The notes beneath the pieces were generated by a model, which had not been told where the DNA came from, made no database searches, and saw only the letters and a program-made list of their open reading frames with translations. Shown here in pieces: positions 1 to 64,000 of a stretch of DNA of 64,000 nt (position 1 is the stretch's first letter; the number at the start of each line of letters is the position of its first letter). The translations under genes were made by a program, and so were the position numbers. The DNA is from Bacteroidota bacterium (lineage in GTDB: Bacteria; Bacteroidota; Bacteroidia; Bacteroidales; JACABE01), in the NCBI GenBank assembly GCA_037133555.1, contig JBAXNW010000012.1, forward strand, positions 4,906 to 68,905, in the 5' to 3' direction.

Positions 1-478
1 TGTATTCAAATAGGGTACGTTGGGCAGCTATGTATGATAATGCCACTACTGAGCCCCATTCGTTGATGGCATCCATTTTTTTCGCAACCTGTAATACTTT
101 ATGGAAAGACATTGCCGAAATATCCATTGTTTTGTGGTAATATTCATAATCCAAATCATCATAAGGATGCTTTTTGCGAACATTGGGCGACATGCCTATT
201 GAATGCAACACAAAATCTACTTTACCACCCAGGGTTTCCATGGCTTGTTTAAATAAATTTTCAATGTCAGCTACACTGGTAGCATCAGCAGGAATTACTA
301 TCGTATTGCATTTGATTGCCAATTCGTCTACTTCGCCTAAACGGATGGAAACAGGTGTATTGGTTAATACAAATTGAGCTCCTTCGTCATGAGCTCGTTC
401 GGCTACTTTCCAGGCAATGGATCTATTGTTTAATGCTCCGAAAATGATTCCCTTTTTCCCTTTTAGTAAATTATACAT
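1..478 (-). CDS. fabI: enoyl-[acyl-carrier-protein] reductase (NADH), 5' part only; the gene runs off the window
   Basis: My own minus-strand translation from the ATG at 478-476 gives MYNLLKGKKGIIFGALNNRSIAWKVAERAHDEGAQFVLTNTP... This is the FabI-type SDR N-terminus (GxxxxxSIAW). The ORF stays open to position 1. Confidence 0.8.
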   Translation of the reverse strand, partial: MYNLLKGKKGIIFGALNNRSIAWKVAERAHDEGAQFVLTNTPVSIRLGEVDELAIKCNTIVIPADATSVADIENLFKQAMETLGGKVDFVLHSIGMSPNVRKKHPYDDLDYEYYHKTMDISAMSFHKVLQVAKKMDAINEWGSVVALSYIAAQRTLFEY

Positions 479-550
479 AGTAGTTGTTTTAAATTTTAAT
501 TGATGTAATTGATAAAAGCACCTAGCTTGACAAAAGTACTTTATTTTTTA

Positions 551-2203
551 TTATCGCATTAATTCTCTTGCATTTTCCAGCGCCGAAACAGTAACCTTCT
601 CGTTACTAAGCATTTTTGCAATTTCTTCGACTTTTTCGTTAGCATTTAATTGCTTGATAAGCGATCGTGTAATTTTTTCGTCCGATTGTTTTGAAACAAA
701 ATAATGAATATCTGCTTTGGCTGCAATCTGAGGCAAATGTGTAATAGCTATCAATTGCATGTCATTTGACATTTTTTTCATGATAAGTCCCACTTTTCCA
801 GCAATATCACCTGATACTCCATTGTCAATTTCATCAAAAATAACAGTCGGAAGTAAATTTTGTTTTGATACAATTGATTTTATTGCCAACATCAGGCGGG
901 ATAACTCGCCTCCAGATATCACTTTTGACAATTCTCTTAATTCGCCACCTTTATTGGCGTTGAACAAAAATACAATATCGTTGCTCCCTGAATTATTAAA
1001 ATCTTCAGTTTTGCTTAAAATAATTTTTAAATTTGCTGTTGCCATTCCTAGATTTGAGAGTATGTCTTTTACTGCAACTTCAATCAATGGTGTGGCGGCT
1101 TCTCTTTTTAGCGATAAATCCGCGGAAAGTTTTTTTAACTTGTCAAATTCAATAGCTAAGTTTTTCTCGAGTAAACTGATTTTGTCTTCAAAAGAAGCAA
1201 TGTCGAAGAGTTCGTCGGATATCTTTTGATAAATTTCTAACAGTTCTGCTACCGAAGCTACATTGTGTTTTTTTTCCAAGCGGAAAATTAAATCCAGCCT
1301 TTGCGTCAGTTGTTCTATCAGTTTCGTATCAAAAAGCACTTTCTCTTCAAGAGATGCAGCTTCGTTGGATATATCTTTTAGTTCAATGATACAACTCTGT
1401 AATCGTTCAGTGATTTCTTTGATCTGAGGATGAAAGATAGCTAATTTTGATAAATGGACAGCCAATTCGTTCAGTTGAGCTTCTACATTGAGTTCTGATT
1501 GAGAAAGTGTGTCAATGGTTTTATAAAGTCCTGTTTTGATTTCTTCTGCATTGTTCTGAATTTCAAGTTCTGAGACGATTTCTTGCTGTTCGTTTGCTTT
1601 CAGGTTTGCATTTTCCAGCTCATCGAACAAAAATTGAAGATAATCGCGATGGGTATTGGCTTCTTTTTCCTTTGATTTTAAGTCTTGTAGCTCTATATTC
1701 AGCTGTTGAAATAACTTAAATTCAATTAAGTATTCTTTGATTAATTCCTGGTTGCCAGCTACATTATCAACCACTGCCATCTGAAAATCGGAATTGTTCA
1801 ATGTAAGTGTATTGTGCTGGGAATGAATATCTACTAAGCGTTCACCTAATTCTTTGAGTTGGTTAAGATTAACGGGTGTGTCGTTGATAAATGCTCTGGA
1901 CTTGCCATTGGGAGCTATTTCTCTGCGAAGTAAACATGGGTTTTCTAAATCCAGTTCGTTGCTGACAAAAAAATCATTTAAATTCAGCTTACCTATATTA
2001 AAACTGCCTTCTACAACGCATTTTGAGGATTTATCGAGCAAAACACCAATATCTGTACGTTGCCCTAAAATAAGTGATAAAGCTCCGATGATGATGGATT
2101 TCCCGGCACCGGTTTCACCAGTAATAACGGAAAAACCTGATGAAAAGTCAATTTCTAATTTATCTATTAAAGCGTAATTTTCAATGTATAAGTGTGAAAG
2201 CAT
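551..2203 (-). CDS. recN: DNA repair protein RecN
   Basis: 550 aa. The N-terminus is MLSHLYIENYALIDKLEIDFSSGFSVITGETGAGKSIIIGAL (Walker A), followed by a long coiled-coil middle and a C-terminal SGGELSRLMLA signature. Confidence 0.9.
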   Translation of the reverse strand: MLSHLYIENYALIDKLEIDFSSGFSVITGETGAGKSIIIGALSLILGQRTDIGVLLDKSSKCVVEGSFNIGKLNLNDFFVSNELDLENPCLLRREIAPNGKSRAFINDTPVNLNQLKELGERLVDIHSQHNTLTLNNSDFQMAVVDNVAGNQELIKEYLIEFKLFQQLNIELQDLKSKEKEANTHRDYLQFLFDELENANLKANEQQEIVSELEIQNNAEEIKTGLYKTIDTLSQSELNVEAQLNELAVHLSKLAIFHPQIKEITERLQSCIIELKDISNEAASLEEKVLFDTKLIEQLTQRLDLIFRLEKKHNVASVAELLEIYQKISDELFDIASFEDKISLLEKNLAIEFDKLKKLSADLSLKREAATPLIEVAVKDILSNLGMATANLKIILSKTEDFNNSGSNDIVFLFNANKGGELRELSKVISGGELSRLMLAIKSIVSKQNLLPTVIFDEIDNGVSGDIAGKVGLIMKKMSNDMQLIAITHLPQIAAKADIHYFVSKQSDEKITRSLIKQLNANEKVEEIAKMLSNEKVTVSALENARELMR

Positions 2204-2231
2204 GTAGATAACTAAAAAGGTTCATATGCTA

Positions 2232-2239
2232 CAAAGATA
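2232..2239 (-). promoter_or_regulatory. candidate Bacteroidota -7 box (TATCTTTG on the minus strand) upstream of recN
   Basis: Exact TAnnTTTG match 29 nt upstream of the recN ATG. The motif is expected by chance about once per 1-2 kb per strand in DNA this AT-rich, so only its position supports it. Confidence 0.4.
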
Positions 2240-2327
2240 AATAAAAGAAGGTAGATGTGTGAAAAATATTTTTATGAATAAAAATTAATGTAGTTTATCG
2301 TAAATGCAGTAGAAACAAACTTCGACT

Positions 2328-3227
2328 TTAATTTTTATTTAGAATACCTTGGTATTTGCTCGCATTGGCAGGGTCAATTTCTATCAGATTATTAATAATC
2401 TTTGCCTTGTCCTGAGGAGATGCTTTGGAAAAAATATTTACAATTTCGTCGGATTTAGCATCCATAAATAATTGTATACTAAATAATCCCGGTTTTTCAC
2501 GGTAAGCTTTTCTGAGTAATTCTATGCTTTCGGCAATGGCAGTTCTGCCTGTTTCGATATTGTCATACATGGCATCCAAACCCAAACGGTGATATTTATA
2601 GTTTGCCTGACGGACTGAGCTATAGGCGCTATTCATTAGATTTTCAACCAGCCAAAAACGGTTTTTTTGACTTTCAAATGATTTCCATCCTTTTTCGGGT
2701 GTATTTTGTGCAAGGTTTACAATATTTTGTGCTTTTTCAAAATAGGGTGAGCCACCATTGGGTGAAAATGAATCAAAATCCATACCCAGATATACATAAC
2801 AGTAATAGGCAATTACTGAAGTGAGGTTAGATGTAAATGTATTGTCAACATAATCTATTGTTTGAAATTCAACATATTTAAATTGAAAATCTTTATCAAT
2901 ATAATTTAATAAAACCGAATTGTAAGAAGTACGATAAACGGGGCGACGCAATTGAAGATTGATAGTACCTTTAAACTCATCCTGGCTAATTCTTTCATTC
3001 ACTGTAATAATAATACTGCATTCAATCTTTTCTTCCTGTTTGTAAGTATAGTTGGTCCATGTTTTACTATTTACAAATTCGTAAAGTGCAGTTCTTAAAT
3101 TATCATATACACTTCTGTCGGTACCTTGCACCTGAGGCGCTGATACTTGTATGTTGCAAATAAATTCCTGAGCAAAACTTAAACTAGGTAAAATGGCAAA
3201 GAGTATATAAATTATTGTTTTTTTCAT
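2328..3227 (-). CDS. DUF4835-family secreted protein (I recall this family being labelled T9SS PorD in some annotations)
   Basis: It sits in the conserved recN / DUF4835 / coaBC / rpoZ-like / bamD synteny typical of Bacteroidota. The signal peptide MKKTIIYILFAILPSLSFAQE suggests the start is the internal ATG at 3227, not 3254. The family assignment is from memory of the QE..C.IQV...VQGTD.. N-terminal pattern. Confidence 0.6.
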   Translation of the reverse strand: MKKTIIYILFAILPSLSFAQEFICNIQVSAPQVQGTDRSVYDNLRTALYEFVNSKTWTNYTYKQEEKIECSIIITVNERISQDEFKGTINLQLRRPVYRTSYNSVLLNYIDKDFQFKYVEFQTIDYVDNTFTSNLTSVIAYYCYVYLGMDFDSFSPNGGSPYFEKAQNIVNLAQNTPEKGWKSFESQKNRFWLVENLMNSAYSSVRQANYKYHRLGLDAMYDNIETGRTAIAESIELLRKAYREKPGLFSIQLFMDAKSDEIVNIFSKASPQDKAKIINNLIEIDPANASKYQGILNKN

Positions 3228-3231
3228 TTTT

Positions 3232-4431
3232 TTATAATTGAATTTGAAGTACATAGCTTACGATGTCTTTTGCAATCTCTTTTTTTGATTTTAGATCAGA
3301 ATGTTTAGCATTTTTATTTTTATCAAAAATAGTTACTTTGTTAGTTTCGCATCCAAAACCTGCACCTTTATCGTTTAAAGAATTTAAAACGATGAAATCA
3401 AGATTTTTATTATTCAATTTCAGGAGGGCATGCTCGTTTTCTTTTTCAGTTTCAAGTGCAAAGCCAACTAAGATTTGTTTTTTTGTCTTTAGTTGTCCTA
3501 ATTTTGCAATAATATCGATGGTTGGGATCAATTTTATTTGAGGAAGTTCTTTTGTTTTTTTTATTTTGTTTTCGGAAGGAAACGCAATCGTAAAATCAGC
3601 CACAGCAGCTGCCATCACAGTATAATCAGATTCTGGGAAAAAGGCAATGCATTTTTCGTACATTTCACTAGCCGAAACAACGTTGTGTCGCTGAATCAAA
3701 GGATGATATATTTCTAAATGAACAGGTCCGGTAACCAAAGTTACATTTGCCCCTAAATTGGCAAATATTTCTGCCAAGACAAAACCCATTTTGCCGGATG
3801 AATGATTTCCTATATATCTTACAGGGTCAATGGCTTCATAAGTAGGGCCAGCCGTAATTAAAACCTTTTTCCCTTTTAAGATTGCTTTTTCATCATAATA
3901 GGAATTGATAAAAGTAATAATATTTTCAGGCTCTTCCATTCTGCCCTTGCCTTCATACCCACAAGCTAGTTCACCTTCAGCCGCTTCAATAAAATGTATC
4001 CCTTTAGAAACAAGGTATGAGATGTTTTTTTGAACTGAAAAATGTTCGTACATTTTGCAATTCATAGCGGGTGCAATAAAAATATCTTTATTGAAAGCCA
4101 AAAATGAAGTAGATAAAGCGTCATCAGCAATACCATTGGCAAATTTACCGATAATGTTGGCTGTGGCAGGAGCAATTACCATAAAATCAGCCCAATCGGT
4201 CAATGCAATATGTTCGGTCGAGTAATCGTTGTTTTCGGCAAACATATCCACGTAAACTTTATTTTTTGATAAAGTTTCGAGTGTGATTTTAGTGACAAAT
4301 TGAAGTGCATTCCGGCTTACAACCACCTTCACTTCAGCACCGGCTTTTACAAACATACGAATCAGATAAACAGCTTTATAAGCTGCTATTCCTCCGCTGA
4401 TTCCAAGTAGTATTTTTTTGCCATTCAACAT
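3232..4431 (-). CDS. coaBC: bifunctional phosphopantothenoylcysteine decarboxylase / phosphopantothenate-cysteine ligase
   Basis: 399 aa. It has an N-terminal flavoprotein pattern (KKILLGISGGIAAYKA) and a C-terminal CoaB half (GPT.E.IDPVR.I.N.SSGKMG). Confidence 0.9.
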   Translation of the reverse strand: MLNGKKILLGISGGIAAYKAVYLIRMFVKAGAEVKVVVSRNALQFVTKITLETLSKNKVYVDMFAENNDYSTEHIALTDWADFMVIAPATANIIGKFANGIADDALSTSFLAFNKDIFIAPAMNCKMYEHFSVQKNISYLVSKGIHFIEAAEGELACGYEGKGRMEEPENIITFINSYYDEKAILKGKKVLITAGPTYEAIDPVRYIGNHSSGKMGFVLAEIFANLGANVTLVTGPVHLEIYHPLIQRHNVVSASEMYEKCIAFFPESDYTVMAAAVADFTIAFPSENKIKKTKELPQIKLIPTIDIIAKLGQLKTKKQILVGFALETEKENEHALLKLNNKNLDFIVLNSLNDKGAGFGCETNKVTIFDKNKNAKHSDLKSKKEIAKDIVSYVLQIQL

Positions 4432-4448
4432 TTACGCTGTTTTTAGTA

Positions 4449-4494
4449 ATAAAAAAAAGGTATAAATATCCCTTAACAAGTTCATTTATACCTT
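4449..4494 (-). terminator. rho-independent terminator after the rpoZ-like gene
   Basis: An 11-bp stem (aaggtataaat 4457-4467 / atttatacctt 4484-4494) is followed on the minus strand by a T8 run (plus-strand A-run 4449-4456). Confidence 0.55.
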
Positions 4495-4512
4495 TGTCTG
4501 TTTGGTGATCAA

Positions 4513-4851
4513 TTAAAATTGATTACCAGAAGCTTCTTTAACCGGGTTGCGGTAATAGATTTTATCGTTTAAGAACTCATGAATAGACAACAAAGTAGAT
4601 TTTGGTAAATGTTCATAATATTTAGCCACTTCAATTTGTTCTCTGTTTTCGAAAATTTCTTCCAGATTATCATTGGGTGTAGCAAATTCCTGAAGTTTAC
4701 CATGTAGCTCTTCTTTTATTTCTGTTGAAATTTGGTTAGCCCGTTTTGATAAAATTGATAAATTTTCGTACACATTATTTGTGTTTTTATAAAAATCAGT
4801 AGTGTTGCGTGTTACTGCGGTAGTTTCCGTTTTTATTTTTTTAAAATCCAT
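4513..4851 (-). CDS. rpoZ: Bacteroidota-type RNA polymerase omega-like subunit
   Basis: 112 aa with the motif ...YENLSILSKRANQISTEIKEEL...EIFENREQIEVAKYYE.LPK... and the conserved position between bamD and coaBC. Confidence 0.6.
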   Translation of the reverse strand: MDFKKIKTETTAVTRNTTDFYKNTNNVYENLSILSKRANQISTEIKEELHGKLQEFATPNDNLEEIFENREQIEVAKYYEHLPKSTLLSIHEFLNDKIYYRNPVKEASGNQF

Positions 4852-4865
4852 TTTTATTGTATGAT

Positions 4866-5663
4866 TTATTTGTTTTCGTAAATTGAAATAGCATTATTGT
4901 TCAATCCCAAGGCTTCATTTTTAAATTTTGAATCAGGATACAAACTCACCAAGGCGTTGTATGCATCTAAAACAGTTTTAAATCTTTCTTGTTTCTTGTT
5001 TTCAATACTATTTTTTGCATAGTAATAATTTGACTTTAAGATATAAAACATTATCTCTTCGCGATAGGATGTTTCAGGAAAGTCTTTTAATATATTTGAA
5101 AATGCAATTTGAGCTGCATTGTAAGATTCTGTTTTATAATATAATTTAGCAATTTCAAAAGCTTTCTCAATCAGTTTCATTCTCAAACCATCAATTAATT
5201 TATTGGCTTCAGCTACTCTTTCGCTTTTGGGGTAATAATTAATAAATAATTGTAAATCTTTAAGCGCTTCATGCGTGCTCGATTGATCCAGCGAAAAGGT
5301 AGGGGAATCCAGGTATTTGCAATAAGCACTCATATATAAACATTCTTCAGAATATTTACTGTTAGGGAAAATCTTTACAAAATTTTTAAAATGATAACTT
5401 GCAACAACATAGTCCCCTTGACCATAATAACAATAGGCATAATAATAATGAATTTTTTCAGCCTGTTCTTTACCTCTGTAAATAGCAATTACATTGTCAA
5501 ACATTTGTAAAGCACGATAGTAATCATGCTTTTCATAATATTTAATACCCATCTCCAGCTTTTTGGCATGATCTGAACTTTTAAGCAAATGCTGATATTT
5601 GCTGCAGGAAGTAAATTGAAAGAGGGCAACTATAAATAGTAAGTATATCAGTTTCTTAATCAT
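4866..5663 (-). CDS. bamD: outer membrane protein assembly factor BamD (TPR lipoprotein)
   Basis: 265 aa with a lipoprotein signal ending FTSC, TPR-like repeats (YYEKHDYYRALQMFD, YYYAYCYYGQGDY) and conserved synteny. Confidence 0.8.
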   Translation of the reverse strand: MIKKLIYLLFIVALFQFTSCSKYQHLLKSSDHAKKLEMGIKYYEKHDYYRALQMFDNVIAIYRGKEQAEKIHYYYAYCYYGQGDYVVASYHFKNFVKIFPNSKYSEECLYMSAYCKYLDSPTFSLDQSSTHEALKDLQLFINYYPKSERVAEANKLIDGLRMKLIEKAFEIAKLYYKTESYNAAQIAFSNILKDFPETSYREEIMFYILKSNYYYAKNSIENKKQERFKTVLDAYNALVSLYPDSKFKNEALGLNNNAISIYENK

Positions 5664-5667
5664 TGTG

Positions 5668-5675
5668 CAAAATTA
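5668..5675 (-). promoter_or_regulatory. candidate -7 box (TAATTTTG on the minus strand) only 4 nt from the bamD ATG
   Basis: Exact TAnnTTTG. The layout reads TAATTTTG-CACA-ATG on the minus strand. Confidence 0.45.
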
Positions 5676-5771
5676 ATTTTTTTTACTGATATATGAAACG
5701 ATTTTTGTAAAGTTTTATTATATAATGTTAAAAATGAAGTTGGAATTGGGATATTAAGTTATTAAGTTGTT

Positions 5772-6028
5772 GGGTTATTAAGTTGCTAACTGCTGCTAGT
5801 GTATTGTAAATGATTGATTTATAATATTTTCTGCACCAAAATATGTTTTGTTTGTTCAAGAAATAATGTATTCGCGATTTATTATTTTAAAAGGGAAATG
5901 ACATTTGGTTATTAAGACAATAAGTTATTGGGTTATTAAGTCGCCAATTGCTACTAAAATATTGTAAATGTTTAATATATATTGTTTTCTACGCTAAAAT
6001 ATGTTTTGTTAGTTCAAGAAAAAATGTA
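5772..6028. repeat. two copies of a ~99-nt unit in direct orientation (5772-5870 and 5930-6028, period 158 nt)
   Basis: Hand alignment: gggttattaagttgctaactgctgctagtgtattgtaaatg...aaatatgttttgtttgttcaagaaataatgta versus gggttattaagtcgccaattgctactaaaatattgtaaatg...aaatatgttttgttagttcaagaaaaaatgta. The copies match at roughly four fifths of positions by eye. Confidence 0.8.
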
Positions 6029-6062
6029 CAATAATTATTCCAATATCCCAATAACTCAATAA

Positions 6063-6638
6063 CTAAACCAACCAGTTCTTTATCATTATCAGTCCGCCTT
6101 GAGTGATATGGGATTCTGGATGAAATTGTAGTCCATGAATATCGAATTGTTTGTGCCTGATTGCCATAATTTTATCTTGATTATCTATGGCTGTAATTGC
6201 TAATTCATCAGGAAAGTTTTCACGACTTACTACCCAGGAATGGTAACGACCACTTGTAAAGCGATTCGGCATATTTAAAAATATTTTATCAGCTTCTTTG
6301 TTTATGAGAATGGTTTCAGAAGCAATTCCATGCATTACATGCTGCATTTGCTCTAATTTAGCACCGAAACATTCTGCTATTGCCTGATGTCCCAAGCAAA
6401 TACCCAACATTTTTTTGGATAAAGCGTAGTGTTTGATTAAGTCGCACATAATGCCTGCTTCCGATGGGATACCAGGGCCAGGAGAGAATAGAAAGGCATC
6501 AAATTTCCCAGCTTCCTTCAGCGTAATTTGATCGTTTTTTTTAATAACATAATCACTTACACCGGATTGTTCAATCAGTTGAACTAAGTTGTAAGTAAAT
6601 GAATCGTAATTATCTACGATTAATAGTCTGTTTCTCAT
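6063..6638 (-). CDS. pabA: glutamine amidotransferase subunit of anthranilate / aminodeoxychorismate synthase (component II)
   Basis: 191 aa. It is a class-I GATase with LGICLGHQ (catalytic Cys) and HPES near the C-terminus. TrpG versus PabA cannot be resolved from sequence alone. Confidence 0.8.
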   Translation of the reverse strand: MRNRLLIVDNYDSFTYNLVQLIEQSGVSDYVIKKNDQITLKEAGKFDAFLFSPGPGIPSEAGIMCDLIKHYALSKKMLGICLGHQAIAECFGAKLEQMQHVMHGIASETILINKEADKIFLNMPNRFTSGRYHSWVVSRENFPDELAITAIDNQDKIMAIRHKQFDIHGLQFHPESHITQGGLIMIKNWLV

Positions 6639-6700
6639 TCTTTAAGATTTTCCAAAAATATTTCATGTAATTAAGTGCAATTTCCTCCTACTACTAATGG

Positions 6701-6708
6701 CAAACCTA
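6701..6708 (-). promoter_or_regulatory. candidate -7 box (TAGGTTTG on the minus strand) for pabA
   Basis: Exact TAnnTTTG 63 nt upstream of the pabA ATG. It lies in the left arm of an 11-bp perfect inverted repeat (6700-6710 / 6751-6761). Confidence 0.4.
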
Positions 6709-6752
6709 CAATTTTTTTAGCTATATTCTTTTAAAAAATCAAAAAATATATG

Positions 6753-6760
6753 TAGGTTTG
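6753..6760 (+). promoter_or_regulatory. candidate -7 box (TAGGTTTG) for the glycosyltransferase operon
   Basis: Exact TAnnTTTG 18 nt upstream of ATG 6779. It overlaps the ORF track's TTG start (6758), which argues that 6779 is the real start. Confidence 0.45.
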
Positions 6761-6778
6761 CTAATTATTAATTCGGGC

Positions 6779-7963
6779 ATGGAGCAACAAAAATTAAAAG
6801 TATTGTTTATTTCATCATGGTTTCCCAACAAAGTGAATCCGACTTTGGGCAATTTTGTTGAAAAACATGCAGAAGCTGTTTCGCTTTATGCCGATGTTGC
6901 AGTGTTGTATGTTTGTTTCGATGCTTTGCTCACTTCAAAACAATCCTATGTTTATGAAAAACAGCATAAGCTGGATGTTCATATCGTTTATCTGAGAAAA
7001 ATCAAACACAACCTCCCCTTTATAGCAAGTTTAGTTAAACTTTTCAAGATAATTAAAGCCTATCATTATGGATTCCATCAAATCTATAAAAAAGACAAAC
7101 CAGATATTGTTCATGCTAACATATTGATTCCTATAGGGATCATTGCATATTATTTAAAACTTATATACCATATCCCTTATATTATTACTGAACACTGGAC
7201 AGGATACCTGCCACAGGATGCTAATAAACCATCATGGACTTTGTTTTTTTACCGATATTTTGCGAAAAAAGCAGGCGCAATAACACCTGTTACACTAAGC
7301 CTCGCAAAGGCAATGCAGGATTTTAATATTAAAGGCGATTATAAAGTAATACCGAATGTAGTTGAAACCAATTTGTTTAAAAAAAAGGAATTGAGTTCAG
7401 ATACAATAAAACATATCATTCACATTTCTTCTCTGGTTGATGAGCAAAAAAACTTTAGCGGAATACTGTTTGCCATCCATGAACTTGCAAAACACAGAGA
7501 TGATTTTGTACTTGAAATAATCAGTGATGGCGATTTTCAGCAATATCAGGCTAAAATTGAAAGATTAGGGATTGCTGATAAAATTATTTATCATGGTAAA
7601 AAAAATACTGCCGAAGTAGCTGCCATTTTTGCTCGTTGCGATTTTTTGCTACTTTATAGTAATTACGAAAATTTTCCCTGTGTAATAGCCGAGGCAATGT
7701 CTTGTGGATTAGCTGTTTTGTCAACAGATGTTGGTGGTATTGCAGAACATATTAACGAAAGCAATGGGATTCTAATTGAAGCCCATAATTCGGAAATACT
7801 CATTTCGGCCCTCATGCTTATGCTCTCGAATTGCAGTAACTATGATGCGACAAAAATTCGAGCTTATGCTGAAAATTATTTCAGCTATCAAGTTATAGGA
7901 AAACAATACATAGAAGTTTATCAGTCGGTTCTTAACAAAACAAACAATCAAGGTGCTAGGTAA
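6779..7963 (+). CDS. family 4 (GT-B) glycosyltransferase
   Basis: The N-terminus KVLFISSWFPNK..P..G.FV and the C-terminal E.FP.V..EAMSCG..V.ST.VGG..E pattern are typical of GT4. The start was moved to the first ATG. Confidence 0.8.
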   Translation: MEQQKLKVLFISSWFPNKVNPTLGNFVEKHAEAVSLYADVAVLYVCFDALLTSKQSYVYEKQHKLDVHIVYLRKIKHNLPFIASLVKLFKIIKAYHYGFHQIYKKDKPDIVHANILIPIGIIAYYLKLIYHIPYIITEHWTGYLPQDANKPSWTLFFYRYFAKKAGAITPVTLSLAKAMQDFNIKGDYKVIPNVVETNLFKKKELSSDTIKHIIHISSLVDEQKNFSGILFAIHELAKHRDDFVLEIISDGDFQQYQAKIERLGIADKIIYHGKKNTAEVAAIFARCDFLLLYSNYENFPCVIAEAMSCGLAVLSTDVGGIAEHINESNGILIEAHNSEILISALMLMLSNCSNYDATKIRAYAENYFSYQVIGKQYIEVYQSVLNKTNNQGAR

Positions 7964-9239
7964 AATTTTCAATACTTTTTCAATAAAATTTGTTTCTGCA
8001 ATCTGTAATTTGCTGATTGCCATAATTGTTTCCAGATTTCTGGGTGCATCTGGCAAAGGTGAACAAACGATTGTACTCACTACCATTTCCTTTATTCTTA
8101 TTTTTGTAAACATTGCTGGTGGTGCTACCCTGGTTTATCTGACACCTCGTTATAAAATAAGCCATTTAATCAGCCTTTCCTATATTTGGAGTTTATTTAC
8201 CGCCTTCGTTTTTTATTGTATTCTTTACTTTTCAAGTATAGTAGACAAAGAATTTGTTATTCATATCTGTTTGCTATCGCTCATCAATTCCTATGCAGCC
8301 ATCAATTCGAATATATTATTGGGTAAAGAAAAAGTAAATGCTTCCAATTGGATAAATCTGGTGCAACCTGTTTTTACCTTGGCGGCTTTGTTGCTGTTTT
8401 TCATCTTCCTTAAAAAAACAGATGTAATGTCCTATCTGTATTCATTGTATATTGCTTATACCCTTAGTTTTTTCTTAAGTATTTTGTTTTTGAAAAAGAA
8501 AACAATTGTGTCTGCTGAGCCATTCCTAAATTGGAAGGCTACATTGCTTGCCATGTTTAGCCTGGGTTTTTTTAATCAGATTTCACATATTACTGCTATG
8601 CTCAATGCCCGTTTGAGTTATTATCTGCTTGAAAAATACAAGGGTGTGGAGCAAGTCGGAATTTATTCCAACGGGGTTTCTTTAACTGAGGCTGTATGGA
8701 TGATTAGCGGAAGCATGGCCATGGTTCAGTATGCCCGAATTTCGAATTCCAGTGATTACAAATCTTCTCAAAAGCTAACTGTAGATTTAACCAAAATAAG
8801 TTTCTTGATAAGCTTTGCAATCATCTTTTTAATGATATTACTTCCATCCGAATTTTATAGTTATATTTTTGGTAAGGAATTTGTGAACATCAACCGTATC
8901 ATGTTGTGCTTGGCTCCAGGCGTGATTGTGTATAGCTTTTCTCTTTTGATTGGACATTATTTTTCAGGAACCGGAAAAATATATATTAATACAATTTCTT
9001 CTTCATTCGGATTGATTATTACTTTGTTACTGAGCTTCTGGGCAATTCCTCAATGGGGTTTTTACGGGGCAGCTATTGTAACAAGTATTTCTTATATAAT
9101 TACTTCTACTGTTGTTGTTTATTTTTTCCGTAAAGAAAGTGGATATGGAATAAAAGACCTATTCCCTCAATGGATAGATGTAAAAATGTATACTGAACGT
9201 TTAAAATTAATGTTCATTCAAAACAAGACAGATTTATGA
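7953..9239 (+). CDS. polysaccharide flippase-like (Wzx/MOP superfamily) membrane protein
   Basis: 428 aa and hydrophobic throughout, with many predicted TM segments. It has a GTG start overlapping the GT4 stop and an ATGA overlap with the next gene. Confidence 0.7.
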   Translation: MLGKIFNTFSIKFVSAICNLLIAIIVSRFLGASGKGEQTIVLTTISFILIFVNIAGGATLVYLTPRYKISHLISLSYIWSLFTAFVFYCILYFSSIVDKEFVIHICLLSLINSYAAINSNILLGKEKVNASNWINLVQPVFTLAALLLFFIFLKKTDVMSYLYSLYIAYTLSFFLSILFLKKKTIVSAEPFLNWKATLLAMFSLGFFNQISHITAMLNARLSYYLLEKYKGVEQVGIYSNGVSLTEAVWMISGSMAMVQYARISNSSDYKSSQKLTVDLTKISFLISFAIIFLMILLPSEFYSYIFGKEFVNINRIMLCLAPGVIVYSFSLLIGHYFSGTGKIYINTISSSFGLIITLLLSFWAIPQWGFYGAAIVTSISYIITSTVVVYFFRKESGYGIKDLFPQWIDVKMYTERLKLMFIQNKTDL

Positions 9240-10045
9240 ATAAAATTACTAAAGCACTTAAAGCAATCGGTTTGATACTTAAAAAACCCTATTTGCTAAA
9301 CCATATCATTGAAGATGAAAGCGTTTTTCAGCAATATGTTGAAAAAAATTATAATTTACCCAAGGGATTACCATTCATAGATATAACTGATTTGTTTTCT
9401 GATTTTAGCGAAACAGTAAAACCTTATGCCTGTCTGGATGGAGCTACATTGCCTATTGATATCGCCTTGTTAAAAGCTTTGGCGCGCAAATACCAGGTGA
9501 GAGATTATTTCGAAATCGGAACTTGGAGAGGGGAGAGTGTTGCCAATATTGCCAGCATGGTTCCTAATTGTGTAAGTTTAAACCTGCCCGATATCGAAAT
9601 TCTCGAAATGGGCATGAGTGAAGATTACGTGAAGATGCACCGTGTTTTTTCGTCAGATCTCCAGAATGTTAAACATTTGGAAGGTAATTCCCTAAATTAT
9701 GATTTTGTAGCTTATTTAAAACAATTTGATATGGTATTTGTGGATGGTGACCATCATTACGAAAGTATTGTAAAAGATACAAAAACTGCATTTCAATTAT
9801 TAAAAGACGAACATAAAATTATCGTCTGGCACGATTATGCCCTGGAGCCAGAAACCGTGAGATGGAGTGTAATGGCAGGGATTTTGGATGGATGTCCTCC
9901 CGAAAAACGAAAGAATATTTATCATATTTCCAATACCTTGTGTGCCGTTTACCTGAACGAGCAAATTAAATCCGATTGGCTGAAAATAAATGCATTACCA
10001 ACGCATTATTTTGAAATAGGGATTAAAGCCTTTGAGAAAACTTAA
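9236..10045 (+). CDS. class I SAM-dependent methyltransferase (Methyltransf_24-like)
   Basis: 269 aa. The motifs YFEIGTWRGES and MVFVDGDHHYESIVKDT are characteristic of this O-methyltransferase group, and it sits in the polysaccharide gene set. Confidence 0.65.
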   Translation: MNKITKALKAIGLILKKPYLLNHIIEDESVFQQYVEKNYNLPKGLPFIDITDLFSDFSETVKPYACLDGATLPIDIALLKALARKYQVRDYFEIGTWRGESVANIASMVPNCVSLNLPDIEILEMGMSEDYVKMHRVFSSDLQNVKHLEGNSLNYDFVAYLKQFDMVFVDGDHHYESIVKDTKTAFQLLKDEHKIIVWHDYALEPETVRWSVMAGILDGCPPEKRKNIYHISNTLCAVYLNEQIKSDWLKINALPTHYFEIGIKAFEKT

Positions 10046-12687
10046 TATCTGATTAATTTCCCTGTATAAATGCGTTGGTCTGTTTTTAATTGATAAAAAT
10101 ACAATCCTGGTTTTAATAAAGTTGCATCCAGATCAATTTGTTGTATTCCTTTATTTTGTATACTTGCCGGAATTGTTGTTTCTAATTGTCCTGTAATACT
10201 GTAAACTTTTATTTCAACTTTTGTATTCTCAGCTAAAAAATAGGAAATTTTTGTGTGATTTGTAAATGGGTTGGGAAATACTGAAATATTTAATAAAAGG
10301 TTCTTCAAATTCATCACACTTAAACTATTTACATGTAATATATTTGAAGTGTCAGATTTGCATCCGCTTATATTTGAAGTGACGATACAATAATACGCTC
10401 CGTTTTGAGAAATGGCTAAATGCTGGGAAGTTGCGCCTGAAATTAAACCAAACCCCATCAAATACCATTGGTTTCCAATAGTCACATCAGAAAATAAAGT
10501 ATCTCCGTTTTGATAAATAACAGCTGCTGTTGGTGCAGGAATCATCGTAATTGCTAAAGACGATGGAGCTCCTGTTCCACAACCGTTTTTGCCATATACT
10601 GTTAAATTTCCCGAAATATTAGTAGGAAAATCAAGCAGGATATTATTATTTAGATTAGTGGACACAATTGTATTGTTATAACTCCAAATATATTGAAATG
10701 CATGGCTAATAGGCGGAATAGTATAGCCGACATTTTGCAATCCCTCACATACAGTTATTGGTCCAGTAATCGTTCCGGCATTATCCGGTACTAAAAAACT
10801 TGCAACAACAGAAATCGTATCATTCGCATAACAGCTTATGTTTTGATAATTTTTGGAAACGAGAACAAAATAGCTATGGATAATTGTATCAGCATTAATA
10901 GTGATAGCGGGAGTTGTAGCAGCTGTATTCCAAATAAACTGACAATTGGAATTTGTTGTATTTAAAGCATTCAATTCAATGATTCCAAATCCACAAAGAG
11001 AGGTGTCATTTCCTAAATTAACAGTAGGAGATTCCATAACAAGAAGTGTTGACTGAAAACTTTCAGAACATCCGTAATTGTCTGTAATGATTAAAGAATA
11101 AGGAAATATCCCTGCTGTAGGTGTTGAAATTATTGCAACAGTATCATTTACAGACGTTAAGTTAAGGCCTGCTAGTTGCATATTGTTGATGCCTAAAGGA
11201 TATGCTGGCGGTGAATTGACTAAATTTGAATTAAACTGCAGATCCCAATGAAAAAGATATCCGTTATCAGTTGCAAAATCGTCAGTAATTTCCATAGTCC
11301 AGATGCCATTTAAAGGACAGCCAATTAAGCTGTTGAATGGATTCTGAGGTTTGATATAGTTGGTGTGATTAAATTGATTGGTAGAATCTATTATTCTTGA
11401 ATTGTCAATCCATATGGTTCCTGGCCCACCACTACTTGAACTTAACTGGTCTATAGTCATATTATTGGTTGGGTATATTTCAGACCAGCAATAATTCCAA
11501 CCTATACCGGCGGGATTGTTGGCAGGAAGGCACCCATTATCAAATGCACTGTGATTATTTCCTCCAAAAGGTATGCCTAAGTAAATTGAACCTGAATGTG
11601 TATTGGGATCTAAAATTACATTTTGTCCGTTTGGACAAATGATTTTAAAACCCAAATCCCCTACAAAAGAATGTTCCATATTTATACATATAGCTTCAAT
11701 ATCATTTGCACTTGTTATTACAGCTGTAGTAGGGTTATTGTTAATCACAATCGATGTCTGCATTATTCCGGGAGGGCATATCGGTCCATCAGGAATAAAA
11801 GTTAAAATATCATTATTATAAATTGTTTGGGGAATATAGGCTGGTAAGATTGTAAAACTTGAGTTGGGTAGATATCCCGCAGTTAACAATTGAGCACTGC
11901 CGCTACAAATATCACTGAGCGGATGTATAACAACATTTGGGATTGCAGAAACTCTGACTACAACTGAATCTTTCGTTTTGCATCCTATTGTATCAGTAAA
12001 ATTAATAAAAATCAATTTCCCTCCATTTGTATTGTAAGAATGTTGAATAGTTTGACCTTGTTTAATTATATTATAATCGACTTTCCATTCAAAAATTGAA
12101 CCTGCAATACTTTGATGATAATTCAGGTTGTTTTGGGGAAATGTTACATTACAGGAAAACGTAGCAGTATCATCTTTGCATAACTTAATAAATCCATTGG
12201 AAGGATGTGGAATGGTGAGCAAAGTATCTATATTTATACTTACAGCCTGGCATATATTAGCACATGTGATGCTTGCATTCCAGCCTGTTGCTGTATTTGA
12301 GCCATCGGTTTTTAGTCTGAAAGTAAGATGTCCGCTTGCATTTGCCAGAGAGGCATGTATAATAGAATTTAAGACTACCGGATGATTGTTATTGTAAGCA
12401 CCAATCAAAGGTGCCGTAATTGAAGAACCATCGTAAATGTAAAAAGTATCTGAGGGATGTATGTCAAATTGATAAAATGTAATTGCAGTTCGACTAAATT
12501 GATTTGCATCGGGCTTAAAAGACATCCATAAGTCTTCATTATCCGAATAATTGCCCACATAACTTTCCTTAAAAGTAGCATTACAAGTAATGGCTGTTTG
12601 GTTATAGTTGTAAGAAAGAGTATAATATTGAGCATTGCTTATTGCAGAACTTAAACATAATAAGCTAAATAGTATAATATTTTTCAT
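10042..12687 (-). CDS. large T9SS-sorted secreted protein with a CUB-like N-terminal module and a proprotein-convertase P-domain
   Basis: 881 aa. Signal peptide: MKNIILFSLLCLSSAISNAQ. CUB-like stretch: SDTFYIYDGSSITAPLIGAY. P-domain pattern: MEHSFVGDLGFKIICPNGQNVIL ... GIWTMEITDDFATDNGYLFHWDLQF. The C-terminus (FPNPFTNHTKISY...GLYFYQL...) is of TIGR04183 type. No protease domain was seen. Confidence 0.75.
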   Translation of the reverse strand: MKNIILFSLLCLSSAISNAQYYTLSYNYNQTAITCNATFKESYVGNYSDNEDLWMSFKPDANQFSRTAITFYQFDIHPSDTFYIYDGSSITAPLIGAYNNNHPVVLNSIIHASLANASGHLTFRLKTDGSNTATGWNASITCANICQAVSINIDTLLTIPHPSNGFIKLCKDDTATFSCNVTFPQNNLNYHQSIAGSIFEWKVDYNIIKQGQTIQHSYNTNGGKLIFINFTDTIGCKTKDSVVVRVSAIPNVVIHPLSDICSGSAQLLTAGYLPNSSFTILPAYIPQTIYNNDILTFIPDGPICPPGIMQTSIVINNNPTTAVITSANDIEAICINMEHSFVGDLGFKIICPNGQNVILDPNTHSGSIYLGIPFGGNNHSAFDNGCLPANNPAGIGWNYCWSEIYPTNNMTIDQLSSSSGGPGTIWIDNSRIIDSTNQFNHTNYIKPQNPFNSLIGCPLNGIWTMEITDDFATDNGYLFHWDLQFNSNLVNSPPAYPLGINNMQLAGLNLTSVNDTVAIISTPTAGIFPYSLIITDNYGCSESFQSTLLVMESPTVNLGNDTSLCGFGIIELNALNTTNSNCQFIWNTAATTPAITINADTIIHSYFVLVSKNYQNISCYANDTISVVASFLVPDNAGTITGPITVCEGLQNVGYTIPPISHAFQYIWSYNNTIVSTNLNNNILLDFPTNISGNLTVYGKNGCGTGAPSSLAITMIPAPTAAVIYQNGDTLFSDVTIGNQWYLMGFGLISGATSQHLAISQNGAYYCIVTSNISGCKSDTSNILHVNSLSVMNLKNLLLNISVFPNPFTNHTKISYFLAENTKVEIKVYSITGQLETTIPASIQNKGIQQIDLDATLLKPGLYFYQLKTDQRIYTGKLIRY

Positions 12688-12738
12688 CAGTTTAATTAAT
12701 TGTAGAATTAATTAAGTTATTTGTACCGAAATCACACA

Positions 12739-12746
12739 CAAAGATA
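12739..12746 (-). promoter_or_regulatory. candidate -7 box (TATCTTTG on the minus strand) for the 881-aa T9SS cargo gene
   Basis: Exact TAnnTTTG 52 nt upstream of the ATG at 12687. Confidence 0.4.
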
Positions 12747-12768
12747 AACTAAATACTTTATGAATGTT

Positions 12769-13163
12769 AGAAACTGTCTAAATTTATTTATTCTAAATTC
12801 ATAGGGTTTAAATATTTGTTGAAACATGTTTAAAAATCAGAATAAAATTCTATCAGTATAAGTTGTAATTATTTGATATTTAACTTTTGCCTTGATGCAA
12901 AAGTTACAAAAGATCAAGACTGCAAATCATTTACTTCAAAACTACGCTTTTTAAAATTCCAGCGCAATACAAGTCGTAGCGAAATAAACATTTATGCTTT
13001 TATTTTTCATACTACCTTCTCTATCTTCCGTATTGCTTGCTGCAAGGCCACCGCTATTTTAAAAAGCTTGTTTTGTGGCGTAAATGCTTTGATGTCGGTC
13101 CTTTATCTTAACAAAGTTAATAAATTATAATTATTTTTTAAATGGGAAATTTAGACAGTTTCT
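12769..13163. repeat. 395-bp non-coding element bounded by 17-bp perfect inverted repeats (MITE-like)
   Basis: agaaactgtctaaattt (12769-12785) is the exact reverse complement of aaatttagacagtttct (13147-13163). The interior has no credible ORF. Confidence 0.7.
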
Positions 13164-13175
13164 TAATAATATATG

Positions 13176-13499
13176 CGAATCAAGGATTGAATTTCGGCTT
13201 ATTAAAACTAAAAAATTATGATAATTATACTCAACTAAAAGATTTAAAACAATTTCAATTTTTAAAATTGTTTAGCTAATTTCATGGAAATCAATGAATG
13301 TATTTTTTCTTTGTAGGAGAACAATGTCAATAGAAAATAATTCAAGAACATGAATTATTTCCCAGAGGCAATAAACCTTGGATTTATATCTATAATTTTT
13401 AATGTCCTACGGACAAAAGATAATTTTAAACCTTTTTTCTATTGACATAAATGCCCTAACGGGCAAAAAAGGTATAAAAATGATTCAATCCTTGATTCG
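13176..13499. repeat. 324-bp non-coding element with nested inverted repeats
   Basis: Outer 17-bp perfect IR: cgaatcaaggattgaat (13176-13192) / attcaatccttgattcg (13483-13499). Inner 14-bp perfect IR: atgtcaatagaaaa (13324-13337) / ttttctattgacat (13435-13448). There are also small hairpins tgtcc-tac-ggaca (13403-13415) and tgccc-taac-gggca (13452-13465). Confidence 0.7.
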
Positions 13500-13505
13500 T
13501 ATAAT

Positions 13506-14003
13506 TTAAAAATGTTCATTATTGTTGACTTTGTATTCATCTTTTAAACCGGCAAAAAGCATAGGAGCAAGTTTTGTTAAGGGTTGCAGTAAGACTGATT
13601 CTTTTCTGTTTTTCTCTGAAATGATCAGTCTTTTTATATCTAAAATATTGATTAAGTAGAGGATGATACTTATTACCAATGCAATTTTAAGAACCCCAAA
13701 GACTATACCGGCTAATTTGTTGATAAAACCTAAAGAGGCCAGACTGAAAGCTTTGTCAATGATTCTGGCTAATAAATGTACCAATACAACCACAGCAACA
13801 AAAGTGATAATAAAGGCAAGTATCCCGGCATATTTCCCGTTCAGCCCAATTTTATCACCTACATATACCGAAAAACGGTAGGATAAATAAATACCCAGTA
13901 ACAAAGCAAGTAAACTTGCCAGTTCAACCGCCAGGCCATTTACAAAACCCTTGTAAGCAAACCAAAGCAATGGAATGAGTAAGATAATATCCAGTATATT
14001 CAT
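13506..14003 (-). CDS. CvpA-family membrane protein
   Basis: 165 aa, four hydrophobic segments, with the typical N-terminus MNILDIILLIPLLWFAYKGFVNGL. Confidence 0.75.
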   Translation of the reverse strand: MNILDIILLIPLLWFAYKGFVNGLAVELASLLALLLGIYLSYRFSVYVGDKIGLNGKYAGILAFIITFVAVVVLVHLLARIIDKAFSLASLGFINKLAGIVFGVLKIALVISIILYLINILDIKRLIISEKNRKESVLLQPLTKLAPMLFAGLKDEYKVNNNEHF

Positions 14004-14753
14004 TTATTTTCTTTTTAAGCGACGTGTTAATTCAGTGGCGTATACAAAATCGTTAATTTCTTTGTTATCAGTATCCAATATCGAATTTTTATCGCCCTCC
14101 CACCACAGTTTTCCTTTGTATATAAATGCAATTTTATCGCCTATTTCGATGACGGAATTCATGTCATGGGTATTGATTACTGTCGTAATCTGGTATTCCT
14201 GAGTGATTTCGCTGATAAGTTTATCTATTACGATAGAGGTTGCAGGATCTAAACCTGAATTAGGCTCATCACAAAACAGATATTTTGGATTGGCTGCTAT
14301 GGCACGGGCAATGGCAACACGTTTTTTCATACCACCGCTTAATTCAGATGGAAAAAGTTTGTTGACATTCTCAAGATTTACTCTTTTTAAACAAAAATTA
14401 GCCCTGTCAATTTTATCACTGGGTGACATATCTGTGAACATCGACAATGGAAAAACAACATTTTCTTCAACACTCATCGAATCAAACAATGCTCCTCCCT
14501 GAAACAGCATGCCGATTTCCTGCCGAATTTTCTTTTTTTCTCCATAAGATATATCTGAAAAAGATCGTCCGTCAAAGTTTATACTTCCATTATCTATTGG
14601 GAAAAGGCCAACCAAACATTTCATCAATACAGTTTTACCTGATCCGCTTTGACCTATAATTAAATTGGTTTTGCCTTTTTCAAAAGCTACACTGATATCA
14701 TTTAAAACCTGGTGATCGTTAAATGTTTTCGAAACATTGATGGCTTCTATCAT
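14004..14753 (-). CDS. ABC transporter ATP-binding protein (MlaF-like)
   Basis: Walker A GQSGSGKT, signature LSGGMKKRV and Walker B LFCDEP. It abuts and overlaps the MlaE-like permease gene. Confidence 0.85.
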   Translation of the reverse strand: MIEAINVSKTFNDHQVLNDISVAFEKGKTNLIIGQSGSGKTVLMKCLVGLFPIDNGSINFDGRSFSDISYGEKKKIRQEIGMLFQGGALFDSMSVEENVVFPLSMFTDMSPSDKIDRANFCLKRVNLENVNKLFPSELSGGMKKRVAIARAIAANPKYLFCDEPNSGLDPATSIVIDKLISEITQEYQITTVINTHDMNSVIEIGDKIAFIYKGKLWWEGDKNSILDTDNKEINDFVYATELTRRLKRK

Positions 14754-15490
14754 GCTAAAAGTAATTGAGTGAGTATCAAATTAAATAAAATGATCATAAT
14801 ACTACTGTTAACAACAGCTTTTGTGCTAGAACGACCAACTTCTAATGCCCCCCCAGAAGTGTAATAGCCATAATAACCAGAAATAGAGGCTGTAAGAAAT
14901 GCAAAAAAAACGGTTTTAATCAAGGCATAGGTGATATCAAACATATTAAACTGATATTGCAATCCATAAACATAATCGTTGGTTGCCACCAGGCCTGTCA
15001 ATGTCCCTGATAACCATCCACCCGCAATCGCTAAAAACATGCTCAATAAAATCAAAAATGGATAAATGAGTATAGAAGCAATAATTTTTGGTAAGATTAA
15101 AAAGCTAGCAGGATTGATACCCATAATTTCAAGAGCATCAATTTGCTCAGTTACACGCATGGTACCTATTTCAGAAGCTATACGAGAACCCACTTTACCT
15201 GCAAGTATTAAACTTACAATCGTAGGTGAGAATTCGAGAATAACCGATTTACGGGTTGCAAAGCCTATCGTGTAGAGAGGAATAAAAGGACTATCCACAT
15301 TAAAAGCCATTTGAATGGTTACAACGGCTCCCATAAATATCGAGATAATAGCTACAATTCCTAGTGAATCAAGCCCCAGATTATCCATTTCGAGCAATAA
15401 TTGCTTTCTGTAAATGGATTGTTTTTCGGGTTTCCGAAAAACTTGCTTCATTAAAACTAAATATCTACCAACTTCTGATAATATCTTCAT
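14750..15490 (-). CDS. MlaE-family ABC transporter permease
   Basis: 246 aa with multiple TM segments and the conserved ...EIGTMRVTEQIDALEIMGINP... motif of MlaE/YrbE permeases. Confidence 0.8.
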   Translation of the reverse strand: MKILSEVGRYLVLMKQVFRKPEKQSIYRKQLLLEMDNLGLDSLGIVAIISIFMGAVVTIQMAFNVDSPFIPLYTIGFATRKSVILEFSPTIVSLILAGKVGSRIASEIGTMRVTEQIDALEIMGINPASFLILPKIIASILIYPFLILLSMFLAIAGGWLSGTLTGLVATNDYVYGLQYQFNMFDITYALIKTVFFAFLTASISGYYGYYTSGGALEVGRSSTKAVVNSSIMIILFNLILTQLLLA

Positions 15491-15582
15491 GTATTTTTAA
15501 ATATTTTGGCTAAATTAATCATTTTTATATTTCAAAAAACTATAAAAATTACAAATAAGTGAACTTAAATAATAGTTTTTAT

Positions 15583-15590
15583 TAATTTTG
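15583..15590 (+). promoter_or_regulatory. candidate -7 box (TAATTTTG)
   Basis: Exact TAnnTTTG 25 nt upstream of the ATG at 15615 of an unlisted small ORF. Confidence 0.4.
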
Positions 15591-15614
15591 CCCCTTTTAT
15601 TATTCTATTTCTAA

Positions 15615-15770
15615 ATGCGAAAATCAAACATTTTAAAATTAATTACCTTCATCTCATTACTACTTATCTTTTTGGTATCTTGTTCTTCGGCAAAACACCG
15701 CAGAAAAAAGAAATGCATGGAATGCCCTTCATTTGGTTATATTATTGAAGTAAAAAATGACAGAACTTAA
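15615..15770 (+). CDS. possible 51-aa small lipoprotein (absent from the ORF track because it is under 60 aa)
   Basis: My translation: MRKSNILKLITFISLLLIFLVSCSSAKHRRKKKCMECPSFGYIIEVKNDRT. It has a lipobox LVSC followed by a basic stretch and a CxxC. A -7 box precedes it and it overlaps the next gene by 14 nt. Confidence 0.4.
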   Translation: MRKSNILKLITFISLLLIFLVSCSSAKHRRKKKCMECPSFGYIIEVKNDRT

Positions 15771-16362
15771 AGGAATTTTAGCTAAATATATACCTGATAT
15801 TGCTTTAAATCAGGTTGTTGATTTGTTTACTGTTAACAATGTACAACTCAATATTTGCAGAAATCGAAAAACAAAATTAGGCGATTATCGTCCACCTCAA
15901 AATGGATATTTATTTCATAGGATTTCAGTTAATTATAATTTAAATGAATTTGAGTTTTTGGTAACCCTGATTCATGAATTTGCGCATTTATTTGTATGGA
16001 ATAAATATAAAAATAAAGTTGAACCTCACGGAAAAGAATGGAAAGCAACCTATTATAGTTTGTTGAATCAGTTTATTGAGCAGAATGTTTTTCCTCACGA
16101 AATTAAGCTTGCAATATTAAAACTTGAAACTTCACCTGAAAATGCAAAACTCGATATGGGGAGAGCTATGCAGAAATATACAAATAGCGATGAGGAAAGT
16201 TTTTTTGTTGAAGAAATCCCCTTGCATGCTAATTTTCAGACTGCCGATGGAAGAACCTTTCAGAAATTAGAAAAACTCAGAAAAAGATACAAATGCTTAT
16301 GTTTAAACAATAAAAAAAAATATCTGTTTCACCCATTGGCAAAAGTAGTTGCATCAAAATAA
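15757..16362 (+). CDS. SprT-like zinc-metallopeptidase-fold protein
   Basis: 201 aa with the HExxH motif in LIHEFAHLFVW. The length and layout are typical of the SprT-like family. Confidence 0.6.
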   Translation: MTELKGILAKYIPDIALNQVVDLFTVNNVQLNICRNRKTKLGDYRPPQNGYLFHRISVNYNLNEFEFLVTLIHEFAHLFVWNKYKNKVEPHGKEWKATYYSLLNQFIEQNVFPHEIKLAILKLETSPENAKLDMGRAMQKYTNSDEESFFVEEIPLHANFQTADGRTFQKLEKLRKRYKCLCLNNKKKYLFHPLAKVVASK

Positions 16363-16500
16363 ATATTATTAGTTAGTTTTTCTGATATATTCAGATTAAA
16401 ATAGAAATTCTATAATTCATACAATAAACTATATCGTTCAAGAAAATTATCCTAAAAAACGTAAGCATAAAAATCCTGAATGATAATAAAATATAATACA

Positions 16501-16508
16501 TACATTTG
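16501..16508 (+). promoter_or_regulatory. candidate -7 box (TACATTTG) for manC
   Basis: Exact TAnnTTTG 14 nt upstream of the ATG at 16523. Confidence 0.45.
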
Positions 16509-16522
16509 TAAAAAATAATTAA

Positions 16523-17611
16523 ATGGAAAATAATTTTTGTGTAATTATGGCAGGAGGAATCGGCTCACGGTTTTGGCCCATGAGCAGAACTTCTCAACCT
16601 AAACAATTTATTGATATTCTGGGAATAGGAGAGACTCTTATTCAACAGACTTTCAAACGCTTCGAAAGGGTATGTCCCAGCGAAAATATTTATATCGTTA
16701 CCAATGAAATCTATAGAGATCTCATTAAAAAACAAATACCGCATATTAAAGACGAGCAAATTGTATGTGAACCTGCACGTAGAAATACAGCACCTTGCAT
16801 AGCATATGCCAATTATAAAATCTTACAGATTAATCCAGAGGCGAATATTATTGTAGCTCCTTCTGATCACATCATTTTAAATGAAGATGCTTTTATCGAA
16901 GTAATTACTTCGGCTTTAAAGGCAACCAAGAAAAATGATTGGTTGCTAACATTGGGTATAACACCCAGCCGACCTGATACGGGTTACGGTTATATTCAGT
17001 TTAATGATCAAATTACTTCAACGGATGACAGTCGTATTAATAAAGTCAAGACTTTTACCGAAAAACCTCTCTTGGAAATGGCAGAATCTTTTTTGGAAAG
17101 TGGTGATTTTTTGTGGAATGCAGGTATTTTTGTTTGGTCGTTAAAAAGCATCATGAAGGCATTTGAGAAATACTTGCCTGAAGTGGATGCTATATTTAAA
17201 GATGGTATGCAATATTATAATACCAAAAACGAAGCAAATTTCATTAAGAATGCATATACTATTTGCAAAAATATTTCCATTGATTACGGTATCATGGAAA
17301 AGGCAGATAATGTTTATGTATTGTCTTCAGAGTTTGGTTGGTCCGATTTAGGTACCTGGGGTTCGTTGTACGAAATTCGCCAAAAAGATGAGAATGGAAA
17401 TACCATAGTCGGTAAAAATGTAATGACTTATAATTCTTCTAATAGCATTATTAACATGCCAAAAGAGAAATTAGTAGTGATACAAGGCCTTGATGATTAT
17501 ATTGTGGTGGAAGATGATAATATTTTGCTGATTTGTAAAAAAACGGAAGAACAACAAATCAGGCAATTTGTAAACGATGTAATGAGCGAAAAAGGAGAAA
17601 AATTCATATAA
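16523..17611 (+). CDS. manC: mannose-1-phosphate guanylyltransferase
   Basis: 362 aa with VIMAGGIGSRFWPMSR..PKQF and the rest of the NTP-transferase fold pattern. Confidence 0.85.
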   Translation: MENNFCVIMAGGIGSRFWPMSRTSQPKQFIDILGIGETLIQQTFKRFERVCPSENIYIVTNEIYRDLIKKQIPHIKDEQIVCEPARRNTAPCIAYANYKILQINPEANIIVAPSDHIILNEDAFIEVITSALKATKKNDWLLTLGITPSRPDTGYGYIQFNDQITSTDDSRINKVKTFTEKPLLEMAESFLESGDFLWNAGIFVWSLKSIMKAFEKYLPEVDAIFKDGMQYYNTKNEANFIKNAYTICKNISIDYGIMEKADNVYVLSSEFGWSDLGTWGSLYEIRQKDENGNTIVGKNVMTYNSSNSIINMPKEKLVVIQGLDDYIVVEDDNILLICKKTEEQQIRQFVNDVMSEKGEKFI

Positions 17612-17649
17612 AAAAGAGAGGCTGGTAAATTTACCAGCCTCTCTTTTTT
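17610..17649. terminator. bidirectional rho-independent terminator between convergent manC and pgk
   Basis: A perfect 30-nt palindrome (agagaggctggtaaa / tttaccagcctctct, 17615-17644) is flanked by an A-run on the left and a T-run on the right. Confidence 0.8.
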
Positions 17650-17650
17650 A

Positions 17651-18844
17651 TTATTTGTCTTGGATTGCTTTAACACCCGGCAATATTCTACCTTCAAGGT
17701 ATTCGAGCATGGCACCACCACCAGTTGATACATAACTAATTTGATCGCCTAGGTTATATTGGTTGAGGGCAGCCACTGAATCACCACCACCCACTGCAGA
17801 GAAAGCTCCGCTAATTGTAGCACTGGCAACAGCAATTGCAATTGCTTTAGTGCCTTGTTTGAATCTATCCATTTCGAATACACCCATAGGGCCATTCCAA
17901 AGTATTGTTTCTGAATTGTTGATGATTTCAGCAAATCTTTTACAACTTTTAGGTCCTATATCGAGCCCCATCCAATTATCTTTGATTTCATCGGCAGAAA
18001 CTACCTGAAAATGAGAGTCATTTGAAAATGTTTCGGAAATAAGCGCATCTGTGGGCAAATAAAGATTCACACCTTTCAACATCATTTCCTGAACCATGTC
18101 ACGTGCAACGCCAATTTTGTCATCTTCAATGAGCGAATTACCCACTTTACCACCCAATGCTTTGATAAACGTAAAGGCCATCCCTCCACCTATGATCATA
18201 TTATCTACTTTGGGGATTAAATTTTTAATAATGTCAATTTTACTTGAAACTTTTGCTCCACCAATAATTGCAGTAAAGGGTGGTTTTGATTTGTGTAGAA
18301 GTTTTTCGAGGTTTTCAATTTCATTTTCCAGTAATAATCCAAAATATTTTGCTTTTGGAAAAAATTGAGCAATGGTTGCCGTGGAAGCGTGCTCCCGGTG
18401 TGAGGTACCAAAAGCATCATTGATATAAGCATCACCTAAGCTGGCAAGTTTCTTTGCAAATTCAATATCTCCATTGATTTCTTCAGGATAAAAACGCAGG
18501 TTTTCTAAAAGTATGATTTCACCTGGTTTTAGTATGGCTGCAGCATCAATGGTTTTTTGACCAAACAGATCTCTCGTAAAAATAATATTACGGTTTAGTA
18601 ATTTTGATAAGTGAGGTACGATAGGGGTAAGGGTGTAATCTTCTTCATAACCTCCTTTTGGACGGCCTAAGTGGGCCATCAAAATCACTGCAGCACCGTC
18701 GTTCAGAACTTTGTTGATAGTAGGTAGAGATTCTACAATACGGGTATCGTCAGTTATCTGACGGTTATGATTCAAAGGTACATTGAAATCGACCCTGATC
18801 AATACTTTTTTGCCTTTAAAATTTACTTCACTTATTTTTTTCAT
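17651..18844 (-). CDS. pgk: phosphoglycerate kinase
   Basis: 397 aa with RVDFNVP, the AHLGRPKG signature and a C-terminal STGGGA..E.LEG. Confidence 0.95.
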   Translation of the reverse strand: MKKISEVNFKGKKVLIRVDFNVPLNHNRQITDDTRIVESLPTINKVLNDGAAVILMAHLGRPKGGYEEDYTLTPIVPHLSKLLNRNIIFTRDLFGQKTIDAAAILKPGEIILLENLRFYPEEINGDIEFAKKLASLGDAYINDAFGTSHREHASTATIAQFFPKAKYFGLLLENEIENLEKLLHKSKPPFTAIIGGAKVSSKIDIIKNLIPKVDNMIIGGGMAFTFIKALGGKVGNSLIEDDKIGVARDMVQEMMLKGVNLYLPTDALISETFSNDSHFQVVSADEIKDNWMGLDIGPKSCKRFAEIINNSETILWNGPMGVFEMDRFKQGTKAIAIAVASATISGAFSAVGGGDSVAALNQYNLGDQISYVSTGGGAMLEYLEGRILPGVKAIQDK

Positions 18845-18869
18845 AGTTATAAGGGATATTTATCGAGTT

Positions 18870-18877
18870 CAAAAATA
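18870..18877 (-). promoter_or_regulatory. candidate -7 box (TATTTTTG on the minus strand) for pgk
   Basis: Exact TAnnTTTG 26 nt upstream of the pgk ATG. Confidence 0.4.
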
Positions 18878-18942
18878 ATAAAAAAAAATTAAATTTTTAT
18901 AATATATTTAGGACAATAAGGATAAATAGGTGGTGATTTTAA

Positions 18943-18982
18943 CTAAAAAAAAGTCTGTCAGCATTCAAATAGCTGACAGACT
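18943..18982 (-). terminator. rho-independent terminator after the DUF4139-like gene
   Basis: An 11-bp stem (agtctgtcagc 18952-18962 / gctgacagact 18972-18982) is followed on the minus strand by a T-run (plus-strand A-run 18943-18951). Confidence 0.65.
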
Positions 18983-19038
18983 TGTAAATAGAATAACTTG
19001 ATTTTGCTAAATATTTAGGATGAAATTTTAAAAAAGGC

Positions 19039-20733
19039 TTAGTTCATAATTAAATTTCTTTCTTTGTCATATTTGATCGTATAAGTGAAGATCACAACTT
19101 TACTTTCTTTTGGCTTTAATTTCATCTTCCAGTTAAGCATTCCTGTATTTTCATTAAAGTTGCCTGTGAAATTCTCAGCATCAAAACTAACCTTGATATC
19201 CTTGTCGTTAGCTACAGGAATCTGGTCTTCCAGATTTAGATCAACCATTGAGCTTTTATTGTTTCTTACTGTAATTTCCATGCTTATAGTTTTTATGCGT
19301 GAACTGCCCATAATTTGTTCTTTTTCTTTATCTTTCAGTTTTTTGCGCTGAATGTTGATGCCTTTATCGCGTCCAAGCGAAAGTTCAAGCGTGTCGCTTA
19401 TTATATTGGGGTCAATATTGGTTTCACCGACAAATGCATTTTCAAAATAAATATTGGCTTTGGCTGCAACTAAATTCAATTCTTCCCAGGCGCTAAGTCG
19501 GGCAATCAGGAATGCATCTTTATCAATTTTGGGTGCTGTATAATAATTATAGCTTGTAGCAATATTGTTATATTCCTGAACAAATACAAGGTGGTATTTT
19601 CCATCACTGGGTATGGTATATGGTAAGTCAATATTATATTCCATCGCTGTTATATTTTTAGTTTGGGTAGTGTAATTTGAAGCAGTTTGAGCACTTGGGA
19701 TTTTCTTCCCTTTAGAAGAAACAGTTTCAACTTCTTCTAATGATTTAAGAGAAACTGAAGCTGGAGCATTATCTGAAGTACCCATATACATATTAGATGT
19801 GTATGCATTTACAGGCATGTAGTAATTCAAATACCATGCGGCCAGATAGGGTTTGGTATTGTTTTTTCCGGGGGTGTTGGTAGAGAGTTTTAATTTAACA
19901 TTGTTCCAGTCTTCGCCAGTATTTTGGTAAACGTTGGCTTTAAATGTCAATTCAACCGGTGCATCAACATCTTTTACACGGATGTCGTAAGCTGGTGTCC
20001 ATCCTGCATTGGAGCAGATATACGAAATAGAAAGACTTCCACTAACAGCTTCTTTTGCAGATACGGTGACAATTACCTGGTAGATTGGAGCAGTTGAACT
20101 TGTTTTTTCACTGATAAGTCTGGCTTTGTAGGCCAATAATTCGTTGTAACGGGTTTGAAGTTGTGTACGTCTCAAATTTATTTTACTTTCTTCACGTCTT
20201 ATTTTTTGAAGTTCTGTATTTATAGCGTTCATTTTAGTGTTGTAATACTCCAGGACATCTTTCAAAACAGCTAAAGAATCGCTTTTGCCACCACCACGCA
20301 TAAGGGGATTGTTAGCCAGCATTTCCTTTTGTTTGATGAATAGATCTCTACGATCTTTGATGACATCAAAATCAAAATTGATATCGTTGATAGTGTCTAG
20401 TAATGATTCTATTTTGTGTTGTAAGTTAGCAGGGATCAATATTTCAGGATTATCGGCTGGTTCCGGATATTGAATGTTATGACGTGAATCGAGGATGATG
20501 AAATTGCCTTTGCCAGAGGGTTGTATGCTCGATATATTGGTATATGGAGAAATCCCTTCAAAAACCAGTTCGCTGACACCAGGCTGTATGTTAACAGTTG
20601 CGGTTCTGACTATCTGTGCTCCATTGGTAAAAAGACTCACTTCTTTTACGGATGATTTTAAAACCTTTTGTGACTGAGCAAAAACTATATGCTGACCCAA
20701 GAGCATAAGTAAGACGATGCTGATTTTTTTCAT
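19039..20733 (-). CDS. DUF4140/DUF4139-type (MuiA-like) secreted protein
   Basis: 564 aa with the signal peptide MKKISIVLLMLLGQHIVFAQ, a central coiled-coil segment and a C-terminal beta-rich region. The family call is from overall pattern memory only. Confidence 0.55.
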   Translation of the reverse strand: MKKISIVLLMLLGQHIVFAQSQKVLKSSVKEVSLFTNGAQIVRTATVNIQPGVSELVFEGISPYTNISSIQPSGKGNFIILDSRHNIQYPEPADNPEILIPANLQHKIESLLDTINDINFDFDVIKDRRDLFIKQKEMLANNPLMRGGGKSDSLAVLKDVLEYYNTKMNAINTELQKIRREESKINLRRTQLQTRYNELLAYKARLISEKTSSTAPIYQVIVTVSAKEAVSGSLSISYICSNAGWTPAYDIRVKDVDAPVELTFKANVYQNTGEDWNNVKLKLSTNTPGKNNTKPYLAAWYLNYYMPVNAYTSNMYMGTSDNAPASVSLKSLEEVETVSSKGKKIPSAQTASNYTTQTKNITAMEYNIDLPYTIPSDGKYHLVFVQEYNNIATSYNYYTAPKIDKDAFLIARLSAWEELNLVAAKANIYFENAFVGETNIDPNIISDTLELSLGRDKGINIQRKKLKDKEKEQIMGSSRIKTISMEITVRNNKSSMVDLNLEDQIPVANDKDIKVSFDAENFTGNFNENTGMLNWKMKLKPKESKVVIFTYTIKYDKERNLIMN

Positions 20734-20970
20734 GATTTTTGGAATGATAAGTGAATAAATATATATTTTTATGATAGTTTCTTAGCAAAATCCATGCCAT
20801 GTTTGCAAAATTGTAAATAAATAGGATTGAATTCAATAAAAACGTTTTTTTTATTAATTTGAATTCTAGGTTCCTCTAAATTTTATAACTTTTTTTTAGA
20901 ATTTTATAACACTTAAGCTATCAAGTTAAAGTAATATTGCAAACTCAATTATTCATTAATTTAAAAAATC

Positions 20971-21225
20971 ATGAAAATAAATAAAAATATAGCCATCAGC
21001 GACACCGGTTTTGTGTTTAATCCTCTTAATGGTGAGTCGTTTTCTATCAACCCTATTGGAGTTGAAATCATCAATATGATGAAAGAGGATAAGTCATTCG
21101 AATTTATTATGCAGGAGATGCTTACAAAATACAGCGTTGAAGAAGCTACCATCGAAAAAGATTATTTCGATTTTATCGGAATTCTGAAACACCACAACCT
21201 AATTGAAATCAATGAAAAAGCGTAA
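20971..21225 (+). CDS. PqqD-family (RRE-like) small protein
   Basis: 84 aa. The stretch ...GFVFNPLNGESFSINPIGVEIINMMKEDKSFEFIMQEMLTKYSVEEATIEKDYFDFIGILKHHNLIE matches the PqqD layout: beta-strands ending in 'N..g..f.lN..g..iw..l', then a helical 'i...l...y.v......D...fi..L....li'. Confidence 0.7.
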   Translation: MKINKNIAISDTGFVFNPLNGESFSINPIGVEIINMMKEDKSFEFIMQEMLTKYSVEEATIEKDYFDFIGILKHHNLIEINEKA

Positions 21226-22258
21226 AGTTTGCATTGCTGTGAGTGGTTTAAATGCCATTGACAGTCCTGGTCCTGGCGTTGCAGTTATCAGGGGCTTGAG
21301 GGAGGCAGATAGTCTGGATGTTCGGATAATAGGCTTGGCTTATGAATCGCTCGAACCAGGTATTTATATGCACAACATCGTCGATAAAACCTATTCTATT
21401 CCTTATCCAACAGCAGGAACTGATAGTCTGCTTGCCAGAATGGAGTATATCAATGATATCGAAAAAATAGATGTTATCATTCCTAATTTTGATGCAGAAT
21501 TGTACTCTTTTATGAAACTGGAAGATACATTTAAGGCTATGGGAATCCATATGTTTTTGCCGACTATGCAACAATTTGAGGAGCGCCACAAAGTGAATCT
21601 TCCGGAATTTGGTAAGAAATATGATATCAAAGTACCTTTTAGTAGATCAATATTCAGCACCAATGAAATCTTCAGCCTGACGGATGATTTTGAATTCCCG
21701 ATGGTTATCAAAGGGAAATACTACGATGCCAGTATCGCCTATAATTTTGAACAAGCCAAAAGCTATTTTAATAAGATCAGTGCTAAATGGGGCTTGCCTA
21801 TTGTGGTGCAACAATTTGTACATGGTACCGAATACAATATTACAGGTTTGGGTGATGGCAAAGGAAATACCATAGCTGCTGTCCCAATGCGTAAACAATA
21901 TATAACAGATAAAGGTAAAGCCTGGGGTGGGATTTCTATCGACGATCAATCAATGATAGATTTAACCCATAAATTTGTGAGCCAGACCAAATGGAGGGGT
22001 GGCTTTGAATTAGAATTGATGAAGGGACAGGATAACGAATTTTATTTACTCGAAATAAATCCCCGGATACCAGCCTGGATTTATCTGGCAGTAGGAGTAG
22101 GTCAAAATATTCCCGAAGCATTGGTAAACCTTGCATTGGGCGAAAAAGTTGAACCCTATACCAAATATGATGTTGGTAAAATGTTTATTCGTTATGCCTG
22201 GGATATGATTGTTGATATTAAAGAATTTCAACAAATTTCAACAGTCGGGGAATTGTAA
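21212..22258 (+). CDS. ATP-grasp ligase of unknown specificity
   Basis: About 348 aa counted from ATG 21212; the track uses TTG 21203. It has a pre-ATP-grasp N-domain (KVCIAVSGLNAIDSPGPGVAVIRGL), a central FPMVIKGKYYDA segment and C-terminal FELELM...FYLLEINPRIP (the E-x-N-x-R metal/ATP motif). It overlaps the PqqD-like ORF by 14 nt. Confidence 0.8.
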   Translation: MKKRKVCIAVSGLNAIDSPGPGVAVIRGLREADSLDVRIIGLAYESLEPGIYMHNIVDKTYSIPYPTAGTDSLLARMEYINDIEKIDVIIPNFDAELYSFMKLEDTFKAMGIHMFLPTMQQFEERHKVNLPEFGKKYDIKVPFSRSIFSTNEIFSLTDDFEFPMVIKGKYYDASIAYNFEQAKSYFNKISAKWGLPIVVQQFVHGTEYNITGLGDGKGNTIAAVPMRKQYITDKGKAWGGISIDDQSMIDLTHKFVSQTKWRGGFELELMKGQDNEFYLLEINPRIPAWIYLAVGVGQNIPEALVNLALGEKVEPYTKYDVGKMFIRYAWDMIVDIKEFQQISTVGEL

Positions 22259-22282
22259 TTATTAAAAAAACAAAAAAACAAA

Positions 22283-23641
22283 ATGGAAAAATTAAGATAT
22301 GAAAGACCGGTTATAAAAAAATTAGAAACCGGAATGCCTAATAAATTTGGTTTAAGAACAGAATATGCTCCTATGACGCATATTGATGGAAATGCTGTAA
22401 AGGATTTGGTTAAAGAATATGGATCGCCCTTGTATGTGATTTCTGAAGCTACCATGCGCTCAACCATTAATAAAGCTAAAAAAGCTTTTACGACACGTTA
22501 TCCAAAGGTTCAGTTTGCCTGGAGTTATAAAACCAATTACTTAAACGCTGTTTGCAATGTATTTCACCAGGAAGGTAGCTGGGCAGAAGTAGTTTCTGGT
22601 TTTGAATACGAAAAAGCCTTACGCAATGGTGTGGATGGTAAAAAAATCATTTTCAATGGCCCTGATAAAAGCGAAGCTGATTTGCGCAAAGCCATCAGTA
22701 ATGATTCATTGATACATATTGACCACCTGGACGAATTGTATACCATACTCGAAATTACCGAAACTACTGATAAAAGACCTAAAGTTGCTATCCGTGTAAA
22801 CATGGATACAGGTATTTATCCAATCTGGGATCGTTTTGGTTTTAATTACGAAAACGGGCAAGCCTGGGATGCATTGAACAAAATTATGCGTTCTGGAAAA
22901 CTAGATTTGGTTGGACTGCATTCTCATATTGGTACTTTTATGCTGGCAGCCAGTGCTTATGCTATAGCAGCAGGTAAATTGGCTGATCTTGCTATAGGCA
23001 TCGAACAAAAATACAATCATACCATCAAATATATTGATATGGGTGGTGGATTCGCTTCCAAAAATACTTTAAAAGGTTCATATTTGCCAGGTACTGATAC
23101 CAATCCTACTTTTGATGATTTTGCGGAAGCGATAACTACAACTTTACTGAACAGTAATTTTAAAAACAACGAATTACCTACTTTGATTCTGGAAACAGGA
23201 CGTGCTTTAATAGACGATGCAGGTTATCTGATTGGAAGTGTAATTGCCAACAAACGTACTTCTGCTGGTAAACGTACCACCATTATTGATGTCGGCGTGA
23301 ACCTTTTGTTTACCGCCTTCTGGTACGAACATAAAATGACACCAGCTCAACCATTCACCCATTATACTGAAACAACCCAGGTTTTCGGACCCTTGTGTAT
23401 GAACATTGATGTGATCAGAGAAAATATCGATTTACCCTTGTTGAACAAAGGCGATCAGGTCGTGATTTCAACAATAGGTGCTTACAATATGACCCAATGG
23501 ATGCAGTTTATTACGCTAAGGCCGAATGTTGTGATGATAGATACCAATGAAACTGTACATTTAATTCGTGAAAACGAAAAATTGGAAAGTATCACTACTC
23601 ATGAAAAAATGCCTGAACACTTAAAAAAGTTTGAATTGTAA
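22283..23641 (+). CDS. fold-type III PLP-dependent decarboxylase (Orn/DAP/Arg decarboxylase family)
   Basis: 452 aa. PLP-lysine context FAWSYKTNYLNAV, glycine loop IDMGGGF and C-terminal active-site Cys context FGPLCMNIDVI. The start lies 24 nt after the ATP-grasp stop. Confidence 0.8.
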   Translation: MEKLRYERPVIKKLETGMPNKFGLRTEYAPMTHIDGNAVKDLVKEYGSPLYVISEATMRSTINKAKKAFTTRYPKVQFAWSYKTNYLNAVCNVFHQEGSWAEVVSGFEYEKALRNGVDGKKIIFNGPDKSEADLRKAISNDSLIHIDHLDELYTILEITETTDKRPKVAIRVNMDTGIYPIWDRFGFNYENGQAWDALNKIMRSGKLDLVGLHSHIGTFMLAASAYAIAAGKLADLAIGIEQKYNHTIKYIDMGGGFASKNTLKGSYLPGTDTNPTFDDFAEAITTTLLNSNFKNNELPTLILETGRALIDDAGYLIGSVIANKRTSAGKRTTIIDVGVNLLFTAFWYEHKMTPAQPFTHYTETTQVFGPLCMNIDVIRENIDLPLLNKGDQVVISTIGAYNMTQWMQFITLRPNVVMIDTNETVHLIRENEKLESITTHEKMPEHLKKFEL

Positions 23642-23672
23642 AGCATTTTAAACCGAATATTCATCAACCTTA

Positions 23673-23720
23673 AAAGCCTATTGCATTTTGTAACAAAAAA
23701 TGGAATAGGCTTTTGGTATT
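23673..23720 (+). terminator. rho-independent terminator closing the PqqD / ATP-grasp / decarboxylase operon
   Basis: A 10-bp stem (aaagcctatt 23673-23682 / aataggcttt 23704-23713) is followed by tggtatttttt. Confidence 0.6.
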
Positions 23721-23758
23721 TTTTATAAATTTGCATTCAATTACAAAAACAACAAATA

Positions 23759-24946
23759 ATGATTGAAATAACAGAAAAAATAAAGGCATTAGCAGAAAAA
23801 TATGCCAACTATACCGCTGAAAATCTTTCAAAACTTGTAAAAATCAAATCTTTAAGCATGCAAGAGCAAGAAGTGCAATTTGAACTCAAACGTCAAATGG
23901 AAGAAGCAGGCTTTGATGAGGTTTTTATGGATGGAATTGGCAATGTAATTGGAAGGATAGGGAATGGTAAAAAGATATTGGCAATTGACGGACACATGGA
24001 TACGGTGGATGTTGGTAATCTCGAAAACTGGAGTTTTGACCCTTTTTCGGGTGAAATAAAAGACGGCTACGTTCATGGTCGGGGTACAGTAGATCAGGAA
24101 GGTGGACCTGCAGCTTTTGTTACTACCGGCAGAATTTTAAAAGAACTGGGCTACGACCGCGATTTGACAATCTATTTTGTGGGAAGTGTAATGGAAGAAG
24201 ATTGTGATGGCTTGTGCTGGAAATACATCATTGAAGAAGATAAAATCCGTCCTGATTTTGCCATCAGTACCGAACCAACCAATTTAAACATTTATCGCGG
24301 TCACCGTGGCCGAATGGAAATTCATGTTCATTTCAAAGGATTATCTTCTCATGGTTCTGCTCCCCAAAGAGGTAAAAATGCAATCTATATGGCATCCCGT
24401 GCGGCCCTTGAAATTGAAAAACTGAACGAGCGTTTGGCGAACGATGAGTTTTTGGGCAAAGGCAGTGTTACTATTTCCGAAATTATTTCAGGGAGTCCTT
24501 CTTTGTGTGCAGTAGCTGATTATGCTCGTATCCATCTCGACCGTCGATTAACCTGGGGCGAAACCAAAGAATCAGCCGTAAAGGAAATTGAAGAAATTGT
24601 AAAAGAAATGGATGCCAAAGTTGAGGTATTGTATTACGATGGACTTGCTTTTACAAGCAATCATTATGGTATGGAAAAGTATTATCCTACCTGGAAAATT
24701 CCTGCTGACCATATTGCAGTTACTACAGGCGAAACAGCTTTCGTAAACTTATTTGGGAAAAAACCCTTGGTTGACAAATGGACTTTTTCTACCAATGGAA
24801 TAGCCCTCAATGGAATGTATGCAGTTCCAACCATCGGATTTGGACCAGGCAATGAAGTAATGGCTCACGCTCCTGACGAGAAAGTGCTGGTCAGCGATTT
24901 GGTAGCTGCATCTGCATTTTATGCCATGTATGCTTATTTGATATAG
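23759..24946 (+). CDS. M20-family metallohydrolase, YgeY-like
   Basis: 395 aa. The motifs ...AIDGHMDTVDVG....W.FDPF.GEIKDGYVHGRGTVDQEGG... and EEDCDGLCWKYIIEEDKIRPDFAISTEPTNLNIYRGHRGRMEI closely resemble the YgeY subgroup as I remember it. Confidence 0.7.
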   Translation: MIEITEKIKALAEKYANYTAENLSKLVKIKSLSMQEQEVQFELKRQMEEAGFDEVFMDGIGNVIGRIGNGKKILAIDGHMDTVDVGNLENWSFDPFSGEIKDGYVHGRGTVDQEGGPAAFVTTGRILKELGYDRDLTIYFVGSVMEEDCDGLCWKYIIEEDKIRPDFAISTEPTNLNIYRGHRGRMEIHVHFKGLSSHGSAPQRGKNAIYMASRAALEIEKLNERLANDEFLGKGSVTISEIISGSPSLCAVADYARIHLDRRLTWGETKESAVKEIEEIVKEMDAKVEVLYYDGLAFTSNHYGMEKYYPTWKIPADHIAVTTGETAFVNLFGKKPLVDKWTFSTNGIALNGMYAVPTIGFGPGNEVMAHAPDEKVLVSDLVAASAFYAMYAYLI

Positions 24947-24983
24947 CGATTGGTATTGGCTAAAAATAAAAACTAATAGGGGA

Positions 24984-25019
24984 AAAGAGCTTGCATTAAA
25001 ATCTAAGCTCTTTTTTTTT
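24984..25019 (+). terminator. rho-independent terminator after the M20 gene
   Basis: A 9-bp stem (aaagagctt 24984-24992 / aagctcttt 25005-25013) runs into a T-tract through 25019. Confidence 0.7.
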
Positions 25020-25199
25020 GCTTGTAAATGCATGCTTTTACTGCCACAAATTGCTAAAGTCATTAAAAATATATTTTTTCAATATTTTATTTATCAGGAG
25101 ACAACTTTTTTAATTTTTCTCTTGTCTAATCAGCATATCTAATGAATTTTTCCCAATTTCTTTCTTGCAAATAATTAACCTAATCAATATATCTATTTT

Positions 25200-26012
25200 A
25201 TGAAAAAAATCAATTTGCTCTTTACAGCTTTACTAATCTTAGTCTCGCTTTCCTGCAAGAAAGAAGTAACAACAACAACCGTTAATAGCTTAACGCCCGA
25301 AATGAAACAATGGGCTTTTATGGGTGAAACTACCTCCATTACCTGTTCCACTTGTGGTTATAGTGGTTACAATAGCTTTAACTTAATGAAGAAAAACAAT
25401 TCTGGAAAACTTATTGCATTGGCTTTCCATTGCAATGTTGAAGATGCTATGAGTTCTAATAATCTGGAATGGTCTTATGATGCATCCCGTCCAACAGGGG
25501 GAGGAATTCCTTCATTTTATATCGGTGACCAACAAGTATATTTGAGTAATTTGCAACCTTATATTGATACTTTGGTAAGACGCAGTCCTGAAGCCCAACT
25601 TAAATTCAGTACTGTCATTGTAGGTACTAAGATGAATGTTACTTCAAAAATTAAATTTTTCAAAAATGTAAGTGGCGATTATTATGTTACTTATTTTTTA
25701 TGTGAACGAGGTATTGATGGCAGCCCCTCTGCTCCTGTCGGATATGTTCAAACAAGTGGAGGCGTGGGCTATAAACACAATAATGTGGTAAGAGCTGCAA
25801 ATACATCGACTGCTTATGGTGTAAAAATCACTACAGCTGCTACAACTCCTTTGAATACAGTATTTGATTATACCTGTAGTATTGATATTGCTTCTAACTG
25901 GATCAAAACGAATCTATTTGTTACGGGCGTAATCTGGAAAAAGAATACTGTCGCTTCAGCAAGCTGTCAATATGTTTTTGTGAATGGTTGGGATGCTCAG
26001 GTTTATAATTAA
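25200..26012 (+). CDS. lipoprotein, possibly Omp28-related
   Basis: 270 aa with a lipobox LVSLSC. The TSITCSTCG...ALAFHCN arrangement resembles Omp28-related outer-membrane lipoproteins. This family call is weak. Confidence 0.45.
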   Translation: MKKINLLFTALLILVSLSCKKEVTTTTVNSLTPEMKQWAFMGETTSITCSTCGYSGYNSFNLMKKNNSGKLIALAFHCNVEDAMSSNNLEWSYDASRPTGGGIPSFYIGDQQVYLSNLQPYIDTLVRRSPEAQLKFSTVIVGTKMNVTSKIKFFKNVSGDYYVTYFLCERGIDGSPSAPVGYVQTSGGVGYKHNNVVRAANTSTAYGVKITTAATTPLNTVFDYTCSIDIASNWIKTNLFVTGVIWKKNTVASASCQYVFVNGWDAQVYN

Positions 26013-26037
26013 TAATTCGTCATTTCTGTTTTGTCTT

Positions 26038-26075
26038 AAAAGCCTTGAAAAAGAAATTTTTCGAGGCTTTTTATT
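26038..26075 (+). terminator. rho-independent terminator
   Basis: A 13-bp stem with one G-U pair (aaagccttgaaaa 26038-26050 / ttttcgaggcttt 26058-26070) is followed by ttatttc. Confidence 0.55.
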
Positions 26076-26177
26076 TCAGGAATGCTGATTTTCTTTATAA
26101 AAATACATTTTTCAATTGGAACTGAAGCCCGAATCTTTTTTCGTGAACAGGCATGCTTATTTGCTTGAAAGATTGTG

Positions 26178-26185
26178 TATCTTTG
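26178..26185 (+). promoter_or_regulatory. candidate -7 box (TATCTTTG) for the sulfatase operon
   Basis: Exact TAnnTTTG about 80 nt upstream of ATG 26265. Confidence 0.35.
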
Positions 26186-26264
26186 TCTTTCTTTTTCATG
26201 GAGAAATAGTTTTTCTCTCTACGCTTGAATATCGCTTTGTAAGATCAGAAACTTGAAAATTAAT

Positions 26265-28310
26265 ATGACTATTACAACAAATACCAGGGTACTTATTCCA
26301 GTTTCTGCAGGCTTGCTATTTCAAAGTATAACTGCTCTGGCACAGCAACATGTTCAAAGACCCAATATCGTCTTTATCATGAGCGACGATCATGCATCAA
26401 AAGCTATCAGTTGCTACGATGGAAGCATCAATAAAACTCCTCAGATTGATCGTATTGCTACCAACGGAGTTAGATTTACCAATTGTTTTTGTACCAATGC
26501 TGTCAGTGGTCCTAGCCGTGCTGTAATTTTAACCGGACAATTGTCTCACATCAATGGAATGATAAATAACGAAGTGGTTTTTGATTCTGCCAGCCTTACG
26601 CTTCCCAAAGTGTTGCGTGCAAATGGCTATCAGACGGCTATCATAGGAAAGTGGCATCTGAAAAGCGATCCGACTGGTTTTGACTTTTGGAAGGTGCTGC
26701 CGGGACAAGGCGAATATTTTAATCCCGATTTTATTGAAAATGGAAAGAAAAAACGCGAAAAGGGTTATGTTACTGATCTGATAACAGATTACTCGCTTCA
26801 ATGGATGGATCAGCGGGATACTACCAGACCTTTTTTTATCATGATACATAACAAAGCCCCTCACCGACCCTGGTTACCCAAACCTGAAAATGCCACAATG
26901 TATGATACAGCAAATATCCCCTTGCCTGATAATTTCTATGATGATTACAACAACAGAGCCGATGCAGCTAAAACTCAGCAGATGTCTGTTGCAAAAGACC
27001 TTGTCTTTCCGGTTGATCTGAAAATACCTGATACGTCATCAGCAAGCTATAGCCTTCAGGAAAATTCAATCCGTCTGGATGCTAAGGAAAGAAAAACCTG
27101 GGACAGTATTTACCAGATCAGGAACGAATCTTATTTTAAGACTCCTTTAAAAGAGAAAGAACTGGCAGTTTGGAAATACAGAAGGTATCTCAACGATTAT
27201 CTGGCTACTATCAAAACGGTGGACGACAATGTAGGCAGAGTATTGGATTACCTGAAAGCGAACGGACTTTCAGAGAATACGATAGTGATTTATACTTCTG
27301 ATCAGGGTTTTTTTCTGGGTGAACATGGCTGGTTCGATAAACGGTTTATGTATGATGAAAGCTACCGCATGCCTTTACTTATTCAGTATCCTGCAAAACT
27401 AAAAGCCGGAAAAACCAATGATCAGCTGGTGATGAATCTTGATTTTGCACCAACTTTGCTTGAATGGGCAGGTATTCAGAAGCCAAAACAGATGCAGGGG
27501 CTGTCTTTTACTTCTTATATTGATCAATCAGCAAGGCTGCGCGATGCAACCTATTATCACTATTATGAATATCCGGGCGAACATGCAGTGAAACGGCACT
27601 ATGGTATCCGTACCGAAAAATATAAACTCATTCATTACTACTATGATATTGATCAGTGGGAATTGTTCGATTTGCAGAAAGATCCTCATGAAATGAAAAA
27701 TGTTTACAATCATGAAGATTATAAAAATATTCAGCATGAACTGCTCTTACAATTAAAAAAAATGCAGCAGGAATATCGCGATACCTCCATGAGTGTTCCC
27801 CTGAATTATAAAATCAGTCCAAATAAAGCCCTGAATTTGGACTATCAACTCTTAAACCAGCCTTCTTCAAAGTATTCAGGCAATGCTAAAAATTCACTGA
27901 CAGATGGAAAGATAGAGAATCCTGCATTTATGTCTACTAAAGTCACTCCAATCTGGAATGGATTCGAAGGGTGCAATCTGGAAATGATATTTCCCTGCAA
28001 AGCAATCACAGCGATAAAAGAAATTGAAATTCGTTTTCTGGATCTGCCCGATTCCTGGATATTCTTGCCCGAAACGCTTTCTTTTTCATGCCTAACTGAA
28101 AAAAATAAATGGGAAAGATTTGATAAAGTATTGATTACTAAAGAAAAAAGAACAACTGGGGGTATGATATTTCATTATAAAGTGAAGATCAATCAAAAAA
28201 ATATACATCAGATTAAAATCAAGGCCGTGAATCATGGAATTTGCCCCCCTGGCCATCCAGGCGAAGGAAAACCTGCATGGATATTTTGCGATGAGGTGAT
28301 AGTGAGGTAG
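26265..28310 (+). CDS. Ser-type sulfatase with a C-terminal discoidin-like domain
   Basis: Sulfatase signature FCTNAVSGPSRAVILTG with Ser (codon agt 26505-26507) at the formylglycine position. Also IVFIMSDDH, GKWHL and YTSDQGF. The track start is TTG 26253 and the first ATG is 26265. Confidence 0.85.
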   Translation: MTITTNTRVLIPVSAGLLFQSITALAQQHVQRPNIVFIMSDDHASKAISCYDGSINKTPQIDRIATNGVRFTNCFCTNAVSGPSRAVILTGQLSHINGMINNEVVFDSASLTLPKVLRANGYQTAIIGKWHLKSDPTGFDFWKVLPGQGEYFNPDFIENGKKKREKGYVTDLITDYSLQWMDQRDTTRPFFIMIHNKAPHRPWLPKPENATMYDTANIPLPDNFYDDYNNRADAAKTQQMSVAKDLVFPVDLKIPDTSSASYSLQENSIRLDAKERKTWDSIYQIRNESYFKTPLKEKELAVWKYRRYLNDYLATIKTVDDNVGRVLDYLKANGLSENTIVIYTSDQGFFLGEHGWFDKRFMYDESYRMPLLIQYPAKLKAGKTNDQLVMNLDFAPTLLEWAGIQKPKQMQGLSFTSYIDQSARLRDATYYHYYEYPGEHAVKRHYGIRTEKYKLIHYYYDIDQWELFDLQKDPHEMKNVYNHEDYKNIQHELLLQLKKMQQEYRDTSMSVPLNYKISPNKALNLDYQLLNQPSSKYSGNAKNSLTDGKIENPAFMSTKVTPIWNGFEGCNLEMIFPCKAITAIKEIEIRFLDLPDSWIFLPETLSFSCLTEKNKWERFDKVLITKEKRTTGGMIFHYKVKINQKNIHQIKIKAVNHGICPPGHPGEGKPAWIFCDEVIVR

Positions 28311-28387
28311 TGAGTTAGAGGCTAGAAGACGGAACATTGAAGCCAGAAGAAAGAAGCTAAAAATGAGAAAAAATCAATAAATTGATT

Positions 28388-30331
28388 ATGAAGGCAAAGC
28401 CATTTTTGAAAACAGGATGCAATGTATTGGCAGTTGTTTCTCCATTACTGCTGTCTGCTCAACAACAGCAACTTCCGAACATTATACTGATTTATACTGA
28501 TGATCAGGGCTATGGTGATCTGGGTTGCTACGGAGCCAAGGGTTACAAAACGCCCAATATTGACAACTTGGCTGAAAACGGTATTCGTTTTACCGATTTT
28601 TACGCACCTCAGGCAGTAAGTTCTGCTTCCAGAGCTGGCTTACTTACCGGTTGTTATCCCAACCGTATTGGTATTGCAGGTGCCTTGATGCCGAATGATA
28701 AAAAAGGGCTGAGTGAGAATGAAATTACAATTGCAGATATGCTCAGACAAAAAGGATATCATACAGCTATTTATGGCAAGTGGCATCTGGGAAGTGATTC
28801 TAAGTTTTTACCTACCAAACATGGGTTTGATGAGTATTATGGCATCCCTTATTCGGTTGATATGATACCGATGGAATATGACGGAACACCGCCTAAAGCT
28901 AGAAGTGGAAAGGCAAACTATCCTCTTTTGCCAGTTTTTAGGAATGATAGTATAATTTCAAAATTAAATTCATTGGCAGGTATTGATACACTTACAAGAT
29001 TTTTGACTGAAAAATCCCTGCAATTTATCGATGCCCATCAAAGCAAACCTTTCTTTATCTATTTCCCACATCCCATGCCCCATGTTCCATTGGGCGTTAC
29101 TGACAAATTCAGGAATACAACTTTGCAAGGCAAATATGGAGATGTAATCAGCGAGATTGATTGGTCGGTGGGGCAAATTGTTGCAGCACTGAAAAAACAG
29201 GGGATATTGGATAACACTCTGATAATTTTTACAAGTGACAATGGCCCCTGGTTGAATTTCGGAAATCATGCCGGATCAACAGGTGGCTTGCGCGAAGGGA
29301 AAGGCTGCAGTTGGGAAGGTGGTCAAAGGGTTCCTTGTGTTATGTATTGGAAAGGTCATATTCCCAATGGAATCGTAAGCGATAAAATATGTTCAGCCAT
29401 TGATATACTCCCAACATTGGCCGAAATTACGGCTTCTCCGATATCAAAAAATAAAATTGATGGTATCAGTATACTACCCTTGATGAAAGGTGAAAAAGCT
29501 GCAGATCCACGGAAATATTTTCTCTATTATTATGAAATTAACCAATTACAAGCCATTCGTCTGGGTGATTGGAAACTGACTTATCCTCATACCTACCGTT
29601 CTTATCAGGGAGTAGAAGCCGGCAAAAATGGTATGCCAGGTCCCTATAATATTGCCACATGTGGCAAAGAGCTTTATAATCTCCGCACCGACAGAGCGGA
29701 AACTAAAAATGTAATTAATCAGCATCCTGATATCGTAGCTGCTATTGATTCCATTGCAGATATTGCCCGAGAAGATTTAGGTGATTTTTTACAGAATAAG
29801 AAAGGAAAAAACCTGCGTGAGCCAGGATATAGCAATATCTATTATAATAAAGTAATCCACAAAGCTATAGGTGCTAAAGTAACCTACGAACTTCCTTACA
29901 GTATGAAATACGATGGGGGAGGCCCAACAGCATTTACCGATGGTGTTACCGGATTTTCAGATCCTTCACACAAAGCTTGGCAGGGTTTTGAAGGCTTCGA
30001 TTTCAAAGGATTGATTACACTAAAAGATACTGCTTTTATTCAGAATATTAAGGTGGGGATTTTAGAGGATGAAGGAAGCTGGATATTCAGACCCAAAGAA
30101 CTCCGAATTGAGTATTCGCTGGATGGAATCACATATTATACTTACGGCGCAGTCAAAGGGGAAGCATTTACAACTACCTCAGTTCCCAATCGTCTCGAAG
30201 GAATTATATCTGGTGTTGTTAAGGCGAAATATCTCAGGTTTCACGTTATAAATATTGGTGTTTGCCCCGAAACCCATCCGGGAAAAGGGCAGGCCGCATG
30301 GCTTTTTATGGACGAAATTATTGTAAACTGA
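28388..30331 (+). CDS. Ser-type sulfatase (SxAxR variant) with a C-terminal discoidin-like domain
   Basis: Signature APQAVSSASRAGLLTG with Ser (codon agt 28619-28621) at the formylglycine position and Ala replacing the usual Pro. Also IILIYTDDQGYGD, GKWHLG and FTSDNGP. Confidence 0.85.
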   Translation: MKAKPFLKTGCNVLAVVSPLLLSAQQQQLPNIILIYTDDQGYGDLGCYGAKGYKTPNIDNLAENGIRFTDFYAPQAVSSASRAGLLTGCYPNRIGIAGALMPNDKKGLSENEITIADMLRQKGYHTAIYGKWHLGSDSKFLPTKHGFDEYYGIPYSVDMIPMEYDGTPPKARSGKANYPLLPVFRNDSIISKLNSLAGIDTLTRFLTEKSLQFIDAHQSKPFFIYFPHPMPHVPLGVTDKFRNTTLQGKYGDVISEIDWSVGQIVAALKKQGILDNTLIIFTSDNGPWLNFGNHAGSTGGLREGKGCSWEGGQRVPCVMYWKGHIPNGIVSDKICSAIDILPTLAEITASPISKNKIDGISILPLMKGEKAADPRKYFLYYYEINQLQAIRLGDWKLTYPHTYRSYQGVEAGKNGMPGPYNIATCGKELYNLRTDRAETKNVINQHPDIVAAIDSIADIAREDLGDFLQNKKGKNLREPGYSNIYYNKVIHKAIGAKVTYELPYSMKYDGGGPTAFTDGVTGFSDPSHKAWQGFEGFDFKGLITLKDTAFIQNIKVGILEDEGSWIFRPKELRIEYSLDGITYYTYGAVKGEAFTTTSVPNRLEGIISGVVKAKYLRFHVINIGVCPETHPGKGQAAWLFMDEIIVN

Positions 30332-31494
30332 TGCTCATACGAAAACCATTAACTACCATTGTTGTAAAGTCAAACGGTTCGCGTTGCAATCTGAATTGCG
30401 AGTATTGTTTTTATCTGAAGAAAGACCTTCAATATTCGGATGAACAATTGATGGATGATAGCTGCCTCGAAATTTTTATTCGCCAACTTATGGAGCAGAG
30501 TGGAACTTCATTCGGAATTGTATGGCAGGGTGGAGAACCTTCATTGACAGGAGCCACATTTTATAGAAAAGTCATTGCCTGGATGCAGCATTATGGTCAG
30601 GGTAAAAATAAATTGATCAGCAATCTGCTGCAAACCAATGGCTATAGTTTAAGTAATGAAATGCTTGATCTGATGTCAGAATATTCATTTCTTTGTGGTT
30701 TATCCCTCGATGGACCTGAAGAAATTCATGATGCTTACCGCAAAACTTCCACAGGAAAAGGAAGCTGGAATGAGGTGATGAAAAGTTGGAAAAAATTACA
30801 AGCCAGGAATATTGCAACAAATATTCTTTGTTGTGTGACATCTGCTTCTGCAAATAGGGCAAACGATATCTATCATTTTTACAAGCAAAATGCGATGCAT
30901 TGGTTGCAATTTATTCCTGTTTCGGAGTTTAATCTACTGGGTAAATCAGCTGAGTTTTCTTTATCAGCAAAAGACTGGGGACAGTTTATGTGTGATATTT
31001 TCGATAGTTGGCACTACGATTATATAACAAATAATCAGCCCCCCAGTATCCGTTTTGTTGAAAATGCTTTTTATGCACATCTTGGACTGAATGCTCCGGA
31101 ATGTACCTTTTCAGAAGAATGTGGAAATTATCTGGTACTGGAACACAATGGAGATGTATTCTCCTGCGATTATCTCGTGGGAAATGATACTCTACTGGGT
31201 AACATCCATCAGCAAAATCTTATAGATATGCTCAACAGTCCTCAGCAAATTAGTTTTGGAGTAGCCAAGAAAAACCATCATGAAGCTTGTCAAAACTGCC
31301 GTTGGCTCAATTATTGCTATGGAGGCTGCCCAAAATACCGAGATCCGCTAACACAGAAATACAGCTTCTGTGAATCATGGAAAACTTTCCTGAACTATAG
31401 CGAAAAAAGATTCATACCTATTGTGGCCAATTATAAAAAAAATATTTCTTTTTCGAAAATTGAAACGCTGGATATATCGGGTTTCTTTCAATAA
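30331..31494 (+). CDS. anaerobic sulfatase-maturating enzyme (radical SAM / SPASM)
   Basis: CNLNCEYC is the CX3CX2C radical-SAM cluster motif. CQNCRWLNYCYGGC is a SPASM CX2CX5CX3C motif. ATG 30331 overlaps the sulfatase TGA (TGATG). The track's upstream extension to 30262 lies inside the sulfatase gene. Confidence 0.85.
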   Translation: MLIRKPLTTIVVKSNGSRCNLNCEYCFYLKKDLQYSDEQLMDDSCLEIFIRQLMEQSGTSFGIVWQGGEPSLTGATFYRKVIAWMQHYGQGKNKLISNLLQTNGYSLSNEMLDLMSEYSFLCGLSLDGPEEIHDAYRKTSTGKGSWNEVMKSWKKLQARNIATNILCCVTSASANRANDIYHFYKQNAMHWLQFIPVSEFNLLGKSAEFSLSAKDWGQFMCDIFDSWHYDYITNNQPPSIRFVENAFYAHLGLNAPECTFSEECGNYLVLEHNGDVFSCDYLVGNDTLLGNIHQQNLIDMLNSPQQISFGVAKKNHHEACQNCRWLNYCYGGCPKYRDPLTQKYSFCESWKTFLNYSEKRFIPIVANYKKNISFSKIETLDISGFFQ

Positions 31495-31644
31495 TTTCAA
31501 ATTCTTGAATTTTTATTAGCTATCTTTTGTGGAATTTTTAAAAATATGAATTTATTTAGCTGATGATCAATTAAAACTTTTATATTTGTTGAGTAATTCT
31601 ATTTTGTATATTAAGTCAATTCATTAAAATTAAACCATCTGAAC

Positions 31645-32640
31645 ATGAAAAATCTTTATGTATTCATTCTATTAGCCTTTATGTCATCTGGTTTAAAAGC
31701 ACAACCAATTATTACCTCTAATGTACTTCCTGTTTTAGGTGATAGTATCTTGATGTCTTTCGATTCAACTTTAGTTCCAGTGGGAGTGAGTGGTGCAAAT
31801 GTCGCTTGGGATTTTTCAACATCTTTACATCAGGACTTTTTTTTTAAAAGGATTTACCTTCTTCCTGCAAATACACCTTATAGTTCAATCTTTCCAAATG
31901 CAGTTTTATGTAGAACAGACGGAATAGGCTCGGCCTACTCTTATTGGGATAATACAAATAGCAGCAAGTCTATTTGTTATGGATTTGTTGAGCCAAATTA
32001 TTATACTCAGCATTATAATAATTTACCAGTTCGGTATTATCAATTTCCAATTTCATACGGGAATTCTTATATAGATAGTGTTTCAGCGGTAACAAATCCA
32101 GGGAATTTAATAGGACCCGGAAAATATGCCTTTACCGCCGATGCCTGGGGAAGCTTAAAGCTTCCAAATAAAACAGTTGCCAATGTATTGAGAACGAAAT
32201 CTGTATTTTATATAGGCGATTCAAGTATTGGTGTCAATTCCTATTCTCTGTCTACAGAATATGCATGGTATCAGGTAGCTAAAAAGGAACCACTGCTGGT
32301 TATCAGTTCTGTAGTAATCAACCATGTTCTTTACAAAAAGTTTGTGTTATTCGATAATACTGCTTCATCGGGCCTTGTGAACAATGAAGCTGCTGAGATT
32401 TTTAGCATTATGCCCAATCCTTCAAAAGATAAATTGACTTTAGTGTTTGATCCTTCATCAATACATGCCAATGCGAAACTCTCAATGTATGATGTTTCGG
32501 GCAAAATAATCTTATCAAGGCCAATGAATACATATGAGTATAATACAACGTTGGATATTGAATTTTTAGCAAAAGGGATTTATATTCTTGAAGTTTTTGA
32601 TGGAAAACAATCTTCTCAACAGAAGTTTGTCAAGGAGTAA
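31645..32640 (+). CDS. T9SS C-terminal-sorting-domain secreted protein, function unknown
   Basis: Signal peptide MKNLYVFILLAFMSSGLKAQ. The C-terminus is IMPNPSKDKLTLVF...MYDVSGKIIL...GIYILEVFDG (TIGR04183-type). Confidence 0.7.
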   Translation: MKNLYVFILLAFMSSGLKAQPIITSNVLPVLGDSILMSFDSTLVPVGVSGANVAWDFSTSLHQDFFFKRIYLLPANTPYSSIFPNAVLCRTDGIGSAYSYWDNTNSSKSICYGFVEPNYYTQHYNNLPVRYYQFPISYGNSYIDSVSAVTNPGNLIGPGKYAFTADAWGSLKLPNKTVANVLRTKSVFYIGDSSIGVNSYSLSTEYAWYQVAKKEPLLVISSVVINHVLYKKFVLFDNTASSGLVNNEAAEIFSIMPNPSKDKLTLVFDPSSIHANAKLSMYDVSGKIILSRPMNTYEYNTTLDIEFLAKGIYILEVFDGKQSSQQKFVKE

Positions 32641-32859
32641 ATTTAAAATGACATTGATTCAAAAACTAATATTTTATATTTTTTCCGAGTATATTAATCC
32701 TGCTGTTCATTTATGTTTGCCATGAAGTGGTACTTTAATGTTTTGCAGTTTTCTGTTTGCAAAGTACGAACGGTATGTCATCAAACCCTTGTAAAGTCAA
32801 GTAAATGTTCTTTTCTCTATGGCATATGCTTATGTTTAACGATCAAATCAATGTTAGCA

Positions 32860-33264
32860 TTACCTCCATTTTGCAATACAATAGAAAAACCCGATAAGAC
32901 CTGCCATAAATCCGTCAAATAATATAAATCCAATAGACCATGCCATATCTTCAACCCAATGACCTTGAAATTGGTATTGCGATAGAGTTTTCACCAAAGG
33001 ATCCATGCCAAACTTAAAAAAAAAGAAAAAGAGCAGCACTGAAACCCCCATAAGAATTAAATAATATTTCCGACCCCTGTTACCCCAAGTATTTAACAAT
33101 GCGAAAAAGAGGATGATAAGTCCGATAAAAAACAATGTCGGATTCATGGCACCTACACCTCCATGAAAAAATGAAATTGTTTTGATTATGAAAGCAATTA
33201 AAAAAAAGGAAATCGTTAACCAATTTTTATTGGCCCTCATTGCTGTAATGAATTTGTTTGTCAT
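32860..33264 (-). CDS. hypothetical integral membrane protein
   Basis: 134 aa with four hydrophobic segments and no recognisable family. Confidence 0.45.
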   Translation of the reverse strand: MTNKFITAMRANKNWLTISFFLIAFIIKTISFFHGGVGAMNPTLFFIGLIILFFALLNTWGNRGRKYYLILMGVSVLLFFFFFKFGMDPLVKTLSQYQFQGHWVEDMAWSIGFILFDGFMAGLIGFFYCIAKWR

Positions 33265-33461
33265 TATATCAGAGTGTTTAAGAATATTGTATTAATCAAT
33301 ATTGTTCTTTTATATGATGTCAAGTATGAAGCATCTAACAGTGGCGGAATATATCCAGTTTCCCTTTCAAACTAAACAATGTTATTTAATTTTGTTGAAA
33401 TTAAATTTGCTTCATAGCCCTTTAACTTTCGTTTTTTTTTATTTTCATTGTCAAAATTGAG

Positions 33462-34133
33462 TTACCATATTTTTGGAATAAGTCTTTGTCTTGTGCTATG
33501 AGTATATTCAGTGTATCCAGTAAGTTCTTTTTTCAAGGTTTCGTCCTCAAAATAGGTTCTTACAAACAATAAAATGAGAGCTATTGTTGTTGGAATTATG
33601 CTCCAAATTGAACCTGTAACAAGAGGTAGAGCTATCAATGAAATTGCCATTCCTAAATACCCGGGGTGTCGTACGATTTTGTAAATGCCAGTATTACAAA
33701 CGCTTTGTCCTCTGTCTGTTTGTATTCTTACTATGCTTGAAAAGTATTTGTTTTCTTTTCTCGCTGTTAGAAAAACTTTTTGTCCAATTATTATCAGAGC
33801 AACCCCTAATGCATAAATGCTCCAATGAAAATTTGGTGTCCATTGGAATCGTCCCGAGTCAATACCTGCGACAACTAGAGTTGTTAGATATATCAAAGTC
33901 GATAAGCCTAAAATTATTTTGTCCCATAATTTTGCACCCTCGCCAACTATTGAACGTTCAGTCATAAGTTCTGTATCATTTCTAATTGTCCAAAAGTTCA
34001 TGAAGGCAGTAATTAGGTTAGTGGTGAGAAAAATCCAGCCTTGGAAGTAGTTTGTTTTTCCAGCACAAATAAACAGGATTGAGGAAAAAATCAGTGTCAA
34101 GAATACTGTTTTGATTAATTGTTTTGTTTTCAT
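33462..34133 (-). CDS. isoprenylcysteine carboxyl methyltransferase (ICMT/PEMT)-family membrane methyltransferase
   Basis: 223 aa. The C-terminal ...GIYKIVRHPGYLGMAI....P...GS.W......I.....R...EDE.L...L..Y..Y pattern is characteristic. Confidence 0.7.
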   Translation of the reverse strand: MKTKQLIKTVFLTLIFSSILFICAGKTNYFQGWIFLTTNLITAFMNFWTIRNDTELMTERSIVGEGAKLWDKIILGLSTLIYLTTLVVAGIDSGRFQWTPNFHWSIYALGVALIIIGQKVFLTARKENKYFSSIVRIQTDRGQSVCNTGIYKIVRHPGYLGMAISLIALPLVTGSIWSIIPTTIALILLFVRTYFEDETLKKELTGYTEYTHSTRQRLIPKIW

Positions 34134-34252
34134 ATCCTCTAATGTCCAATTGGCTATATGTTTTATTTCTAAAAAGGAAGCTATGATTTTGATAAGTGAA
34201 TTATAAAAAATCTGCCATCCTCAAACGAATAAGTATGTCTGATATTATTACT

Positions 34253-34555
34253 CAAATGACTAAAACGGAATTCTCAGCATCTCCAAAAATTGCCAATACA
34301 TATTTGTCAGCCTCTGCATCATTTACCCAACGAGTGCCATCTGTCAAATAACGAAACTGATATTCTCTGCCAGCTGGAAGTTCAACCGATACAGAGAAAT
34401 ATTCATTTTTTTTCGACTTTATCATTGGAGTAGTTTTTTAATCCCATTGAATAAGGTTACTCAATAGATGAACTTTTTTAGCTCCTCTTGAAACTTCTTC
34501 AGTAGCTATAAAAGTAACTTTGCATACTTTTCGGTCTTTATCGTATTTTTTTCAT
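34253..34555 (-). pseudogene. disrupted CBM48 / isoamylase-N 'early set' domain gene
   Basis: My minus-strand translation gives three pieces. ATG 34555 reads MKKIR*. The adjacent frame reads KKYDKDRKVCKVTFIATEEVSRGAKKVHLLSNLIQWD and then an in-frame TAA (34438-34440). It then continues KTTPMIKSKKNEYFSVSVELPAGREYQFRYLTDGTRWVNDAEADKYVLAIFGDAENSVLVI*. The start is offset by one base within an A7 run. Confidence 0.6.
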
Positions 34556-35119
34556 TTATAATAGCTTTTTTATGCAATAATTCTTATATTTTACTATTAG
34601 CTAGCAAGAAATAGCTTTTAATGATGTGTGATTGAATTATTTAAAATTACTTTTTTTTTTAAAAAAAAGTATAAGTATAAACACTGAAAAAAACTAGGCT
34701 AAACCATGAAAATTATTTTAGAGCAAACCCTGAAAACCATGCTTTTTTTGAATAACATAATTGAATTTTAGTTTTGAAAATTATCTGCTTTAAGCTCTAA
34801 GCGTGTATTTTGTCATTCAATAACTGCATTTTTAGTAGAATTGGTTTTTACTTTTAAAGTTTGATTTTTCTTTAATAAGGCTTTCATCTTGTCTGCTCTT
34901 ATATATCTTTTAGCTATTAGAAAGAGTAACTTTGTAAAAATGAGAATATATAGTCAACTTACATCAAGTCCCTTGAATTTGCTCAGCTTTCTGCTTTTTT
35001 GTCACTACTTTAAATCACGAAAATCTTATACAAGCTAAACAAAATGAGAATAACATAATAAACTATCTTGATAATTTTAAAAGTGCAGAGTCAGCACTTT
35101 AAACACTGACAATATTAAA

Positions 35120-35992
35120 ATGAAAAACGTAGCCATTATTTTTTTTGTTTTGATTGAAATTACAATGAAAACAAGTGCCCAAATTCCAAACAATGGATTT
35201 GAAAACTGGACCTCATTTGGAAATTGCCTGGAGCCAACAGGTTGGTTCTCCACAAACATGGCTGATACGAACGCTAGTTATTTTCCAGTCACCAGATCAA
35301 CCGATCATTTTCCTGCTTCAGTGGGCAGTTATTCTATCAGATTGGAAAGTAATCCACTCTTGACTGTTCCCCAAAAATGGGGTATGGCCTGGCCTGGTGA
35401 TGTAAAAGGAAGTGATTATCCTACATTTCATGTTATTGGCCATCCATCCTCATTTTGTGGCTATTATAAATTCTTTCCACAGAATAATGATACGATGAGA
35501 ATTTTTATTTGTTTATTTTCAGGTGGTACTGAAGTTACACAGGCAAAAATAACAAGCTCTGCGACGGCTTCCAGTTGGACTTCATTTTCAATTCCAATTC
35601 CATCTTATACAAATGCTGATAGTGCAAGGATATTTTTGTCATCTTTCTATAGCGATGGTCCTCTTGCTGTTCAGGGTAATTCTATTCTTTATGTTGACAA
35701 TTTAAGCTTTGATAATCTGATTACATCAATACAGGATCAAACTTCCGATTATACACCTATTAGCTTGTATCCTAATCCAGCTTCTGACATTGTTAAATTG
35801 AAAATTAATAATAGTAATATTACCGATCTTAAGTTGACTATTTATAATGTTATGGGAGTATTAGTAAAAACAGAAATACTGAGAAAAGACAACTTGAAAA
35901 TTAATACAGTTGATTTAAGTAACGGAATTTATTTACTTGCCATAAAATCAAAAGACTTAACAGAAATGCAGAAACTAATTATTCAAAGATAA
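35120..35992 (+). CDS. T9SS C-terminal-sorting-domain secreted protein, function unknown
   Basis: Signal peptide ending TSAQ. The C-terminus is LYPNPASDIVKLKI...IYNVMGVLV...GIYLLAIKS (TIGR04183-type). Confidence 0.7.
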   Translation: MKNVAIIFFVLIEITMKTSAQIPNNGFENWTSFGNCLEPTGWFSTNMADTNASYFPVTRSTDHFPASVGSYSIRLESNPLLTVPQKWGMAWPGDVKGSDYPTFHVIGHPSSFCGYYKFFPQNNDTMRIFICLFSGGTEVTQAKITSSATASSWTSFSIPIPSYTNADSARIFLSSFYSDGPLAVQGNSILYVDNLSFDNLITSIQDQTSDYTPISLYPNPASDIVKLKINNSNITDLKLTIYNVMGVLVKTEILRKDNLKINTVDLSNGIYLLAIKSKDLTEMQKLIIQR

Positions 35993-36555
35993 TACAGAGA
36001 GTTTGCGAATAAATACGCCTACTAATGTTTTTTCATAAACATAATGTCTATTTTATTTCCCCTTCATTCATTATAACTTGCGAAGTTTTTCACGAATCAC
36101 TACGAGTAAAAATACCCTAAATATTTTTTACTTATTGATTTTTTTGATGTAACTTTGTTAATTATTTAGTAGTAAACTTATTGATTTTAAAATTGTCATA
36201 AGAATAATATTCACGCAAACTTGGAAAGATTTTATTGGACGCATTTCCTGCCTGACGCTTACTAGACATCAATGAATTTTAAATACTTGTAATATTCAAG
36301 AAATATACTGAATATCAGTTTATTAATATCATTTTTGTAATATTTTATCAATAAAGTTTTTAATATATTGCATTGAAATTCAATTTGTTATATTTTTCCC
36401 ATGTTTAAAATTTTTACTTTTAAAAATTGTATATTTGAAAAAAATAGCAGCCACTTATAGATCCGGCATGTTTGCTATTTGATCAGCTTTGCCTAAAGTT
36501 GGAATAATAAATTCTTTAAAATAAAAATTTGAAAACAAAAAATTTGAAAACTGAT

Positions 36556-37911
36556 ATGAAAATAAGCCATCCATTTTTAAGTTATATTCTCTTTCTTTTA
36601 CTATTTAATTTCACTTATTGCTATTGTCAAAATCCTTTGATTTCACATATTTACGCTGCCGATCCATCTGCCCATGTTTGGCCGGGTGATACGAATAAAT
36701 TATGGCTTTACACATCTCATGATGTTCCAGGGACCAATCATCATGCTACTATGTCTGATTATCATGTCTTCTCAACTTCTGACATGAAAAACTGGACAGA
36801 TTATGGTCAGGTTTTATCGATAGACAATGTAGACTGGGGTATTAGTTATGCATGGGCATGTGATGCATGCTTTAGAAATGGGAAATATTATCTGATATTT
36901 TGTATGTTTGAAAAAGAAACTGGCTTAATGCGAACAGGTTTAGCTGTAAGCAATGTTCCACAGGGTCCATTTAGCAATATTGGTTTTGTAAAGGGGATTG
37001 ATTTAGGTCAGGATCCTGCTCTTTTTGTTGATGACGATAACATACCTTACCTATATTGGGGTGCTGGTGGACAATGTTTTGCTGCTCAATTGACCGATGA
37101 TTTGCTTTCAATAATTCCATCAACTAAAGTTGAATTGTCGGATCAGCTGTTTGAGCTATTTGAAGGTCCATGGGTGCACCAATATCAAGGGAAATATTAT
37201 CTTTCTTATCCTGGGCTTGCTGGTAAAAAATGGCCTGAAGAAATGTATTATGCCATTGCTGATAAGCCACTTGGGCCCTATAAATATAAAGGTAAATACA
37301 TTCCCAAATTTAAAATGCAATCGGGTACTAACCATGGATCCATCGTAAAATATAAAAATAATTGGATTGCTTTTTATCACAGTGCTTGGCTGTCTGATGG
37401 TATGAGCGAAGTGCGCAACCTCATGGCTGACTATTTGTACTACAATTCAGATGGCACAATTAAGACGATTCTTCCTGATTCCTCTGGCTTGACAAAAGGA
37501 GAATCAACGAATTGTATAATCTTTTTGGAAGCCGAAAATGGCAAGTCTGCTGGTGGACGACTTGAAGGAACACATCAGGAATCAAGCCATAAAGGCTATT
37601 CTGGGAAAGGCTATGTTACAGGCTTCCTTCGTCGTAACTATGTTGAAGTATTGGTGCAAGTTGCTAAAAATATGAAAGCAAATTTAAAAATAAGGCTTTC
37701 GGCTGATAAAGATATTGCGGCAGATATATTAGTGGGCGCTAAAATGATGGCAGACTGGGATGGTTTAAAATTACATAGCACAAACGGCTGGGAGGAAATT
37801 AATTTAGGGGAAGTGCAACTGAAAGAAGGCGATAATAAAATCCGTTTTTCTACGCACGACAATCATGACCTTGAAATAGACTACTTCATTATTGAACCGC
37901 TAAATAAATAA
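36556..37911 (+). CDS. glycoside hydrolase family 43 with a C-terminal CBM6/35-like module
   Basis: NPLISHIYAADPSAHVWPGDTNKLWLYTSHD is a GH43-type N-terminal blade. The C-terminal ~130 aa (IIFLEAENGKSAGGRLE...GYSGKGYVTGF...) look like a carbohydrate-binding module. The start was set at the first ATG (MKISHPFL...); the track used TTG 36529. Confidence 0.75.
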   Translation: MKISHPFLSYILFLLLFNFTYCYCQNPLISHIYAADPSAHVWPGDTNKLWLYTSHDVPGTNHHATMSDYHVFSTSDMKNWTDYGQVLSIDNVDWGISYAWACDACFRNGKYYLIFCMFEKETGLMRTGLAVSNVPQGPFSNIGFVKGIDLGQDPALFVDDDNIPYLYWGAGGQCFAAQLTDDLLSIIPSTKVELSDQLFELFEGPWVHQYQGKYYLSYPGLAGKKWPEEMYYAIADKPLGPYKYKGKYIPKFKMQSGTNHGSIVKYKNNWIAFYHSAWLSDGMSEVRNLMADYLYYNSDGTIKTILPDSSGLTKGESTNCIIFLEAENGKSAGGRLEGTHQESSHKGYSGKGYVTGFLRRNYVEVLVQVAKNMKANLKIRLSADKDIAADILVGAKMMADWDGLKLHSTNGWEEINLGEVQLKEGDNKIRFSTHDNHDLEIDYFIIEPLNK

Positions 37912-37989
37912 TGGATAGCTAAATTATTTGCTTAATTTTAAAATTCCACAACTTTTGAGACAGCTCCCAGATTCTCCTTAATTTTGCAT

Positions 37990-38021
37990 AAAAAAAAAGA
38001 GCTTACTTAATGTAAACTCTT
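37990..38021 (-). terminator. rho-independent terminator after the tRNA cluster
   Basis: The stem aagagcttac (37998-38007) / gtaaactctt (38012-38021) has one mismatch. It is followed on the minus strand by a T9 run and lies immediately 3' of tRNA-Arg. Confidence 0.55.
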
Positions 38022-38025
38022 TAAG

Positions 38026-38099
38026 TGACCCCGACTGGATTCGAACCAGTGGCCCACAGCTTAGAAGGCTGTTGCTCTATCCAACTGAGCTACGGGGCC
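38026..38099 (-). tRNA. tRNA-Arg (anticodon TCT)
   Basis: Hand-folded cloverleaf: acceptor GGCCCCG/CGGGGTC, D arm GCTC..GAGC, anticodon stem ACAGC/GCTGT with loop CTTCTAA, and T arm ACTGG-TTCGAAT-CCAGT. It is 74 nt with no encoded CCA. Confidence 0.9.
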
Positions 38100-38228
38100 A
38101 TTTTGTGAAAAAAAAAAGGAACTTTAAGTTCCTGTTTTAATTTTTTGTTGTTCGGTTGGCAGAATTTCTAGTCTGCAACCTTCCCGATTCAAAAATCGGG
38201 ACGCAATATGCACCAAAACAACTTATTG

Positions 38229-38303
38229 TCGGGGTGGCAGGATTCGAACCTGCGACCTCCTGCTCCCAAAGCAGGCGCGATAGCCGGGCTACGCTACACC
38301 CCG
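38229..38303 (-). tRNA. tRNA-Pro (anticodon TGG)
   Basis: Acceptor CGGGGTG/CACCCCG, anticodon stem CCTGC/GCAGG with loop TTTGGGA, and T arm GCAGG-TTCGAAT-CCTGC. Confidence 0.9.
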
Positions 38304-38319
38304 ATAATTAAAGAACTTT

Positions 38320-38409
<90 letters not shown>

Positions 38410-38492
38410 AATGGGCATTTTCTTTGAGAGAACTTTCTCTACAGTTTAGATTGCCTTCACTGTTTCCATTTCTTTTCTTTCGAAACGGATTG

Positions 38493-38500
38493 CAAAGATA
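38493..38500 (-). promoter_or_regulatory. candidate -7 box (TATCTTTG on the minus strand) for the tRNA cluster
   Basis: Exact TAnnTTTG 84 nt upstream of the tRNA-Ser 5' end. Confidence 0.35.
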
Positions 38501-38690
38501 CAAAAACATTTGTTTTCACAAAACAATATTGTCATTTTTAATTAAATAATATCAGTTTGTTCAAGCATTTGATTTGTTGGTACTTATGTTAAGTAAAGTG
38601 TGAAAAAGTGTGAAGAATGACATTATATCTAAATATCTGAGTTGGTTTTTTTGTAAAAAGATGAAAAAATTATTTAAAAATCCTTATTTC

Positions 38691-40049
38691 TTAGCTGAAA
38701 AAATTCACCAATTCATGAGAAACTAGGATTGTTTCAGTCCCAACATTCATGTCTTTAATTTTAAAAGCTTTGTTTTTCATCTCTTCTTCACCAACAATAA
38801 TGACAAATGGGATTTTCTTGGCATCGGCATACGAGAATTGTTTCTTTATTTTCGCAGCATCAGGATATACTTCTGTTGAAATCCCATGATCTCTTAATTG
38901 AGCTGCCATTTTAATACAATAATTTGCTTCATCTATGCCAAAGTTTATAAATAAAACCTTGGTGGCAGTTTGTACTTCTTTTGGAAAAAGATTCAATTCC
39001 AATAAAACATCATAAATACGGTCTGCACCAAAAGAAATCCCAACTCCCGACATATCAGACATACCAAAAACACCAGTTAAATCATCATAACGACCACCAC
39101 CACTTATGCTTCCCATTTGTGCATCCTTGGCTTTTATTTCAAAAATAGCACCTGTGTAGTAATTTAAACCACGTGCCAGGGTTAGATCGATTTCATATTC
39201 GGATGTAATTTCTTGTTTTTCGAGATATTCAAACAGGCTTTGTATTTCAGCAATACCTTGCATTCCTGTTTCTGAGTTTTGTAATAATTTGCTGATGATA
39301 CTTATTTTCTCAGTATTTGATCCTTGCATTTCAAGAATGGGCTGCAAGTCCTCTATCGCTTTTTTCGATAAGCCTTTTTCTTCTAGTTCTAAATTGACTT
39401 TCTCAATACCAATCTTATCCATTTTGTCAATGGCAATGGTAATGTCAATAATTTTATCTGGATGGCCCATTATTTCTGCTATCCCAGCCAAGATTTTCCG
39501 GTTGTTGATTTTAATTACAACATCCAATCCCAGTTTTGAAAAAATTGTATCCGAAACTTTCACCAGTTCAGCTTCGTTCAGTAGAGAGTTGCTACCGATA
39601 ACATCTACATCGCATTGATAAAATTCACGATACCTGCCTTTCTGAGGCTTGTCGGCTCTCCAAACCGGCTGGATCTGGTAACGTTTAAATGGGAAACAGA
39701 GTTCGTTACGATTCATCACAACATATCTAGCAAAGGGAACAGTTAAGTCGTATCGCAATCCTTTCTCAGCAATCAGAGGGGTAAGTTTTTTATGATCTGA
39801 TAAATTTTCAGATGTAAGCTTTTCAGAATAATTACCTGAGTTCAATACTTTAAACAATAATCTATCGCCTTCTTCTCCGTATTTGCCGGTTAATGTTGAC
39901 AGGTTTTCCATTGTTGGTGTTTCTATGGGTTGATAACCATATAGTTGAAAAACAGAGCGAATGCTGTCGAAGATATAATTGCGCCTAATCATTTCGATAG
40001 GACCGAAATCACGCATTCCTCTTGGTATAGTGGGTTTCTGAACTGCCAT
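38691..40049 (-). CDS. hisS: histidine--tRNA ligase
   Basis: 452 aa with PRGMRDF, class II motifs (...[27 protein letters not shown]...; ..GGGRYD.L) and a C-terminal anticodon-binding domain. Confidence 0.95.
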
Positions 40050-40129
40050 TGTAAGAGTTTAGTTTATAAAGCTAAGTAAATATTTCCCGAAAACAAAATA
40101 GGCTGGGATTTGTAAATTTAAAGTTTTTG

Positions 40130-40137
40130 CAAAATTA
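40130..40137 (-). promoter_or_regulatory. candidate -7 box (TAATTTTG on the minus strand) for hisS
   Basis: Exact TAnnTTTG 81 nt upstream of the hisS ATG, next to the stop codon of the upstream cupin gene. Confidence 0.35.
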
Positions 40138-40139
40138 CA

Positions 40140-40625
40140 TTAAAAACTTTGAATTTGAAGCTGCAATTTTTCAAGTAAGTTGTCAATATAGGCTTTGCAT
40201 AAGGGGTCACCTTCTTTAGGAGCCCAGTCTGCGAAATTTTTATCATCTGAAACAGCATAGGGACCGTCTTTGAATTCGTAAGCTACTGAAGATTTTTTGA
40301 GCGAGAGTATGGTATGCCAGGTTTTTTCAGGGATTTCAACAGCAAAATTACCTTGCTCCGCATCTAAAATGATATGATCCAATACATTGCCAGCATCATC
40401 AAATTCTACCACCAGCATTTTGCCTTTTAAAACAAAGAAAACCTCCCGTTTATCAGGATTCTCATGTTTATGGGGCTGAATATAGGAATAAGGTTCTATG
40501 GCATTGATGAATCGTTGTAAACAATCTGCATCGTTATGGTGGAAATTATAATTCAATCTTTTTCGATTGCTTTGTTGAGCATTATAGGAAATGACATTCA
40601 ATAATGCAGCATCAATTTTAATCAT
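40140..40625 (-). CDS. cupin-fold metalloprotein (WbuC-like)
   Basis: 161 aa with ...YIQPHKHENPDKREVFFVLKGKMLVVEFDD.G...: a cupin His cluster and beta-barrel pattern resembling the WbuC family. Confidence 0.55.
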   Translation of the reverse strand: MIKIDAALLNVISYNAQQSNRKRLNYNFHHNDADCLQRFINAIEPYSYIQPHKHENPDKREVFFVLKGKMLVVEFDDAGNVLDHIILDAEQGNFAVEIPEKTWHTILSLKKSSVAYEFKDGPYAVSDDKNFADWAPKEGDPLCKAYIDNLLEKLQLQIQSF

Positions 40626-40627
40626 AT

Positions 40628-41107
40628 TTAAGCTTGCTGAATTAATGCAACAGCGTATGCCGATACGCCTTCTTCTCTACCTTCAAAACCTAGTTTTTCG
40701 GTAGTAGTAGCCTTAATAGATATGTCATCCGTATCAATGTTCAGGACTTCGGCGAGTGTGCTCAGCATCTCAGGTATAAAAGGAGCAATTTTGGGTTGCT
40801 GCAGACAAATCGTACAATCTATGTTTGAAATAGTAAAACCTTTTGTTGCGATTAAGTCCAGACAGCGTTTTAATAAAATTTTACTATCGATTCCTTTGAA
40901 TTCGGAAGATGAATCTGAAAAATGAAAACCGATATCCCGCATATTGGCAGCACCTAGCAAAGCATCACAAATAGCGTGTATCAAAACATCTGCATCTGAA
41001 TGTCCGACAGCTCCCTTTAAATGAGGAATTTCGATGCCCCCCATCCAAAAAGGCAGCCCTAATTGTAACTGGTGAACATCGAAACCAAAGCCTACCCGAA
41101 TTTTCAT
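40628..41107 (-). CDS. ispF: 2-C-methyl-D-erythritol 2,4-cyclodiphosphate synthase
   Basis: 159 aa with RVGFGFDVH.L......LGGI.IPH..G..GHSDADVL.HA..DALLGA. Confidence 0.9.
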   Translation of the reverse strand: MKIRVGFGFDVHQLQLGLPFWMGGIEIPHLKGAVGHSDADVLIHAICDALLGAANMRDIGFHFSDSSSEFKGIDSKILLKRCLDLIATKGFTISNIDCTICLQQPKIAPFIPEMLSTLAEVLNIDTDDISIKATTTEKLGFEGREEGVSAYAVALIQQA

Positions 41108-42343
41108 CTATTGAGTTAATTTGTTTTGATCATTAAAAGCGTCAAAATCAAATGTGAGTGTAAATCTTAATGTGTTTCCTAATGGATTTCGTTGTTCGGT
41201 AGGAATTAAATAAGCAAAATCCAGACCAAACACATTGTAGCGCAATCCAGCACCCAATGTAAAGTATTGTCTGTTTCCCTTTAGCATACTTTCGTGAAAA
41301 TAGCCACCCCGAATTGCAAATTGATTATCGTACCAGTATTCTGCACCTATAGAATAGGTTATTTCTTTTATTTCTTCAGTAAAACCATTCGGTGCATCAC
41401 CAAATGATTGAAATAATCCAGTAACAATACCAACATTGGGGTCTTTACCTGCAGCAATCTGACGAATCCCGTTTAAAATACTATCTCCGTTACCTGTACT
41501 ATTGGGTAAATAAATAGGTGGAGTTGGTACTAAAAGTTTATTGAAATCTACCATTACTGAAAGTTTGTTGAAATCGTCAATATTAAGTGTAAAACAAGTT
41601 CCTAATCGAAGATTGGTTGGAATAAAATCTCTTTCGGTTGTTGTTGTATAGGAAATTTTAGCTCCTAAATTAGAAATGTTTGCTCCAAAGGCCATTGTTC
41701 CTTTTAGGTTTCGGCCAAAACGAATTGGTTTTTGATAATAAAAAGCAACATCAGCTGCAACTGATTGTCCGGCATGAGATTCCTGACCACCAACAGTTTG
41801 ACCTTGTGTAAGATTTGAATTGATATACCTGGCTGCAATAGCTCCTGAAAATACATCTGACAATTTGCGTGAATAAGTAACATCCAACGCAAATTCACTG
41901 GGTCTGAAATTTCCTAATGAATTTCCAATAGCATCAGTAAAAGTAATATCTCCCAAAGAGAAGTACAACAATGAAGCACCTATTGTACTCATTTTGTCAA
42001 TTCTTTTGTATCCTGACAAATAAGCTAAATTTATATCATTTACCAATTCTCTAAGCCAAGGACTGTAAGAAACAGAAATCCCCATATCTTTTTCGATAAA
42101 AGCATATTTTGCTGGATTCCAATGCATAGAACTGGCATCGGGTGTAGAAGCTACTCCTGCATCACCCATTGCTCCTGCACGTCCATCAGGTGCTATCATT
42201 AAAAATGGTACAGCAGTGGTTATTACTCTGTTACCGGTTAATAATTCCTGACCCAACCATTGGTTGGTGTTTTGAGCATTAATGTTTGTAAATAGGGCAA
42301 TTAAAACGATTGCCATCCATATTTTCTCGATTTTTAATTTCAT
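41108..42343 (-). CDS. porV: T9SS outer-membrane channel protein PorV (LptO)
   Basis: 411 aa with ...ITTAVPFLMIAPDGRAGAMGDAGVASTPDASSMHWNPAKYAF..., a beta-barrel pattern and a position immediately downstream of porU. Confidence 0.85.
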   Translation of the reverse strand: MKLKIEKIWMAIVLIALFTNINAQNTNQWLGQELLTGNRVITTAVPFLMIAPDGRAGAMGDAGVASTPDASSMHWNPAKYAFIEKDMGISVSYSPWLRELVNDINLAYLSGYKRIDKMSTIGASLLYFSLGDITFTDAIGNSLGNFRPSEFALDVTYSRKLSDVFSGAIAARYINSNLTQGQTVGGQESHAGQSVAADVAFYYQKPIRFGRNLKGTMAFGANISNLGAKISYTTTTERDFIPTNLRLGTCFTLNIDDFNKLSVMVDFNKLLVPTPPIYLPNSTGNGDSILNGIRQIAAGKDPNVGIVTGLFQSFGDAPNGFTEEIKEITYSIGAEYWYDNQFAIRGGYFHESMLKGNRQYFTLGAGLRYNVFGLDFAYLIPTEQRNPLGNTLRFTLTFDFDAFNDQNKLTQ

Positions 42344-42371
42344 AAATTCATTCTAAAAATAAAATAGTGTG

Positions 42372-42379
42372 CAAAGATA
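42372..42379 (-). promoter_or_regulatory. candidate -7 box (TATCTTTG on the minus strand) for porV
   Basis: Exact TAnnTTTG 29 nt upstream of the porV ATG, in the 60-nt porU-porV spacer. Confidence 0.4.
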
Positions 42380-42403
42380 ACGATTTATTGTAAAATATAT
42401 TGT

Positions 42404-45400
42404 TTAGCGTAAAAAAACTAATTTATCTGTTTTTACTGCCTGCATACCTAAAGGGTTAGTTGCTGTGATTCTGTATATGTAAAGTCCTTTTTCAATTTTT
42501 GCTCCTATTTCAGAAGTTCCGTCCCATTCTATTGGATCAATTTTAAAAGAAATTGTATTAATAAGGCTATTAATCGTTTTAATAAATTTTCCTTTGATGT
42601 CGAAAATTTGTATCTGAACTTTTAGGTCTGTATTGGCTTGATTGTGTTCGAATACGAAATAGGTTTTATCGAAAAACGGATTCGGGAAATTCAGAAGATT
42701 TGTTAAAGCAATCTGAGATGATTGAGCTACTATAAATTCTGTATAGCCTTCGGCCGAATTATTAAAGACATCCCATCCCTTTACTTTTATAGAATGTAAG
42801 CCATCTGTTAATCCTGTAAAAGGATAATATACCTTGCCTTTATCAAATCTGTTTAAATCTGAAATGTAAAAATCGTTTAAAATAATAGGATTTTCAGTTT
42901 TCCCATCCAAATAGGCAACAATGTCATGTCCGATACCGTTCCCGACTGTATTGATACCATTGGGATCACTTATCAGTGCTAATAGCATAGGGTTTTGATC
43001 GGTGATTCCTTTAAATACAAAATTGCTGTCATTCATAAACAGTCTTATCTCAGGACCTTTGTCATCTGGAATAACTATATTGCTAATTCCACCAACAATA
43101 ACGTTTTTATAAAACCCATTGGCATCACTGCTGTCATTTTTAGCATAATAGCTTATTTTACCATAACCATAATTATAGGCAATATCCTTAGGAACTATAA
43201 ATGAAAATTCAAAATCACCATTAACAATACTTGATTTTCCTTTATATAAAATAGCTTTTGGGAGATCAAAGTTAACTGGGTTGCTGTCAGGGTCATTGCC
43301 CAATGAAGTGACAATTAATGGTTTGTCGAAAATTGTCGGATAAATTACACCGTTATAGTTTGATATTTTATGCATGGCATCATCTGTAATCATACCTTTA
43401 ATCGTAATTTCTGCCATTGCCTGTATGGTATCATTTGTAATTCCTACAGGAATTCCGTTCACTTCGGTTGTAACTACATTGTACTGAGGGTAAGAAAGTT
43501 TTAATGCAGGATCGCCCAATAATACAAAGTTTTTAATATATGAATTGTTTCCTTCATCATTCTTAGAACCTCTTAATAAGTCTCCTAAAGATTGATACTT
43601 ACCATTAACTTTATTAAATACTCTTTTTAAAAAACTTGCATTCAGATCTTCGTTTATTGCATTATAAGTTACTCTGGATGTAGTCATTAATGCTATTCCT
43701 CCTCCTTGAGGTGTCAATAATACCAATTCACCGGCGGAAGTGCGTTCAGGGTCATCAAAACGGCTAAATTCACAGGTTGCTGTAAAGAATAGGGGCATGT
43801 TATTCGTGTTTTTCCAATTCAATATATCTGTTATTTCCAAAACTCTTTCGTGTGCCCAACCTAATTCTCCACCATGACCTACATAATTCATGATCAATGC
43901 TCCTCTTTCAACACGCTGATTGATGGCTTTATTAACATCAGGATAACGAGCACCACCAGAATTTGAAATTTGAGTATAAGCATCTAAATAGATCTTGTCA
44001 ATATTGATGATAGGATTTCCTGTTTTTATAATATTAGATAATCTTTCGGATGTACTTAAATATGCATTATTATCTTGATCATCTGCTACAAAACAAACAC
44101 TGTTTCTCCAGTCATTATAATTTGAAACAATAGTTGGTGAATCAGACATTAAATCATTTTTACTCGTATATCTGACTATTTTATCAACTACATTCTTGGC
44201 TTCCAATAAAGTTTTAACAGGAAACCTTCCGATACCAATATCTATACTTTCATTCGCTGATGTCCCAGTTTCGTTGTTATCTAAGAAACCAAAATAATCA
44301 TCCGAAACATAAGAAGTTCCTCCGTCAAATGAATTCGTAGATTGATAAGTGACTATAAAATTTGTGTTATTGGTTTTTGATTTATTATTGTAAGAACCAT
44401 CCCCTAAAAGCAATAAATATCTAGGCATATCATTGCTGTCGGAAGCTCTGTCGTAAAACATCTTTAAAAAACTCCTAATGGCTATTGGATCTTGTAAGCC
44501 ACTCGAAAATTCATTATAAATTTGTTCAGGCGTAACAATGCTAACTTTAAGATTATTTAAGTTTCGGTGAAGAGTGGCAAGCCGCTTGGCTTGATCCATA
44601 AAAAGCGGATGCGATACAATAATATAATCTTGCTGAGCCATGCCGTGTAAATCCTGGTTGACAACAGGGCCTGCAAATTCAGGTTTTAAATAAGAAATAC
44701 CATTGAAAGCAATGAATTCTCTTAAAGTATCAGTAGCGACTTTAAATATTAGATTGCTGCCATTTAATGAAGTGATGATTGATTTTACATTTAAAGGATT
44801 ACTAACATCCCAGATTTTAACCGATGAATTGGCATTACCAAGATTAAACTGGCTAATGTTTCCAGCTCCAATACTCATTATATTTCTGAAACTAAGCTGA
44901 TCTCCATAAAAACGTAAGTGCCTGATTACATTTAATTCTAAATAGTTTAAATATCCATTGGAAGAGGTGAGGGGGTAATTATAAGTTATGTTTGCATTAA
45001 TCAGAGAAGTGGAATTGTTAAAACTAATATTATCAACGACATTTGTTGCCAGAAAATCAGTGTATGAACCGCTAACTACTGAGAAATTGTGCGTTTTTAT
45101 ATGTGAATTTACATTTACAATAAATTGACTAGTTAGTGTTGAACTTGAAAAAAGGCTATATTTTACAACAACATTAGAATCAGTATTAATATCGGGGAAG
45201 TTAAAAGAGAAGTTGAGTGAAGGAACTGTAGTATTGAATTTTTCGCCCAACCAAAGTTTCCCTGATTTTGCTAAGTTGAATAATTCGCTGTGGTGAAACG
45301 CATAATCATTGAAATTGTCTATTGTTTTAGTAGGTGCCGCTGTTGGTTCAGTAGCTGTCTGGATTCGCTTCTGATTACCTATGCCTGCTGTAGTCGTTAT

Positions 45401-46279
45401 ATAATAATAGGTATTGTCGTTGTAATAATTGATCTGATGTTCAAATAAATTATTGGAAGTATTCAAATTCCAGTTAACGCTTGATTGTCCATAAAAGAGA
45501 ATGTAGTCCGAAGGATCGAAATTGCCATCATTTCCATCTCCCATAAATATAGCCAATTCCTGTAAATCGTCGTTGCGGAATGCAGCATTGGATTCGGGTA
45601 GCATACCTGTTTTGTTTCCAAATATTGAAATTGCATTCGAATGAAGGTTGTTGACATCGAATCCCATTGTAATCAAATCGTTATAGGTGATTTTGTAAAT
45701 GCCTGTGCTGGAAACTGCAATTTTGTACCAATTTCCACTGGCTAAAACAGAATGGGATGCAAACGAAAAATTTGATGATTTTGAATGTAAAACAGTAAGT
45801 TGATTTGTTTTCAGTTCGTAGTTAAATGCAACTAATTTTTCGAGTTTTCCGGTTAAAGCATTTCGTTTAAAAGGATTTATTTTTAGTACAGCAAATGCTT
45901 TTTTACGATCCATAGTGATGGAAACCTCTTTCTGAAGCGATGAATTTGTAATCAAGACATCTTTTAAAAATAAAACTTCATTTTGAGGAAGTTCTTCAAA
46001 TATCATGTCCGATAATTCAAATTCTGGGTTTAAATTATTGTTTTCCAGTTCAATTCGCATGAAAAATAATGGCAGTAAGGGATTAGATGCATCATTTATT
46101 GCCCCGTCGAATACTAAAAAAGAATGGGATGTTTTTTCGTCAACTTTCTCTGTATGAATTCCCTGCCATTTAATTTCTTTCCAAACTTTGTTACCTTGGG
46201 CTTGGATTAAACAATTGAAAATTAATAAATTAAATAGTATGCAATAAATAGCTTTTTTCACAATTTCAAGTTTACTCAT
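42404..46279 (-). CDS. porU: T9SS C-terminal signal peptidase / sortase PorU (peptidase C25-like)
   Basis: About 1290 aa with a gingipain-like core (LLLLGDGSYN, ..YVGHGGELGWAHE) and its own CTD-like C-terminus (FPNPFFDKTYFVF...GLYIYRI). The start was placed at MSKLEIVKK (46279) because a -7 box sits 23 nt upstream; the track start was 46351. Confidence 0.85.
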   Translation of the reverse strand: MSKLEIVKKAIYCILFNLLIFNCLIQAQGNKVWKEIKWQGIHTEKVDEKTSHSFLVFDGAINDASNPLLPLFFMRIELENNNLNPEFELSDMIFEELPQNEVLFLKDVLITNSSLQKEVSITMDRKKAFAVLKINPFKRNALTGKLEKLVAFNYELKTNQLTVLHSKSSNFSFASHSVLASGNWYKIAVSSTGIYKITYNDLITMGFDVNNLHSNAISIFGNKTGMLPESNAAFRNDDLQELAIFMGDGNDGNFDPSDYILFYGQSSVNWNLNTSNNLFEHQINYYNDNTYYYITTTAGIGNQKRIQTATEPTAAPTKTIDNFNDYAFHHSELFNLAKSGKLWLGEKFNTTVPSLNFSFNFPDINTDSNVVVKYSLFSSSTLTSQFIVNVNSHIKTHNFSVVSGSYTDFLATNVVDNISFNNSTSLINANITYNYPLTSSNGYLNYLELNVIRHLRFYGDQLSFRNIMSIGAGNISQFNLGNANSSVKIWDVSNPLNVKSIITSLNGSNLIFKVATDTLREFIAFNGISYLKPEFAGPVVNQDLHGMAQQDYIIVSHPLFMDQAKRLATLHRNLNNLKVSIVTPEQIYNEFSSGLQDPIAIRSFLKMFYDRASDSNDMPRYLLLLGDGSYNNKSKTNNTNFIVTYQSTNSFDGGTSYVSDDYFGFLDNNETGTSANESIDIGIGRFPVKTLLEAKNVVDKIVRYTSKNDLMSDSPTIVSNYNDWRNSVCFVADDQDNNAYLSTSERLSNIIKTGNPIINIDKIYLDAYTQISNSGGARYPDVNKAINQRVERGALIMNYVGHGGELGWAHERVLEITDILNWKNTNNMPLFFTATCEFSRFDDPERTSAGELVLLTPQGGGIALMTTSRVTYNAINEDLNASFLKRVFNKVNGKYQSLGDLLRGSKNDEGNNSYIKNFVLLGDPALKLSYPQYNVVTTEVNGIPVGITNDTIQAMAEITIKGMITDDAMHKISNYNGVIYPTIFDKPLIVTSLGNDPDSNPVNFDLPKAILYKGKSSIVNGDFEFSFIVPKDIAYNYGYGKISYYAKNDSSDANGFYKNVIVGGISNIVIPDDKGPEIRLFMNDSNFVFKGITDQNPMLLALISDPNGINTVGNGIGHDIVAYLDGKTENPIILNDFYISDLNRFDKGKVYYPFTGLTDGLHSIKVKGWDVFNNSAEGYTEFIVAQSSQIALTNLLNFPNPFFDKTYFVFEHNQANTDLKVQIQIFDIKGKFIKTINSLINTISFKIDPIEWDGTSEIGAKIEKGLYIYRITATNPLGMQAVKTDKLVFLR

Positions 46280-46301
46280 CAATATAAACAATATATATAA
46301 A

Positions 46302-46309
46302 CAAAAGTA
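46302..46309 (-). promoter_or_regulatory. candidate -7 box (TACTTTTG on the minus strand) for porU
   Basis: Exact TAnnTTTG. It lies inside the track's N-terminal extension of porU. Confidence 0.4.
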
Positions 46310-46652
46310 ATAGAAAAATATTGCATAGTCCCCGAAAATATTTAAAAACATAGCTTAATATATTCAGAATATTGAGTATCTTTGTAAGGAATTTACATAA
46401 ATGCCTGGATAAAAATATGATTTCCTGATTTTACAGCTAATCTTTCAATTATTTTTATGGTGGATTAATTATTTTGTGAATTGATTGTAACAAAAACTAA
46501 CATAATAAGTATAAGAAAAATTGAACGTTTGTATGTTTTTATAAGCCAACATTCTTCCAAAATGGATTTGTTAAAAAAAAAAGTATAATTTGATTAAAAA
46601 AATAGTTTTAATTAAAAAATTATTTGTAATATTGTGTTCAAAATAATTCAAC

Positions 46653-47657
46653 ATGACAAAGATTTCGTCTTCTCACTTTAAGAAGTTGATTTTCTGTATT
46701 ATTACAAGCGTATTTGCTTCGAATTTAGCAGTAGCTCAAGACCCTGCTTTTTCGCAATTTTATGCAAATCCCTTGTATTTGAATCCAGCATTTGCTGGTT
46801 CGGTAGTCTGTCCAAGATTAATAATGAATTACAGAAATCAATGGCCTTCGATATCAGGAACCTTTGTTACCTACAATGCATCCTACGATCAGTATATCAG
46901 TAAAATATCTGGTGGTATCGGCATTTTAGTTAACTCAGATAGAGCTGGTGAGGGAACAATTTCCACAAATTCATTCAGTGGTATTTATTCGTATCGATTG
47001 GAAGTAAGTCGTACTTTCTCCATCAATGCAGCCTTACAGGCAACTTTTGTTGACAGGAGACTTGCTTGGGAAAAATTGACTTTCGGTGATCAGATTGATC
47101 CTAAATTTGGCTTTGTGAATATTACCGCTGAAACGCAACCAGGTAAACTTACTAAAAACTACTTGGATTTTTCAACCGGGATTATTGGTTATAGTGAAAA
47201 TTTTTATGCTGGTGTTGCCATCAGTCATCTTACCGAACCTGAAGAAGGATTTATTACAATTCACAAGTTGCCTATGAAATTTACAGCTCATGCCGGTGCA
47301 GTTATTGATTTGCAAAAAAGAAAACATAAAACAAGATCTTTGGAAGATTTAACAATTTCTCCTAATATTTTATACCAACAACAGTTACATTTTAACCAAT
47401 TAAACTATGGATTTTATGTAAATTGGTCACCATTTGTTAGTGGTATCTGGTATCGTCAGAATTTTCAAAATTCCGATGCCGTCATATTTTTAGTAGGGAT
47501 TCAACAGAGCAGTTTTAAAATAGGATATAGTTACGATTTAACCGTTTCTAAATTAACAAATATCACTGGCGGAGCGCACGAAATTTCGTTTGCTATGCAA
47601 TTCAGGTGTCCAACTGTTAAAAAAAGGATTAGAACAATAAATTGTCCTACATTTTAG
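46653..47657 (+). CDS. porP: PorP/SprF-family T9SS membrane protein
   Basis: 334 aa with the family-defining N-terminus AQDPAFSQFYANPLYLNPAFAG and the C-terminal ..GGAHEISF pattern. Confidence 0.8.
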   Translation: MTKISSSHFKKLIFCIITSVFASNLAVAQDPAFSQFYANPLYLNPAFAGSVVCPRLIMNYRNQWPSISGTFVTYNASYDQYISKISGGIGILVNSDRAGEGTISTNSFSGIYSYRLEVSRTFSINAALQATFVDRRLAWEKLTFGDQIDPKFGFVNITAETQPGKLTKNYLDFSTGIIGYSENFYAGVAISHLTEPEEGFITIHKLPMKFTAHAGAVIDLQKRKHKTRSLEDLTISPNILYQQQLHFNQLNYGFYVNWSPFVSGIWYRQNFQNSDAVIFLVGIQQSSFKIGYSYDLTVSKLTNITGGAHEISFAMQFRCPTVKKRIRTINCPTF

Positions 47658-47697
47658 TTATTAATAATTCAGTAAGTATAATCACAATTTTATAAAT

Positions 47698-49185
47698 ATG
47701 ATTAAGAACAATCAAAACATCATGGGCAGATTAAGTAAATTCGCTATTTTATTAATTTTGCTTTCTGCATGTAGTCATAAATCTCAGCAATCTTCTACTA
47801 CCGGCTGGGATTATAATAATCCAGAAAATGGCGGATTTGAAGTAACCGATAACATTGAACAAGCAACAGGACCCGGTCTTGTTTTTGTTGAAGGTGGTAC
47901 TTTTGTTATGGGCAGAACTGAGCAAGACGTAATGACCGATTGGAACAATATTCCACGAAGAGTTACGGTAAGCTCATTTTATATGGATGAAACAGAAATT
48001 CGCAATGTAGACTACCTGGAATATCTATACTGGTTAGGTAGAGTTTACGGTACCGATTTTCCTGAAGTAGTTAAAAAAGCACAACCTGATCAATTAGTAT
48101 GGCGGAATGAGCTTTCTTATAATGAAGACATTTCTGAGTTTTATTTACATCATCCTGCTTATAAAGATTATCCTGTTGTAGGTGTAAACTGGATACAGGC
48201 AAATGACTACTGTGCATGGAGAACCGATCGCGTAAATGAAGATATTCTTGTTCAGTTGGGTATATTAGAAATTAATCCTGATCAAACCAACGAAAATAAT
48301 TTTAATACAGATGCCTATCTAGCCGGACAATACGAAGGTCTTGTAAGAGAAGATTTAGAAGATTTAAATCCTTCTGGTTCTGGTACGCGTAAAGTTAGAA
48401 TGGAAGATAATATTCTATTGCCAAAATACAGACTCCCAACCGAAGCTGAATGGGAATATGCCGCTTTAGGTTTAATTGGTAATACAATGTACGAAAGAGT
48501 TATTGAAAGAAGAATATATCCTTGGAACGGACATCTTACACGTACCGACGATAAAAATGCCTATGGCGAAATGGTTGCCAATTTCAGAAGAGGAAGAGGT
48601 GATTATATGGGTGTTGCCGGTAACTTAAACGATGGTGCTGATCATACTTCTCAGGTTTACTCTTTCTGGCCCAATGATTATGGCTTATACAATATGGCCG
48701 GTAATGTATCTGAATGGGTGATGGATGTTTATCGTCCTTTATCACACGAGGATATGACAGATTTAAACCCATACAGAGGAAATGTATATAAAAAGAAAAG
48801 CATTGATTCTGATGGAATGGTTAAAGAAAAAGATAGTCTAGGTAGAATCGTTTATGAAAACGTTACTGTAGAAGAAAATGTAAATAGAAGAAATTATCGT
48901 AAAGCCAACAACATCAATTACCTTGACGGTGACTACTCAACGGTATTGGTCAACGATTGGGCTACAGAGCAAGCAAATGAAAATACTACTAAATTGATGT
49001 ATGAATATGCTGTTTCATCTATGGTTAACGATGAAGCAAGGGTTTATAAAGGTGGTTCATGGAAAGACAAAGCTTATTATCTGAGTCCAGGTTCCAGAAG
49101 ATTTTTAGATCAAAATCAGTCAACTGATAATATTGGATTTAGGTGTGCAATGACGAGAGTTGGGTCACCATTCCTTGGGAAATAA
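47698..49185 (+). CDS. gldJ: gliding-motility / T9SS lipoprotein GldJ (FGE-sulfatase fold, GldK/PorK paralogue)
   Basis: Lipobox LLSAC, then STTGWDYNNPENGGFEV and SUMF1-like segments (PVVGVNW..A..YC.WR; RLPTEAEWEYAA; GFRCA). The porV-porU-gldJ neighbourhood matches what I recall from Flavobacterium johnsoniae. Confidence 0.75.
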   Translation: MIKNNQNIMGRLSKFAILLILLSACSHKSQQSSTTGWDYNNPENGGFEVTDNIEQATGPGLVFVEGGTFVMGRTEQDVMTDWNNIPRRVTVSSFYMDETEIRNVDYLEYLYWLGRVYGTDFPEVVKKAQPDQLVWRNELSYNEDISEFYLHHPAYKDYPVVGVNWIQANDYCAWRTDRVNEDILVQLGILEINPDQTNENNFNTDAYLAGQYEGLVREDLEDLNPSGSGTRKVRMEDNILLPKYRLPTEAEWEYAALGLIGNTMYERVIERRIYPWNGHLTRTDDKNAYGEMVANFRRGRGDYMGVAGNLNDGADHTSQVYSFWPNDYGLYNMAGNVSEWVMDVYRPLSHEDMTDLNPYRGNVYKKKSIDSDGMVKEKDSLGRIVYENVTVEENVNRRNYRKANNINYLDGDYSTVLVNDWATEQANENTTKLMYEYAVSSMVNDEARVYKGGSWKDKAYYLSPGSRRFLDQNQSTDNIGFRCAMTRVGSPFLGK

Positions 49186-49203
49186 TTTTACACAATTATT
49201 TGC

Positions 49204-49240
49204 AAACCCCATTTACAGCAATGTAGATGGGGTTTTCAGT
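49204..49240 (+). terminator. rho-independent terminator after gldJ
   Basis: A 9-bp stem (aaaccccat 49204-49212 / atggggttt 49227-49235) is followed by tcagttt. The track's murF start codon (49227) sits inside the stem. Confidence 0.55.
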
Positions 49241-49256
49241 TTATAAAAATTCAATC

Positions 49257-50546
49257 ATGGATATAGAAGAAATTTACAAAATTTTTAAAATATATTCCCA
49301 CATTTCAACCGATACGAGAAAGATAATTCCTTCTTCTATTTTTTTTGCTTTGAAAGGTGATAATTTTGATGGTAATGCGTTTGCTGAACAAGCTATTAAA
49401 GAAGGTGCAGCTTATGCCATCATTGATGATGAAAAATATAAAAAGGATGATCAATATATTCTTGTTGATAATGTGTTGGAAACCCTGCAACAGCTTGCTA
49501 TTTATCACAGGGAAACTTTAAAAATTCCAATTATTGGAATTACAGGGACGAATGGCAAAACAACCACAAAAGAACTTTTGAATGCAGTTTTGTCATCTAA
49601 ATATAAGACGCTGGCAACTTCTGGGAATCTGAACAATCATATTGGCGTACCCCTGACGATACTTCAAGTTAACAGCAAACATGAAATAGCTATTATTGAA
49701 ATGGGAGCCAACCACATTGGTGAAATTGGCGAACTTTGTAAAATAGCTCAACCCGATTATGGCATCATTACAAATATAGGGAAAGCACATCTCGAAGGTT
49801 TTGGTGGAATACAAGGAATCATAAAAACAAAATATGAATTGTACAAAGCTGTTCAAGAAAAAAATGGAAAAACCTTTGTAAATATCGACCATGAAATCTT
49901 AGCTGATTTATCAGACGGTATCGACAAGATTACTTATGGCAGCAACAAAAATACTTATTGCACAGGCGAACTTATGGAAGCAAATCCTTATGTGAGCATT
50001 CAATATTCCTGTAATGGGCTGAGTGATGTGATTCAAACACAATTGGTTGGAAAGTATAATTTCGAAAATATATTGGCAGCCATTTGTATAGCTGTTTTTT
50101 TTAAAGTCGAAAAAGAAGCTGTTAAGCAAGCTATTGAAAGTTATCAACCAACTAACAACCGTTCTCAGGTATTAAAAACAAAAAGCAATACCATTATTTT
50201 AGATGCTTACAATGCAAACCCAACAAGCTTGGAAGCTGCAATTCTAAATTTTGCAGAAATACAAGCTCAGGATAAAGTTCTGATTATTGGTGATATGCTT
50301 GAACTAGGGGCGTATAGTAAAGCTGAACACATCAAGATAATTGAAATACTTGAAAAAGAAAATTTTAAACAAATAGTATTAATTGGAAGTGTGTTCTTTG
50401 CATTATGCACACACCCTGATTGGAACTGTTTTCCTGATTCAGAAATGGCAAAAAAATGGTTGCTGTTAAACCCCATTTCCAATGCATATATTCTGGTAAA
50501 GGGTTCTAGAGGCATTCAACTCGAAAAATTGCTGGAAGCTTTATAA
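49257..50546 (+). CDS. murF: UDP-N-acetylmuramoyl-tripeptide--D-alanyl-D-alanine ligase
   Basis: Mur ligase motifs are present: DTRKI.P...FFALKG.NFDGN.F, GITGTNGKTTTKE and DAYNANP.S. The start was set at MDIEEIYK (49257). Confidence 0.85.
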   Translation: MDIEEIYKIFKIYSHISTDTRKIIPSSIFFALKGDNFDGNAFAEQAIKEGAAYAIIDDEKYKKDDQYILVDNVLETLQQLAIYHRETLKIPIIGITGTNGKTTTKELLNAVLSSKYKTLATSGNLNNHIGVPLTILQVNSKHEIAIIEMGANHIGEIGELCKIAQPDYGIITNIGKAHLEGFGGIQGIIKTKYELYKAVQEKNGKTFVNIDHEILADLSDGIDKITYGSNKNTYCTGELMEANPYVSIQYSCNGLSDVIQTQLVGKYNFENILAAICIAVFFKVEKEAVKQAIESYQPTNNRSQVLKTKSNTIILDAYNANPTSLEAAILNFAEIQAQDKVLIIGDMLELGAYSKAEHIKIIEILEKENFKQIVLIGSVFFALCTHPDWNCFPDSEMAKKWLLLNPISNAYILVKGSRGIQLEKLLEAL

Positions 50547-50556
50547 AAAATACAAA

Positions 50557-51621
50557 ATGAATACATCCTACAAAGTTATTGGATTAATGTCAGGGACTTC
50601 ACTCGATGGTCTGGATATTGCTTATTGTAGCTTTATAAATGAAGAAAATAAATGGTCTTTTAAGATCGAAAAAGCCAGTTGTATACCTTATACAACTGAA
50701 TGGATACAGAAGTTATCAAAGGCTGATCAGCTTTCTACTATTGAATATTTAAATTTGCACAATGAATATGGGTATTTTTTAGGTAAAGCTTGTAAGGAAT
50801 TTATTGAAAAACATAATATAAAGGTAGATTTTATTGCTTCACATGGGCATACTGTATTTCATCAGCCTTCTAAGCATATAACTGCTCAGATTGGAAGTGG
50901 TGATTGCATCGCAGCAGAGAGTGGCCAAAACGTCATCAGCGATTTTAGAACGATGGATGTTGCCTTGGGAGGTCAAGGCGCACCATTGGTCCCAATTGGC
51001 GATAGTTTGCTTTTTGCCGATTTTGACTATTGTATAAATATGGGAGGTTTCGCAAATCTTTCTTATCAATTGAAGAATGATAGAATTGCTTATGATATCT
51101 GTCCTGTGAATATTATTTTGAATTCCTTCGCTCAGGAAATTGGCTTTGCATATGATGATAAAGGGAATTTGGCAGAAAAAGGTAAGGTCGAACAAAGTCT
51201 GTTGGATGAGTTAGAAAATATAAGCTTTTATCAACTCAGCCATCCAAAATCGCTCGGAAAAGAATATGTAATAAAAGAATTCTTGCCAATTATTTCTAAA
51301 TATGAAGTTAGTCCTTTTGATAAGTTAAGAACATTATCAGAACATATCGTTTCTCAGTTATTAAAAGCTACAGCTAATCAAAAGAAATCTAAACTTCTGT
51401 TCACAGGAGGAGGCGTTTACAACGATTTTATTATGGGCCAGCTGAAATCAAAATCAATTCACTCTATACATATTCCTGAAAAAACTATCATTGACTATAA
51501 AGAAGCCTTGATATTTGCTTTCCTCGGTGTTTTGAGGTTGAGGGGTGAAATTAACTGCTTAAAATCTGTTACTGGAGCTAGCAGAAACAATATAGGTGGA
51601 AAAATTATATTGGCAACCTAG
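50557..51621 (+). CDS. anmK: anhydro-N-acetylmuramic acid kinase
   Basis: 354 aa with VIGLMSGTSLDGLDIA, SHGHTVFHQP, ...DFR..D.ALGGQGAPLVP and GG.YN. Confidence 0.85.
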   Translation: MNTSYKVIGLMSGTSLDGLDIAYCSFINEENKWSFKIEKASCIPYTTEWIQKLSKADQLSTIEYLNLHNEYGYFLGKACKEFIEKHNIKVDFIASHGHTVFHQPSKHITAQIGSGDCIAAESGQNVISDFRTMDVALGGQGAPLVPIGDSLLFADFDYCINMGGFANLSYQLKNDRIAYDICPVNIILNSFAQEIGFAYDDKGNLAEKGKVEQSLLDELENISFYQLSHPKSLGKEYVIKEFLPIISKYEVSPFDKLRTLSEHIVSQLLKATANQKKSKLLFTGGGVYNDFIMGQLKSKSIHSIHIPEKTIIDYKEALIFAFLGVLRLRGEINCLKSVTGASRNNIGGKIILAT

Positions 51622-51668
51622 TTTTTTTTCATAGGTTCGTTTTGCTCATTTAAATTTAAAATGTAAAA

Positions 51669-53081
51669 TTGAAAGAAGAAACACGGTATTTTAAGATTCT
51701 CCTGATTTTAGTTTTAGTTGTCATTTTGCCTGTAGTGGCTTTTGCCAGTGGGTCTGCAAGCCAGTCTCCTGCAGTACTCGGCATTCGTGTTGAATTCATA
51801 TTGTTTGCCTTAACATTATTGGGCGTAGCCTTGTTTTTTCGTCATACGTTGAAAGTTGCTTTAATCGGATTGGCTTGTATATTGATTTTTAAGTATAATT
51901 TTACCGATGGGTTTAGTCTTTTAACACATTTGTTTGGACAAAACTCTATGGTTGAGCAAATTATCCATAAAGGAATGCGTGAGGGAGAATGGACTATTTT
52001 AATCAATCTATTCGGTCTGTTAACAGGATTTGCTGTATTGGCTAAACATTTTGAAGAATCGGGCCTTCCCGATTTGCTCCCTAAATATCTTCCTGATGAT
52101 TGGAAAGGCCCCTGGTTGTTGTTGGTTTTTGTTTTTGTGCTTTCTTCATTCTTAGATAATATTGCTGCTGCAATGATTGGTGGTACGATTGCTTTGATAA
52201 TTTTTAAAGCAAAGGTTCATATCGGTTATATTGTAGCTTTGGTTGCAGCAAGCAATGCAGGTGGTTCAGGAAGTGTAGTAGGCGATACAACTACCACCAT
52301 GATGTGGATTGATGGTGTTGCGGCCATTAATGTTTTTCATGCTTATGTTGCAGCCTTGGTAGCTTTGTTTGCATTTTCAATTTTTGCTTCTTTCCAGCAG
52401 GATAAGTTCCAACGTATACAAAAAGATGCAACTCCAGGACTTAAAGTTGACAGGATGCGATTATGTATAGTCTTTTTGATTTTATTGTTAACCATTGCAA
52501 CCAATGTATTGTTCGATATGCCAGCAATAGGAGTGTGGTTAGCCATTTTGACAGGGTCTGTTTTTAGAAAAACACCCTGGGGCGAAGCTCGTTCTGCAAT
52601 CAATGGGTCATTTTTCTTGCTTGCCCTGGTCAGTTGTGCTTCATTGATGCCTGTGGAACAACTGCCTGATGCCAGCTGGCAGACGGCCTTTTCTTTAGGA
52701 CTCATCTCTGCTATCTTTGATAATATTCCATTAACCAAACTTGCCTTGGATCAAGGGCATTATGATTGGGGATTCTTGGCCTATGCTGTTGGGTTTGGTG
52801 GTTCAATGATTTGGTTTGGTTCATCTGCAGGTGTTGCTATCACCAATAAATTTCCAGAAGCCCGCAATATTGGCTTATGGTTAAGGAAAGGATGGCACGT
52901 TGTGCTTGCCTATGTGCTTGGATTCTTTGCTCTTTTTTTCTTAATAGGATGGGAAGCTGAAAGTAACAATGAACATATAGAACCTGTCATAAATTGTAAG
53001 GCCGATAAATGTAACGCAAGAGAGCTTTCCAAAGCAATTGAAATCCTCAATTTTCATCATGATTCCATTGCTCATCAATAA
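51669..53081 (+). CDS. ArsB/NhaD-superfamily ion transporter (citrate-transporter-like permease)
   Basis: 470 aa and polytopic, with repeated ..FLDNIAAAMIGG.. and ..SAIFDNIPLT.. motifs. There is no in-frame ATG near the 5' end, so the TTG start at 51669 is provisional. Confidence 0.6.
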   Translation: MKEETRYFKILLILVLVVILPVVAFASGSASQSPAVLGIRVEFILFALTLLGVALFFRHTLKVALIGLACILIFKYNFTDGFSLLTHLFGQNSMVEQIIHKGMREGEWTILINLFGLLTGFAVLAKHFEESGLPDLLPKYLPDDWKGPWLLLVFVFVLSSFLDNIAAAMIGGTIALIIFKAKVHIGYIVALVAASNAGGSGSVVGDTTTTMMWIDGVAAINVFHAYVAALVALFAFSIFASFQQDKFQRIQKDATPGLKVDRMRLCIVFLILLLTIATNVLFDMPAIGVWLAILTGSVFRKTPWGEARSAINGSFFLLALVSCASLMPVEQLPDASWQTAFSLGLISAIFDNIPLTKLALDQGHYDWGFLAYAVGFGGSMIWFGSSAGVAITNKFPEARNIGLWLRKGWHVVLAYVLGFFALFFLIGWEAESNNEHIEPVINCKADKCNARELSKAIEILNFHHDSIAHQ

Positions 53082-53141
53082 TTCCATTAAGAAAACTCAA
53101 TTCAAAGGAATAAAATTGGTAGTTGTAGGTATTTTTCTTTT

Positions 53142-54893
53142 TTAAAAAATCTTTCCAACAGGATAAACATTTAAATGACTATCCCAATAAGGTGTTTTGC
53201 TGTAAAACCAGTTGAGTATGGCACGTGGGCTGTTGGCAAATTCGGGCTCTGCGATTTTCTTTTGATCAAATTCCATTTTAAGCTTTGCATCTTTTTTTAA
53301 CATCTCCCTGGCCATGGTTTCTATTACGTAGGATTCAGCATACTCTTTCTGTTCTAATACCGTGTTAAAAAAGCCCCAGAAAAACAAAGAACCACTAGCC
53401 TTGGGCTCCAATAAATAAGCAATAATACGGGCTGCTGGCTGATTCATGTCTATCATCACTGAGCCGACAGGATAAGTGCGGTCTTCTTGAATACTGTCCA
53501 TGTTAAAACTAATCAGTTGGTGTCTGCCTTCGTTGGTAGTGGTCTGCCATTTTGGATTTTTGAATTTGTAGGATTGAACTAATAATGTTAAAGGTGTTGT
53601 TATGGTTTTTAATTTTATACCATGTAATTTTAAAATGTTAATCACATCCAACCATTCCGGAGGTAAAATATAAGCTTTGGGTAAAAATACCTTTTCGGTT
53701 GTTTTTATTTCATTGAAATAAGGAACCTTAAAAGTCAGAGGTTTGCTGTTGTCATATCTAAACCAATCTCCTCCTGAAATATCACTTTTTTCAATACTGT
53801 AATCAACACCTAAAAAATCTATCAGGCTGCTGTCCTTTTGAGAAGCTTCAAAATTTATTCCAAATGCGGTTTCTCTGAATTTTTTACTGGCCGTTCTTTG
53901 ATCGGCTTCGGTAATGAGTTGTTTGAGCTGTTGATGTTCTTTATTGAGTAATAACAAAGTATTTTTTATCATTTGATATGTTGATTCAACTCTTGTTTTG
54001 TAGGGTTTCAGCATATGGGTTTCAATAAGCAATCCTGGGCGGTTGCGCTGAATGGTATATCCTTCTGATAGCATTGGAGGTGCTGAATTGCTTATCAGGC
54101 CGCTTCGGGGGTCGTGCCAGGTTCGGAAAGTTATATAAGGGAATATGGGTAAACCTTGTTGCGTCATCAATTGGGTAATAGGCTTGAGGTAATTTTCTTT
54201 CTGCCATTTAGCAAGGCCTTCATCTACATTTCCCTCGGTTTCTATGCCATAGGTAAGCACATATTGATAATCGGCACCATCGGTAGTATGACAATCGATA
54301 AAAAAGTCAGGCATAAAATGATTGAACATTTTTAACCAGTTTTTCATTTCCAAGGCATCGGCTTTGAGGAAATCACGGTTAAGGTTCAGGTTGTCGGCTG
54401 TGGTACGCCAGCCCATTTCTGTTGGTCCATTTTGATTGATACGGTTGTATTTGCCAAATCTTTCGTGACCATCCACATTGAAAATAGGGATAAACAATAC
54501 GGTGACATGGTTCAGTAAATCCGTCATCTTTTTATAGATGGCAATATCCCTGAAAAGCATAAGGCAGGCATCCTTGCCATCAGGTTCGCCTGCATGAACG
54601 GCTGCTTGTATCAGAATTATCAGATTTCCTGATTTACGAATTGCTTCAGGAGTAAAGTTGCCCTTCCTATCCAGTATCAATAAGGGTAAATCCCGTCCTT
54701 GCGGACTTTTTCCAAACGTAGTATATTTTATCCAGTCAGCAGCTTTATCGATGCTTTTACAGTAAGCAATCGTTGAATCGTAACGGGGTGTTTCCTTATA
54801 TCCTGATTTTTCGTAATAGGTGCTGAAGTTTTTTGTTTGTGAAAAACAAGAGAAGGAGAGGAGTAAGAGGCTGAAAAAAAGGTGCTTTCTCAT
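53142..54893 (-). CDS. M14-family zinc carboxypeptidase-like secreted protein
   Basis: 583 aa with a signal peptide, a zinc ligand context IQAAVHAGEPDGKDA (HxxE) and NLNRDF. The long C-terminal extension is uncharacterised. Confidence 0.7.
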   Translation of the reverse strand: MRKHLFFSLLLLSFSCFSQTKNFSTYYEKSGYKETPRYDSTIAYCKSIDKAADWIKYTTFGKSPQGRDLPLLILDRKGNFTPEAIRKSGNLIILIQAAVHAGEPDGKDACLMLFRDIAIYKKMTDLLNHVTVLFIPIFNVDGHERFGKYNRINQNGPTEMGWRTTADNLNLNRDFLKADALEMKNWLKMFNHFMPDFFIDCHTTDGADYQYVLTYGIETEGNVDEGLAKWQKENYLKPITQLMTQQGLPIFPYITFRTWHDPRSGLISNSAPPMLSEGYTIQRNRPGLLIETHMLKPYKTRVESTYQMIKNTLLLLNKEHQQLKQLITEADQRTASKKFRETAFGINFEASQKDSSLIDFLGVDYSIEKSDISGGDWFRYDNSKPLTFKVPYFNEIKTTEKVFLPKAYILPPEWLDVINILKLHGIKLKTITTPLTLLVQSYKFKNPKWQTTTNEGRHQLISFNMDSIQEDRTYPVGSVMIDMNQPAARIIAYLLEPKASGSLFFWGFFNTVLEQKEYAESYVIETMAREMLKKDAKLKMEFDQKKIAEPEFANSPRAILNWFYSKTPYWDSHLNVYPVGKIF

Positions 54894-54983
54894 TTTTAGT
54901 TTATTAAAAAAATAAAGTTAAAATACTTGGTAAAAATAATAAAATTCTCATCTTTGCAACAATATTTTAAAGTGTTTATTTCA

Positions 54984-55826
54984 ATGGAAATTTTTACAAC
55001 GATTGCAGCTTATCACGCATATCTTCAAACATTACAATCAGCAAATAAAAGCATAGGTTTTGTTCCAACAATGGGAGCGCTGCATCAGGGACATCTTGAC
55101 TTAGTAATAAGAGCTAAAGCTGAGAATGATGTTGTTGTAGTGAGTGTTTTTGTAAACCCGATACAGTTTAATAATAAGGAAGATTTGCTCAATTATCCAC
55201 GAACCCTTGAAAAGGATGCTATTTTATTGCAGAGTGTTGCATGTGATGTTGTTTTTGCACCCGACGAAAAGGAGATGTATCCGGAGCCCGATACTACTGT
55301 TTACGATTTTGGTCCTTTAGCCGAAGTGATGGAAGGCAAATTTCGCCCCGGCCACTTCAACGGTGTGGCAGTAGTCGTAAAAAGGCTTTTTGATATTATT
55401 CAACCTGTACAGGCTTATTTTGGAGAGAAAGATTATCAACAATTGCAGATTATAAAGTCCTTGGTGAAACAATGTAAACTTGCAGTTAAAATTATTCCTT
55501 GTCCGATAGTAAGAGAAGCCGATGGTTTGGCAATGAGTTCACGCAATATGCGTTTAACAGATGCAGAAAGAAAACTTGCTCCATTTATCTATCAAACTTT
55601 ACTTGAGGCAAAGAAAAAAGTTAGTCAGCTCAGTCCGGCTCAACTTAAAATACGGGTCATACAACAAATAGAAACAAATTCATCGTTTATGCCTGAATAC
55701 TTCGAAATTTCTGATGCTACTACTTTAATACCGCTAAAAGACTGGTCACAAAGTGAACATGCCATTGCTTGTATTGCCGTTTTTTTAGGAAGCGTTAGAT
55801 TGATTGATAATATTATTTTGAAGTAG
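54984..55826 (+). CDS. panC: pantoate--beta-alanine ligase
   Basis: GFVPTMGALHQGHL, VVSVFVNP.QF, RPGHF.GV..VV and FGEKDYQQ. The start was set at the first ATG (MEIFTT...); the track used TTG 54927. Confidence 0.9.
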   Translation: MEIFTTIAAYHAYLQTLQSANKSIGFVPTMGALHQGHLDLVIRAKAENDVVVVSVFVNPIQFNNKEDLLNYPRTLEKDAILLQSVACDVVFAPDEKEMYPEPDTTVYDFGPLAEVMEGKFRPGHFNGVAVVVKRLFDIIQPVQAYFGEKDYQQLQIIKSLVKQCKLAVKIIPCPIVREADGLAMSSRNMRLTDAERKLAPFIYQTLLEAKKKVSQLSPAQLKIRVIQQIETNSSFMPEYFEISDATTLIPLKDWSQSEHAIACIAVFLGSVRLIDNIILK

Positions 55827-55850
55827 GTGTACTTGGAAATATTGTATACA

Positions 55851-56627
55851 CTAATCGATGTTGAAAGCAACACCTAAATTATAATAAAATCCATAGCTTT
55901 TTACTTTAGGTGTAAAATCGACCTGTTTATATCTCCCCACTTCAACACAGTCTTTGCTTGATAAGTCTATTTTAAAAGGATCATCACTCTCATGTGTTAC
56001 ATCAATACTCATTAGTCCAAGGTAGGCGCCACCAATACCAATCTGTCCAATTAAGGAAAGATTCTTCTTAATTTTACATATCCCTGTACATCCTAACTGA
56101 TAAGCAACTCCATAAAGAGAAGCACTTAAATCGTCACCACTGTAATATGCTCCATTTTCAGTATTAACTACTGAAGAGGCACCGCTTACTGTAACTTTGC
56201 CCAATTCTATTTTGCTATAAGTAAAACCGAGCTTTGCTGTAGGACCGAAAGAGAAAATATTGGTCTTTATTACATTAAAAGTGCTGCCTGCAAAGATTAA
56301 AAAATTAAAAGAATTTCCAAAACTAAACTGAAGATCCAGCATAAAATCGAAGTCCCTGTTAATGGGTGCTGTCATACCAACGTTTAGACCCCAGTTAGGT
56401 AAAGAAAGACTATTATCGCTCAAAGGAATATGAGCCCTACTATCGTTAGGTGATGGATTTCTGAGATAATCACTTACATCAAAGGATAAAAAATTATACG
56501 CCGTATTTCGGGGAGTGTTTATAATGCCAATAAAAAATTTTTCACATTGTGAATCATTTGCATTGTTTTGTGCATTAGTTGCAAACACTGATAGTAATAA
56601 TGAAAAAAATAATATGAATCGTTTCAT
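55851..56627 (-). CDS. outer-membrane beta-barrel protein (porin-family-like)
   Basis: 258 aa with the signal peptide MKRFILFFSLLLSVFATNAQ, alternating beta-strand hydrophobicity and an aromatic C-terminal residue context (GVAFNID). There is no specific family call. Confidence 0.5.
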   Translation of the reverse strand: MKRFILFFSLLLSVFATNAQNNANDSQCEKFFIGIINTPRNTAYNFLSFDVSDYLRNPSPNDSRAHIPLSDNSLSLPNWGLNVGMTAPINRDFDFMLDLQFSFGNSFNFLIFAGSTFNVIKTNIFSFGPTAKLGFTYSKIELGKVTVSGASSVVNTENGAYYSGDDLSASLYGVAYQLGCTGICKIKKNLSLIGQIGIGGAYLGLMSIDVTHESDDPFKIDLSSKDCVEVGRYKQVDFTPKVKSYGFYYNLGVAFNID

Positions 56628-56848
56628 AGATATAAATTAAAAATGAATATATTCACCATCATTTGCTATATTGGAATAGGTGTAAAAATATCCTAATATT
56701 AAAAAATCCAACTTATTAGTATTATTTACTCTACGCTAGTCCTGAATTTCTGTTAAAGCAAACAAATTTATATAAAGTTTTTTCATAATTAATAGGTTAG
56801 CTGATTTTTTTTAGATAATTAAAAAAGCATTTAAGGCATCAATTAAGA

Positions 56849-58324
56849 TTAATCCTTGGTTTCATTAATTTTACTGTGAAACCTACTATAAGCAAAATAA
56901 ATGACGAGTCCGATGGCCATCCAGATAAATAAACGAATCCAGTTGGCCCAACCTAAGCCGAAGATCATGGCTCCACAAACTAAAATGCCAAGTATAGGGA
57001 CAAAAGGCACCCAAGGCGTTTTGAACCCCCGTTTCAGTTCAGGGTTTTTTACTCTCATAATCCAAACACCTGCAGAAACCAGCATAAATGCAAACAATGT
57101 TCCGATACTGGTCATGTCACCTACAATATCCTGAGGTACAAAACAGGCAAAAAGTCCTACGAAAGCAAAAAACAATAAGTTGGATTTGTAAGGTGTTCTG
57201 AATTTTTGATGAAGATCGGAGAATATTTTTGGAACCAATCCATCTTTACTCATCGAATAAAAAACACGGCTTTGTCCATAAAGCATAACCAGAATGACGG
57301 ATGAAAAACCTGCTAAGATGGCTATGGTAACCAGCTTCGCCAGCCAGCCAAAACCTGTCATATAGGTTTGTATGGCAAAAGTAACAGAGGCTTCTTTCCC
57401 AGCAGTTCTGAAATCATCTAAGGTAGCAACACCCGTTAATACATAAGAAAATAAAATATATAAAACAGTACAAATTGCCAGTGAGCCTAATATTCCGATA
57501 GGCAATGCTTTCTTAGGATTTTTGGTTTCCTGAGCAGCCGTAGAAACTGCATCGAATCCAATAAAGGCAAAGAAAACAACGCCTGCTGCACCCAATATTC
57601 CTAATATTCCACCGAAATTATGGGATACACCCTGAGCATCTACAAATTTAGTTGCTTCAGGAATAAAAGGGGTATGGTTGGCAGGATTGATAAACGACCA
57701 ACCGAAAACGATAAATAAAATTACTATACTAACTTTGGTAACAACAATGATGGCATTCACCAACGCAGATTCGCGTGCACCACGTATCAATAAAATGGTT
57801 AGTAAAAAAACAATAAAAAGTGCCGGAATATTCATGATGCCATGCGTTCCTAAAGTGCTTGCCTCAAAAGGCGAATGACACCATTCGTAAGGTATGTGGG
57901 CATTAAAATAGCCCAATAATTTATTTAAATATTCACTCCAGGCAATACTTACTGTTGCTGCACCCAAGGCATATTCCAGTACCAAATCCCATCCGATAAT
58001 CCAGGCAACCAATTCGCCCATGGTAGCATAAGAATAAGTATAGGCACTTCCCGAAACAGGTATCATGGATGCAAATTCTGCATAACAAAGGCCTGCCAAT
58101 GCACAACCAATTCCAGCAACTATAAATCCTATGGTTACCGAAGGACCGGCATTATTGGCTGCTGCTGCTGCTGTTCTCACAAACAAGCCTGCACCAATAA
58201 TGGCTCCAACACCCAATGCAATTAAACTGATAGCTGTTAGTGAGCGTTTTAAGCCTTTCCCATCATCAGCTGATTCTTCCATAAGTTTTGTAATGGACTT
58301 TTTAGTAAATAATTGATTTCCCAT
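56849..58324 (-). CDS. APC-superfamily amino acid permease
   Basis: 491 aa with about 12 TM segments and the N-terminal L.R.L....LIALGVGAIIGAGLFV pattern. Confidence 0.85.
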   Translation of the reverse strand: MGNQLFTKKSITKLMEESADDGKGLKRSLTAISLIALGVGAIIGAGLFVRTAAAAANNAGPSVTIGFIVAGIGCALAGLCYAEFASMIPVSGSAYTYSYATMGELVAWIIGWDLVLEYALGAATVSIAWSEYLNKLLGYFNAHIPYEWCHSPFEASTLGTHGIMNIPALFIVFLLTILLIRGARESALVNAIIVVTKVSIVILFIVFGWSFINPANHTPFIPEATKFVDAQGVSHNFGGILGILGAAGVVFFAFIGFDAVSTAAQETKNPKKALPIGILGSLAICTVLYILFSYVLTGVATLDDFRTAGKEASVTFAIQTYMTGFGWLAKLVTIAILAGFSSVILVMLYGQSRVFYSMSKDGLVPKIFSDLHQKFRTPYKSNLLFFAFVGLFACFVPQDIVGDMTSIGTLFAFMLVSAGVWIMRVKNPELKRGFKTPWVPFVPILGILVCGAMIFGLGWANWIRLFIWMAIGLVIYFAYSRFHSKINETKD

Positions 58325-58390
58325 ATTTTTATCAGTTTTAATGAATTATTCTCAGCAAATATACAAATATTTAAATATTAGTAATTCAGT

Positions 58391-58960
58391 TTATATTTTT
58401 CCCAATCGCTTTAATTCCCAAAAACATTTAGCTGTAGCTCTGATGTCGGCAGCAGCATTGTGGGCTTCATCAAATGATGTTCTGAAAAGTTTGAAATGCA
58501 GTTCGGCTAATTTGGGCCATTTGTAACCATAGGGGCCATCGATTGCACAAAAATTAGTAGTGCTTTGCATTGTACAGATTTTCTTTTTAGAGGCTATACT
58601 ATCTGGCATATTGCTTCTTAAAAATTCCGCACCCATAATTTTTTCGTCAAAACTCATATTGTGTGCTACCAAAAAACTGGATTCGTCGATTAAAGATTGA
58701 AAATCAAGTAAAACGCTGAACAAGGATTTCCCTTCTTCCAAAGCTCTTTCGGTAGTAATTCCATGAATTCTGGAAGCATCTGCCGGGATTATAAAGCCTT
58801 GGGGTTTGATAATATGGTCAGCTTCTGAAATTAATTTTCCCTCAATATCAAAAAGCAGATAAGCCAGCTGAACCAGTCGTGGCCAGTTATTTAGGTCAGT
58901 TACAGGGGCTTTCCAGCTTCTGGGTAAACCTGTAGTTTCAGTGTCGAAAAATAGATACAT
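58391..58960 (-). CDS. DEDDh 3'-5' exonuclease (DnaQ/epsilon-like domain protein)
   Basis: 189 aa with Exo I FFDTETTGLP, Exo II VAHNMSFDEKIM and Exo III HNAAADIRAT. Confidence 0.75.
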   Translation of the reverse strand: MYLFFDTETTGLPRSWKAPVTDLNNWPRLVQLAYLLFDIEGKLISEADHIIKPQGFIIPADASRIHGITTERALEEGKSLFSVLLDFQSLIDESSFLVAHNMSFDEKIMGAEFLRSNMPDSIASKKKICTMQSTTNFCAIDGPYGYKWPKLAELHFKLFRTSFDEAHNAAADIRATAKCFWELKRLGKI

Positions 58961-59452
58961 TTTTATAAGATATAGATTGTTTATAGAATCTGATTTGTGC
59001 TATTTTCAATTAAATCAGTACTCAGCTATGAAAGTTTAAGGCTATAAAAGTATGAAATTTGAATTTTCAATAGCAAATGTACAAACATTTCTGAAGTGAC
59101 AGTAAGAAAACGTATTTATTTATTGAAGGAGTTGTTTTGTTGTGTCATTATTTTGTTATACAATTAAAAAAAAATAAAAACATGGAGACACAGAGAAGAC
59201 AGAGGTAAAAGAAGGTTTTTTCAGTGCATCTCTATGATCTATTGTCTCTATGTTAAAAACAACTTTTATTCTCATCTAATGATTGATTATCCACAATCTC
59301 AGTAAACTGAACCATTCAATTTAAAATAATTCAGGCATTTATAAGTATAAATTCGTAAGCAGCAGCAACTAAAATTTAAAATATTTGTTATTCATATATA
59401 GATTATTAACTGCGAATTCATCAAAAAACAATTCTATTTAAATTAAAATGTT

Positions 59453-59460
59453 TAATTTTG
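59453..59460 (+). promoter_or_regulatory. candidate -7 box (TAATTTTG) 7 nt from the panD ATG
   Basis: Exact TAnnTTTG. The layout is TAATTTTG-ccgcatc-ATG. Confidence 0.45.
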
Positions 59461-59467
59461 CCGCATC

Positions 59468-59809
59468 ATGCAAATAGAAGTTTTAAAATCAAAAATACAC
59501 AGGGCCATCATTATCGAAGCCAATATCAATTATATTGGTAGTATCACGATTGATGAAGATTTGATGGATGCCGTCAATTTAATTGAGAACGAAAGAGTTC
59601 ATATTTATAATATTAACAATGGCGAACGCTTTGATACATACGTAATCAAAGGTGAACGAAGTTCTGGTGTAATTGGAATCAATGGAGCTGCTGCCCGTAA
59701 AGTTGCGGTTGGAGATTTAGTAATTATTGTTTCATATGCCAGCATGGATTTCGAAGAAGCTAAGCAATTTACGCCTAGCATTATCTTTCCTCAAAATAAC
59801 AAAGTTTAA
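59468..59809 (+). CDS. panD: aspartate 1-decarboxylase (pyruvoyl-dependent)
   Basis: 113 aa. [35 protein letters not shown] contains the G-S self-cleavage site context. Confidence 0.9.
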
Positions 59810-60831
59810 TGTTGCAAAAGAAAGTACTCCTCTTGCTTAAATTTGCCTTTTTTATTGGATTGGGATTTTTCTTTATTTGGTGGTTTCAACGTAAACTTAC
59901 TCCAATAGAAAAGCATGAAATCAGTAATTCTTTTCATTCAGCAAATTACTTTTGGGTAGTTATAGCAATTATTCCTGGTATTTTGAGCCATTTAAGCCGT
60001 TCGATGAGATGGCAGATGTTGTTGAAACCCATGGGCTACCATCCAAAACTTAAAACTACTTTTGCTGCTGTGATGGTTGGTTATTTTGCCAATCTTGCTT
60101 TTCCTCGCCTTGGCGAAGTTATGCGTTGTGGGATACTTCATAAATATGAGAAAATTCCTGTAAGTAAATCTTTCGGCACAGTAATTACTGAAAGAACTGT
60201 TGATATGCTGATATTTATTATCTTGTTTGTACTTACATTATGGCTTGAATTTCACAATTTAAAAGATTATGTTTACAACAGTTTCTGGATAAGATTTGCT
60301 GATAAATTCAATAATTTTAGTATTACCAATAGCTTTTTAATTTTTACTTTAGCTTTCTTCGCCCTCATCATCATACTGTTCTTCGTTTTTAAAAAAAGAA
60401 TTACAGCTTCAAATGTTTTTATCAAAATTATGGTTGTAATAATGGGATTTGTAGAAGGTATCAAATCACTTTCTAAAGTTGATAAACCTTTGGTTTTTAT
60501 TTTCCATTCGCTATTTATCTGGTTGAATTATTTTGTGATGACCTGGTTAATGTTTTTCTGTTTTGACCAAACTTCTTCCTTGGGTTTAAATGTAGTGCTA
60601 TCTGCTCTGGTTATGGGTTCTATCGGCATCATGATAGTTCCAGGTGGAATTGGGATTTATCCTGTAATCATTTCACAGACTTTGATGATATTTGACCCAC
60701 TCTTGAAAACAGTTGGTTATGCAATGGGGTGGATTTCCTGGTCGTCACAAACAATATTAATCATCTCACTAGGACTTATTGCTTTGGTAGTTTTGCCATT
60801 ATTAAAAAAGAAAAAAGATGGAGCAATTTGA
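59809..60831 (+). CDS. UPF0104 / lysylphosphatidylglycerol-synthase-TM-region-like ('flippase-like') membrane protein
   Basis: 340 aa and polytopic with ...LSRSMRWQMLLKP.GY... . It has a TAATG overlap with panD. Confidence 0.6.
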   Translation: MLQKKVLLLLKFAFFIGLGFFFIWWFQRKLTPIEKHEISNSFHSANYFWVVIAIIPGILSHLSRSMRWQMLLKPMGYHPKLKTTFAAVMVGYFANLAFPRLGEVMRCGILHKYEKIPVSKSFGTVITERTVDMLIFIILFVLTLWLEFHNLKDYVYNSFWIRFADKFNNFSITNSFLIFTLAFFALIIILFFVFKKRITASNVFIKIMVVIMGFVEGIKSLSKVDKPLVFIFHSLFIWLNYFVMTWLMFFCFDQTSSLGLNVVLSALVMGSIGIMIVPGGIGIYPVIISQTLMIFDPLLKTVGYAMGWISWSSQTILIISLGLIALVVLPLLKKKKDGAI

Positions 60832-61324
60832 AATTATTCGTTCAAAAATACTTTCAGGCAATGACTTGTCTCAAAAATTAGCCTACTGGCGTTTTAAAGC
60901 AATGAAAATTGTTTTTACCAACGGATGTTTTGACATTCTACATGCCGGACATATCGAATACCTTGCCAAAGCTGCTGCTGAAGGTGATGTGCTGATAATT
61001 GGACTTAATACAGATGCTTCTGTCCGCAAACTAAAAGGAAAACACCGCCCAATTAATAACGAAAATGCAAGAGCTTTGATCATGGCAGCTCTGAATTTTG
61101 TAAGTGCTGTGGTTCTTTTTGAAGAAGAAACGCCTTATGAATTAATAAAATTAGTACAACCCGATGTTTTAATTAAGGGCAGTGATTATAAACCCGAAGA
61201 TATCGCAGGTTATGATATTTTAATAGCAAAAGGTGGTGAAGTTAAAACCATTGACCTTGTTCCCGGTTATTCAACCACAGCCATCGAACAGAAAATTTTT
61301 ATGAGTTTATCTCAGCAAAAATAA
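60818..61324 (+). CDS. cytidylyltransferase-fold protein, RfaE domain-II-like (D-glycero-beta-D-manno-heptose 1-phosphate adenylyltransferase-like)
   Basis: 168 aa with VFTNGCFDILHAGHIEYL (HxGH) and ...IGLN.D.SV..LKG..RP. It overlaps the previous gene by 14 nt. Confidence 0.75.
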   Translation: MEQFEIIRSKILSGNDLSQKLAYWRFKAMKIVFTNGCFDILHAGHIEYLAKAAAEGDVLIIGLNTDASVRKLKGKHRPINNENARALIMAALNFVSAVVLFEEETPYELIKLVQPDVLIKGSDYKPEDIAGYDILIAKGGEVKTIDLVPGYSTTAIEQKIFMSLSQQK

Positions 61325-61424
61325 ATTTGCTGAATAAGCACCTTTCCTACTTGTTTATCCCGATTTTCTTTTTACTTTTGAAAAAAATTAATTTGTTATT
61401 TTATTAACTTATTTTAAAAGTATC

Positions 61425-63017
61425 ATGAAAAAAAGAAATTTTTACATGCTTATAATTTTGGTAATTTCTACCCATGCGTTTTCGCAAAACAAATCAAAAA
61501 ACGTTGACATCATTTTTGGTGAAGAAATCAAAGAAGCCCGAAGTAGTAACCTTGAAAGTATTTTAGGATACGATGAAACAGGTATTTACGTTTTAAAAAC
61601 AGAAGGCGGAGGCGCTTTTAGCTCAGGCCAGGATTGTTTTATTGAACATTTTGATAATAAAATGAACCAGACAAAGTCGGAAGAATTAATTATAACCGAT
61701 AAAAATGGAGAAGAAAGAGATTATGAATTTATTGTTCACATGAACAATACGTTGTACGTATTTTCTTCAATTGAAAATAAAAAAACAGACAAGGTAAACT
61801 TATATGCACAAACCATCAATAAAAAAACCTTGCGTCCCAATAACGATTCCCGAAAAATTGCCGAAATAAATTATGCTGATAAAGGAAGTGGCTCTTTTGG
61901 CGATTTTCAATTTAATATCTCAAAAGATCAGACTAAACTGATGATACATTATCTTTTACCAGCCAAGAAAAAAGAAAAAGAAAAAATTGCGTTAATCGTT
62001 TTGGATAAAGAATTGGGATTGCTTTGGGAAAAAAAATGCACACTCCCTTATCTCGAAGAATTATTTGATGACGAAAGATACAGAATTGACAATGATGGGA
62101 ATGCTTATATTTTAGGCGTAGTTTATAAAGAAAAAGCATTGGCGAAAAGAAAAGGCAAACCCAATTACAAATACCAATTGATTTCTTATAAAGATAAAGG
62201 TGAAACCTATTCAGAATATCCGATAGAACTGGCAGGAAAATTTATTACTGATATGCAAATAGCCATTAATGATAAGAACGACATTATTTGTGCAGGTTTT
62301 TATTCCAATATTGGGACTTTTAGTATCAATGGGAGCTATTTTTTGAATATTAATGGTAGCAATGGCGAAATTGTCAACAAGAGTTTCAAGGCTTTTGATT
62401 TAGAGTTTATTACTCAGAATATGACAGAAAGGGAAGCCAATAAAGTTAAAAAGAAAGAAGAAAAAGGCAAAGATGTTGAATTGTCAGAATATGATTTAGA
62501 CGATATTATTTTACGTGATGATGGTGGTGCAATATTGGTAGGGGAACAGTTTTATATCGTAGCTCATACCTATTCCTCATCAAACGGGGCTAGCTATACA
62601 ACGTATCATTATAATTACAATGATATTATTGTCATCAATATTAGTCCCGAAGGACAGATAGAATGGGCAAAGAAAATCCCCAAAGAACAGGAATCTATTG
62701 ATGATGGAGGTACTTATTCTTCCTATGCAATGTCTGTTTTTGGCGATAAAATGTTTTTTATTTTCAACGATAATCCTAAGAATTTAACAAATACAGGTGA
62801 TGGAAAATTAAAAAATTACAATCCTAACAGAGAATCAATTGTAGCATTGGTAGCTATGGATAGTGATGGAAAGTATAAAAAAGAAGCCTTGTATAAGATG
62901 AAACGTTCAGATGTTTTGATTCGCCCTAAATTAAGTAAACAGATTTCGGAAGATGAAATGATCATTTTTGGTAAAAAAGGCAAAATGCAGCAATTCACAA
63001 AGTTGATTTATAAATAG
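61425..63017 (+). CDS. hypothetical secreted protein
   Basis: 530 aa with the signal peptide MKKRNFYMLIILVISTHAFSQ and Lys/Glu-rich linkers (KKKEKEK, KKKEEKGK). I recognised no family. Confidence 0.5.
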   Translation: MKKRNFYMLIILVISTHAFSQNKSKNVDIIFGEEIKEARSSNLESILGYDETGIYVLKTEGGGAFSSGQDCFIEHFDNKMNQTKSEELIITDKNGEERDYEFIVHMNNTLYVFSSIENKKTDKVNLYAQTINKKTLRPNNDSRKIAEINYADKGSGSFGDFQFNISKDQTKLMIHYLLPAKKKEKEKIALIVLDKELGLLWEKKCTLPYLEELFDDERYRIDNDGNAYILGVVYKEKALAKRKGKPNYKYQLISYKDKGETYSEYPIELAGKFITDMQIAINDKNDIICAGFYSNIGTFSINGSYFLNINGSNGEIVNKSFKAFDLEFITQNMTEREANKVKKKEEKGKDVELSEYDLDDIILRDDGGAILVGEQFYIVAHTYSSSNGASYTTYHYNYNDIIVINISPEGQIEWAKKIPKEQESIDDGGTYSSYAMSVFGDKMFFIFNDNPKNLTNTGDGKLKNYNPNRESIVALVAMDSDGKYKKEALYKMKRSDVLIRPKLSKQISEDEMIIFGKKGKMQQFTKLIYK

Positions 63018-63090
63018 TCATTTGCAAAGTGTCAATGGAAATGCAAAAAAACTATTCAGTTAAAAATTCATTGCATTTCAAATTTATTAC

Positions 63091-63098
63091 TACATTTG
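63091..63098 (+). promoter_or_regulatory. candidate -7 box (TACATTTG) with TTG 17 nt upstream
   Basis: Exact TAnnTTTG 33 nt upstream of ATG 63132. It overlaps the track's TTG start (63096), which favours 63132 as the true start. Confidence 0.45.
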
Positions 63099-63131
63099 CG
63101 ACGTAAATTATATAAAAATTCTAGAGCTAAG

Positions 63132-63473
63132 ATGGAAGAGTTTGAAAATAAAGAAAGAGAAGAAATATTCTCAAAAGCAGTAAGAGCAGGTAAAAGAACT
63201 TATTTTTTTGATGTTAAAGAAACTCGTTCGGGCGAACAATATCTTACAATTACCGAGAGTAAAAAACGTTTTGATAATGAGCAGAGTAAGTTTTATTTTG
63301 AAAAACATAAAATTTTTCTTTACAAAGAAGATTTTGAAAAATTTACAAAAGGATTGAATGGTATTACCCATTTTATTGAAACAGGCGAAAAACCTATTGA
63401 GGAACCCGAAGAAACCTACAAATCCGAATTCTCTGATATTGATTTCGATAGTTTAGATATAAGCAAAGATTAA
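63132..63473 (+). CDS. PUR-alpha-like nucleic-acid-binding protein (DUF3276)
   Basis: EEIFSKAVRAGKRTYFFDVKETRSGEQYLTITESKKRF ... FEKHKIFLYKEDFEKFTKGL is the two-PUR-repeat pattern of bacterial DUF3276 proteins. Confidence 0.7.
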   Translation: MEEFENKEREEIFSKAVRAGKRTYFFDVKETRSGEQYLTITESKKRFDNEQSKFYFEKHKIFLYKEDFEKFTKGLNGITHFIETGEKPIEEPEETYKSEFSDIDFDSLDISKD

Positions 63474-63495
63474 TTTAATTTAACTGATTAATAAT

Positions 63496-63525
63496 AAAGC
63501 TGTTCGTTCGGACAGCTTTTTTGTT
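63496..63525 (+). terminator. rho-independent terminator
   Basis: The stem aaagctgt (63496-63503) / acagcttt (63512-63519) is followed by tttgtt. Confidence 0.6.
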
Positions 63526-63761
63526 ATCAAGTTTTTCTGTTAAATTTAATTATTAAGCTTACTTTTGTATGCTTAATTTTATAACAGCACTCTTGGGGAG
63601 TTTATTAATAAACTCAGTTTAAAAAGTGCTCGGCATAAGCGATTCAACACATTCTTAAATTATTTAACCTGTTGAAGAAAAGCTTATTTTTTGAAAACAT
63701 ATAGTGTTAGATTTATTAAACACTTGCAAAATATTCATATATATCATTATCATACTTAAAA

Positions 63762-64000
63762 ATGGGAAAAGTAATTGCTATTGCAAACCAAAAAGGAGGA
63801 GTCGGCAAAACTACATCAGCTATAAATCTTAGTGCCAGCCTAGCAGTACTTGAGAAAAAAACCTTGTTGATAGATGCAGATCCTCAAGCAAATGCGACTT
63901 CGGGTGTTGGCTTTGATCCCCAGACTATCAAAACCAGCATTTATGAATGTATTATTGATGATATTGATCCTCACAGTATAATTCTTAAAACTTCTACCCC
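63762..64000 (+). CDS. parA: ParA/Soj-family chromosome partitioning ATPase, N-terminal part (runs off the window)
   Basis: My translation: [50 protein letters not shown]... It has the deviant Walker A KGGVGKT. Confidence 0.9.

What the first reader, a model, noticed from the sequence alone, without database searches (positions are those of the whole stretch)
20971..23641. PqqD-like chaperone + ATP-grasp ligase + Orn/DAP-type PLP decarboxylase operon with no visible precursor peptide
Seen in sequence: three same-strand ORFs are packed as one unit. The ATP-grasp ATG at 21212 lies inside the last codons of the 84-aa PqqD-like ORF (14-nt overlap). The decarboxylase starts after a 24-nt A-rich spacer, and a hairpin with a T-tract (23673-23720) closes the unit. 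A 237-bp non-coding spacer precedes it. Catalytic hallmarks look intact: ATP-grasp LLEINPRIP, and decarboxylase PLP-Lys context WSYKTN, GGGF loop and GPLCMNID cysteine. Established knowledge: PqqD/RRE domains bind a peptide and present it to a partner enzyme, and ATP-grasp ligases make amide or ester bonds through acyl-phosphates. Carrier-tethered chemistry that pairs an ATP-grasp ligase with an Orn/DAP-family decarboxylase is known from the butirosin side-chain pathway (BtrI/BtrJ/BtrK). ATP-grasp loading of a small carrier protein is known from LysW/LysX. Inference: this trio could ligate an amino acid onto a peptide or small-protein scaffold and then decarboxylate it, which would be a peptide-templated amine or modified C-terminus. 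I found no candidate precursor ORF in the flanks; the upstream ATGs open reading frames of fewer than 10 codons. So the substrate may be encoded elsewhere, the 84-aa protein may itself be the scaffold, or the product may be a small molecule. I do not know of a characterised pathway with this exact trio.
Basis: partly seen in the sequence, partly recalled or inferred. Interest (0 to 1): 0.8.

Follow-up and report, generated by a model that had tools for sequence, protein, structure and literature searches.

The report
Precursor-less PqqD–ligase–decarboxylase gene module
Three tightly packed genes (a small peptide-binding protein, an ATP-dependent amide-forming ligase and a decarboxylase) form the core of an uncharacterised biosynthetic system found in very different bacteria, and the missing peptide substrate may be a conserved tail on the decarboxylase itself.

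Summary
Window 20971-23641 (+) encodes an 84-aa PqqD/RRE protein, a 348-aa ATP-grasp ligase (14-nt overlap) and a 452-aa alanine-racemase-fold PLP decarboxylase, closed by a strong terminator hairpin.

The trio is collinear in every one of 83 related Bacteroidota loci whose contig reaches far enough. It recurs in lineages of 54-70% GC, where PqqD-ligase and ligase-decarboxylase fusions occur.

The window lacks these.

No precursor ORF is conserved in any lineage. PqqD has no invariant attachment residue. The decarboxylase is not DAP decarboxylase: it has a FigC-like pocket with no charged specificity residues.

New lead: its near-invariant N-terminal tail, disordered in the AlphaFold2 model, carries YxxPx[LI]. 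That is the lasso-leader motif that PqqD-type RREs bind. A Gly-flanked Lys follows it.

Best reading (about 0.4): the RRE docks this tail onto the ligase, which forms an amide that the decarboxylase then processes. I found no description of this system in the searchable literature. Product unknown.

The parts
20734..20970 (.). 237-bp AT-rich intergenic region between the divergent MuiA-family gene (19039-20733, -) and the trio; presumed promoter region
   Evidence: It holds no ORF of 40 aa or more that is conserved in relatives. No exact TAnnTTTG box on the + strand here.
20971..21225 (+). 84-aa PqqD-like RRE (peptide-recognition) protein
   Evidence: Pfam PqqD E=7e-9, 36.3 bits against a cut-off of 23.4. 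Best NCBIfam hit is lasso_PqqD_Bac, 31.3 bits, below its cut-off. Best PDB hit is the lasso RRE TbiB1 5v1u, E=1e-5. It is 38-81% identical in 81 loci. The beta-strand region and the third helix are the most conserved parts; the C-terminus is variable.
21212..22258 (+). 348-aa ATP-grasp carboxylate-amine ligase, translationally coupled to PqqD (14-nt overlap)
   Evidence: Pfam ATPgrasp_Ter and ATP-grasp_3. All NCBIfam hits are below cut-off, the best being 'CPS-like PRK12767'. It is 69-93% identical across 83 loci. AF2 model pTM 0.76. Foldseek finds only generic ATP-grasp folds: 2pn1, biotin carboxylase, PurD and the L-amino-acid ligases RizA and BL00235.
22259..22282 (+). 24-nt A-rich spacer between ligase and decarboxylase
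   Evidence: The spacer length varies from -50 to about 690 nt in relatives and holds no conserved ORF.
22283..23641 (+). 452-aa alanine-racemase-fold (type III) PLP decarboxylase of the FigC/DAPDC/BtrK clade; not a DAP decarboxylase
   Evidence: Pfam. FslC model 243.8 bits (cut-off 500); lysA 223.9 (cut-off 297.9). PDB: FigC 7kh2 1.8e-59, DAPDC 1twi 6e-41, BtrK 9e-24. The catalytic residues K83, H213/H215, G254-256, R307 and C372 are present. The specificity positions T344/W347/Y348, M373/I375 and Q405/M407 are uncharged and invariant (PMC7857480).
22283..22366 (+). Decarboxylase N-terminal tail (residues 1-28): conserved, predicted disordered, absent from FigC, LysA and BtrK alignments
   Evidence: pLDDT is 30-42 in the AF2 model while the barrel scores above 85. 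Y6, E7, R8, P9, K13, P19, N20, K21 and G23 are invariant in 30 sequences. PDB alignments start at residue 33-36.
22298..22315 (+). Y6-E-R-P-V-I11: lasso-leader-like YxxPx[LI] motif, candidate ligand of the RRE
   Evidence: Present in 76 of 81 Bacteroidota loci. Also present in 8 of 9 divergent lineages: L084, L090, P0168, L093, L094, L095 and L096, with the Pro shifted in L086. The YxxPxL motif of lasso leaders is bound by B1 RREs (PMC6784204). The fusilassin leader is KYTAPQLAKV (PMC12338566). Chance of the motif in a random 28-mer is 0.7%.
22343..22345 (+). Lys21 codon in the Gly-flanked G-M-P-N-K-F-G loop: candidate attachment or recognition residue (inference)
   Evidence: Invariant in Bacteroidota. 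It is Lys in 8 of 9 divergent lineages and Arg in the P0168 fusion.
23671..23726 (+). Intrinsic-terminator-like hairpin (23671-23715) plus T-run closing the operon
   Evidence: dG -24.2 kcal/mol, z = -4.3.

Best explanation
The trio is the cytoplasmic core of a conserved, uncharacterised biosynthetic system.

Step 1 (inferred from family chemistry). The ATP-grasp ligase activates a carboxylate as an acyl-phosphate. It joins an amino acid through a distal group to a partner, forming an amide.

Step 2 (inferred from clade membership and pocket residues). The FigC/BtrK-type PLP decarboxylase removes the alpha-carboxyl of that conjugated amino acid, leaving an amide-linked amine unit.

Step 3 (inferred from motif, conservation and predicted disorder). 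The PqqD-like RRE does not present a separately encoded precursor. Its ligand is the decarboxylase's own disordered N-terminal tail, which carries the lasso-leader-type recognition motif YxxPx[LI] followed by a Gly-flanked conserved Lys. Because the RRE is translationally coupled to the ligase (or fused to it elsewhere), this docks the tail and the decarboxylase onto the ligase. The docking either channels a small intermediate between the two enzymes, or uses the tail as a built-in arm on which the unit is loaded and processed.

Step 4 (inferred from gene context in relatives; these genes are absent from this window). A cytoplasmic amide-acting domain (M23 peptidase, or SIR2 lysine deacylase with or without GNAT) is fused to a urea-transporter-fold channel. 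It releases or tailors the product, which crosses the envelope with the help of periplasmic TPR proteins and a probable outer-membrane barrel.

The amino acid used and the final product are unknown.
For: Functional unit:
- The trio is collinear in all 83 Bacteroidota loci where the contig allows. The ligase is 69-93% identical and the decarboxylase 64-94%.
- The same core recurs in lineages of 54-70% GC (GC values).
- Rosetta-stone fusions exist: PqqD-ATP-grasp (P0208) and ATP-grasp-decarboxylase (P0168).

Conjugated substrate:
- The best characterised relatives are FigC, then DAPDC, then BtrK.
- The DAPDC Arg and the ODC/ADC Asp on the specificity helix are replaced by T344/W347/Y348.
- The residue after the catalytic Cys is Met, as in FigC.
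- FigC's citrate-binding H357 and R387 are I375 and Q405 here (PMC7857480 section 8). All of these are invariant.

No external precursor:
- No small ORF is conserved in any spacer of 83 loci, and some spacers are too short to hold one.
- None is seen in the divergent loci either.

Tail as RRE ligand:
- The tail is a family-specific N-terminal extension.
- It is near-invariant yet has pLDDT 30-42.
- YxxPx[LI] is present in 76 of 81 Bacteroidota loci and in 8 of 9 divergent lineages.
- The window PqqD's best structural and family hits are lasso B1 RREs, which bind YxxPxL leaders (PMC6784204).
- The extended match to the fusilassin leader is [KR]YxxPx[LI]xK[VL] (PMC12338566). Chance of the core motif is 0.7%.

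Release and export:
- The UT domain is fused to M23 in Bacteroidota and in L084 and L093. It is fused to SIR2 in L086 and L094, and to SIR2+GNAT in L090.
- SIR2 needs NAD+, which places the fused domain in the cytoplasm.
- The TPR partners carry signal peptides.
Against:
- The low pLDDT of the tail could reflect a shallow alignment or the missing dimer partner.
- YxxPx[LI] is short. It also occurs by chance inside the M23 fold of the UT-M23 protein (YNKPVI).
- In L086 the Pro is shifted. In the P0168 fusion the motif persists although the decarboxylase is already tethered to the ligase, and the conserved Lys is Arg there.
- The window and about 10% of loci lack the UT-fusion, TPR and barrel genes nearby. 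Step 4 is therefore not shown for this genome.
- The first zinc motif of the M23 domain is non-canonical, HxxD.
- Foldseek gives no clue to the ligase's substrates.
Confidence: 0.4

Rival explanations
1. Classical RiPP-type pathway. The RRE presents a ribosomal precursor peptide that is encoded elsewhere in the genome. The ATP-grasp adds an amino acid to its C-terminus or to a side chain. The decarboxylase then converts that residue into an amine cap.
For: The RRE is canonical and is fused to the ligase in some lineages, as is typical for RiPP enzymes. An AR-fold decarboxylase already acts in one RiPP pathway, MccE in microcin C (PMC7857480). The strong conservation of both enzymes would fit a conserved macromolecular substrate.
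Against: No conserved small ORF lies next to the genes in 83 Bacteroidota loci or in 9 divergent lineages. The constant partner is a UT-fold small-solute channel, not a peptide exporter or a leader peptidase. The decarboxylase tail already supplies an RRE-type motif.
Confidence: 0.2
2. A purely small-molecule pathway that follows siderophore or polyamide logic. The ATP-grasp joins a free acid to the omega-amine of Orn, Lys or a related diamino acid. The decarboxylase then makes the N-acyl-diamine, as FigA/FigC do for rhizoferrin. In this reading PqqD is only a structural or regulatory subunit of the ligase with no peptide ligand, and the product is exported through the UT, TPR and barrel proteins.
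For: FigC is the closest characterised homologue. The pocket is FigC-like. The system includes a UT channel and envelope partners. The upstream AraC regulator has an HMA/CopZ-like N-domain in 34 loci. An occasional extra aminotransferase or isomerase gene sits inside the cluster.
Against: FigC's citrate-binding residues are not conserved. There is no TonB-dependent receptor or NIS synthetase. This reading explains neither a conserved RRE with an intact beta3/alpha3 surface nor the conserved leader-like disordered tail.
Confidence: 0.2
3. A cell-envelope modification system. The ligase and decarboxylase build an amine-bearing unit, for example a diamine added to a peptidoglycan stem-peptide carboxylate or to a polysaccharide. 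The M23, TPR and barrel proteins act on or with the wall. This would be analogous to cadaverine-linked peptidoglycan, or to the ligase/ACP/decarboxylase trio associated with exosortase A.
For: M23 domains are usually peptidoglycan endopeptidases. The TPR protein resembles the PEP-CTERM TPR lipoprotein PrsT, and the decarboxylase hits the exosortase-associated decarboxylase model at 133 bits. The partners are periplasmic TPR proteins and a barrel.
Against: M23 is replaced by NAD-dependent SIR2 in other lineages. That places the fused domain in the cytoplasm, away from the wall. No Mur-ligase, glycosyltransferase or lipid-carrier genes are conserved in the cluster. All family-model scores are far below their cut-offs.
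Confidence: 0.1
4. The 84-aa PqqD protein is itself a covalent carrier, like LysW or BtrI, on which the amino acid is loaded.
For: It is small, has an acidic C-terminal tail in Bacteroidota, and is translationally coupled to the ligase.
Against: The C-terminus is variable and is not acidic in divergent lineages. Only fold-defining residues are invariant, with no conserved Lys, Glu, Asp or Ser. It is fused N-terminally to the ligase in P0208, so its C-terminus is not free there.
Confidence: 0.03
5. Ordinary housekeeping genes, as public annotation has it: diaminopimelate decarboxylase (lysine synthesis) plus a 'carbamoyl-phosphate synthase large subunit' or 'biotin carboxylase'.
For: These are the public names given to the homologues.
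Against: The lysA model scores below its cut-off. The DAPDC specificity residues are missing. The ligase is a single 348-aa ATP-grasp module at 15-18% identity to CPS and biotin carboxylase. It is always paired with a PqqD gene.
Confidence: 0.02

Closest known systems
Butirosin side-chain pathway BtrI/BtrJ/BtrK (Bacillus circulans)
   Same: An ATP-grasp ligase is paired with an AR-fold PLP decarboxylase that acts on an amino acid held through a distal group on a small protein. A later enzyme removes the handle. BtrK is a detectable homologue (E about 1e-23).
   Different: There is no acyl-carrier protein or thioester chemistry here. A PqqD/RRE stands in place of BtrI. The decarboxylase is closer to FigC than to BtrK. 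The membrane UT-fusion and TPR partners have no counterpart.
FigA/FigC (FslA/FslC) rhizoferrin route and SbnH/AcsE (N- or O-citryl amino-acid decarboxylases)
   Same: FigC is the closest characterised decarboxylase (205 bits; 7kh2). The logic is the same: ligate first, then decarboxylate the conjugate. Met follows the catalytic Cys, and Thr and Tyr sit on the specificity helix.
   Different: The ligase is an ATP-grasp, not an NIS synthetase. FigC's citrate-binding His and Arg are Ile and Gln here. The FslC model scores 244 against a cut-off of 500. An RRE and an N-terminal leader-like tail are present.
Lasso-peptide B1 RRE with YxxPxL leader recognition (e.g. TbiB1/TbiA, FusE/fusilassin)
   Same: The window PqqD's best PDB and NCBIfam hits are lasso RREs. 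The candidate ligand carries the same YxxPx[LI] core, and the extended match to the fusilassin leader is [KR]YxxPx[LI]xK[VL].
   Different: There is no lasso protease (B2) or cyclase (C). The motif sits on the N-terminus of an enzyme, not on a precursor peptide. The lasso RRE family scores are far below their cut-offs (31 against 80).
LysW/LysX amino-group carrier system
   Same: An ATP-grasp loads an amino acid onto a protein handle, and a metallohydrolase releases the product at the end.
   Different: There is no LysW-like zinc-ribbon protein with a conserved C-terminal Glu. A link through the alpha-amine would block a PLP decarboxylase. No RimK or LysX family hit was found.
Microcin C maturation (MccD/MccE)
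   Same: An AR-fold decarboxylase of the same clade converts a carboxy-aminoalkyl group attached to a ribosomal peptide derivative into an amine (PMC7857480).
   Different: There is no MccB-type adenylating enzyme, no SAM-dependent transferase and no precursor gene here.

Membership tests
PqqD / RRE domain family (PF05402) | Profile match above Pfam's gathering score over the whole winged-helix plus three-strand domain | tested here: met
   36.3 bits against 23.4, covering residues 15-78 of 84. The homologues all carry PF05402.
PqqD / RRE domain family (PF05402) | Binds a peptide (leader) as an added beta-strand | not testable with these tools
   Only indirect evidence is available: beta3 and helix 3 are the most conserved parts, and a candidate YxxPx[LI] ligand exists.
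Lasso-peptide biosynthesis (B1 RRE / B2 protease / C cyclase) | B1-specific model score above cut-off | tested here: not met
   lasso_PqqD_Bac scores 31.3 bits against a cut-off of 80; lasso_PqqD_Strm scores 22.1 against 70.
Lasso-peptide biosynthesis (B1 RRE / B2 protease / C cyclase) | Adjacent transglutaminase-like protease, Asn-synthetase-like cyclase and precursor gene | tested here: not met
   None is present in the window flanks or in any related locus.
ATP-grasp superfamily | ATP-grasp fold with the Mg/ATP-binding E-x-N motif | tested here: met
   ATPgrasp_Ter 44.9 bits and ATP-grasp_3 28.7 bits, both above their cut-offs. The motif LLEINPR is present. The AF2 model matches ATP-grasp structures with probability 1.0.
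Carbamoyl-phosphate synthase / biotin carboxylase (public annotation of homologues) | Equivalog-level model score; tandem modules or a biotin-carboxylase C-domain | tested here: not met
   CPSaseII_lrg scores 25.7 bits against a cut-off of 1027. It is a single 348-aa module at 15-18% identity to CPS and biotin carboxylase structures.
RimK/LysX-type protein-carboxylate ligases; graspetide ligases | Family-level profile match | tested here: not met
   No RimK or LysX hit at E <= 0.01 in NCBIfam or Pfam. No graspetide-specific model was available to test.
Alanine-racemase-fold (type III) PLP decarboxylases | Both Pfam domains; PLP Lys, Gly-rich phosphate loop and catalytic Cys from the partner subunit | tested here: met
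   PF02784 scores 106.7 bits and PF00278 scores 51.5. K83 (WSYKTN), G254-256, R307 and C372 align with FigC K63, G237-239, R290 and C354 (PMC7857480).
Diaminopimelate decarboxylase (LysA) | Equivalog score, plus the Arg on the specificity helix and Glu after the catalytic Cys that bind the distal carboxylate and amine | tested here: not met
   lysA scores 223.9 bits against a cut-off of 297.9. The window has NLLFTAFWY where DAPDC has MNDMMRPAMY, and CMN where DAPDC has CES.
N-citrylornithine decarboxylase FslC/FigC | Model score above cut-off; His357, Arg387 and Asn389 for the citryl group | tested here: not met
   243.8 bits against a cut-off of 500. The positions are I375, Q405 and M407.
RiPP biosynthetic gene cluster | A precursor-peptide gene associated with the modifying enzymes | tested here: not met
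   No small ORF is conserved in any spacer of 83 loci, and none is seen in the divergent loci. A distant genomic location could not be searched.
Butirosin-type carrier pathway (BtrI/J/K) | Phosphopantetheinyl carrier protein | tested here: not met
   No PP-binding or ACP domain occurs in the window trio or in conserved neighbours.

The most novel reading that the evidence does not exclude
The decarboxylase carries its own 'leader plus core'. The RRE grips the YxxPx[LI] segment of the enzyme's N-terminal tail. The ATP-grasp ligase acylates the Gly-flanked Lys21 of that tail with an amino acid, through a side-chain carboxylate. The tail then swings the tethered amino acid into the decarboxylase active site. 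A lysine deacylase (SIR2) or isopeptidase (M23) fused to a urea-transporter-fold channel cleaves the product off and passes it out of the cell. This would be a self-scaffolded assembly line in which an enzyme is also the carrier protein, recruited by RiPP-type leader recognition.
Probability: 0.15. Interest if true: 0.9.

Novelty: new variant of a known kind. Interest (0 to 1): 0.72.

Why it matters
RRE/PqqD domains are treated as markers of ribosomal peptide natural products, and genome-mining tools flag such loci as RiPP clusters. This system is a widespread, strongly conserved RRE-containing system with no precursor gene. It occurs in hundreds of Bacteroidota species-level genomes and in unrelated high-GC lineages. 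In it, the only RRE-type recognition motif sits on an enzyme.

If the RRE binds that tail, leader-peptide recognition has been co-opted either to assemble enzymes or to turn an enzyme into its own carrier. That would change how 'orphan' RRE loci are interpreted.

The system would also define a new route to an amide-linked, decarboxylated amino-acid product, coupled to an unusual export device: a urea-transporter fold fused to M23 or to a sirtuin.

On a practical level, the homologues are currently mis-named 'diaminopimelate decarboxylase', 'alanine racemase', 'carbamoyl-phosphate synthase large subunit' or 'biotin carboxylase'. These names could distort metabolic reconstructions of lysine and pyrimidine pathways in MAGs.

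Tried and rejected
- Small-ORF search (12-90 aa, both strands) upstream of the trio, in the ligase-decarboxylase spacer and downstream, across 84 loci. Only frame shadows of the AraC gene clustered.
- LysW-like carrier idea for PqqD. Rejected because the C-terminus is variable and no functional residue is invariant.
- Sequence and profile searches of the ligase against PDB. Nothing closer than CPS, PurD or 2pn1.
- AF2 plus Foldseek on the ligase. Only generic ATP-grasp folds, with no substrate clue.
- Paired chimera alignment (decarboxylase tail, linker, PqqD) for AF2.
- Literature searches on PqqD/ATP-grasp/decarboxylase, urea transporter/M23/ATP-grasp, RRE/ATP-grasp/PLP decarboxylase, urea transporter/PqqD, and RRE-Finder. 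They returned only reviews or unrelated graspetide work.
- tblastn of UT-M23, barrel, TPR and AraC proteins against the whole 64-kb window. No hit.
- The downstream YgeY-type M20 hydrolase as a LysK-like release enzyme. Not adopted: it has its own promoter after a terminator, it is a bona fide YgeY-family member, and it is adjacent only in the window and its closest relative L006.
- Polyamine biosynthesis. Considered unlikely because the decarboxylase sits with the non-polyamine clade and lacks the Asp residues that bind basic side chains (PMC7857480).
- Sporadic inserted genes (eIF2B/MtnA-like isomerase, GntC-like aminotransferase). Noted, but too rare to define the pathway.

Full report
**1. 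The observation**

The three same-strand ORFs are exactly as described:
- 20971-21225: 84 aa.
- 21212-22258: 348 aa. Its ATG lies inside the last codons of the first ORF, giving a 14-nt overlap.
- 22283-23641: 452 aa, after a 24-nt A-rich spacer.

A 237-bp spacer separates the unit from a divergent MuiA-family gene.

Pfam assigns the three proteins as follows, all above the gathering scores:
- PqqD: 36.3 bits.
- ATP-grasp: ATPgrasp_Ter 44.9 bits and ATP-grasp_3 28.7 bits.
- Both halves of the Orn/DAP/Arg decarboxylase fold: 106.7 and 51.5 bits.

The quoted motifs are all present. The closing hairpin is real: 23671-23715 plus a T-run, dG -24.2 kcal/mol, z = -4.3 against shuffles. A Bacteroidetes-type -7 box at 23726 serves the next gene. 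In this window the trio is therefore a self-contained operon.

**2. Conservation of the trio**

The ligase has thousands of homologues; the nearest 120 are all 74% identical or more. A scan of one genome per species returned at least 562 loci, of which 80 were kept. Three more loci came from contig look-ups.

In all 83 loci, PqqD, ligase and decarboxylase are adjacent and collinear wherever the contig extends far enough. Identities:

| Protein | Identity to window |
|---|---|
| Ligase | 69-93% |
| Decarboxylase | 64-94% |
| PqqD | 38-81% |

The window's flanking genes (MuiA and the YgeY-type M20 hydrolase) are shared only with its closest relative, L006.

**3. The unit is usually larger**

Clustering of all flanking ORFs shows what follows the trio in 64 loci. 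That is about 64 of the roughly 70 loci with enough downstream sequence:
- A protein of about 735 aa that combines a urea-transporter (UT) fold with a Peptidase_M23 domain.
- A protein of about 493 aa with a signal peptide, TPR-like N-terminus and a C-terminus that looks like an outer-membrane barrel.
- A TPR protein of about 210 aa.

In 34 loci an AraC-type regulator with an HMA/CopZ-like N-domain lies upstream.

None of these is found anywhere in the 64-kb window. Six other loci likewise show a stand-alone trio.

**4. Divergent lineages**

An exhaustive HMMER search of cluster representatives found 227 representatives at E <= 1e-30. Among them are:
- tandem double ATP-grasp proteins;
- a PqqD-ATP-grasp fusion (P0208);
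- an ATP-grasp-decarboxylase fusion (P0168).

Contexts for these distant members (30-49% identity; 54-70% GC against 34% for the window):

| Locus | Gene order |
|---|---|
| L084/85 | PqqD, ligase, decarboxylase, UT/M23, TPR, TPR |
| L086/87 | TPR, PqqD, double ligase, decarboxylase, UT/SIR2 |
| L090 | TPR, PqqD-ligase fusion, degenerate ligase, decarboxylase, UT/SIR2/GNAT |
| L088/89 | PqqD, ligase-decarboxylase fusion |
| L093 | TPR, PqqD, ligase, decarboxylase, UT/M23 |
| L094 | GNAT, TPR, PqqD, double ligase, decarboxylase, UT/SIR2 |
| L095 | PqqD, ligase, decarboxylase, then a gene with a probable UT start |
| L096 | two ligase genes, then decarboxylase |

One member at 30% identity (L092) has neither PqqD nor a decarboxylase. 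It marks the edge of the family.

The conserved system is therefore: periplasmic TPR, PqqD, ATP-grasp, AR-fold decarboxylase, and a UT-fold membrane protein fused to an amide-acting enzyme. SIR2 needs NAD+, so the domain fused after the UT fold is most likely cytoplasmic. This is an inference, and by position it extends to the M23 domain.

**5. What the decarboxylase is**

Its best characterised relatives are:

| Relative | Score |
|---|---|
| FigC/FslC N-citrylornithine decarboxylase (7kh2) | 1.8e-59 |
| DAP decarboxylases | 6e-41 and weaker |
| BtrK | 9e-24 |
| D-Orn/Lys decarboxylase | 2e-22 |
| Classical ODCs | 1e-11 and weaker |

All NCBIfam models fall below their cut-offs. Li et al. (PMC7857480) place FigC, SbnH, AcsE, MccE, BtrK, DAPDC and D-ODC in one clade with no role in polyamine synthesis. 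Most of its members act on amino acids conjugated through a distal group.

I mapped the paper's specificity positions through the HMMER alignment:

| Position | Window residue | Comparison |
|---|---|---|
| Specificity helix | T344, W347, Y348 | FigC has T327, T330, Y331; DAPDC has an Arg and ODC/ADC an Asp there |
| After catalytic C372 | M373 | Met as in FigC, rather than the acidic residue that binds a free side-chain amine |
| FigC citrate ligand H357 | I375 | not conserved |
| FigC citrate ligand R387 | Q405 | not conserved |
| FigC citrate ligand N389 | M407 | not conserved |

All of these window residues are invariant in a 30-sequence alignment. The enzyme is therefore not LysA and not FigC. 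Its pocket suits a neutral, conjugated side chain.

**6. What the ligase is**

It is a single-module ATP-grasp with an intact E-x-N motif. It has no close solved relative by sequence. An AF2 model (pTM 0.76) matches only generic ATP-grasp enzymes: the structural-genomics protein 2pn1, biotin carboxylases, PurD, PurK, and the L-amino-acid ligases RizA and BL00235. The chemistry (carboxylate to acyl-phosphate to amide) follows from the superfamily. The substrates remain unknown.

**7. The missing peptide**

No small ORF is conserved in any spacer of the cluster. In several loci the spacers are too short for one. None appears in the divergent loci.

The PqqD protein itself has no invariant Lys, Glu or Asp beyond fold-defining positions, and its C-terminus varies. 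A LysW-like carrier role is therefore unlikely.

The decarboxylase, however, has an N-terminal extension of about 30 residues. This extension lies outside every alignment to FigC, LysA and BtrK. It is among the most conserved parts of the protein: Y6, E7, R8, P9, K13, P19, N20, K21 and G23 are invariant. Yet AF2 predicts it as unstructured, with pLDDT 30-42 for residues 1-28 against more than 85 for the barrel.

The extension reads M-E-K-L-R-Y-E-R-P-V-I-K-K-L-E-T-G-M-P-N-K-F-G. The segment Y-x-x-P-x-[LI] occurs in 76 of 81 Bacteroidota loci and in 8 of 9 divergent lineages:

| Lineage | Motif |
|---|---|
| L084 | YEKPRL |
| L090 | YQPPLI |
| P0168 | YVRPSI |
| L093, L095 | YERPAI |
| L094 | YSPPSV |
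| L096 | YEKPTI |
| L086 | YEPMRL (Pro shifted) |

YxxPxL is the conserved leader motif of actinobacterial lasso peptides, which the PqqD-like B1 RRE recognises (PMC6784204). The window PqqD's best PDB hit is the lasso RRE TbiB1, and its best NCBIfam hit is the lasso PqqD chaperone model.

The fusilassin leader, KYTAPQLAKVGEF (PMC12338566, Table 1), aligns with window residues 5-14 (RYERPVIKKL) as [KR]YxxPx[LI]xK[VL]. The chance of the core motif in a random 28-mer of this composition is 0.7%. The extended pattern is much rarer, but it was defined after the fact.

About ten residues downstream lies a Gly-flanked Lys (G-M-P-N-K-F-G). It is Lys in 8 of 9 divergent lineages.

**8. Most likely mechanism**

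Shown here:
- the domain identities;
- operon coupling;
- co-conservation and gene fusions;
- absence of a local precursor;
- the uncharged, FigC-like pocket;
- the conserved tail that is predicted disordered and carries the motif.

Inferred:
- The ligase forms an amide between an amino acid and a partner.
- The decarboxylase removes the alpha-carboxyl of the conjugate.
- The RRE, coupled or fused to the ligase, binds the decarboxylase's own leader-like tail. The tail either simply assembles the two enzymes or serves as an arm (Lys21) carrying the intermediate.
- In most genomes, the UT-fused M23 or SIR2(+GNAT) domain releases or tailors the product for passage through the envelope.

I put this at about 0.4. 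The covalent-arm version is the most novel reading, at about 0.15.

Points against:
- No interaction could be computed.
- The motif is short and also occurs by chance inside the M23 fold.
- The motif persists in a ligase-decarboxylase fusion, where the conserved Lys is Arg.
- The window itself lacks the envelope genes.

**9. Rivals**

- Classical RiPP with a distant precursor: 0.2.
- Pure small-molecule, siderophore-like pathway in which PqqD is a mere subunit: 0.2.
- Envelope modification: 0.1.
- PqqD as carrier: 0.03.
- Housekeeping LysA/CPS, as publicly annotated: 0.02.

**10. Comparison with known systems and novelty**

The system works most like butirosin BtrJ/BtrK and FigA/FigC: ligate, then decarboxylate a conjugate. 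It uses a RiPP-type RRE most like lasso B1 proteins. It fails the membership tests for each of those systems:
- no ACP;
- no NIS synthetase or citrate ligands;
- no lasso protease, cyclase or precursor;
- all equivalog scores below cut-off.

No paper in the searchable library describes the combination. I rate it a new variant of a known kind, namely carrier- or RRE-guided ligase/decarboxylase chemistry. It would move towards categorically new if the enzyme-borne leader or arm is confirmed.

Noticed in passing
L002:10445-12649 and 63 other related loci; L086:11544-13217; L090:7233-9344; L094:10544-12178: A urea-transporter-fold membrane domain is fused to different amide-acting enzymes in different lineages: Peptidase_M23, SIR2, or SIR2+GNAT. 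It always lies next to the PqqD/ligase/decarboxylase core. In the M23 version the HxH motif is intact, but the first zinc motif reads HAWD (HxxD rather than HxxxD).
   Followed up: partly
L009:10508-11455, L024:10438-11394, L038:10461-11369, L055:10432-11349; L047:12345-13505, L065:11181-12341, L079:11174-12322: Some loci carry extra genes inserted between the decarboxylase and UT-M23. One is an eIF-2B/MtnA-like sugar-phosphate isomerase homologue. Another is a class I aminotransferase whose best model hit is the guanitoxin cyclodehydratase GntC (214 bits, below cut-off). These may be lineage-specific tailoring or salvage steps.
   Followed up: partly
L002:7131-7673 and 33 other loci (upstream of PqqD): An AraC-type regulator has an N-terminal domain resembling the HMA/CopZ metal-binding fold (E about 1e-5). 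In L001 the usual CxxC is replaced by an adjacent CC pair.
   Followed up: no
window 23759-24946 (+): An M20 hydrolase scores well above the cut-off of the YgeY 'selenium metabolism-linked hydrolase' family (515 against 321 bits). It stands here without the usual ygeW/ygeX-type neighbours, directly after the trio's terminator, and is shared only with relative L006.
   Followed up: partly
window 19039-20733 (-): A 564-aa MuiA-family protein (DUF4139/DUF4140, 'mucoidy inhibitor A') is transcribed divergently from the trio. It is not conserved next to the trio in other genomes.
   Followed up: no
window 26253-28310 (+): A 685-aa protein appears from its sequence to have a signal peptide and a sulfatase-like N-terminal half, plus a C-terminal extension of about 200 aa. 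No family search was run on it.
   Followed up: no
L091:1954-2231: In this metagenomic contig the PqqD gene is split into two short called genes by an apparent frameshift, so only the second piece scores as PqqD. This is probably an assembly or sequencing error rather than a pseudogene.
   Followed up: no
Public names of homologues (P0021, P0126, P0294, P0334 and others): Homologues of the ligase are named 'carbamoyl-phosphate synthase large subunit' or 'biotin carboxylase'. Homologues of the decarboxylase are named 'diaminopimelate decarboxylase' or 'alanine racemase'. The curated models and active-site residues support none of these names.
   Followed up: yes
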